A DNA stretch of 64,000 bases, from contig CM000151.3 of NCBI GenBank assembly GCA_000004695.1, positions 5,504,001-5,568,000 of the forward strand, written 5' to 3'. The notes under the pieces were generated by a model, which saw nothing but the letters and a program-made list of their open reading frames with translations, was not told the DNA's origin and made no database searches. Each line of letters starts with the position of its first letter. The stretch's first letter is position 1. Of this stretch, positions 1 to 64,000 are shown one piece after another. The position numbers were made by a program, and so were the translations under genes. This DNA is from Dictyostelium discoideum (lineage: Eukaryota).

Positions 1-961
1 TTTTAAAACATAAAACCATTAATTAATAAAACAAATTAATTTATAATAAATAAAATATCACATATTTTTAAAAATCATTATAAATGACAAAAAATATTCG
101 GGATACTATTTTTAACATAGTGGTTTTACTCATTGGCTGTGGGTGTATAATAAATATTTAAATAAAAAAAATAAGAATTTTTATTTTTATTAATTAAATT
201 ATTCCTTATTTAATATTTTGCAATTATGTATTTTTAAATACTAATTAGATTGTTATAAAATTATGTATCCTGTTACATTACGTTCAGAATACTTCGATTG
301 TTATTAAATTGTGTTTCCTCAAAAATATTAAATTAGATTTTTCTCACCCACGTGGTGAATTTTTAATGCCGATTAGAAAAAGTGTAAAACTATAATATAA
401 AAAGAAAACAATAATTTTTTAAAACACAACAATAAATATATAGATTATTAATTACTATTTATGTATATTATTTTCTTTTTTTTCTCATTTTTTTTTTGAC
501 AAATATAATTTTAAAATAAACAAATAGTATTTTTTCATAATTAAATAATTTTTAAAAAAATCTAGATAAATATGTTATTTTATTATAATTAAAAAATTTT
601 TTGGGGTTATTTTTTTTTTTTTTTTTTTTTGATTATTTGTATAAATAAAAAATATAAAGTGTTTGTGCATTGGAATAAAATTACAAAAAATTAAATTTTA
701 ATTCTTTTTTTTTTTTATTTATTTTTATTTTTATTTTTATTTTTATTTTTATTTTTTTTGAGTTTAAATATATTTAAAAAATATATTATAAAAAGGTAGT
801 GATAAAACTTTAATAATACATTATTTTTAGTTTTTTTTTTTTATAATTATTATTATTACTATTATTATTACTCTTATCATCCAACAATTTCAAGTTTGAA
901 AGAATTTTTATTTTAAGGTGATGCTGGTTGTTTGGTTGAAATATTATTATTATTATTATTA

Positions 962-2264
<1,303 letters not shown>

Positions 2265-2677
2265 TTATATCTTGTATATTTTAATTTTTTATTTTGTACT
2301 TTTATAAATTTAAATATTATTTTATTTAGATATTTATTTTTAAAAATTTTAAAAAATAATTCGTCATTATTCATTTTTTTTTTTAATTTAATTTTATTAT
2401 TATTATTTTTTTTTTTTTTTCTTGTCAACCACCAAAAATGAAAATAAAAAAAAAAAAAAGAAAAAAAAAAGAAAAAAATTCAGAGAAGTAATGAAGTTAA
2501 AAAAAATATTTTAAAAAATCTAACGCCAACGGGAAAATAAATATCTAAAAAAACTATTTTTTATTTTTATTTTTATTTTTTTATTTTTTTTTTTTTTTTT
2601 TTTATTTTTTTTTATATTTTTTTTTTTTTTTTAAACTTCATTCTTATATTAATATTAGAAAAATTAAAAAAAAAGAA

Positions 2678-5600
2678 ATGGAAATAGATAATAATGAATT
2701 TGAAATTTCATTTTGGAAAGTTATTCATAATAAATATTTATTCGATAGAATAATTAATTATATTCAATGTTTAGAATGGGTTAATTATGATGATTACAAC
2801 CAATTACATATCGAAAATAGAATAAAATTTAAAAATATTAATTCCCTAAAATGGATGATAAATAATAATCAATTAGAATTATTAAAATATAAAATTAAAA
2901 TAAATGATGAATTTATCAAAATTACTGAAAATTCATTAAAATTATTATTTTCTAATTTTGGTTTTCAAACATCGGCAACCGATGAAAAATTAAATGAAAT
3001 TTTAATTTTTTTATTAAAATATAGAAAAAGAGAATTAGTACCATTCGATTTAGTTGATATTGGTATTAAATGTTTAAATTTAAATGTTATTAAATTTTTA
3101 ACTTCTGAACCTTACTCTTTTCAAATATTTCAATCATCTTTGGAATGGGTAGTAATAAATTCAAATTCTTTATTTTTAAATGAATTATCAAATTTATCAG
3201 ATACAATTTCTCAAACAATTAAAATAATTTCTGAAAGAAATGAAAATGAAAAAAAAATATTAGATTCTATAAATCAAAGTGAATCTAATAAAAAATTTCA
3301 AATTTCAAATTCATCATTATCATCAACAATAACAACAACATTAGATTCTAAATCACCTTTCTCATTTGGTTCATCATTTGGTTCATCAACATCACCAATA
3401 CCACCAAATCCAACAAATACACTTATACAACCAACACCGTCACCACTAGCTTCTAATAGTTCCTCTCCTATATCAACAACCTTTAAACCAACATCATTTG
3501 GGTTTTCTACACAATCACAACCACAACCACAACCACAACCACAACCACAATCACAATCACAATCACAACCACAACCACAATCACAACCAACCCATAGCGC
3601 AACGCCGACAATAGCACCATTTGGCTTATCCTCGCAACCAACACCAACACCAGGTTCTTATAGTTCTCTTCCTGGATCAACAACAACAACAACCTTTAGA
3701 CCAACTTCATTTGGTTTTTCTTTAATTTCACCACAACCAACACCAATATCTGCACCAATTGGTTTTTCAACACAAGCACTATCACAACCAACACCAACAA
3801 GTGCACCAATTAGTTTTTCAGCGCAATCACAACCACAACAACCACAATCACAATCACAATCACAATCACAATCACAATCACAACCACAATCACAATCACA
3901 ACCACAATCACAATCACAACCACAATCACAATCACAACCAACACCAACAAGTGCACCAATTGGTTTTTCTACACAATCACAACCACAGCCACAATTACAA
4001 TCACAATCGCAATCACAATTTGGTAGTTTTAAAGCTGAAAAAGTTATTATAAACCCAAAATTTATTTCAACTTTTTCTCAAGGTTCATTTAGTAATAATA
4101 ATTTTAATAATAATAATATTGACCAATTTATAGAATTAAGTGAAATACTTAGATCATATGATTTAGAGCGTTTTAAAAATTATTTATTAGAAAATAAATC
4201 AAATATGGATAATATTATAATTAAAGTTAATAATCATAAGAAAATGATGGGAGAAAAGTTGGGAAATAATATTGATAGATTTTGTGAATTTATGAAATTT
4301 TATACATCAAATATATCATTTAATAATATGGATTTTGATAGACTCATTCAAAATTATATATTTTCAACATCAACAAATCAAGATGAATTTAATAAAAATA
4401 TTGAAAAAACAATTTCATCAAGTAATACAAGATTATTAAATCTTTTACCAAGTAAATGGAATCAATTACTATTTGATACTTTTAATTTTTGTTTAGATCC
4501 AATTGGAAAAACTTATTTTTCAATTGATAAAAAAGAAACTATAGATTGGATTTTTGAAAATTTAAAAAATCAATATTTTATTCAAAATTTAATTCAATCA
4601 AAACAAGTTGGATTTCTTGATTTCTCATCACTTGAAATAATTAATTATGCAAAAAATAAATTTAATCAAGTTAGTGCTGATATAAATTCAACAACAACAA
4701 CAGCAACAATAAAACCAATCAATAATTTAAATGAATTTTTTACAAATTCAGAAAAAGAATTATCATTTATTTACAGATATTCATTTTTTAAATCAATTGG
4801 TGATTGTAATTTTGACCAATTACAATTTATAACATCATTAAAAATGAATCCAATTGAATGTTATCGTGAAAATAGTAGTAATAAGAATGGTAGTGTTTGT
4901 GGTAGTGATGTAAGAAATGAAAAATTTTTAAAAAGTAATTTAAAGAAACAATCAACTGAAAATTTAATTAAATTAATTGAAATATTAAATAATTGTGATT
5001 ATAAAATCTTTTCATCAGAATTATTTTTTAAATTTCTTTCAATAATTGGTAATCATTGTGAAAATAGTGAATTGCTTTTATCAAAAATTCAATTTTCATT
5101 TACCAATTTAGATAAACATTTTGAACAATATTCTTTAAATATCTTTATGGATTCATTGTTAAATAATATTAATATTATTAAATTATTTTTTAGAAATGAT
5201 TTTAATCCACTTAAATATTTAAATCAAATTAAAAGAAATGGAACGACAGTAATACCATCAAATTTTATTTTCAGTATTGACCATTACCAACCAGAATCAT
5301 ATAATAATAATCATAATAATATTTTAGTTGGTATTTTAAATCAATCAACAACTGAATCATTTGAAATGATAATTGAAATAATTAAACTTTTATTAAATAA
5401 TTTTCAAATTGATATTAAAGTTCATAAACAAAAAGTTGGAATTCAACAACAAAAATCATTAGATGAGCAAGATCCTTTACAAAGAGATATGAAAATGGTA
5501 ATTCCACATTCATTATTAACCAATTTTAATCAATATTTCATTTCATTAGAAATGATTATAAATTATTTATTTAAAAAATTAATTCAAATTAAAGGTTTAC

Positions 5601-5743
5601 CAATTAACAGATTAGAATATATTTATAAAATAATTAAAAATACAAGTGTTGAAAATTTTTCAATAGTTTTAGATCATTCAATTTTTCATTCAATTTATTA
5701 TTTAGCAATTAAATCACCAAAATTAGTTAAATATATAATGTAA
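2678..5743 (+). CDS. Large 1021-aa protein with an FG/GFS-repeat and (SQ/PQ)n low-complexity middle region. Possibly an FG-repeat, nucleoporin-like protein.
   Basis: A single long ORF. Residues 220-450 contain SFGSSFGSS, TSFGFSTQ, APFGLSS, APIGFSTQ x3, APISFSAQ and FGSF, separated by S/T/P/Q spacers, with (SQ)n/(PQ)n tracts. The N- and C-terminal parts are non-repetitive. Confidence 0.6.
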   Translation: MEIDNNEFEISFWKVIHNKYLFDRIINYIQCLEWVNYDDYNQLHIENRIKFKNINSLKWMINNNQLELLKYKIKINDEFIKITENSLKLLFSNFGFQTSATDEKLNEILIFLLKYRKRELVPFDLVDIGIKCLNLNVIKFLTSEPYSFQIFQSSLEWVVINSNSLFLNELSNLSDTISQTIKIISERNENEKKILDSINQSESNKKFQISNSSLSSTITTTLDSKSPFSFGSSFGSSTSPIPPNPTNTLIQPTPSPLASNSSSPISTTFKPTSFGFSTQSQPQPQPQPQPQSQSQSQPQPQSQPTHSATPTIAPFGLSSQPTPTPGSYSSLPGSTTTTTFRPTSFGFSLISPQPTPISAPIGFSTQALSQPTPTSAPISFSAQSQPQQPQSQSQSQSQSQSQPQSQSQPQSQSQPQSQSQPTPTSAPIGFSTQSQPQPQLQSQSQSQFGSFKAEKVIINPKFISTFSQGSFSNNNFNNNNIDQFIELSEILRSYDLERFKNYLLENKSNMDNIIIKVNNHKKMMGEKLGNNIDRFCEFMKFYTSNISFNNMDFDRLIQNYIFSTSTNQDEFNKNIEKTISSSNTRLLNLLPSKWNQLLFDTFNFCLDPIGKTYFSIDKKETIDWIFENLKNQYFIQNLIQSKQVGFLDFSSLEIINYAKNKFNQVSADINSTTTTATIKPINNLNEFFTNSEKELSFIYRYSFFKSIGDCNFDQLQFITSLKMNPIECYRENSSNKNGSVCGSDVRNEKFLKSNLKKQSTENLIKLIEILNNCDYKIFSSELFFKFLSIIGNHCENSELLLSKIQFSFTNLDKHFEQYSLNIFMDSLLNNINIIKLFFRNDFNPLKYLNQIKRNGTTVIPSNFIFSIDHYQPESYNNNHNNILVGILNQSTTESFEMIIEIIKLLLNNFQIDIKVHKQKVGIQQQKSLDEQDPLQRDMKMVIPHSLLTNFNQYFISLEMIINYLFKKLIQIKGLPINRLEYIYKIIKNTSVENFSIVLDHSIFHSIYYLAIKSPKLVKYIM

Positions 5744-5980
5744 TTCCCATATTTATCAGATATTCTAATTGAAGCTCAATTTGATAAATTTAATGACTCT
5801 TGTCTTTTTTCAAGAATTGATAGTTGTTATAATATTGTAAAATATTTAGATCCAAAAATATATAATTTTAATTTTATTTTTGGTGAATTATTACCACAAG
5901 AAAAAGAAGAAAAAGAAGGTGAAAATATTGAAAATTTAATTTTAAAATTAATTTTAGAATTATCACATCAACCAGTTATA

Positions 5981-7084
5981 ATGAGTGATAAATCATTATC
6001 AAATAATTATTATACAACAGGTTTAAATTATAATTTACAATTTTATTTAGATATACATAGAATTGGTTTATTTTTTAAACAACTAGATTTTATTCAATCA
6101 TTATTAGATGATGAAAATTTTAAATTTGGTGATTTTCCAAATGGAATTGTTAAAAACCTTAAAATTAAAAATATTGGTACTTGTGATTCAATTGAATGTT
6201 GTCAACAACAACAACAACAAAATGATAATCATTTAAAACCATTATTAAATAATAGATGTTTTCATTATAAAGATTTAACAATTCAAAAAGCTTCAAAAGT
6301 AATGAACTCTCAACAATTTTTTAAATTTATTAAATTTTGTAATTATCATTCAATATTTTCATTTTTATTAATCTACAACGATGATCTTTTAGAATTTGAA
6401 ACAATTAATCAATTATTAAATCAATCATCAATAATTAATCATTTATTAATTAATCATTATGAACCAAATCAAGATATTGATTATCAAGAAGAATTTGAAA
6501 ATCAAGATGAAATTAAAAATCAAGATGAAATTGAAAATCAAGACGAAATTGAAAATCAAGACGAAATTGAAAGTCAAGACGAAATTGAAAATCAAGACGA
6601 AATTGAAAGTCAAGATGAAATTAATGATAAAGATAAAGTAGAGCCGAGTGAAAAAGATGATAATTCAGATGTTTCAGAATTTTGGTTAGATTTAATTGAT
6701 TATTGTGTATATGATTGTGAAAAGATTGAATTTTTATTTATCAAACATCCAAATTTATTATCCTTTATTCCAATTGATAAAATTTTAGATAGAGTTTTAC
6801 AACCAGGTACAAATTACAATTATAATATAGTTTTAACAGATTTAATAGTAAATCATATTAATAATAATAATAATAATCAAGATAACCCAATCAATTGTAA
6901 AGACATTTTACCATTCTTTAAAATTACAAACCGAATAATTGATGATGCAATTGTTGCAAAAAAAATTTATTATTTAAAATACATTTACGAAAATGGTTTT
7001 ATTGAAGAAAATGAACTTTTGCAATATTTAAAAGATAAACTTGCAAATAATTCAGATTATAAAAATCTAAATTGGTTTAATTAA
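5981..7084 (+). CDS. Hypothetical 367-aa protein with 8 tandem acidic octad repeats (DEIENQ/DEIESQ).
   Basis: ORF with an AAAATG-like start context. A 24-nt period repeat lies at about 6490..6640. It could alternatively be a downstream exon of the 2678..5743 gene, but that ORF ends at a TAA stop. Confidence 0.5.
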   Translation: MSDKSLSNNYYTTGLNYNLQFYLDIHRIGLFFKQLDFIQSLLDDENFKFGDFPNGIVKNLKIKNIGTCDSIECCQQQQQQNDNHLKPLLNNRCFHYKDLTIQKASKVMNSQQFFKFIKFCNYHSIFSFLLIYNDDLLEFETINQLLNQSSIINHLLINHYEPNQDIDYQEEFENQDEIKNQDEIENQDEIENQDEIESQDEIENQDEIESQDEINDKDKVEPSEKDDNSDVSEFWLDLIDYCVYDCEKIEFLFIKHPNLLSFIPIDKILDRVLQPGTNYNYNIVLTDLIVNHINNNNNNQDNPINCKDILPFFKITNRIIDDAIVAKKIYYLKYIYENGFIEENELLQYLKDKLANNSDYKNLNWFN

Positions 7085-7323
7085 TTATAAAAATAAAATA
7101 TTTAAAATTCAAATAAAATAATTAGTGTTCAAAAATTATCTATATCTATGGGTCTTAGATAATTATCTATTCATATCTTTTTTTTTAATAATCTATTTGT
7201 TATAAGTAATTGTATGTTTACATAAAATGGTGTGACAATGGTGTTGAACCCAAAAAAATTGAGATTTATAATAACCCCATGCAACAAATGAGAATGAGTA
7301 CCTCAAAGAGAACCTGATTTATT

Positions 7324-7373
<50 letters not shown>

Positions 7374-7440
7374 GTATTCACAAAGAATCCAATAATTTTT
7401 TTTTTTTTATTTTTTAAATATAAATTTAATCTAATATAAT

Positions 7441-7560
7441 TATTTCTTTTCTTTTTCTTTTTCTTTTTCTTTTTCTTTTTCTTTTTCTTTTTCTTTTTCT
7501 TTTTCTTTCCTTTTTCTTTTACTTTTTCTTTCTTTTTATCTTTCTCTTTTTCTTTCTTTT
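7441..7560. repeat. (CTTTTT)n hexanucleotide microsatellite, about 17 units, becoming degenerate.
   Basis: Seen directly in the sequence. Confidence 0.85.
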
Positions 7561-9344
7561 TCTCTTTTTCTTTTTCTTGGATTTTATTTGATTTTGTTTT
7601 TTTAACTTTAATTGTTGTTGAAGTTTCAGTATTTGTTTTTGAAGTTGTTTTTAAAGGTGGTGGTGGTGCTGCTGCTGGTTGTAATCTAACTATTAACGTT
7701 GAAAAGTTTAGAATATCAGTTGAGCTTTTTTCTTTAAAAATGGATCATCAGCTAAAAAATCATCAATTGAATCTGTAGTTCCAATAAATTTATCTGAATA
7801 TGTTGTTAGTTCTTTTAATTGTTAAATATTGTTGATAAAATTGTTAAAATCATTTGCTGTAATTATTTAAGTTTATCCAATTGAACTTTATTAATGTTTA
7901 CTTTTGCACCTTTGCTTTCGGATACAGTTTTTTTATAATTTTATATCCAACTAGTGGTTTCAAATCTTTATTTCTTAAAAAGGTTGTAATTTTATTTTTC
8001 ATTGGATAATCTATAACATCAAAATCCAATTGTAGTGTGAATGTTGTTTTCATTGTTTATCAAAATAATTACACTATACTTTGAGATATAAGTTATTTCA
8101 AGTGCTTCTTTATCTGCATCTGAATCGGAATCGGAATCATATGCATCACAGTCATCATAAGGATTTTCATGATAACATCTTCTTCTCTTTGATTTGAAAT
8201 AATCTCTTTTTTTGTTTCTTCACTTTCAATTTGAAAATATTGATCAAAATTATAATCACCATTAAATAAATGTTTTTCAAAATCAAAAGTTAGGGAGTCG
8301 CAATCATTCCATCTCTTACCAGGTCATTTTAATTAATTTTGCTTCAATTTCGTTTTCTTTAATACCAAATATATATTTAGTTTAATTTAAAAATGTTTTA
8401 AATTTATCTGAATTTGTATTGAGCCATGATGACTCATTACCAAAACTAATTAATTCTGATGGAATATCAAATACTTTTCTTTAAAATTATCTTATTTTAT
8501 TTGAACTTCTTTTTTTTTTTCTTCTATATTTAACTCTATCTTCAGGTTTTAATAATTGTGGATATTTACTAATAATTCTTTAGGTTTTTCCTAATTTTTA
8601 AATATTAACGTACCATAATCACCAACAACTTCTAATTCTAATTTATCCTTTTCAACTTTTTCTAATTCCATTTTATCTTTATTTTCATTTTCTTCTTCTT
8701 TATTTATTTCTTTATTTTTATCTTTTATATAATTTTTTAATTTTTCAATTGAATCATTATTATTATTATAGGTTACTGTGTCAGATTATAAATCTATCTA
8801 TGCGCCATGACATTAAGAATTCTTTAATATTTATTTATACCTCGATAATAATAACAATAAAAAACAAAAAAAAAATTTTAAAATTTTCCAAAAAAGCAAA
8901 CAAATAAAAAAACAATGTTTTTATTTATAAAAATATCTTTTTTTTTCTTTTTTTTTTATTTTTCACTTAACAATACATTATAAATAGTATTAAAACTATT
9001 AATAATTATGAAATGCTTTATTATTCACCCAATAAAATAGATATTTTTAAATTTCATATGAAAAATAACAAAAAAAATAAAAAAAATTGGGGAAGGGGGA
9101 TATTTTTAGTAGAAATTTCATATTTTATTAATTGATATCTATTGAATATTTATTTAATAAACTATTAACTAAACTTAATGATTTTTCTACATCATTTGAA
9201 TTGAAATTAATTTCTTTAAATTCTTCCAAAAATTTATTATGATTTTGTTTAAGTGTCTAAATAACAAAAATAATTAAAAAATAAAAAAAAAAAATTAGTA
9301 ACCAATTTAAAATATTACAATTTCTATTATTATTGTTATTATCA

Positions 9345-9347
<3 letters not shown>

Positions 9348-9433
<86 letters not shown>
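9348..9433. repeat. (TTA)n microsatellite of about 28 units. It sits immediately 3' of the msh2 stop codon, in the 3'UTR on the minus strand.
   Basis: A pure trinucleotide run abutting the MSH2 stop at 9434. Confidence 0.9.
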
Positions 9434-12287
9434 TTAAATTACATTTGATTCAAAAGATTCCAATTCTTTTGCTTTTTGTTTTGCATTTTCAATAACTTGT
9501 GAAGGGAAATTTGCTAAAATTGCAACATGAATACCAAAACTTTGATCACAAGGACCTTGTTCAACTTTATAGAGTAAAGTAAAAGTATTGTTTTGGGTTG
9601 AAGCTGAAACATGTAAATTTTTAACCATTGGAAGTAAATCTGATAGAATTGTCAATTCATGGAAATGAGTTGCAAATAGACAGAAACCACCAATTTGATT
9701 ACAAATATACTCTGCAATACCCCAAGCTAAACCAAAACCATCATATGTTGAAGTACCTCTACCAAGTTCATCAATAATGATTAAAGAATTTTTAGTTGCA
9801 ACCTTTAAAATGTAAGATGTCTCTAACATTTCTGCCATAAATGTTGAAACACCACGTAATTGACTATCACCTGCACCAACTCTTGATAAAATACAATCGA
9901 CAACTGCAATTGTTGCTTTTTGTGCTGGTACAAAACAACCAATTTGTGCCATTAATACTATTAATCCAACTTGACGAATAAATGTTGATTTACCACCCAT
10001 ATTTGGTCCTAAAATAATAAATAAAAAATGTTAATTTAAATTTATTGTATGAATTAATTATATATATATTTGTTTGTTTTTACCTGTTATAATTTGAAAT
10101 TGGGATTGACCACGAGTTAAATCAATATCATTTGCAATGAAATTAACATTATCTTGAATTTCTACACATGGATGACGACCACCAATAATAACAGTGCCAG
10201 CACCATTTTCATCACTACCTAATGGTATAATCTCTGGTCTAATGAATGGGATTGGTGCAATTGAAGATACATGACTTAAAGTTACAAATACATCCAATGT
10301 TGCAATTAATGATGATAAATCTTCAATCAAAGGTACGAATGAAGCTGCAATTTGAAGGGTTCTCTTTGCAAGACCATCTTGTTTATCCAAGTACTCTGCT
10401 GACCATTTCTTATAGGCTTCATTTAGAGTATCGATTTCTCTAGTGGCAAATCTTACACCATCTTTAGCGGTTGCATGAACAATGTATTTCTTTTTATCTC
10501 TAATTGCAACCTCATCCTTTCTTGAGATTCTCAATAAAAACATATCCTTTTCACTATAATGTAATTTAACTTTTGCTTCATCTAAATTCAAATCATCAGC
10601 AATGTCAACTCTAAATCGTTCGATTTTATTTGAAATTTGATCTTTCTTCAATTGAATACCACGTAATGTCTCATCGAAACTTGATCTAATAACATATTCA
10701 TGTTTGTCATTGGCCAAATCTAAATCGATGGTTTTTTCAACCATTGCACAGAATTTAGCAAAATCTGATATAATAGACTCTAAACTCTCTATGAAATTAA
10801 CTTTAATCAACTCTTGATGTATACTACTATGATTATTCAATGATTGCAATACCACTGGTAATCTAGTGACAATACCATACAAATTGACACAATCCTCCAA
10901 TGTAGCCTTTTGACCATGCAATTTCTTTGATAATCTATCTAAATCACCAATTTTCTTCAAATCATTTGATCTTAAAGATTGACGTAACTCCAAATCATTA
11001 TAAAATGCCTCTACAAAATTTAATCTTGCTTCGATTTCCTCTGCATTTAATAATGGTTGCTTTACCCATTGTAATAATAATCTTGATCCCATTGGTGTAT
11101 TACATTGATTTAATAAATTATATAAACTTTGATCTTTATTTGAACTAGATGATGCTCCACCTGCACCACCACCACCTGCTGCTGCACTAACTGAAGAATC
11201 TTTTAAATCAATAATATGTAAACCTTTAAATGATGAAGAATCTAATTTCATATATCTATCTAAATCATATTTTTCCAATTTGAATTTACCAAAATAATTT
11301 GGATTTGAAAGTAAATCCAAATGTTTAATTAAGCAACTAGCAGACTGAATGGCATGCTCTTGTTCGATATCTGGTAAATTATTTTTAACGGAACCCAATA
11401 AACGAGTTAAATCTTGTTCGGCATTCTTTGAGGAGAAATCTGATTTTGGTAATTCTGTGAATGGTATACCTGCATCTGATAATTTCTCTTTAACTTTTTG
11501 ATAATCATAATTCTTTTGATCACAACATAACAAGCATTCCTTTACACTCATTTGCATTATAAAACTTGAAAGATTCGATAGATTATCATTATCCATAAAT
11601 TGTGAAACACCAATTGTCTTGAAAGTAGCATCACCAAATGATATACCAAATACGATTGAACCTTTCTCTCTTGTGACTTTTAATGCCATCATAACTGATC
11701 CTTCACAATTACCATTCAATAAAACATCTTCAAACATTTGTGTATTACCTGGTGAGCCTTTTTTAATTAGTTCCCATTGTTGTTTACTATTTGGTTTCAT
11801 TGACCAAATTTCAATCTTTTTCTTTTCATCTAATAATTCTTTAACTATATTTTCAAATTCATAACCTTGTCTAATTGTTAATACCGCTAATCCTAATTCT
11901 TGTTGTTGTTGTTGGGATGATGATGCAGTTGTTGTTAATGAACCATCATTATCAATTTTAATTTTCTTTTTTGGATTTGGATCACTAATACTCCAATATT
12001 TTAATGATTTCTTTGATTTAAAATGCATCATTGCTACAAATACTGCATCTTCACCATGAATTGAGTAATATCCCTATGGTTTTTTTTTTTTTTTTTTTTT
12101 TTTTTATTAATAAGTGTTAAAATATATAAAATGAATAAAAAAATATTTATATAATTACTTTTCTATCAAATAATCTAATTGTGTCTGTATCTTCATTAGA
12201 GGATACTAAACTTTGAAAAAATGTAACAAAGGTTTTATCCTCCTTTAATACTACTTGTGATGATTCTTCTTGTTCATTATCTGACAT
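9434..12287 (-). CDS. msh2: DNA mismatch repair protein MSH2 (MutS homolog 2). Three exons: 12287..12159, 12073..10084, 10008..9434. Introns: 12158..12074 and 10083..10009.
   Basis: Exon 1 reads MSDNEQEE...TFVTFFQSL...IRLFDRK, matching the MSH2 N-terminus (GFVRFFQ...VRLFDRGDFY). Exon 2 continues [14 protein letters not shown]...[12 protein letters not shown]...QWVKQPL...[20 protein letters not shown]. Exon 3 begins [28 protein letters not shown] (Walker A) and contains [17 protein letters not shown] and FATHFHELT. Introns have GTAA donors and AG acceptors and keep the frame: exon 1 is phase 0 and exon 2 is phase 1, splitting a Gly codon. Confidence 0.9.
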
Positions 12288-12693
12288 TATTGAAGTTTAT
12301 TTAAATTATGTTTATTAAACAAATAAAAGGGTTTTAATAAAATTAGAATTTATAGTAAATGAAAAAAAATTAAAAAAATTAAAAAAATTAAAAAAATAAA
12401 AAAAAAAAAAAAAAAAAATGAAAAAAATAAAAAAAATAATTTGCGCGGGGATTTATTTATTCATAAAATAATTTTAGTAAGAAATAAAAATAAAATTGGT
12501 TGGTCCAAAAAAAAGAAAAAAATAAAAAAAAAATATTAATAGATTGGAATAAAATTGCCACTAATCTTTCTTTCAAGAAAAAAAAAACCAAAATAAGAAT
12601 AAAATTATTTTTATTTATTTTTTACTTTTTTTTATTTTTATTTTTATTTTTTTTTTTTTTTTTCAATCATTATTTTTATTATTATTTTTATTA

Positions 12694-12820
<127 letters not shown>

Positions 12821-13569
12821 ATTTCTAAAAATAAAAAAAAAAAAAAAAACAAGAAATATAAAAAAAATAAAAAAATAAAAAAAATAAATTAAATCTTGAT
12901 ATTTACAATCTTATTCACAGAAAGACGAAAAAGTGTCTCGGTTAAAGAATTCAATCTTTTTTCTCAAATATTTATTTTTTTTATTTTTTTTATTTTTTTT
13001 TTTTTTTTTAATTATTTTTATTTTTTTTTTTTAATTTTTTTTTTTTCCAAAATTTTTTTTAACAAAAAAAATTTTCTTTTTTTTTTTGCATTCATTATTT
13101 TCATTTTCCCACTACGCAACCACACTCCAGCAAAAAAAAAAAATAAAAAATTAAAAATAAAAATAATAAATTTTTTTTTTTAGTTTAATAGTTCGCACAT
13201 AATAATAATAATAATATCCACACTTTCTCTTGGTCAATTTTCAATCCATTAGAAAGCATTTTTACACATCCTTACATTTTATATATATATAAATACTATT
13301 AGTATCCCATCAATTAATAACTTGGTTAAATCGGTTAATAATAGGTGGCGGAAGTAGTTCCAATAGATATATTATATCAATAAACTTCCTTCGTGGATTC
13401 TTCAAACACTAGAATCCCCATTGTTTTAAACAGTTCTTTTATGCATTGGGGTACAAACAACAGAAGGGCAGTCTCTTTTAATTATACTTTAGCAGGCTAT
13501 TACGCTGATACAGGCATTTCCTAGCATCGTTTTATCAACATTTTATATATATACATTTAATTAACAAAG

Positions 13570-13603
<34 letters not shown>

Positions 13604-14218
13604 TCAAACACTAAAAAAAAAAAAAAAAAAAAATAAACCAAAACAAAAAATAATAATAACTTATAAAAAAAAAAAAAAACTTCAACAATAATAATAATAT
13701 TTCACCAAATTATAAATAATTTCTCAAATTTCAATTTTTAATATCAAACAAAACTTAAATTTTTTAAACATCAAAACAAACTCAAATTTAAATGCCAATT
13801 TTGTAAGGCCAAAATGGTTTTTTTTTTTTTTTTTCTCTCTGGCCTTGTTCGTTTTTTTATATTTCAATTAATTTTTTTTTTTTTTTTTTGGAAAAAAAAA
13901 AAAAGGTTTTTTTTTGTTTTTTTAAATATTTTCAGATGAAAAAAAACCTTTACTTTCAAACTTTTTTTTTTTATTATAAAATTTTAAAAAAAAAATCGTT
14001 TTTTTTTTTAAAAAAAAAAAGATATTTTTGCAACACAAGCAAATTTTAAGTTTTTTTTTTTTTTTTTTCATTTTTCGAATTCGACAATTTTTTGGGGTGA
14101 TAAAAAAAAAAAATATTCATTAATAGTTTTATCTATATCACACCTTAATCTTTTTTTATTTTTTTAATTTTTATATTTTATTCGATTTATAAATTTTATT
14201 TAATATTTTGTTAAATAA

Positions 14219-14259
<41 letters not shown>

Positions 14260-14281
14260 AAAATTCTAAAATTTAAAATTT

Positions 14282-15439
14282 ATGGAAAATAATAATGATT
14301 ATAAAAATAGGTCAACAGAAATTTTTAACGAAGCAGATGCAGGATTTGTATATCAATCCAACTCAAATGATTATTCAGATGGATTTGAAGGACCAGAAAA
14401 GAAATTAGATATTAGATTCGGTCCAATTAGTAAAGGTAGCGTTAAATCAATTGCAGGTAGCCCAAGTAAGGTTGGATTACGTACAATTGATAAGGAGAAA
14501 TGGCAAACAGTATTAGATTCAGCAAGATGTACAATCATTAGTCAAACCAGTAATGATCATATGGATAGCTATGTTTTATCAGAATCAAGTTTATTCGTTT
14601 ATCCACGTCGTGCAATGATTAAAACCTGTGGTACCACCACTTTGTTACACTTGATCGCTAAAATGGTTCAAGTAGGTAAAGAATGTGGTCTTGAAGTTGA
14701 GATGGTTGTTTTCTCTAGAAAGAATTTAAATCAACCATCCAAACAAGTCTTTCCACATTGTTCATTCTCTGATGAAGTAAACTTTCTCAACAAGATTTTC
14801 GATGGTCAAGCCTATGTTATGGGTGACGTCAACAAGGACCACTGGAATTTGTATATCGCCGATTTCAGAAAGAATCCAACCCTCCAAAGAACTGAACAAA
14901 CCTTTGAGGTTATGATGCACGATCTCGATGAAACTGTTATGAAACAATTTTTCAAGCGTGAAGGTGTATCAGCTTGGGATACAACCGTCAACAGTGGTAT
15001 TGCCGACCTTTTGCCAGGTTCAATGATTGATGATTTCCAATTTGATCCTTGTGGTTACTCAATGAATGGTCTTCTCAATGAATTTTATTGGACTATTCAT
15101 ATCACACCAGAATCACATTGTAGCTATGTATCATTTGACACCAATGTAGCTCTCGCAGATTACAATCAATTGTTGGCAAAGGTTTTAAATGTTTTCAAAC
15201 CAGGTCGTTTCACAGCTGCACTCTATGCCGAAGATGGTGCTCCATGTGGAGATCCTTACACTGCTTTCGATGTCAATGTCCCTTCCTATGCAATTCAAAA
15301 TAAAACTGTACATGGTTTTGATGGTGGTTATGATGTTGTTGTTTCAAATTATCAACAATTGGATAAAAAAGTGAATTTTTCAAATGATGATTTAATTCAA
15401 TCAATCGAATCAACTAATATTGATTTAATTCAAGTTTAA
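14282..15439 (+). CDS. amd1: S-adenosylmethionine decarboxylase proenzyme (AdoMetDC).
   Basis: The hallmark FEGPEKKLDIRFG matches FEGPEKLLEVWF. The proenzyme self-cleavage site YVLSESSLFVY matches YVLSE/SSMFV, with Ser becoming pyruvoyl. IKTCGTTTLL and PCGYSMNG are also present. It is a single exon with an N-terminal extension of about 35 aa. Confidence 0.85.
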   Translation: MENNNDYKNRSTEIFNEADAGFVYQSNSNDYSDGFEGPEKKLDIRFGPISKGSVKSIAGSPSKVGLRTIDKEKWQTVLDSARCTIISQTSNDHMDSYVLSESSLFVYPRRAMIKTCGTTTLLHLIAKMVQVGKECGLEVEMVVFSRKNLNQPSKQVFPHCSFSDEVNFLNKIFDGQAYVMGDVNKDHWNLYIADFRKNPTLQRTEQTFEVMMHDLDETVMKQFFKREGVSAWDTTVNSGIADLLPGSMIDDFQFDPCGYSMNGLLNEFYWTIHITPESHCSYVSFDTNVALADYNQLLAKVLNVFKPGRFTAALYAEDGAPCGDPYTAFDVNVPSYAIQNKTVHGFDGGYDVVVSNYQQLDKKVNFSNDDLIQSIESTNIDLIQV

Positions 15440-15853
15440 AAAATAATTAATAATAATAATAATTAATAATAATAATATATAATAATATCAATAATTCATA
15501 TAATTTAGTTTTAGAGATATAGTTAATATATACAAATATTTTATTATCATTCACTTTCAAAATTTATAAAAAAAAAAAAAAAAAAAATATTATTTCCATT
15601 TTGTTTACCTTATTTTTTTTTTTTTAATCCAAAATTTTTTTTTTAGTATACGTAAATAAAACATGTATTGTAAAATTAAATTAGAAAAAAAAAAAAAAAA
15701 AACCCATTTATATATATATAATAAATTATTTAATTAATTTAAATTAAATTTTAATTAATTAATTATTAATGCCAAAAAAAAAAAAAAAAAAAAAAATCTA
15801 TTTTTAAAATTTTTATTTTATAATTATTTTTATTTTTATTATTATTTTTATTT

Positions 15854-16906
15854 TTAAGTTTCATAAATAACATTCCAATGACCAGATTTAATACCAGTAT
15901 TAAATTTAACAATGATTGGTATAGTTGTATATTTTAATAAATTTTCAACTGATTTTTCAGATAAATTAAATTTTTTAGCTAAAAATTGTGCATTATTTAA
16001 AATTGGATCTTCACGATATAATGAGAATAAATCTACTAAATTTTCACCATTAATTCTATGATTTGTGAGTTTATCTTTTTGAATTCTTTGTTTAATTTTT
16101 GAAATACGACTTGAGATATCATCAGATTGAGTCACTTTATTAAATGCTGAATCACTATTTGAAATCATTGATGATAAACCATTTGGTTTTATTAATTGAT
16201 TATTTTCTAATTGTTTATCGGTGATTTCAAATGGTGTTTCAAAATGTGTGTCTGCTTTAATGAAATTCTCTGAAATCTTATTATATAAATCAACTTTTTC
16301 ATTATCTTTATAAATGAAATCTGATTGATCCATTGAATCTAAAATTTCCATTTTCTCTTGATATTTCTTCTTTAATCTCTCTTCAACTTTTCTTTCAATC
16401 TCTTCAAATGAATCCATTTCTCCAACATCATTAAATAAATCAATACTATGTTTATTTGAAAGTTCATGATTCTCTTTTATCCTATATATCATATCTTGAA
16501 ATTTTTTACCACCTTTTATAAAAATACCTTTTTCATTTAATTGATTTTCAACTTTTTCTTCTTCTTTTTCTTCTTCTTTTATTTCATTATTATTATTATT
16601 ATTATTATTATCATCATCATTTTCATCTTCATAATATTCTTCGTCATCGAATTCAACTTCTTCAGTATATTCTTCATTTGGTAAATATGCACCTAATGAT
16701 TCTAATTCTTTTGATAATCTACTTCTTGATGGTATCATTAAATTTTCATCTTTTTCATTATTTGAATTTTCATTTATTTTATTATTTGAAGAAAAGTTTC
16801 TTATTATATTATTTGAATTATTAAATGATGGATGTGAGTATGATGCTTTAAAAATATTGTTGGGGATATTTTTCCTTTTAATATTGTTTAAAATAAAACA
16901 TTTCAT
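15854..16906 (-). CDS. Hypothetical 350-aa protein with an acidic E/D/N-rich middle region.
   Basis: A single ORF. I recognise no homology. Confidence 0.45.
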   Translation of the reverse strand: MKCFILNNIKRKNIPNNIFKASYSHPSFNNSNNIIRNFSSNNKINENSNNEKDENLMIPSRSRLSKELESLGAYLPNEEYTEEVEFDDEEYYEDENDDDNNNNNNNNEIKEEEKEEEKVENQLNEKGIFIKGGKKFQDMIYRIKENHELSNKHSIDLFNDVGEMDSFEEIERKVEERLKKKYQEKMEILDSMDQSDFIYKDNEKVDLYNKISENFIKADTHFETPFEITDKQLENNQLIKPNGLSSMISNSDSAFNKVTQSDDISSRISKIKQRIQKDKLTNHRINGENLVDLFSLYREDPILNNAQFLAKKFNLSEKSVENLLKYTTIPIIVKFNTGIKSGHWNVIYET

Positions 16907-17642
16907 TTTTTTTGGGTGAGGGGGTTTGTTGCTGGATTATATGAAAAAATAGTTTTTATAAAAAAAAAAAAAAAAAAAAAAATTGTAAAAAAAAAATTGA
17001 AAAAAAAAAATTAAAAAAAAATTAAAATAAAGAAATAATTTTTTTTTTTTTTTTTTTAATTTTAAAATTGTAACCAAATAATTATTTATTTGAAATTGAT
17101 TTTAATCAAAAAATAAAATGAAAAGAAATAAAACTAATCAAAAGTTTTTATTTAGATTTATTTTTAATTTTTTTTTTAATTTTTTTTTTTTTTTTTTATT
17201 ATTTTAATAAAAAGAAGAAAAATTTCGATTTCATTTTTTCTTTTTCTTACATAAAATCATAAATTAAATTATTACATAAAAAATAAAAATAAAAATAAAA
17301 ATAAATATTAAAATAAATAAAAAAAAAAAAAAAAAAAAATTTTCTAAACACCCATTCCATATATATCTATTTTTTAGTTTTTAAAAAAATATTTTTTTTA
17401 TTTTATTTTATTTTATTTTATTTTTTAATTTTTTATTTTTTATTTTTTCTTACCAAATTGGTATTTTATTCATTAATAGGCGTCATTATTATTAATCATT
17501 AGAAAATAAAGTTTGTCATTTATAAAATAAATAAAATAAATAAAATAAATAAAAAAAAAAAAAAAAAAAAATTAAAAATACTAAAAAACGTGTCTCATTA
17601 TAAAAAGGAAATTTATTGATAATTTAATTAAAATTATATATT

Positions 17643-17674
<32 letters not shown>

Positions 17675-18218
17675 TAAATAAAAAAAAAAAACCTATACAA
17701 TTTTTCAAACAATGGTTTTTTAATTAATAAAAAAAACTCTACAAATAAACACATCATCTATATAACTATTTAAATATTTATTTATTTATTTATTTATTTA
17801 TTTATCCATTTATTTTTTAAATTAAAAAAACAAATTAAAAAAAAAAAAAAAAAATAAAATAAAATAAAATTACCCTCATTACTTATATAAAAAAAAAATA
17901 ATATTTAACCACTAAATTTCATTCATACCACTATTATTTAAATAAACCCCAATCTACTAAAATAAATAATTTTTTTATAAACACCATTTTTTAAAACAAC
18001 TATTTTTAAAACAAATATTTAATAAACATAAAGTAAATAAAATAAAATAAAATAAAATAAAATAAAATAAAAAATTTTTTTAAAAAAAAACAAAGAAAAA
18101 ATATTAATTAATTAAATTTTTTATTTTTTATAAAATAATATTTATAAGAAAAAAAAAAAAAAAAAAAAAAGAATAATAATTCCTTTTTTTTTTTTTTTCA
18201 TAGAATATAATAGCAACA

Positions 18219-18923
18219 ATGATGGAGAAAATGGATAAATATGATACAATTCTTTGGCGATTAAGAGAATTGGAAGAAAATTCAAAATGTGCTGATTGTA
18301 CTGATAGTGTAAGTTCAAATTTAAAAATTAAATTAAAAAACAATAATAATTTTATTAACTTTTTTTTTTATTTTATTTTTTATTTTTTTTATTGTTATCA
18401 AAGTTTCCAAGATATATGAATACAACATATGGAACATTTGTTTGCTCGGTATGTGGTGCAATTCATAGAGAATTGGGAAATAGAGTAAAATCAATATCAT
18501 CTGATAAATTTACCCAACAAGATATTGAAAGACTTGAAAAAGTTGGTAACAAAATGGCTGATGAAATTTGGTTATCAAAATGGAGTCAACAACAGTATCC
18601 ACTACCATTCCCAAGTGATGAAAAGAGGGTTAGAGATTTCATTAAAATGAAATACATTGAAAAGAAATGGATTAAAGAAGGTATTAAACAATCTGATTTC
18701 ATTTCACCACCAACTCAATCAACACCTGGTTCAACTCCAACTTTCACTTCTCCAAAGCAACAACAACAACAACAACCATCAGCAGTATCTCAAAAACAAC
18801 AAACTACATCACCATTAAGAAATAGTGGTGAGAAAAAAGAAATACTCACTTCAAAAGATTCTTTATCAAAAGAGTTTGAAAGTTTATCATTAGGAAATTC
18901 AAATAATTTATTAAATACTAATC

Positions 18924-18967
<44 letters not shown>

Positions 18968-19310
18968 CCTTCAACTCAAACATCTCAACAATCAATTCCA
19001 TTCATTCAACAAGCTGAAATTAATCAACAACAGCAACAGCAACAGCAACAATTTGATTCAAATGGTAAACCATTCAATCCTTTTAGAGATGAAAATAAAT
19101 ATTTTAATTCAAAACCACAACCAATTGAAAGTAAAGCATCATTCCCACCATTTTCAGAGAAACCATTTAATCAACATTCCTATTTAAATGAAAAAAGTAC
19201 AATGAATGCTGATCAAAGTCTTGGTAATAATTCTTCATTTTATTCTAAAATTCAAGTTCAACATCCAACCCCAAAATCACCACCAACCTCAATCTATGAT
19301 ACTCAACAAT

Positions 19311-19354
<44 letters not shown>

Positions 19355-20753
19355 AAACCACAACAATATCAAAATCAACAACAACATCAACAAAAATTAC
19401 AACCACAGCAACAATCACAATACCAACAACAACAACAACAACAACCACCACCACCATATATAAATCAACAGCCACAATACAACCAAACAAATAGTCAAAT
19501 GAATCAAATGAATGGTCATGCAAACCAAATGAACAACCAAATGAATCAAATGAATAACCAAATGAATCAAATGGGTAATAGTATAATGGATGGTAACCAA
19601 ATGGTGAATAATTTCCAACAACAGCAACAACAACCACAACAATATAATCCATTTATTGATACTAATTTAAGCAATAATCAATTGGCATTAGTTCCAGTTG
19701 AACAAAATAATAATAGTAATAATAATAATAATCAAATGGCAGTGTATCCTCAACAACCACCACAACCACAACAACATAATATGAATTTCCAACAACAACA
19801 TCAACAATATCAACCACAACAGCAACCACAACAACAAAATTTATCAAATATTAATATGAATAATAGCAATAGTAATATTCCAAATGGAAATCCATTTGGA
19901 ATTTCAGATCAAGTTGTTTTAAAACATCAACAAATGCATCAACAAAATATGAATCAACAAAATATGCAACAACCACAAATGATGATGAATTCAAATGGTC
20001 AAATGGTAATGGTTACTGGTGGTCCTGCTACCACTACAACTACAACAATTATACATACTCCAATTAATGGAAATTTACCATCAGAGTCATCATCATCATC
20101 TGGTAATCCATTTGATCAACAACAACAACAACAACAACAACCATTAGATGAAATGTTTGGTAAAAAGGTTAATAGTGATCCTGTATTCCCTGCTTCAAGT
20201 TCATCATTTGAAAGTGGTAATAGCTTAGATAGATCTGATGAGGAACAAAAAGAAGCATGGAGAAGAATTCAAGAAAAGAATATTCAAATCCAAAATGATA
20301 AAGAAATTGCAAGAAAATTACAATTGGAAGAAGAAGAAATCTTTAAAACTAGACCAAGAAGTAATACTGAACCCTCACCACGTGATAGAACTACTTCACA
20401 ATTACAGCTTCAACAATCTCAACCTCAACCTCAACAACAACAATATCATTACTCATCTTATAGTTCATCATATGATACAGCAAATAATCATGGTAATGGT
20501 ATGCCAATAACTCAGCAACATATTGTAAGTGGACATCATCGTTCAAGTAGTGGTAGTAATATTCTAAAACGTCTTAGTGGTAGATCTAGAAGTAAATCAT
20601 ATGATTATGATGATCCATTTGAAATCAATCCAAGACCTTTGAATAAAAGTGGTGGTTATGATGATTATGACAGTTTTATGAGAAAAAATAAACGTATCCC
20701 AGGTGGAGGTAGTAATTATCAACCAAAAATTAGTCAACAAGATTATTATCAAG

Positions 20754-20788
<35 letters not shown>

Positions 20789-21118
20789 TATCAACAACAA
20801 CCATCATCACAACAAATTGTTGTTCATGAACAAAGTAACTATAATAATAATAATAATAATAACAATGCAAACAGATCATATAATGAATGTGATTATTGTG
20901 GTAAAGATGTTGGTTTAGAATCGATGAGTTACCATAAGAATACTGAATGTATTCTTAGACAAGAAAGATGTTCCATGTGTAATAAATTGGTAAAACATAT
21001 GCAAATGGGTGACCATCAATTACAATGTCAAACAAATACTTACACATGTGGTGTTTGTGGTAGATTAGTAATGGGAAAAGAAATGCAAAATCATATGGCA
21101 TATGTTCATAATCAATAA
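18219..21118 (+). CDS. ArfGAP-domain protein with a long Q/N-rich linker and a C-terminal Cys/His cluster. Two exons: 18219..18308 and 18404..21118, with a 95-bp intron.
   Basis: Exon 1 reads MMEKMDKYDTILWRLRELEENSKCADCTDS, with a GTAAGT donor at 18309. Exon 2 begins at the acceptor AG at 18402-3 and reads FPRYMNTTYGTFVCSVCGAIHRELGNRVKSISSDKFTQQDIERLEKVGN. Together these form the ArfGAP C4 zinc finger, CxxC-x16-CxxC, with the invariant Arg. The C-terminus, CDYCGK...CILRQERCSMCNKLVKHMQMGDHQLQC...YTCGVCGRLV, resembles a TRAF-type or other zinc module. A possible UIM-like EEEEIFK / EIARKLQLEEEE stretch is also present. Confidence 0.75.
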
Positions 21119-21394
21119 AAATAAAAAAATAAAAAAAAAAAAATAAAATTTTTTAAAATAAAATGTGGATTTTTAATTTAATTTAAAATTAAAATCAAGA
21201 TATATAAATATTCTATAAATAAAAAACTAAAAAAAGAATTTTTTACTTTTTTATTTTTTTGTTTTTTTAATAATCGATATTATTTAATTTAACCTTTTAA
21301 GGATTTTTGGAAAGTTTAAAAAAAAAAAAAATTACTCTTTTTTTTGGGAGAAATTAAAACCTAAATTTTTAATTTTTTTTTTTTTATTTTTTTT

Positions 21395-21438
<44 letters not shown>

Positions 21439-21677
21439 TTTATTGACTTTTTTTTTTTAGTTTTTATTTTATTTTATTTTTATTAAACGATATAATATAA
21501 AAAATTTTCTTTATTTTTTAATTTTTTTTTTTTTTTTTTTTTATATAAATATCAAACCATATAAAAAGTTTTTTATTTGAAATTAAAAAAAAAAAAAAAA
21601 AAAAAAAAGACAAAATCACAAACTAAAATATCAAAATAACCCACTATAAAAATAATATATATATAATACCTTAAAAA

Positions 21678-22530
21678 ATGAAACTCTTTGGTAAACCAAA
21701 ACCAAAACAAGATACTCAAGAAACAATTGGTAAACTTAGATTAACATTAGATATGCTTGAAAAAAGGCAAACATTTTTACAAGATAAATTAGAAAAAGAA
21801 CAAGAAAAAGCAAAGGTCTTAGTCAGCCAAAAAAGAAAGAGAGAAGCATTATTATGTTTAAAAAAGAGAAATAATTTTCAAAATGAGGTTACAAAATTAC
21901 AAGGTTCATATGATACATTAAATCAACAAGTAAGTAATATATATACATATATATATTTATTTTCTAAATATAATATATGTATATATAATTTTAATAATCA
22001 CACACACAACTAATAATAAATAAATTTTTTTTAGATTTTTGCATTAGAGAATGCAAAGATGAATATGGAAATTATGAATTCAATGAGAGATGGTGCAAGA
22101 TCATTAAGAGAATTACATGGTCACCTTACTATCGATAAAGTTGATGACGTAATTGAAGAGATTCAAGAGCAAATGGAAATTCACGAAGAAATTTCAAATG
22201 CTATCAGTCAACCATTAGGTAACCAAGTTGAAGATGAAGAAGAATTACTAAGAGAATTAGCTGAATATGAGCAAGAAGAATTAGATGCTCAATTACTTAA
22301 TATTAAAGCACCTTCAAGAGAATTACCACAAGAAATTCAAGTAAATTGTAAGTGTTATGTTGTTTTTTTTTTTTTTTTTTATAAAAAAAAGGTATAAAGA
22401 GTAGAGTTTTAACTAACATTTTTATTTTTTTTATTATTTATATTTAGTCCCAACTATTTCAAAAACTGTACCAAAACTTTCAAAAGAAGAAGAAGAGATT
22501 AGAGCTTTGGAAGAATCTTTAGCAATGTAA
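21678..22530 (+). CDS. ESCRT-III subunit CHMP4/Snf7 (Vps32), about 215 aa. Three exons: 21678..21929, 22035..22347, 22448..22530.
   Basis: The N-terminus MKLFGKPKPKQDTQETIGKLRLTLDMLEKRQTFLQDKLEKEQEKAK matches the Snf7 helix 1. Exon 2 reads IFALENAKMNMEIMNSMRDGARSLRELHGHLTIDKVDDVIEEIQEQMEIHEEISNAISQPLG...EELDAQLL, as in CHMP4B. Exon 3 reads FPTISKTVPKLSKEEEEIRALEESLAM*, as in the CHMP4 C-terminal MIM-like tail. Donors are GTAAGT at 21930 and GTAAGT at 22348, and acceptors are AG at 22033-4 and 22446-7. Phases are consistent. The exon 2 donor could alternatively be 7 nt upstream, which breaks the C-terminal homology. Confidence 0.8.
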
Positions 22531-22798
22531 ATTAATTTCAATAAAAAATAGAAAAGAAAAAAAAACAAAAAAAAAAAGGAATACAAAAAAAAAAAAAAAA
22601 AACAAAAAACAAAACTTAAACCAACCACACTGTTTTAATTTTATTTATTTTAAATTTAATAAAACTAAAAAAAAATATCTCTTTTTTTTTTTTTTTTAAT
22701 AAATATATAAATAATAATAACGGTTTTTGTTTTTTTTTTTTTTTTTTTTTTTAAAACTATTAAAAGAAAAAAAAAAAAGTTGCTATTTATTTTTTAAA

Positions 22799-24811
22799 TC
22801 ATAAATTTTTTCTATTTGACGTTGAACTTAAAAAACTACTATTATTGTTACTGTTATTATTATTATTATTATTAATATTAATATTATTCCTAGTAGTATC
22901 ATCAGAATTTATAACAGATTCTTCTTGTATAACTTTCCAAAATGATAATAAATTTGGAGCTAATTGAGGATGATTATATTTTTGAGATTGATGTTTTAAT
23001 TGATGGGATTGTTGTTTTTGTTGTTGATAAGTTGGAATAAATTGATTATCATTATTATTTTGATTATTATTATTTTGATTATTTTGATTATTATTTAAAC
23101 TTGAATTCAAAGTTAAATCATCTTCAATTATAGAAGTATCATCATTTGTTGATTCATTTGTTGTTAATAAATTATTTGAAAGTATTTTTTGTTGTGATAA
23201 TTGAGTATTTTGTTGATTTTTAATTAATTGATATTGAAGTTCTTGTAATTTTTCAATTTGAAGATGTTGTTGTTGAATTTGTTGTTGTAACTCTACAATG
23301 TATTGATTTGAAAGTTGTTGTTGAAATTGTTGTTGTGCTTGTTGAAATTGTTGAATTTTATTAACTTTTTGAATTTTTTTATTTTGTTGATCAATTTTAA
23401 TTTGTTCATTAAAATCAATATCTTTATGATATTGAATATTGTTAGCTTTAGATGAGTCATTTGTTGAATTAAAAATATTGCTATTTGAAGTATTGGTGGT
23501 GTTGGTGGTATTGGTGTTGGTATTAAATAAGGATTGTTGTTGTTCTTTTAAGATTTGTTGTGATTGTTCTTTTAAAATTAAATTATCACGTAATGGGTTA
23601 ATGAAAGAGTCATTTCTAAAACCTAAACCCAATGCTAAATGAGCAGGTGTTTTCTTTGTATAAGGTAAAATATTTTTAACATGACAATAGTATTTCAAAC
23701 CAATAAAAGTTAAACCACCAATACATGCAATTGAGCCACAAGCAATTGGGAATGCCAATGGGTGTTGCTCAAATCCTGAAATGAGATTCATACCAAATGT
23801 ACCGGCTATAACACTACCAAGACCTGTTGAAATGGTCACTAAACTTAACATAAGATTCATTCTCATCATTTTATTTCTTGCAGTATCCAATTGAAAATTT
23901 ACGAATTCCTCAGTTGAATTTAATGTTTCCTTAAGTTGTGAAATATTACTCGATAGTAATTCCAATTGTCTTGTGTATGTTTCCAAGAGGATTTCAATTT
24001 CATCGTGTTGATTCTTTTTTCTTGCACCACCAGTTGCATGACGAAATGAAAGATACATCAATGCCATATCCTCATCGGCCTCCAATAGATCGGTGATTGC
24101 GTCTATGATCTCCTTTATTTTAACTTCAAATTGATTGAGACCTTTTTTATGATACAACAATAGTTCCTCTAAATTATGTTCAGGATTCTCATTTAACATT
24201 TGCAATTCCTTCTCTATCAATGATTGCATTCTTCTAAATTCAAATTCTAATTTTCTACAAATTAAATCCAATATAGATTCAAATACTTTAAATTCAAATG
24301 GTAATGGTAAGTATTCTGTACCTTGTGATGTTAATGATTCATGAATACCAATGGCAGTTTCATCCTTTATTTGAGTGTTTCCTGTATCGAATAGCAATAC
24401 TCTATTATATTGCACAATGGCCCTAACACAACCAATACTAATTAATATAACTTTATCTCTAACTAAAATCGTTGGCATTTGTGGTGGAAATGATGGATCG
24501 ATCGTACGTAAATCACGAGCTTGTAATTTTAATTCATTCGATAAACTACCCTTATAAAATCTTTCCTCTGATCTATTACCATTTATATCAATCGTTAAAA
24601 CATTTAATGATTTTAATCCATCCGTTGTGAAACTACTTGGATTTTGATTATTATTTTGTGATGATGATGATGATGATGATGGTTTTGAAAATGATTCTTC
24701 ATCAAATATTTTACTAATTGTTGATGTTGTTGATACAATTTTCTCATTCTTTTGTTTATTAATTATATCAATATTATCTTTACCAATTGTACCAATATTT
24801 TTATTTTCTAA

Positions 24812-24883
<72 letters not shown>

Positions 24884-25042
24884 TTCATCATAATCATTAT
24901 GGTTATCTTCTTTATTTAATGGATTACTTATAAATGGTGTTGATAAATTAACCTTTGTAAAATATCTTTGATTATTTGGTCGAAAAATTAATTTATTACT
25001 TTTACAGTTTTTAATTAAATTATAATTTATTAATTTATTCAT
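22799..25042 (-). CDS. Mrs2/CorA-family magnesium transporter, probably mitochondrial, with a poly-N N-terminal extension and a Q-rich C-terminal tail.
   Basis: The two C-terminal TM helices flank the GMN signature: LSLVTISTGLGSVIAGTFGMNLISGF...FPIACGSIACIGGLTFIGL. A Mrs2-like coiled-coil region lies upstream (ELLLYHKK...RQLELLSSNISQLKETLNSTEEFVNFQLDTARNKMMRMNL). (AAT)n tracts run through the N-terminus. Confidence 0.75.
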
Positions 25043-25309
25043 TTTATTTTATTATTATTATAATTTTTTTTTTTTTTTTACATATATAATTTATTTCTTT
25101 TATTTCTTTTTTATAATATAATATTATTTTTTATTTATTTGTTTATTTGTTTATCACTGATGTTTTAAGAAATTGGAAAAAAAAAAAAACGTGGGAAATC
25201 GTTATTTTTTAAATTAAATTTTTTTTTTTGATTTTTAAATTAATTTTTTTTTATTTTTTTTTTTTTTTGCAAAGATATCAAAATGGTTTTTTTTTTTTTT
25301 TTTTTTTTT

Positions 25310-25495
25310 CGACATGATATCACCACAAAATATTTGGTTATTAAATTTTTTTTTTTTTCGACATGATATCATCAAAATATTTGTTTATTAAATTCTTTGG
25401 CTTTTTCGACATGGTATCATCAAAATATTTGGTTATTAACTTCTTTTTTTCGACATGGTATCATTAAAATGTTTGTTTATTAAATTTTTTGGTTT
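25310..25495. promoter_or_regulatory. Four tandem ~45-49 bp repeats containing the palindrome CGACATGATATCAT, in the bidirectional intergenic region between the Mrs2-like gene (ATG 25042, minus) and the secreted-protein gene (ATG 26051, plus).
   Basis: Units start at about 25310, 25359, 25407 and 25451. Copies 1-2 carry the 10-bp perfect palindrome ATGATATCAT (the core GATATC). Copies 3-4 read ATGGTATCAT. Each unit ends in a T-run. Confidence 0.5.
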
Positions 25496-25916
25496 TTTTT
25501 ATTTTTTCTTATTATTATAATTTTTTTTTTTTAAATACAAAAATCTTGGAATTTTTTTTTTTCTTTTTTAAAAATTATTTTGTTATTGTTATAATCAATT
25601 TTAGTGTAAGCTTACACACAGAAAAAGAAACACACCACTTTTTTTATTTTTTTTTTATTTTTAATATTTTTTTATTTTTATTTTTTAAATAATATCTGAT
25701 TTAGTTATATAAATTGTAAAATCTTTCAAAGACTAAGATGATTCTTCATTGATCGGTTTGAACACTCTCACCATTTATAATAAATTTACAAATTTTTTTT
25801 TTTTTATTTTATCTTAAAATCTATCCGTCCTAAAAAGAAATAAAATTTAACTGTTTGTTTGAAATAAATAAATTTTATTATTATTATTATTATTTTAAAA
25901 AATAATATTGTAGTTA

Positions 25917-25954
<38 letters not shown>

Positions 25955-26050
25955 AATTTATAAATAAAATAAATAAATAAATAAAAAATTTATATTCATT
26001 TTTCTTTTTATTAAAAAACAAAATAAAAAAAATTAATAAAATTAAATAAA

Positions 26051-26780
26051 ATGAATAGTTTTATAAAAAATATTATAGTTTTAATAATAATAATTTTTTT
26101 TTTTTTAAATGAAATTAAAAGTAGTGAAATATGTAAGAATCAATTATTAAAATATTTTGAAAATAATAATAATAATAATAATTTTTTATCATTAGAATTA
26201 TCAATTACTATAATTAAAAATAATGGACAAATAATATATGGAAATGGAGAATTACATAAAGAGGGTGAAAATAAATTAGTAAATAATGATGGTTTAATTG
26301 GATATCAAAATGATAAAATTCCATGGTTATCAAATGATGATCCAGAATCAGATCAACCATTTTCAAATTTACGTACTTTTAGAGTTTATTATGGTGAATT
26401 TTATATTCATAAAGATGGTTATTTAATTATAGGTTCATGTAAAAATAAAATTGAATTTACAATTTTATGTAATGATACAATTTTTTCAGGTTTATTATTT
26501 GATGATTTATATACTATTCAAATTAAAACTAAATCAAATAATAATAATATTAATAGTAATAATAATAATAATAATTATACAAATAATAGTAATATTAATA
26601 ATAATAATAATAATAATATTAATATTAATAATAATACAAATACAAATAATATTAATAGTAATAATATTGAAATTAAAAGTATAATAACAAATAGTTGGAG
26701 TGAAGGTAGTGGCAGTAATATTACAAAATATTCATTAGTTAAAACTGTAATTTTAAATAATTCTTCAAATATTATAAATA

Positions 26781-26819
<39 letters not shown>

Positions 26820-27034
26820 TTACTTCATTAACATTTGGAAGTGAAAAATTAATGTTGAGAGATGATCTTAGTTTTTGGGGTGTAAATAAAGTAATTTCAC
26901 CAAATTTAAATAATAATTTTACAACAATTTTCTCATTACCATCTTATTCATTACCAATTTCACCAGGCAAAACTTATGAATTTGGTTTCATTATTAAAGG
27001 TTCAACAACAATTCCAATTTTCAAAATATTTTAA
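26051..27034 (+). CDS. Hypothetical secreted Asn-rich protein, 327 aa.
   Basis: The N-terminus MNSFIKNIIVLIIIIFFFLNEIKSSE looks like a signal peptide. There are several N-glycosylation sequons and long poly-N stretches. I recognise no homology. Confidence 0.5.
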
Positions 27035-27039
27035 TTTTA

Positions 27040-27073
<34 letters not shown>

Positions 27074-27109
27074 AAGAAAAAAAGAAAAAAAAAAAAAAAA
27101 AAAAAAGTT

Positions 27110-27270
27110 TAAGTAAAAAAGGGAAAGAACTATGGTTCACCTGTCTTTTCCTACCAAAAAATAAAAGTAAAAGTAAAAAAGGTTCGCCGGTCTTTTCCAA
27201 CCAAAAAATAAAAGTAAAAGTAAAAAAGGGAAAGAAACATGGTTCGCCTGTCTTTTCATACCAAAAAATT
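27110..27270. promoter_or_regulatory. About three tandem copies of a ~60-bp unit containing GGTTCGCC(T/G)GTCTTTTCC...ACCAAAAAATAAAAGTAAAAGTAAAAAA, upstream of the sedolisin gene.
   Basis: Direct repeats are visible. The units are relatively GC-rich for this genome. They sit about 150-300 bp upstream of ATG 27426. Confidence 0.5.
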
Positions 27271-27425
27271 TTTCTTTAGAATTTTCAAAATTTTTTGGTT
27301 GAAATTTGTTTTAATTTTTTTTTTTTTGTTTTTGAGCTTGTCACCGTTCCATTTTTTTTTTTTTTAATCAAAAAATTAATTTTTTTTTTTTTTTTTTTAA
27401 ATCAAAAACATAAAAAAAACAAATA

Positions 27426-27975
27426 ATGAATAAAATTAATTTATTTATAATTTTAACAATTTTAATTAATTGTTATTTTGGTATTAATCAAGTTAATGGT
27501 AAATTTCATCAAGAATTAGGATGGAAACAATCATTAACAAGAGAATTTATTGATCCAAATACACCAATCACTTTTAGAATTTATGTAAAACAACAAAATT
27601 TTGAACAATTAAAAATCAAAGTTCGTGATGTTTCAGACCCACACTCAAACAACTATGGTAATTATTTAAGTGTTGATGAAATTACATCAATAATTTCACC
27701 ATCAAAAGAATCATTAACCTTAATTGAAAAATGGATTCAACCATTCAATCCAATTGAAATTGAATACAATGATAATCAAGATTGTATGTTCATTACAATG
27801 TCAAAACAAAATATTGAAAAATTAATGAATATTAAAATCTTTAAATTTATTCATCAAAATGGTAAAATCATTCTTCGTTCACCAATTGATCCAATTATTC
27901 CTTCAAATTTATTAAAACATATTGATTTAATTACTGGTATTAGTCATTTCCCAGTTTGTAAGTTTTATTATTATT

Positions 27976-28013
<38 letters not shown>

Positions 28014-29708
28014 AACTTATTTATTTATTTATTTATTTATTTATTAAGATAAGTTAAAAAATAAAATAAATTCTTTATCTTCATCATCATCTTCATCATC
28101 AGAAGGTTTACAAATTATTAGTATTAAAGGTACAGGTGAATTTTTAACAGTTGAATATCAACCATCATGTTCACCAAATTGTAATGGTAAATATTTCCCA
28201 ATGGATGTTACAGTTAAAGCATTGAATCAAGTAATTAATAATACAATTACTACAAGTAATGTTGCACCAAGTTGTACAGTTACAGATGGTGTACCAGTTT
28301 GTAAAGTTTCAGCAAATTCATTTGTTTATCAACCAAGTGAAGTTTCAATAACAGATACAGTTTCAAATCAAGTATTAACATGGGATCATCCAATTGTTTC
28401 ATTACCAATTGTATTACCACAAACTATTAAACAATATTACGGAATTCCAAACCATTATCAAGTTAGTCACCCAAATGCAACTCAATGTGTTGTTGAATTT
28501 GAACAACAATATTATTCACCAACTGATTTAGAACAATTTTTCAATAGTATGGGTTTACCAACCAATGTAAGTGTAAATGTAATTGGTTACAATGACGAAA
28601 CCAATCCAGGTGTTGAAGCATCATTAGATATTCAATATTTAATGGGTGTTGCTCCAAATGCACAAACTACATTTTGGTCAATCTATGCAAATACTTCCGC
28701 TGAAATTGATGATATCCTTCAATGGGCAGTTGCAATTTCAACCCATCCAAATCCACCATTAGTTAACTCCTTATCTTATGGTATGACTGAAGGTAATGTT
28801 GACACATATTTAGGTAATGGTTATATGGCAAGATCTGAAGTTGAATTTGCTAAATTAGCTGCTAGAGGTTTAACAGTTGTAATTGCAAGTGGTGATAGTG
28901 GTGCTTATGATTTAGGTGGTCCACCAATGGGTGCTAATGGTTGTGAAAATGTAAATCCAATTTTTATAATCTCTCTCTCTCTCTTGTATATACATATATT
29001 AATAATTTTTTATTTTTATTTTTTATTTTTATTTTTTAGGCAAGAGGTGATTGGCCATCAAATTCAGAATATGTTAGTGCAGTTGGTTCAATTTATTTTA
29101 CACCATATTCAGCACCAATTTGTTATGATTCAGTTTCAAGTGGTGGTGTAAATTGTCAATCACTTCCAATTGGTGAAGTTGGTGTTTCAATTGATTATGG
29201 TACAATGTGGACATCAGGTGGTGGTTTCTCAAATTTCACAGAGACTGCTTACTATCAAAAAGATTTCGTAAATGAATATTTAAATAAATTAAAAGAATTG
29301 GATGTTTCACCACCATCAAATCTTTTCAATTCAAATGGTAGAGCATATCCAGATTTTTCAACAGTTGGTAAGAATTTATATGTTATCAATGGTGGTGAAT
29401 GGTTATCAGTTGATGGTACATCTGCTTCTGCACCAATCTTTGCTGGTATGATTACAATTCTCAATGATATTAGATTAAATAAAGGTTTACCACAATTAGG
29501 TTTCCTTAATCCATTATTCTATCAAATCGCAAGAACAAATCCAGAAGCTTTCTATGATGTCGTCGTTGGTAATAATCGTTGTGGTCTCTCTGATTCTACT
29601 CCAGTTTGTTGTGATTTCGGTTATACTGCTACAACTGGTTTCGATACTGTTTCAGGTTTAGGTAGACCAGATATGTCTGTTTTAATGGAAATTATTGATC
29701 AATATTAA
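27426..29708 (+). CDS. Tripeptidyl-peptidase I / sedolisin (S53 family), about 700 aa. Three exons: 27426..27957, 28049..28950, 29040..29708.
   Basis: There is a signal peptide plus an S53 pro-domain (MNKINLFIILTILINCYFG...LSVDEITSIISPSKESL...). The catalytic domain reads VIASGDSGAYDLGG and the active-site Ser is in GTSASAPIFAGMITILND...LGFLNPLFYQ, as in human TPP1 (GTSASTPVFGG...LGFLNPRLYQ). Donors are GTAAGT at 27958 and GTAAAT at 28951. Acceptors are AG at 28047-8 and 29038-9. Phases are consistent, and the total length of 2103 nt is divisible by 3. Confidence 0.8.
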
Positions 29709-29837
29709 AAAATAAAATAAAATAAAATAATCAAAAAAAAAGTTTATGAATAATTATTAATCTTTTATTTTTTTTTTTTTTTAACAAACAAAATCATTTT
29801 TTTTTTTTTTTTTTTTTTTTTAAAACAAATTAAAATA

Positions 29838-29868
<31 letters not shown>

Positions 29869-29869
29869 T

Positions 29870-32035
29870 TTAAATATTTGGTGACATAATTAAAGAACCA
29901 ATTGAAATTGCAGGATTAATTTTATGAGCATATTTCCAAATTTTCTTTTGTAATAATTCAGGACCACCAAATTCAACATCCAAGATTGGATATTGTCTAA
30001 CATAAGGAGATGGATACTGAACACCTGCTTCAATTGCATTACCAAGATTTTCGTAATATTTAATATCTTTTTTAGTGGTGGCACCATCTTGATTGAAAAT
30101 GATAGCTTTTGCTTCTTCATCCCAAGCTTTCCAATGAACGTATGCATGAGAGAAAACAGCCTGATAAATGATAAATATTGAACAATCTCTAAGATCTTGA
30201 ATATTTTTAATTTCATTTGCACTTTTATCAGCATTTAAACAATGTTGAACTAAATCATCTGAAACCAGTTCAATTTCATTCCATACTTTTAGAGTATCTT
30301 CTTTATTCTCTAAAAACCATTCATCAACATATTCAGTGATTGCGTCCCAAATGGCTTGACTGGAGGTATCATAAACATGACCTTTAATTTTATCATTAAT
30401 TGGTGTTGGTCTCCATTTATAAGTTGTTTGACTGAATCTCTTTTGTAGCATTTGAACTTGACCTTCATATGTGAAAGCAGCAGCTTGAGTGACAACACCA
30501 TCAAGCATCGGTCTTACCACTAACCAATTATTAAATATTACACCATCGAAATGTGGATAAAGTAATTTCTTTATTGGATTATTTATAATATTTCTATAAA
30601 ATGCCATATTAAACATTTCCACAACAAAATGTACACCAACATGACCCCAATTAATATTATAATTAAATTCAACCATCATATATTTAACTTTTAAATCATT
30701 CCATTCTTTTGAATCATCAGCTTGTTGAACTATCCATCCATCATCACCATCACCATCACCATCACCATAATCATTCATTCTATATGCAATTGATTTTATA
30801 ATTAATTCATTTTCATTATCTTCATCATTATCATTATGATTTTCATTTTCCTTAAGTTTAAATCTACAACATGTTTCTTTTGGAAACCAAACATCTTGTT
30901 TTAATTCATATCCTGATAAATCCAATCTTAATTCATAGTTCCATTCACCATAGTTATTCTCTTTACAACTTTCAACTCTAACGAAATCATTGTATGGTCT
31001 ATTTGAGCCATTCAATCTTCTAGAGGTGAAAAGTTGGTCAGATACAATACTATTGTAAATTCCATTCTCGGCTGATCTAGTTTGAATATTTGGTGGTAAC
31101 ATCTCCATTGAATTCTTTTCACCACGTAGTAACCAATAGACTATAACAAATGCTACTACCATTTCATTAAATTCATCATGATGTACAAAACTGTCACTTG
31201 GCATTGCAAATTTTGGTATCTTTAAATCTGGATCAAATACTGGTAGCCTATCCCAATATCTTAATCCAAACTTTGCTACTGGTTCAATCGTTACTTCAAA
31301 TTCAATATTACCAATAACTTTTTCGCTTTGTGTCATCATTTCAACAATTGGTTCTAAAAATTTAATATTTTTTTTTTCCATTGAATTACCAATAATATCT
31401 TTACCAATTTTAACACTAATAATTGATTCTGTTGAATTAAATAAAATTTTATTTTCTTTTATAATTTTTAAATTAATTATAATTCCATTATTTCCAATTT
31501 TTTCCATTAAACTATATTATTAATTATTTTTTTAAAAAAAAAAAAAAAAAAAAAATTAATTAAGAGAAATAATTTTAAAATAAAAAAATAAAAATAAAAA
31601 CTTACAATTCCATTTTTGGATCATCAATCCAACTTGAATTAAATGATTTAAATCTGGATTCTGAAATTTGAGGTGTTGTATTTGATCCTTCTACTTCAAC
31701 TTCAATATGATAGTTTAAAGGATCATTAAATTTTGTTCTAATAACTTTTTTTTTTTTTTTTTTTTTTTTTATTTTATTAGTAAATTTTTTAATTAATATA
31801 ATAAAATAAAAATAAAAATAAAAATTAAAGAATAAAATAAATAAAAAATAATAAAAAAATTACTTTTTACAGTTGCAATCATTGGTATTAAATTTAATTG
31901 ATTTGATTTTTTATCTAAATATAAATCTAATATTTCTTTTCTTGTAGCTTTTCTAGCTTGTTTATCTGAATAATTAATTAATGATAATAAAAAATCTCTT
32001 GATACTTTATTAATTTTATTATTAATAAACTCCAT
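29870..32035 (-). CDS. Lipoxygenase-like protein, putative, about 650 aa. Three exons: 32035..31864, 31744..31606, 31511..29870.
   Basis: The catalytic-domain motifs resemble lipoxygenases. WGHVGVHFVVEMFNMAF resembles the His-rich helix, KKLLYPHFDGVIFNNWLVVRPMLDGVV resembles the conserved KLLHPHFRxTMxINALAR, and AVFSHAYVHWKAWDEEA resembles HAAVNFGQY. The C-terminus ends in ...SPNI*; LOX use the C-terminal Ile carboxylate as an iron ligand. The two short 5' exons (about 104 aa) plus the start of exon 3 could form a PLAT-like beta-sandwich (NYHIEVEVEGS, IGNIEFEVTIE). Splice phases 1 and 2 are consistent with GTAATT and GTAAGT donors. Confidence 0.45.
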
Positions 32036-32188
32036 TTTTATTTCTTTTTATTATTTTTTTTTTTATTATTTTTTTTTAATGTGAATATATTAATGTTTGA
32101 TGGTGAGGTGAGATTTAATTGATTTTTTTTTTTTTTTTGGTTTTTTTTTTTTTTAATTTCATTTAATTTTATTTTATTTTTATTATTT

Positions 32189-32220
<32 letters not shown>

Positions 32221-32596
32221 TTTTTTTTGTAGTTTCCTTTTTTTTTTTTTTTTTTTTTATTTATTTTCCTTTTTTTATTTCTTTATTCCTTAGTATTTTT
32301 CTATTAAACTATGGTAGTGGCATAGTATATTTATATCTATAATTTCTCATAAAACAATTATTAATAAAAAAAAATAAAAAAATAAAAACTTAATTGTCAA
32401 CCTATTTACTTTTCTTTATTGATTTTAAAGTGGTTACCCCCATTTTTAAAAAATTTTTTTTTTTATTTTTTTATTTATTTTTTTATTTATTTTTTTTTTA
32501 ATTATCATAAAAAATGTTTAAAATAATTATTTATATTTTCATCATTGGGCGCCATCATATTATTATTTATTAAAAAAAAAAAAAAAAATAAATGCT

Positions 32597-32786
32597 TTGA
32601 AAATGAATAATAATAATAATAATAAAAAATTAAATAAAGAAAATTTAAATGAAATTGAAAATTGGAATGAAATAGAGTTAACAGATTATAAGAAACAAGG
32701 TTTAGATGAAGGTACATCAAGTAATATTTATTTATTTGAAAGTAATGGTAATGTTGTTAATGGTAGTATTGAAGATTCACCAAAGC

Positions 32787-32857
<71 letters not shown>

Positions 32858-34492
32858 AATATAATATCATCAGATGAGGAAATTGAAGATAAACCATTTC
32901 AAGATAGAGATAGTAATATTGGTGATGGTAGTGATATCGATAGTAGTGGTGATTCAATCGATATAGAGAATACTGATTATTCAATATTGGTACCATTCGA
33001 AGATGAAGAAAACAACAATGGAAGTAAAAGTAAATTTTCAATTAAAAAATTAAAATCATTTTTAGGACCTGCATTATTTATATCGGTGGGATATATGGAT
33101 CCAGGTAATTGGGCAACAGATTTAGAAGGTGGGTCAAGATTTGGGTATCAATTAATGTGGGTATTATTATTTTCAAATATTATGGCACTATTTTTACAAA
33201 CTTTGGTGATAAAATTAGCATTGGTGACAAAGAATGATTTAGCTCAACAATGTAGAAAAGAGTATAGTAAAACCGTGAATATATTCCTATGGTTAATATT
33301 AGAGTTGGCAATAATTTCAACAGATTTAGCAGAGGTTATTGGTACAGCAATTGGTTTGAATATTCTATTTGGCTTACCGTTGATTGCAGGCGTTGCTATC
33401 ACTTCATTGGATACTCTACTGTTTTTAGCCATTCAAAGATGGGGTATTAGGAAATTGGAATTGTTAATTCTATTACTTTTATCAATGATAACAATGTGTT
33501 TTGTGATAGAACTTTTCCTTAGCAAACCAATTGCGTCCGAGGTTTTCTCTGGTTTCGTGCCAAGGTTAAATAGTGATAGTGTTATGGTTGCAACTGGCAT
33601 CGTTGGTGCTACCACTATGCCCCATAATTTGTTTTTACATGGTAGTGTGGTGAAATCAAGAAAGATTCCAAACGATCGTAGAAAATCAGTGATCAAACAA
33701 GCTTACCGTTATAACGTTATCGATACGGTTTTGGCTTTGAATTGTGCATTCTTTGTTAATATCGCAATATTAATGTTGGCTGCCTCTGTCTTTTGGAAAT
33801 CAAATATCCAAGTAACCGAATTGTCAGAGGCCTATAGATTATTAACTAAATTAATGGATGGGAAATTAGCCGCAGTTTTATTTGGGTTGGGTTTGTTCTT
33901 GGCTGGTCAATCCTCAACTATCACCGGTACAATGGCGGGCCAAATAGTTATGGAAGGTTTCATAAAATTAAGAATTAAACCTTGGTTAAGAAGATTCATA
34001 ACTCGACTTTTGGCTATAATCCCCGCCGCTATTGTTATCATTGTTTTAGGTGACAAAGGTACCTATACCCTATTAATTATCTCACAAGTGCTTTTATCAA
34101 TTGGTTTACCTTTTGCTGTGGTCCCCTTAATCATTTTCACAAGTTCTTACGAAATAATGGGTGAATTTAAAAATAGGTTGTCAATTATTATTATCAATTC
34201 AATAATTGCTCTATTCATTATTGGTTTAAATTTAGCAACTATTTTTCAATTAATTAATGATTTCCTTCATAATGATTCAATAATTTCAAAATGTTTAACA
34301 ATTATCTTTTTAATCCCTTTATCAATTGCTTTATGTTGTTTATTATTATGGTTAATAATTTCTAAAATTAATTTCTTTACAAATTTATTATCAAAAATTT
34401 TTAATAATAATAATAATAATAATAATAAAAATATTATAAATAATAATAATAATTATTCTGGTAATACAATTAATAATCAAACTATACAATAA
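32597..34492 (+). CDS. nramp2: Nramp-family divalent metal (Fe2+/Mn2+) transporter, 631 aa, with a poly-Q N-terminal extension.
   Basis: The Nramp signature is GPALFISVGYMDPGNWATDLEGGSRFGYQLMWVLLFSNIMALFLQ, containing the DPGN motif. It is followed by multiple TM helices and the consensus transport motif region ATGIVGATTMPHNLFLHGS. The size and the Q-rich N-terminus fit the longer Nramp paralog. The symbol assignment is tentative. Confidence 0.85.
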
Positions 34493-34591
34493 ATTAAAAA
34501 AATAAAAAATAAAAAATTTAATATGTGTGAAATAATAATTTATTATTTAATTTAACAAAGATGTAATGTTGTCTTTTTTTGAATTTTACAT

Positions 34592-34990
34592 TTAATTACA
34601 ACCACATGAGCCACCACTTGGTAACATTGAGGATGGATTCATAGCAACTGATGCATCAACCATAACAGTAACTGGAATATGAGAGACCTTACCTGCTCCA
34701 GTGTTTGCAACATTTCCAATTAAGGATCCCATTGGGTTTGAACTACCACCACATTCACCACATGCAATTTTATTGCTACCAAATGAAATTGCTGAATTTC
34801 TGCCTGATCCAATTGATGATGATGAGGATGATTTAATGTTACCAATTTTAGAGATTGAAGCTTTAATATTATTTTTTAAAATTTGGAAAATAATAAAAAA
34901 AAAAAAAAAAAAAAAAAAAATTAGGAATTTATTGATTAATCTTTTTTTAATAAATAAGGTATTTTAAAATACTTTACCAATTATTGTCAT
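34592..34990 (-). CDS. HssA/B-like (hssl family) small Gly/Ser-rich protein. Two exons: 34990..34978 and 34860..34592.
   Basis: Exon 1 is ATGACAATAATTG (MTII + 1 nt), with donor GTAAAGT and acceptor AG at 34862-1. The product is MTIIASISKIGNIKSSSSSSIGSGRNSAISFGSNKIACGECGGSSNPMGSLIGNVANTGAGKVSHIPVTVMVDASVAMNPSSMLPSGGSCGCN*. The total of 282 nt is divisible by 3. Confidence 0.75.
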
Positions 34991-35447
34991 TTTTTAAAGT
35001 TTTAAAGATTATTTTTTAATTTTTGATTTGAAATATAAATAAAAACAAAAAAAAAAAATATTTATACCTTTAAAAAAAAAAAAATAAAAATAAAAAAAAA
35101 AATAAAAAAAAAAAAAAAAATAAAAAAAAAAAAAAAAATAAAGTAAAAATAAATTTGTAATCAGATTTAAAAAAAAATAGTAAATAAATCTAAAAGTGGT
35201 AAAAATTAATTACCCCATTAATTAATTTAATTTTATTTTTAAAATAAAATTAAAATAATCTAAAATAAAATAATAACAAATAATGATAAAGGAGAATTGG
35301 AAAAGATTATTGATTTTTTTTTTTTTAAATTAAAAAAATAAAATTTATATTTCAAATTTTTAAACTCATGGTTATATTTAAAATAATACATGATTATAAT
35401 ATTTTTAAAAATATAATTTTATTAATTTTATTTTAATTTTATTATGT

Positions 35448-35792
35448 TTATTCGCAACCACATACACTATGTATATAAATTGTTTCACCTGTTGCAGAAA
35501 CAGCTGGGTGATAAACAACCTGTTTATTATTATTTCCACCCAAACTTCCCAATAAACCGCCCAATAAATTATTAGCACCAAATAAACCAGATCCAGAGTT
35601 TGATTCACATTTTTTTTTTTTTGATGAATATAAAGATATAAAATTATTATTTGATATTGACCCACCACCAATTGAAAATTTCTTTGGGTTACTAATTTTA
35701 ATTATTGATCCTAATTATTTTAAAATAATTAAATTAGTATTATTTTTTTATTTAATTTTTTAGATTTATAAATAATTACCTATTATTGTCAT
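35448..35792 (-). CDS. HssA/B-like (hssl family) small protein, a divergent member ending in CGCE. Two exons: 35792..35780 and 35710..35448.
   Basis: Exon 1 is ATGACAATAATAG (MTII + G), with donor GTAATT and acceptor AG at 35712-1. The product is MTIIGSIIKISNPKKFSIGGGSISNNNF...KKKKCESNSGSGLFGANNLLGGLLGSLGGNNNKQVVYHPAVSATGETIYIHSVCGCE*. The total of 276 nt is divisible by 3. Confidence 0.65.
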
Positions 35793-35854
35793 TTTTAATT
35801 ATGGGTTTTATTTTTATTTTTTTTTTCTATTTTAAAAACAATTAATAATAATTA

Positions 35855-35901
<47 letters not shown>

Positions 35902-36593
35902 AATAAATAAATAAACTCTTCTAGTAATGGTTAATTTAAATTTTTAATAGTAAAATTAACCATTTTAAAATATTCTTTTATTTTTATGAAAAGATTTTCA
36001 AAAAAAAAAAAAAATTTTATTTTTTAAACATTGAAATAAAAACAGGTTAACAAATTTTACATATTTCAATTATTTAATTAATTATTTTTACAATTCCACA
36101 TTAGGAAATAAAATTTTACTCTAATTTTTTATTTTAAAAGTTAAGTTCTTTTTTTAAACACTCTACAATTTTGTAAAAAATAAAATTTTTTTATTTTAAC
36201 ACTATTCCCCCAATATCGTGGTTTAAATTAAATATTAATAAAATCTAAATTAATTGAGCAATAATTATCATTTTTAAAAAAATAAAAAAAAAATAATTTT
36301 AATAATATTAAAAAATTCTTTTCATATTACTATAATTAAATAAAAAAAATAAAAAGTCCACAATCAAAATTTGAAAACATCAATTAAACAATATTTTTTT
36401 TAAGTTTTTTTAAATAAGATTTAATAGATGTGGGTTCAAAATGGAAATTCATAATTTTACTAAACAAAATGTCAAAAAACAGTTTTAAATAATAGATATT
36501 TTTAAAAAATTAATGTTTATGAAATAGTAATGTTATAATTTTATCTAGTGTTAATGTTTTTTTTTTTTTTTTTTGAATAAAAAAAATAAAAAT

Positions 36594-36740
36594 CTAATTG
36601 CAACCACATGCACATGGTCCCATCATTGAACCTGTTTGTGGTCCCATTCCACCACCAACATTGACACCACCATTTGGAGAACCACCCAAGCCACCTAATA
36701 AACTTCCAAGTAAACCTTTATTTCCTCCTAACACACAAAT
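36594..36740 (-). pseudogene. Truncated 3' fragment of an hssl-family gene. It is homologous to the 37223..37593 paralog from GGNKGLLG onward.
   Basis: The minus strand encodes ...GGNKGLLGSLLGGLGGSPNGGVNVGGGMGPQTGSMMGPCACGCN* (stop TAG at 36594). Homology to the neighbouring gene starts abruptly at TTAGGAGGAAATAAAGG. The upstream sequence is unrelated, and no ATGACAAT first exon lies within about 450 bp. Confidence 0.5.
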
Positions 36741-37184
36741 TTGGAAATAATAAATTATAATTTAAAATGTTGATGAAAAATTTAATATTGTTTTGATTTT
36801 GCTGAATCAAATGAATTATTTTTCATTCTCAACATAATTATTTTGATAGGTTGGAATAATATGTGTCCATTTTAAATAAATCTCAATATTTTTCTATTAG
36901 ATATTGTTCTTTTTTCATTCAATAGTAAATATCAAACCTTTAAATTAATTACATTTAAGTAAACTTAAATTTTTATAAACCACTTTAATATGATTGAATT
37001 ATACAACTTAATAGAAATTTGAAAATAAAATTTAGATGTATTATAAGTTTGTATTTATTGAAAATGAAAATTCATTTTTTAATCATTTTAAATTTTTTAT
37101 TTAAGATTTAAACATATGATTTCTTTTTTAAAATAATGTTAATGGAAAAGTAATTTTATAATTTTATTTTAATATTAATGTTAA

Positions 37185-37217
<33 letters not shown>

Positions 37218-37222
37218 AAAAT

Positions 37223-37593
37223 TTAATTACAACCACAATAATTTGGTTGACCTCCTCCCATCATTGAACCTGTTTGTGGTCCCATTCCACCGCCAATATT
37301 GACACCAACTTTTGAATTTGGAGAACCACCTAAACCGCCTAGTAAACCAAGTAAACCTTTATTTCCTCCTAATAAACCAGAACCAGAGCCTGAACTACCT
37401 CCGCATGAAACACTATTTGAACCAAATTTAAATGCAGCACTAACAGTTGAAACAGAGCCAGTAGTTGATTGTTTTGGATTTGATAAAGTAATGATTGATG
37501 CTATTTAAAAAAATTAATTAGAAGTTGAAATTAAAAAAAAAAACCAAAACAAAAAAAGATTAAAAAAAAAAAAAATTTACCAATGATTGTCAT
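37223..37593 (-). CDS. HssA/B-like (hssl family) small Gly/Ser-rich protein. Two exons: 37593..37581 and 37500..37223.
   Basis: Exon 1 is ATGACAATCATTG, with donor GTAAAT and acceptor AG at 37502-1. The product is MTIIASIITLSNPKQSTTGSVSTVSAAFKFGSNSVSCGGSSGSGSGLLGGNKGLLGLLGGLGGSPNSKVGVNIGGGMGPQTGSMMGGGQPNYCGCN*. The total of 291 nt is divisible by 3. Confidence 0.7.
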
Positions 37594-37686
37594 TTTAAAT
37601 TGGTATTTTTAATATATTTTTTGAAGTATTAAATTAAGTTTTTGATTTATAAAATAAAATTTTTTTTTTGTTCTTTTATACCTTTA

Positions 37687-37725
<39 letters not shown>

Positions 37726-37987
37726 ATAATAAGGATTTGGATTTGGTGGAATAAATAAAAAAATAAAATAATAAGGCCACCTTTGGTAAGTAAACACTAG
37801 CAATTTTAAAATTATTTTATAAACCATGAAATTTTTGTATTTTTAACTTTAAAAAACATTATTTCTTACCCCCTTTATTAATAATTGTTACTTTTTTTTA
37901 AAAAGATACACAAACACACAAACTTGTAAAAATTAATTTTACTATTTTTTTTTTCTTTAAAAATATAGGTGATAAATTAAAATATTA

Positions 37988-40369
37988 TTATTTTATTAAT
38001 TGTTTTAATAATTTGAATTCAGTTGGTGATGGTTTAATATTATAATTATTTTTTAATAAAAGTAATCTTGAGAAAATGAAATCGATGGAATCTTTATCTA
38101 ACTTTGTAATTAAACTTTCATTTTTTAAATAATTTAAAACCTGAAGTAAATTATCTAACATATTTGTATAATTAATTTTAATATTATTATTATTATTATC
38201 ATTATTTTGTTGTTGTTGTTGTTGTTGTTGTTGTTGAATAAATTTCATATGTTGATCTTGTTTGAATTTATTATCTAATAAATAACCATATAATATTAAA
38301 TCTAAAGTTACTTTATCAAATAAATCATCACCTGAACCTGAACCAATTATATTATTATTATCTTTAATAAAAGATATTAAAGCACTTGAAGGATAATTAA
38401 AATAAGCCATTGTATAAAGTAATACTGATTGATTCATAATTTTACTTTGAATACCATTTGTGGAAGTTGGAATCATTTTATAATATTTAATTGCTTTATC
38501 AATTTCATTTAATCTTGAAAGACCAAATATTAATTGATTTAATATAAAAGTATTTAATTTAAATGACCATTGATTTTTCAAACGATTTAATACTGAAAAT
38601 GAATAATCAATATCTTTTTTAACTATTAATTGGTGATAATTAATTGCTAAAAATGTTTGACTATTACCCATAAATTCAGTTTTTAATTTCTTTTGATTCT
38701 TTTTTGTTTTTCCTGTTGTCGTCTTTGTTGAATCTAATGTTGGTGGAATTATGAAATCACCAGAATTTAAAAATATTTCATCAACCATTCTACCTTGATA
38801 AGCTTGTAATTTTAATTTTGAATTAAACATTTCTAAATCTAATAAAACACCTTCTTCCTCCATAAATGCTTCTAAATTTTCAGCAAATTCAACATAACCA
38901 TTCTTATAGCAATGAATTAAAATCGATTTAAACATTTCAATATTTCTAACTGGTGTATCTTTTAATTGATCATCTTTTGCTAATTTACCATATAATTGTT
39001 TTTCATTTTTTTCTTCATCATCATCTTTTTGATTATTTGTTTCTTTTTCATTATCTTTTTCATTTTCTTTGTAAAATAATTCTCTTTTCTTTTTAATTTT
39101 ATCAAATTCATATGATTTTACTTCTTTTTCATCAAATGAATTAGATTTAAAGGTTGTAAGGAATTCTGAAGTGACAGAAGATACGGTTGCACCTGGTTGA
39201 CGATTATAATATTCGAAAAAGTGAATGAAAACATCTGGATGAAAATTTTGAAAGAATGATTGCATATTTGAAGAGATCATTTCAGCTGAATTAATTTGAT
39301 CCAATTCTAAGAAAACTTTAATCATTTCGCTAAAATCCAAAGGATCAAGTTTTCTATTAAATGCCTTATTCTCTAGTTGTTGAAAGAATTTCCAAAGTTT
39401 TGATTTCCTTTTCATATATTGAAAAGTATATTTATAAACTAAATTCCCTTCTTTAAAATGATGATTTTGGTAAAGCGGTCTTGCCATCTCAATGATTTTA
39501 TAATAGTCTTCTCCCTCAACTGATTTTTCAATTAATTCCATATTCGACTCACTTAAAACTAATCCATTTAAATTATTATAAATCATTGGATAATTTGATT
39601 TAAATAAATTATTTTTTAAGTGAATTTGGAATGAATGTAAATGTAAATCAATTCTATCTTGGAATGATAATGGATCTTTTTGATCTCTAAATTTTTTAAT
39701 CACTAATTCTTCACTATTTTCAAGTGATCTTTCAAATGGTTCAGATTTATTTCTACCAACCATTGATAAAGTCTCTGACTTTTGTTTATTTAATAATCTA
39801 TTTTTAGTTATATTTTCTTGATGTGATTTTAAACGATTATAAAGATTCAAACGTTTTCGTTTCTCCATATCAGTTTTTATCTTTTCCAAGTATTCACTTT
39901 TCATTAATTTAATATTTTCTTTTCTTTTTTCTAATTTCTCTTTTTCTTTTTGTTTATCTGAAATCTCTTTTTGTTTATTTGAAATTTCTTTTTCTTTTTC
40001 TAAAAATGAATCTCCTCTTAAATTATTTTTACCAAATCCAATTAAAATATTATTATAACTATTATTATTATTTATATTATTATTATTATTTTCATTTTCT
40101 TGTTGTTGTTGTTTTTTTAATAATAAATTATCTTTTTTTTCTTGTTTTTTTATTTCAATTTCTTCTTCTTTAATTAATAAATTTTCAATCTTTTTTTCAA
40201 TTTCTTCTTCTTTTTGTTTTAAATCTAAAGATATTTTTTTTTTTAATTTCAACATTGTAGTTGGAAATTTTCTTTGTGCATTATTTTTTTTTGTAAATGA
40301 CCTTATTAATAAAGGATTTATATTATTTGGATAATTTAAAATAAAAGATCTTTTAATTAAATTATTCAT
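37988..40369 (-). CDS. Hypothetical 793-aa protein with a K/E-rich coiled-coil and helical repeats. It may be mitochondrial and PPR-like.
   Basis: A single long ORF. The N-terminus is basic and hydroxylated (MNNLIKRSFILNYPNNINPLLIRSFTKK...). Long KEKE-type stretches are present. The C-terminal helical region ends in poly-Q. I recognise no confident homology. Confidence 0.5.
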   Translation of the reverse strand: MNNLIKRSFILNYPNNINPLLIRSFTKKNNAQRKFPTTMLKLKKKISLDLKQKEEEIEKKIENLLIKEEEIEIKKQEKKDNLLLKKQQQQENENNNNNINNNNSYNNILIGFGKNNLRGDSFLEKEKEISNKQKEISDKQKEKEKLEKRKENIKLMKSEYLEKIKTDMEKRKRLNLYNRLKSHQENITKNRLLNKQKSETLSMVGRNKSEPFERSLENSEELVIKKFRDQKDPLSFQDRIDLHLHSFQIHLKNNLFKSNYPMIYNNLNGLVLSESNMELIEKSVEGEDYYKIIEMARPLYQNHHFKEGNLVYKYTFQYMKRKSKLWKFFQQLENKAFNRKLDPLDFSEMIKVFLELDQINSAEMISSNMQSFFQNFHPDVFIHFFEYYNRQPGATVSSVTSEFLTTFKSNSFDEKEVKSYEFDKIKKKRELFYKENEKDNEKETNNQKDDDEEKNEKQLYGKLAKDDQLKDTPVRNIEMFKSILIHCYKNGYVEFAENLEAFMEEEGVLLDLEMFNSKLKLQAYQGRMVDEIFLNSGDFIIPPTLDSTKTTTGKTKKNQKKLKTEFMGNSQTFLAINYHQLIVKKDIDYSFSVLNRLKNQWSFKLNTFILNQLIFGLSRLNEIDKAIKYYKMIPTSTNGIQSKIMNQSVLLYTMAYFNYPSSALISFIKDNNNIIGSGSGDDLFDKVTLDLILYGYLLDNKFKQDQHMKFIQQQQQQQQQQNNDNNNNNIKINYTNMLDNLLQVLNYLKNESLITKLDKDSIDFIFSRLLLLKNNYNIKPSPTEFKLLKQLIK

Positions 40370-40914
40370 TTATTTTTTTTTTTTTATTTTTTTTTCGTAA
40401 AATGAAATCATAAATTAAAAAAAAAAAAAAAAAAAAAAACCATTTTTTTTAAATTTTTTTTTTTTAACCATTGATTATGGGATCTAGTGCTAAAATTAAA
40501 AATATTGGGGTCCTTTTGCGATTTATTATAAAAAAATTAAAATTATTATAATTATTATAGATTTTAAGTTTTGGGGAGGAATTATATTTTTTTAAAATCT
40601 AAAATAAAATCTATTATATCATTGTTTATTTATATTAATTAAAAAATAAAAAAAAAATTAATAAAAAAAAAAATAAAAAAAATGGGTGTGGTAAATACCA
40701 ATTTAATTATTAATCAAATTAAAAAACTTTAATTAAATGAAAAATATTCAAAACTTTAATAACTATTTACTATTTGACTTATTGTCATAATAATTAAATA
40801 AACAATTTAATTTTAATTAATAAATTTTAGTATAAATTTAAAAAATAAAAAATTTTAAAAGTATCAATTAATTAAAAAAGTAAAATTAAAAGTATAACAT
40901 TCATCAATTAAAAA

Positions 40915-41293
40915 ATGACAATCATTGGTATTGTATCTAAAAAGTTTATTTAAAAAAAAAAAACAAAAAAATAGTTTTAAAGATATTAATTTTTTAATTT
41001 TTAATTTTTTGAAAAAAAAAAAAGCTTCAATCTCTAAAATCGGTAACATTAAATCATCATCATCTTCATCAATTGGATCAGGTAAAAGTTCAGCAGTTTC
41101 CTTTGGTAATAGTAGAATTGCCTGTGGAGAATGTGGTGGTAGTGCAACTGGATTATTAGGAAATATTGCAAATTCTGGAACAGGGATGGTTTCTCAAATT
41201 CCAGTAACTGTTATGTTAGATGTAAATGCAAATGCTAATCTTAATCCATCAATGTCTGCTGTACCAGCAGGAAACTCATGTGGTTGTAATTAA
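40915..41293 (+). CDS. HssA/B-like (hssl family) small Gly/Ser-rich protein. Two exons: 40915..40927 and 41025..41293.
   Basis: The start context is AAAAATG. Exon 1 is ATGACAATCATTG (MTII + G), with donor GTATTG and acceptor AG at 41023-4. The product is MTIIASISKIGNIKSSSSSSIGSGKSSAVSFGNSRIACGECGGSATGLLGNIANSGTGMVSQIPVTVMLDVNANANLNPSMSAVPAGNSCGCN*. The track ORF 40925..41293 is the same exon 2 read through the intron in the wrong frame at its 5' end. Confidence 0.75.
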
Positions 41294-41998
41294 AATTGTT
41301 AACTATCATTACAACTTAATATTATTACTACCATTTATTATTAAAATTAGTAATAAATCAAATTTTCCTTTATTTTTTATTTTTTTTATTTATTTATTTC
41401 CATATCTATTGTTTTTTTATTTATTCCCATATCTATTGTTTTTTTTTCCAATTGTTATTTTTAATTATTTTCCATTTTTATATAAATTCTAAGAATCTTG
41501 AAAAAATTATTAAATTTACTTTAGAATATCCAAATAAAAAATTAAAAATTGTAATTTTTTTAAAAATATTTGCCCAACACACCACGATATTACTATCACT
41601 AGAAAATGAAAAAAAATAAAACAAAACTATTTACCCCCATTTCCCTAATTTAATCTATTTTTTTTATTTTTTTTATTTTTCCAAATTTTATTTCCGACCC
41701 CACTTTTTATTTTTAATTTCATTTTACCACCACCAAATACTATTTACCTTTTTTATAAAAGGTGATGAAAAGTATTAGAATTTTAGAAATTACACAAAAA
41801 CTTTGAAAAACATTATAATATAACATTTTATAAATTTTAATATGAATCAAAATTTTTATTTGTTTTTTTTTTTTTTTTTTTTTTAATATAAAAGAAAATA
41901 ATTTTTCATTTTTAATTTCATCCAATCAACAATAAATTAAGTACTACTATAAAATTTTATAAAATTATCTTTGTAACTCAATAAAAAAAATAAAAAAA

Positions 41999-42068
41999 AT
42001 GACAATCCTTGGTAAATATTTTTTAAAAAAAAAAAATTTATATATACTAGTTTGTTTGGTTTATTAAT

Positions 42069-42105
<37 letters not shown>

Positions 42106-42387
42106 GCATCAATTTGTAAATTAGGTAACACCAAATCAACTTCATCCTCAATTGGATCAAGTTATAGTAGTGCTGTTTCATTTGGTTCTAACTCAGTATC
42201 ATGTGGAGAATGTGGTGGTGATGGACCATCATTTCCAAATGCATCACCAAGAACTGGTGTAAAAGCTGGTGTTAATGTTGATGGATTATTAGGTGCAATT
42301 GGAAAAACAGTTAATGGTATGTTAATTTCCCCAAATGGTGGTGGTGGTGGTATGGGTATGGGTGGTGGTAGTTGTGGTTGTAATTAA
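41999..42387 (+). CDS. HssA/B-like (hssl family) small Gly/Ser-rich protein. Two exons: 41999..42011 and 42107..42387.
   Basis: Exon 1 is ATGACAATCCTTG (MTIL + G), with donor GTAAAT and acceptor AG at 42105-6. The product is MTILASICKLGNTKSTSSSIGSSYSSAVSFGSNSVSCGECGGDGPSFPNASPRTGVKAGVNVDGLLGAIGKTVNGMLISPNGGGGGMGMGGGSCGCN*. Confidence 0.7.
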
Positions 42388-42513
42388 AAAAAAAAAAAAA
42401 ATTATAAAAATAAACTAAATTTCAATTTTTTATTTTTAATTTTAATTTTTAAAAATAAAACACTAATATTTTATTATTGGTATACCAATTTTATAATTTA
42501 ATTTATTTTATTT

Positions 42514-45657
<3,144 letters not shown>

Positions 45658-45908
45658 TAATCGAAACCTTTTTTTAAAAAAAAAATAAAAAATATTAATA
45701 TTAATTAAAACACCAAAAAAAAAAAAAAAAAAAAAAAAGAAAATTAATAAATTTGGCAATTTCTTATTTTTTTTAATAGTTTTTGCAATATTTTAAGAAA
45801 AATTGATTAATTCACACAAAAAAAAAGAATAAGAAAATTGCCTAATTTTATTAATTTCTAATAAAACAAATCAATTTATTAAATATTAAATATTAAATAT
45901 ATATATAT

Positions 45909-46298
45909 TTACTCTGTAATATTAATTCCATAAAATTCATCTTTTAATTTTTTATTACAAATTTGATAAACTTCATTTTGTGATATATTATTTTTTGATT
46001 TTAAAAATTTATAACTTTTAATTGAATCAGAATTTAGAGTATCTTGAGTTCTTTTTTCAGAAATTGCAGAATTTCTAATAATAATTTTTTGTGAAGCTTC
46101 TTTATTATTATTATTTGAACTATTATTTTGTAAATTTGGTAATGATTTTGAAAAAGAATAATTAGATTGTTGTTCTATTGAAGATAAAAATCTTTTTATA
46201 ATTGTTCTTTCATATTCTGTTACTTTGAATTTAGTTGAATTGAATGTATTATTATATGAAACTAAACCCTTTGGCCAAGCCCTAATTATACTATTCAT
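45909..46298 (-). CDS. Small hypothetical 129-aa ORF.
   Basis: Track ORF only. It has a proper TAA stop. It shows no homology and has low-complexity N/S content. It may be a separate small gene or spurious. Confidence 0.25.
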   Translation of the reverse strand: MNSIIRAWPKGLVSYNNTFNSTKFKVTEYERTIIKRFLSSIEQQSNYSFSKSLPNLQNNSSNNNNKEASQKIIIRNSAISEKRTQDTLNSDSIKSYKFLKSKNNISQNEVYQICNKKLKDEFYGINITE

Positions 46299-46572
46299 TG
46301 CTTATTTTTGTTGTTTTTAATTTACATTAAAAAAAAAAATTAAAAAAATTAAAAAAATAAATTGAAAAAAAAAAAAAAAAAAAAAAAAAAAACCGAAAAA
46401 TAAAAAAATAACCTGAAAAAAATGAAAAAAAGAAAATATCATATTTGATCACAAAATTACTTATTTTTTAAAAATAAAATTTTAAATTAAAAAAATAATA
46501 CCAAAAAAAAACTTTAATTAAATTCTATTTTTATTATTTTTTATTTTTATTTTTATTTTTAGAATAATTTAT

Positions 46573-47621
46573 TTAACCAAATCTAAGTAAAACTTGTTTT
46601 TGTTTACCACCTTTTTTAATGTATTGATCATCTTGAGTTTCTTTTGGTGGTGGGGTAGTCTTCTTTTTTGGAATAAAATTCTCTTGTCCTGGAAGTGAAG
46701 GGAAATCTTCAGTATCATTTGTTGGAGCTTTATTAACTCTTAATGATGGTGGTACTGTTGAAGATGGAGAAGAGGAGGAGGAAGAAGAAGAAATATTAAC
46801 TTTTGATAAAGTTGAAGCTAAACTTTGTTTATTTGAATTACTTTCAACTTGGACCTTTGAAAAGTTATTTGAACTTGTATAACTATCACCACTAAATCTT
46901 GAGGATAATGATGGGTATGAATCAACATCATCATCATCATCATCATCAGAATCACCAGTTCTTGGTACATATCTTGTTGATGTTAATCTATAAGCCATTG
47001 ATGTTGCAGAGTTATCATTATGATGTTTAATTTTTGATGCTGCATTATTATTTTTATTACTGCTACTGCCATTACTGCTGCTACTACTACTACTACTGCT
47101 ATTACTAAAATTATTTAAATAACCTGGATAACTAATAATACCATCAGATGGTCTATTCTTTACTAAAGTTAAATTTGCAGATGAACCAGTTGACCAAATA
47201 TTTGAAGGATTTGCATTACTTTTAGTTTTTTTATTTGAACCAATTGCACCATTAAGTGATGGATATTGTTCTTCTACTACTTTCATATATGAATGAATTT
47301 GTGATAAAGCTTCTCTCTTTGCTTGATTTGGTAATAAGGCAATTAATTCATCGAAAATATCATTTGCTTTAGTACCAAATAAACCTAAAAACTTTGTATA
47401 ATAAGCATTTGGTTCCAATTTACCATTTTTAAAATCTACAGATAATGATTTAAAAGTTTGATATTTCTTGTCATTATTTAAAATCTCTTGAATCTTTGAA
47501 ACTAATTTTTTATTTCTTTCATCAACTTCAGCTTGTGTAATCTCTTTTTCTTTTTCTTTATGAAAATCTGGATTAAATGTTGATGGTGCTGGTGCATTTA
47601 ATAAATTTCTTGTATTTAATC

Positions 47622-47658
<37 letters not shown>

Positions 47659-48806
47659 GTTATTATTATTATTATTATAATTGTTATTATTTGATGAAGT
47701 TGTAGTTGTAGTAGTTGTAGTTCTTGTGGTTGTTGTTGTTGTTGTGGTTCTTGGTAAATTAATTTGTTGACCATTTAAATTCGTATTAAAAGCATCAGCT
47801 GAAGGAATTATTGGATTATTATTTGAAGTTGAATGAGAAGGTCTATCAAAAGTAATGTTAACTTGAGTAGCACTACGTTTTTGATTTTTTGACATTTTAC
47901 TTGTATCTAAATGAGTTGAGATTTCATGAGATTTCAAAGAGTATTCATCAGGGAAAACTATGAATTTCTTTTCTAAACATTCTGGATGCATACATGGAAA
48001 ATGTTCATCATTGAAATGATGACGAATCTTTGGATAATCACTGAAATATTGATAGAGTAAACCTTTACTTTCACAAACAAAACAAGAGAAATGCATCTTG
48101 TTCAAATGATCATAGAGTTGATCATTGCCATAATAGTATTTGTTACAGAATTTACAAGCTGGATGACCCTTTTTCTTACCAACGATTGTAATACCCGCAC
48201 CACCATCCCATTCAGACATATGAATGGGTAATTTCTTTGGATCGTATACATTTTGTTCCGCTAGGAATACTTTTCTATCGGCTAAACAAATTTGACAAAA
48301 CATTAAAGCGTGCTCAGTGGTTAGATGGAGTTCTAACTTTTTGATCGATGGTAAATGTGCATTACAAACTTGACAAATCGGTTCCCAAAGTCTTGCTAAT
48401 GATTTCTCAAATTCTGCATCGGTGCAATAGGCATTCAATCTACCATTGAATGCTAATTTAGATTTATCATATTCTTCAAATTTCTTCTCCTTGTCTTTGG
48501 TGATAATGATAGTCTTTGATTCGGTTTTACAAATACAACATTTCATCTCCTTATAGAGTTCTCTTTGTCTAAGTAAACAAAATGAACAAACTTCAACATG
48601 TTCACAAATACCCTTACCATAGAATACTATTGGATCACAACATACTATACAATTATCTGTTATTGGTGGTTCTGATTCAAATCTTTTCATATCTAATAAT
48701 GTTGAGAAACTTTTATCACTAAAATATTCTAAAATCTTAGTTGGTACAACTGATTGATTATTATTCGTTGATGTTGTTGTTGTTGTTGTAGTTGTGGTTT
48801 GTTTTC

Positions 48807-48839
<33 letters not shown>

Positions 48840-49308
48840 TGTTATTATTGTGACTATGTCCATGACCATGTGCATGACCATGACCATGACCATGGGCATG
48901 ATTATGTCCATGACCTTGTCGGTGTCCATGACTATGATTATGATTATGACTATGACCATGTCCACCTCTATGTTGTTTTTTTTCATTTGATTCATTTGAT
49001 TCATTTGATACTGATTCATTGTTATTATTATTATTATTATTATTATTAGCATCAGGATTTGATGCTTTTGGTTTTGAATTTCTATGATTTTGTGGTTTTG
49101 GTGGTGGTTTCACACTTTCAGCATTTTCAAGTTGAGATGGTTTTGGTTGCTTTGGTTTATCTGTCTTTGGTTTATCTGTTTTTGGTTTATCTGTTCTTGG
49201 TTTATCTGTTCTTGGTTTTTGTTGTTTCTGTTGTTGTGGTTGTTGTTGTGGTGGTGGTTTATTATCACCAGTTGATGTGGTTGTAGTAGTAGTGGTTGTT
49301 GACTCCAT
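46573..49308 (-). CDS. ZNF598/Hel2-type E3 ubiquitin ligase (RING followed by C2H2 zinc fingers), 911 aa. It has a His-rich (HGHSHNHNHSHGH...) tract and poly-N/poly-T regions.
   Basis: The RING is CIVCCDPIVFYGKGICEHVEVCSFCLLRQRELYKEMKCCICK. The C2H2-like modules are CQVCNAHLPSIKKLELHLTTEH, FCQICLADRKVFLAEQNVYDPKKL, HPACKFCNKYYYGNDQLYDHLNKMHFSCFVCESKGLLYQYFSDYPKIRHHFNDEHFPCMHPECLEKKFIVFPDEYSLKSHEISTH. Order and spacing match ZNF598 (HPLCKFCDERYLDNDELLKHLRRDHYFCHFCD...YYSDYAYLREHFREKHFLCEEGRC). Confidence 0.7.
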
Positions 49309-49325
49309 GTTAAAGCTTGATGTTA

Positions 49326-49366
<41 letters not shown>

Positions 49367-49794
49367 TTTAACTTTTATAAAATTTAATATATTGATACTA
49401 ATTAGTATAGTACTATTTTTTTTTTTTTTGAAGATGGGGATAAAAAAAAAATGAAAAAAAAAAAATCTTTTTTTTTTAATTTTTTTTTTTTTTATAAAAA
49501 ATTTGATTTTATTTTTATTTTCTTTTTTTTTTTTTATTTATTTCTCAAAAAAAAAATAATAAAAAATAATAAAAAATAAATAAAAAATAAATAAAAAATA
49601 AAAAATAAATAAAATAAAAAACTAAAACAAAAAAATATATATATATATAAAAATAAATAATAAATTATTGAAAAATATAAAAAAAAAAGGATGCCCAAAA
49701 AAAAAAATAAAAAAATAAAAAAATAAAAAAAAATAAAAATTATATGAAAAATAAATTTGTGTGGGCTAAAAAAAAATAAAATAAAATAAAAAGT

Positions 49795-50007
49795 TTATTT
49801 ATTTATTTGATTTGTTTTTTCTTTAGAATCTATTAATTCGGTCAATAATTTTTCAACAGAATCATCATATTCACATTCAAAGTAATTTATTCCTTCAACA
49901 GTTAAATTCCATTTTTTAATAAATTGTTCTGAATTCCAATCTTTTCTTTTTTCCATACTTTTTTTATATGAAAAATATTTGTTAGTTAATTCTTCTATTA
50001 GCAATCT

Positions 50008-50062
<55 letters not shown>

Positions 50063-50523
50063 AACAACACTTACTTAAATGGTATTTTAAATTCACCAAT
50101 AAAATCTAATTTTGAAGGTTGTTTACATAAAATGAATATATAACGATGTAAACCAGTACCTATTAATGGTAGTGGTTGTATATATTTTACAAGTTCATCA
50201 GATTTTGAAATATTATTACCCTTTATATTAACTAATATCCATTGTTTAAATTCACCTTCCAATCTATTGATTTTGGATGGTTCATCAACTGATACTAAAA
50301 TTAAAGTAAAATATTGATTTTCTTCACTTCCATCTTGATTTAATAAATATTCAATTGTTGGTTTATCTTTTACTGCTATTGGTGTTAATTTATCTGACAT
50401 ATCTATATAACGAATTCCATATTTAACTTTTAAAGATCTATTTGGTAATGAATTAATAATATTTGGTATTATTTGATTTGTTTTTAATTTTTCTATCTCT
50501 TCAATAAATGATAAATCACCCAT
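49795..50523 (-). CDS. Phosphatidylethanolamine-binding protein (PEBP) family, about 219 aa. Two exons: 50523..50075 and 50005..49795.
   Basis: Exon 1 reads ...LILVSVDEPSKINRLEGEFKQWILVNIKG...GTGLHRYIFILCKQ, giving the DPDxP-like ligand pocket and GxHRY motifs. The donor is GTAAGT, phase 2. Exon 2 reads (K)LLIEELTNKYF...RKDWNSEQFIKKWNLTVEGINYFECEYDDSVEKL, matching the PEBP C-terminal R-x-x-F...NLGxPVAGxxFQAxWDDYV region. The total of 660 nt is divisible by 3. Confidence 0.75.
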
Positions 50524-50584
50524 TATTATTATTATTATTATTTTTTAAATATTTATTGTGTTATTTTTATTTTTTTAAATTAAA

Positions 50585-50617
<33 letters not shown>

Positions 50618-50963
50618 ATTAAATTTATAATAATTAAATTTTTTATTTTTTTATTTTTTTTTTTTTATTTTATAATAATTTTTTAATTTTGGTGTTCAAA
50701 ATTCTGTTAACATTATTTTTTTTTTTTATTTCTCTTTGCAAATAAACCACTAATAACTAATAAAAAATTTTATTTTTTTATTTATTTTTATTTTTTTTAT
50801 TTACTAGTAAAAAAATAAAATAAAAATAAATAAAAAAATAAATAAAAAATAAAAAAAAAAAACAACAAAATTTTAAAATAAAATGTGTGGGCTAAAATAA
50901 TTTTTTTTTTTTTTTTTTTTATTATTAATCTTCTCCTCTTCCCCTATTTATATAACAAATAAT

Positions 50964-51329
50964 ATGGAAATAGAAATTTTTAGAAAAAAAATTAAAGGAG
51001 AAGTCTATGAAAGAAATAGCAAAGAATATGAAAGTTCTCTTTTGGACAGATGGAATCTTGACGCTCTCACAATAAATAAACCAAAATTAATAGTGATAGT
51101 AAAAAATGAAAATGATATTATTAATTCAATTAAATTTTGTAAAGAAAATAATATTGAAATTGCTATAAAAAGTGGTGGACATGGATTTCATAGTGTAACT
51201 ATTTTTTTTTTTACAATAAAAAATTTATCTCGTCCTTTTCATAATTTATTTTTTATTATTTCTGACTTAAAATTAATTAATTTTTTATAAAAATAATAAA
51301 AAATTATCTCCTCCTCCCCACCCCATATC

Positions 51330-51367
<38 letters not shown>

Positions 51368-52557
51368 GAATTGTAAAGGATTACTTTTAGATTTAAATTT
51401 ATTAAAAGGTTTAAAGTATAATGATTATGAAAAAACAGTTACGATTGAATCAGGATGCAGATTAGGAGAAATGGATAAAGAGAATCAAAAACATGGTTAT
51501 ATTATACCATCGGGTATTGTTTCAGATACTGGTGTATTTGGATTAACATTAGGTGGTGGTATTGGTCATTTATCAAGAAGTTATGGTTTAACATGCGATA
51601 ATTTATTAGAAGCAAAACTAATAACATGTGATGGTGAAATTAAAATTATAAATAAAGAAACTGATTCACAATTATTATGGGCATTAAAAGGTGCAGGATC
51701 AAATTTTGGTGTTGTCACAGAGTTGAAATTTCAATTACACAAATTAAATAAAATATTCGTTTTAAAAAGTTTAATTGGAATTAATGAAAATCAATCATCT
51801 TCATCATCATCATCACCACCACCACCACCACCATCACCAATATTTGAAAAATTGAAGAAATTATGTGAATTTATAAAAGAAAATCAAAAAATTAATCAGT
51901 TTTCAGTTACAATAATAATTAATTCAAAAGAGTTAATAGTATACTCAATTTATAATGGAGATTATGGTAATGAATATTTAAATAATATGAATTGTTTAGT
52001 TTTTAATGAACCAAGAAAAGAAATTCAACCAGAGGATTATACAATTTTACAACAATTTTGTGACAAGGAATTACCACGTTCTAAAAGATATTATAAAAGA
52101 GGTATTTTTATTAAAGGTGAATTAGAATTTGAATTACTTAATAAAATGATCCAATCATTTAATAATCATCCAATTAAAGATGGTTTATCTTATACGATAT
52201 CACAATTGGGTGGAGTTTTTAATAATCAAATTTATAATAATAATTCATCATTTTCATTTAGAAAATCGTTATATCATATATCATTTTTAACTACACTACC
52301 TATTGATAATGAATATCAACAAAATCTATTTAATAATAATAATTGTATTATTGAAGATAAACTTAAAATCAAAGTTTATGATTGGACAAACAAAACATTG
52401 GATTTATTTTCAAATTTAAAAATTGGTGATTATTCAAATATTAATGATACGTTTTTATCAACAGATAATTATTATGGTGAAAATAGTAAAAAATTAAAAG
52501 AATTAAAATTAAAATATGATCCAAATAATTTTTTTAATAATAATCCAAATATTAATT

Positions 52558-52559
<2 letters not shown>
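50964..52559 (+). CDS. FAD-linked oxidoreductase, berberine-bridge-enzyme-like (FAD_binding_4 plus a BBE C-terminal domain), about 473 aa. Two exons: 50964..51194 and 51369..52559.
   Basis: Exon 1 reads ...PKLIVIVKNENDIINSIKFCKENNIEIAIKSGGHGFHS, the FAD-binding PCMH motif. The donor is GTAACT at 51195 and the acceptor is AG at 51367-8. Exon 2 reads NCKGLLLDLNLLKGL...IESGCRLGEM...GIVSDTGVFGLTLGGGIGHLSRSYGLTCDNLLEAKLITCDGEI...ALKGAGSNFGVVTELKF... and ends KLKELKLKYDPNNFFNNNPNIN* (BBE domain). Both exons are phase 0. Confidence 0.75.
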
Positions 52560-52597
<38 letters not shown>

Positions 52598-52744
52598 ATA
52601 AAGAAATAAAAAATTTGTTTTAAATAATAAATAATTTTTTTTTCTAAAGGATTTATTTTATATTACAATTTTATATACATGTTTTTTTATATTAAATTAA
52701 ACACTTCAATTTAATATATATTATATATTATATTAATTATTTTT

Positions 52745-52998
52745 TTAGCAATTCCATAATGGACGACTATAACTAAAGACTGAATATGGATTAATTGTAG
52801 TTTTATTTGATGAAAATTCTAAATTATTATTTTCATTATCATTATTAATTTTATTATTTAATGATTTTGATGAATTTGATAAAGAAATGATTGATTCTAA
52901 AAATAAAAAAAAAAAATAAATAAAAAAATGTTAATATAAATTTTTATTTTTATTTTTTGTTAATTAATTAAAAAAAATGTGTACATACTGAATAACAT
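52745..52998 (-). CDS. Candidate micro-gene, paralog 3 of the novel family, 53 aa. Two exons: 52998..52989 and 52896..52745.
   Basis: Exon 1 is ATGTTATTCA in an AAAATG context, followed by GTATGTAC. The intron is about 92 nt and ends in TTTTTAG. Exon 2 encodes (K)SIISLSNSSKSLNNKINNDNENNNLEFSSNKTTINPYSVFSYSRPLWNC*. The C-terminal ...Y-S-x-F-x-x-RP-x-x-x-C* is shared with the two plus-strand copies. Confidence 0.35.

Positions 52999-64000: not shown

Follow-up and report, generated by a model that had tools for sequence, protein, structure and literature searches.

The H-x4-H spacing of the first pair of histidine ligands is taken as a hallmark of the lipoxygenases (LOXs), and is located in a pi-helical bulge beside the metal. 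In soybean LOX-1 this ligand pair is reportedly carried on a pi-helix, at positions i and i+5. The H-x4-H first pair is present in rabbit 15-LOX (1LOX), an enzyme of the mammalian ALOX15 type, the members of which have a PLAT N-terminal domain, and in the Cyanothece sp. PCC 8801 9R-lipoxygenase (5EK8), where the canonical spacing (HYAKAH) is accompanied by an H-x3-N second motif (HTWVN). The canonical LOXs nearest by profile to the protein described here, the product of DDB_G0275577 of Dictyostelium discoideum, are cyanobacterial catalase-related/LOX fusions named 'linoleate/linolenate 9R-LOX' (for example P0019, from Desmonostoc vinosum). A possible precedent for a shorter spacing is provided by Myxococcus fulvus MF-LOX1, an active arachidonate 12S-LOX with a low iron load, the first cluster of which has been given as 'His376 + His372' (PMC6612559). 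Taken literally, this would be H-x3-H in a working enzyme, although the numbering is given once and may be a misprint; the second MF-LOX1 cluster is His-Ala-Ala-Val-Asn, like that of animal and plant LOXs (PMC6612559), so that MF-LOX1 is not a member of the H-x3-H clade described below.

The DDB_G0275577 protein departs from 5EK8 in both of these ligand motifs, and only the catalytic domain of its predicted structure superposes on that enzyme (459/650 residues), while its N-terminal domain matches C2 domains instead. It is 14% identical to rabbit 15-LOX. With the cyanobacterial fusions it has in common the motifs EQYAMAxYRN, NPIxxLLxPHF and C-terminal M-S-x-N-I, but these proteins differ in having H-x4-H (HLGRTH), mostly Asn at the fourth ligand, and other N-terminal partners, for example one giving a weak catalase-like match, with no C2-like sandwich.

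The gene lies on the minus strand of the window (the whole 64,000-nucleotide stretch of D. discoideum DNA that was analysed), at 32035..29870, and its three exons give a spliced coding sequence of 1953 nt and a product of 650 aa (Table 1). An earlier note, made from this DNA without database searches, had proposed a three-exon model with a protein of about 650 aa, and its coordinates proved exactly right: the spliced product matches, letter for letter and over its full length, XP_643408.1 (EAL69539.1, DDB_G0275577, UniRef100_Q86H96, UniProt Q86H96) of D. discoideum AX4, which is named "hypothetical protein" by NCBI and "Lipoxygenase domain-containing protein" by UniRef. Both introns are short, rich in A/T and bounded by GT...AG, and exon 3 by itself is a 545-aa open reading frame in DNA of 22% G+C, which is far beyond chance for a frame of that length at that composition. 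Orthologues that are 88-57% identical, with start and C-terminus in common, are present in D. citrinum, D. firmibasis, D. purpureum, Heterostelium album, Acytostelium subglobosum and one more EukProt species. Word-indexed homologue searches with the protein, with the dictyostelid profile and with a profile of the clade returned only seven dictyostelid clusters or the query itself.

Table 1. Features of DDB_G0275577 and its predicted product, in positions of the window.
Feature	Position	Strand	Remarks
Exon 1	31864..32035	-	ATG 32035..32033; codons 1-57 and first base of codon 58; GT donor at 31863
Intron 1	31745..31863	-	119 nt, GTAATT...AAAAAG
Exon 2	31606..31744	-	139 nt; conserved in orthologues
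Intron 2	31512..31605	-	94 nt, GTAAGT...ATATAG
Exon 3	29870..31511	-	TAA stop 29872..29870 included; holds entire catalytic domain
Predicted N-terminal long alpha-helix, aa 2-39	31919..32032	-	AlphaFold2 model m46087c962863, H2-39
Predicted C2-like beta-sandwich, aa ~50-181	31280..31888	-	spans both introns
Lipoxygenase catalytic domain, aa ~190-650	29873..31255	-	
First ligand pair, H394-V-G-V-H398 codons	30629..30643	-	H-x3-H spacing, one-residue deletion
Second ligand pair, H559-A-Y-V-H563 codons	30134..30148	-	His / His-for-Asn, in SHAYVHW
C-terminal Ile650 codon, presumed carboxylate ligand	29873..29875	-	protein ends ...SPNI

DDB_G0275577 encodes a genuine lipoxygenase-family protein, with a predicted LOX fold. 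In phmmer searches of PDB sequences the protein matches the 5EK8 lipoxygenase at E=4.3e-17, with several further LOX chains between 1e-4 and 1e-3; those of the coral 11R-LOX, an Enhygromyxa LOX and the human 15-LOX-2 are at about 1e-4. A dictyostelid profile searched against 1.84 billion representatives found 220 proteins at E<=1e-3, the named members among which are a cyanobacterial "linolenate 9R-lipoxygenase" (9R-lipoxygenase) and a "lipoxygenase family protein"; proteins of the cyanobacterial 9R-LOX or catalase-fusion type (P0019-P0026) were found at E 1e-62 to 1e-52 and aligned to the C-terminus. Alignment by hhalign of the dictyostelid sequences to a profile of 20 canonical LOXs gave 100% probability and E=3.4e-56 over 409 columns that start at residue 195 and end with the C-terminal Ile. 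The structure of the database protein P0008, identical to the spliced product, was predicted with AlphaFold2 from an alignment of 133 sequences (model m46087c962863; pLDDT 90.1, pTM 0.90), superseding an earlier model from 8 sequences in which the catalytic domain was unusable (pLDDT 52). The predicted structure has the LOX helical-bundle fold, and the best 50 Foldseek PDB matches of the 133-sequence model are all lipoxygenases, with no other fold among them, in agreement with what the earlier note expected of a true LOX.

Curated family models give a different picture of the same protein. The earlier note had proposed that a protein with no profile match to lipoxygenase should not be regarded as one, and in Pfam the spliced product has no family at E<=10, neither PF00305 nor PF01477; literally this outcome counts against a LOX, but it is overturned by the phmmer and hhalign matches. 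NCBIfam likewise assigns no family, Pfam assigns none at E<=10 to P0005, P0016 and P0017, and PROSITE-style LOX signatures do not match the protein either. Clade member P0013 passes the PF00305 gathering score, at 27.4 against 23.6 bits. The LOX-like motifs that had been read from the DNA (GHVGVH, LLYPHFDGVIFNNWLVVRPMLDG, SHAYVHW and the C-terminal Ile) are all present in the spliced product, and the match to 5EK8, the hhalign alignment and the Foldseek result lead us to reject the suggestion of a distinct family in which these motifs are mimicry.

Ahead of the catalytic domain, a 38-residue helix is followed by a sandwich of ~130 residues (aa ~50-181), predicted with high confidence in two AlphaFold2 models. 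This predicted domain has the eight strands of a C2 beta-sandwich, and the domains with which it was compared are the C2A domain of myoferlin (6EEL), the C2A domain of plant synaptotagmin-1 (7ATP) and the C2 domain of cPLA2 (1BCI), the assignment coming from the predicted structure. It is predicted to be C2-like rather than the N-terminal PLAT (PF01477) beta-barrel of eukaryotic two-domain LOXs, and the proposal that the protein contains a PLAT domain is not supported, PF01477 giving no match at E<=10. Pfam C2 (PF00168) does not match the protein, although clade members P0013 and P0014 reach scores of 17.4 and 12.5 bits, below the cut-off of 22. Searched against PDB sequences, a profile of the N-terminal domain found neither a C2 nor a PLAT chain, and on inspection the sequence of this domain shows no clear grouping of Ca2+-binding aspartates. 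On the predicted structure, the protein is best regarded as helix, C2-like sandwich and LOX, neither a mini-LOX nor a PLAT-LOX. The label of atypical mini-lipoxygenase holds in that this is a genuine LOX-family protein with an atypical first His pair, but the protein is not a mini-LOX because a helix and a beta-sandwich precede its catalytic domain.

By alignment, all five canonical LOX ligand positions are occupied in the DDB_G0275577 protein, which also keeps the core motifs RN, LLxPH and C-terminal N-I. H394, H398, H559, H563 and I650 are invariant in 8/8 dictyostelid sequences, down to 57% identity, and four or five of the positions are kept in relatives that are 23-32% identical, bacteria included. 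Across an alignment of 133 LOX-family sequences, His occupies position 394 in 132, position 398 in 132 and position 559 in all 133, while the C-terminal position 650 is Ile in 97, Thr in 11, Ser in 9 and Val in 7. Position 563 is Asn in 70/133 and His in 61/133, and HAYVH, which had been taken for a variant of H-x3-N, is therefore an instance of the ordinary and common His alternative at the fourth ligand.

The first pair is the unusual one. The HxxxH spacing (GHVGVH) reported by the earlier note is present at H394/H398, so that the protein, with HVGVH, does not have the canonical H-x4-H; among the same 133 aligned sequences, 114 have H-x4-H and 18 have H-x3-H. MAFFT and hhalign agree in placing a single gap between the two histidines relative to canonical H-x4-H, with gap-free flanks, and HVGVH is common to seven other dictyostelid proteins and is found also in independent environmental sequences. 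On these alignments the H-x3-H spacing is a genuine one-residue deletion. Because the HMMER pairwise alignment to 5EK8 is shifted by one register, with G393 rather than H394 opposite the first ligand, the role of H394 as a ligand is one that we infer from its conservation together with the gap placement by MAFFT and hhalign.

H-x3-H also occurs in the proteins P0013-P0018. At 23-32% identity to the DDB_G0275577 protein, these pair this spacing with a second motif of the form H-x-W-x-H-[WF] and a C-terminal P-N-[TSI]. The fragment P0027, from which the first-His region is absent, has the second and C-terminal motifs of this group, and the fragments P0047 and P0146 carry its second motif. These proteins are the top non-dictyostelid matches of the dictyostelid profile (E 1e-97 to 1e-41). 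In a neighbour-joining tree (467 trimmed columns, 130 sequences, 100 bootstraps) the 12 full-length H-x3-H clade sequences group together in 99/100 replicates, the dictyostelids with P0013-P0015 in 100/100 and P0016 with P0017 in 92/100. The cyanobacterial LOX fusions sit in the parent clade, with a weak exact sister relationship (10-30/100). With 99/100 bootstrap support, H-x3-H defines a rare monophyletic clade made up of dictyostelids, eukaryote-like transcripts from the environment and two bacterial contigs of high GC. Shared at such distances, the deletion is old and has been retained. The JGI contigs that carry P0013-P0015 and P0018 are ~1-2 kb long; one locus (L003), the only one found for the clade in a JGI metagenome scan, resembles a eukaryotic mRNA, with UTRs, an AATAAA signal and 52% G+C. 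The contigs of P0016 and P0017, at 75% and 66% G+C, look bacterial. The clade is rare: no member of it turned up when 185,579 GTDB species genomes were scanned twice by pattern.

The shortened spacing is not unique to the clade that contains the dictyostelids, a view which we rejected on finding it independently in a second small lineage, P0069 (HLGIH), P0142 (HLGMH) and P0138 (HHLTTH). As this lineage is nested inside a group with canonical spacing, the deletion has arisen at least twice, so that the fold tolerates it. The clade of DDB_G0275577 is further marked by conserved replacements at E385, N387, N431, Q455, W564, S605 and P648, positions that elsewhere are mostly hydrophobic or acidic, and the pocket may therefore be remodelled. 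Both bacterial members of the clade adjoin a gene for a P450 of ~710 aa fused to two cNMP-binding domains, and at one of the loci (L002) the stop and start codons overlap. This neighbour is of a generic type (CYP3A/CYP51/CYP120-like), for which reason we rejected its identification as an oxylipin-specific CYP74, and it is known from just two bacterial loci; it is compatible with an oxylipin-type, two-step lipid-oxidation pathway, to which it lends weak contextual support.

Taking sequence and predicted structure together, we consider it likely (with a probability of roughly 0.65) that the DDB_G0275577 protein is a functional but divergent member of the LOX family, a lipid oxygenase with a non-haem metal (Fe, possibly Mn). 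Strict conservation of the ligand positions in amoebae and bacteria alike, with identities of 23-32% to the DDB_G0275577 protein, argues for a functional metal site rather than a relic. Such an enzyme would consist of an N-terminal helix, a C2-like membrane-targeting sandwich and a LOX helical catalytic domain. The deletion would probably swap the pi-helical i/i+5 His pair for an ordinary alpha-helical i/i+4 pair, in which both histidines would still face the metal, making a five-ligand Fe or Mn site plausible. If it works as other LOXs do, the enzyme would take a hydrogen from an unsaturated lipid and add O2 to it, at membranes to which the C2-like domain would recruit the protein. Non-methylene-interrupted dienes lack the bis-allylic CH2 that is attacked by LOXs. 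D. discoideum is reported to contain monoenes and non-methylene-interrupted dienes (5,9-16:2 and 5,11-18:2), while Physarum makes linoleate (review, PMC11900508). Because the reported D. discoideum dienes are of this kind, an endogenous 1Z,4Z-pentadiene substrate is not evident. Possibilities for the substrate are ingested or foreign lipids, minor polyunsaturated fatty acids (PUFAs), or lipids handled through a non-classical chemistry of the remodelled site.

The last of these possibilities leads to the alternative that survives best, that of a LOX-fold enzyme with a non-classical chemistry. The shortened ligand pair and the altered pocket would then fit the protein for another reaction, such as that of a hydroperoxide isomerase or epoxyalcohol synthase, the activity of the isomerase eLOX3, or for substrates without a bis-allylic methylene, among which would be polyketides, lipids of prey or the 5,9- and 5,11-dienes that Dictyostelium makes. 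Polar replacements in the clade at conserved hydrophobic positions (E385, N387, N431, Q455 and W564) speak for this alternative, as do the presence of a second oxygenase, the P450, beside the genes of the bacterial relatives and the want of obvious classical substrates in D. discoideum (PMC11900508). Retention of the whole canonical ligand set and of the core motifs speaks against it. Nor does the substrate argument point one way, as many bacteria with ordinary LOXs also have no PUFAs and act on foreign lipids. Overall we regard a non-classical chemistry as unlikely. We think it quite improbable that the protein is a catalytically dead member of the fold with a lipid-binding or scaffolding role, its metal site disabled by the deletion. 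H-x4-H is kept in 114/133 family sequences, so that losing a residue from it could be disruptive, and the curated HMMs of Pfam and NCBIfam miss the protein; but five ligand positions that are invariant in dictyostelids, four or five of which are kept at 23-32% identity, would not be expected after loss of the metal site, and on geometric grounds an i/i+4 pair of an alpha-helix points to the same side as an i/i+5 pair of a pi-helix. An artefactual origin of H-x3-H, in sequencing, gene modelling or alignment, as the one-register shift of the HMMER alignment might suggest, is effectively refuted by the position of the motif deep within exon 3 and far from splice sites, by the identity of the spliced protein with the RefSeq model, by the recurrence of HVGVH among other dictyostelids (seven proteins) and in environmental sequences of independent origin, and by the single gap that MAFFT and hhalign place alike.

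DDB_G0275577 is already catalogued and automatically named, and a LOX homologue in a eukaryote is not in itself surprising. A 'Dictyostelium discoideum' LOX has been placed without comment in a published tree (PMC10177866). Among the papers covered by our literature search there was none on DDB_G0275577 and none on lipoxygenase in dictyostelids, and none of them described H-x3-H as a clade character, the C2-like N-terminal domain or the failure of PF00305 on this branch. The specific oddities of this protein are its altered ligand helix and a host without a classical substrate. A more far-reaching reading of them, which we put forward as speculative, is that the H-x3-H clade is a distinct C2-LOX subfamily with an alpha-helical i/i+4 His site, the remodelled pocket of which would oxygenate lipids beyond the reach of classical LOXs (for example 5,9-/5,11-dienes), or which would use a different metal or reaction; Dictyostelium would then possess an oxylipin-type pathway, for signalling or defence, that has gone unrecognised.

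For annotation, the finding means that PF00305 and NCBIfam have a blind spot for this branch of the LOXs. For the family as a whole, a clade with one residue fewer in the first motif, yet with every ligand kept, is a natural experiment on the need for the bulge in metal binding and C-H activation. D. discoideum serves as a model of both chemotaxis and multicellular development, and a conserved LOX-family enzyme with a C2-like domain in this organism would point to an unexplored pathway of lipid oxidation.

Shortening of the first histidine pair by one residue is not confined to the H-x3-H clade of LOX-like proteins. Three representative proteins from outside this clade (P0069, P0142 and P0138) likewise have a first pair one residue short (HLGIH, HLGMH), and share TWGHxTLH and a C-terminal G-x-I-I. 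They form a second small LOX-like lineage, unrelated to the H-x3-H clade and nested inside a group with canonical spacing. For MF-LOX1 of Myxococcus fulvus, an active bacterial 12S-LOX with an iron loading of only 5.6%, the first iron-ligand cluster has been given as His372 and His376 (PMC6612559). Taken literally this is an H-x3-H pair; the published numbering could be a misprint.

In both loci of the bacterial clade members P0016 and P0017 (L001 and L002), the LOX gene adjoins a gene for a cytochrome P450 fusion of approximately 710 aa with two cyclic-nucleotide-binding domains, and in L002 the stop codon of this gene overlaps the LOX start codon. Comparison with PDB sequences shows the P450 part to be generic, CYP3A/CYP51/CYP120-like. 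The fusion of cNMP-binding domains to a P450 is an unusual architecture in itself.

Features neighbouring LOX-like genes in the window and in related loci
Feature	Locus	Position	Strand	Remarks
Nramp-type metal (Fe/Mn) transporter gene	window	32597..34492	+	PF01566, E=1e-133
Intergenic spacer, Nramp to LOX-like gene	window	32036..32596		~560 bp, A/T-rich
Two adjacent ORFs	window	28201..29708	+	end 160 bp from LOX stop codon
BBE / FAD_binding_4 oxidase gene	L004 (D. purpureum)	8280..9734	same as LOX orthologue	directly downstream
P450 + cNMP-binding fusion gene	L001	184..2322
P450 + cNMP-binding fusion gene	L002	2..2128

The 3' neighbour of the LOX gene differs between the two Dictyostelium species, being a BBE / FAD_binding_4 oxidase gene in D. 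purpureum, whereas in D. discoideum the two adjacent plus-strand ORFs finish 160 bp from the LOX stop codon and are convergent with the LOX gene. Pfam assigned no family to either ORF fragment; the second contains a GTSASAP motif, which we read from its sequence as a putative serine-peptidase (sedolisin/S53-like) active-site region. A further ORF in the window, 26051..27034 (+), carries a CBM49 carbohydrate-binding domain (E=8e-6).

On its other side, the D. discoideum LOX-like gene lies head-to-head with the Nramp gene. The listed Nramp ORF begins with TTG, and the true ATG is therefore slightly further inside; in its N-terminal part the Nramp core is flanked by a run of >20 Gln and Asn-rich tails, typical Dictyostelium low-complexity insertions. 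The divergent pair is also found in D. purpureum (3657..5036 (-) and 6001..8058 (+) of L004), and is absent from Heterostelium album (L005). This pairing could reflect conserved group-4 synteny, or could place a metal transporter and a metalloenzyme under shared regulation.
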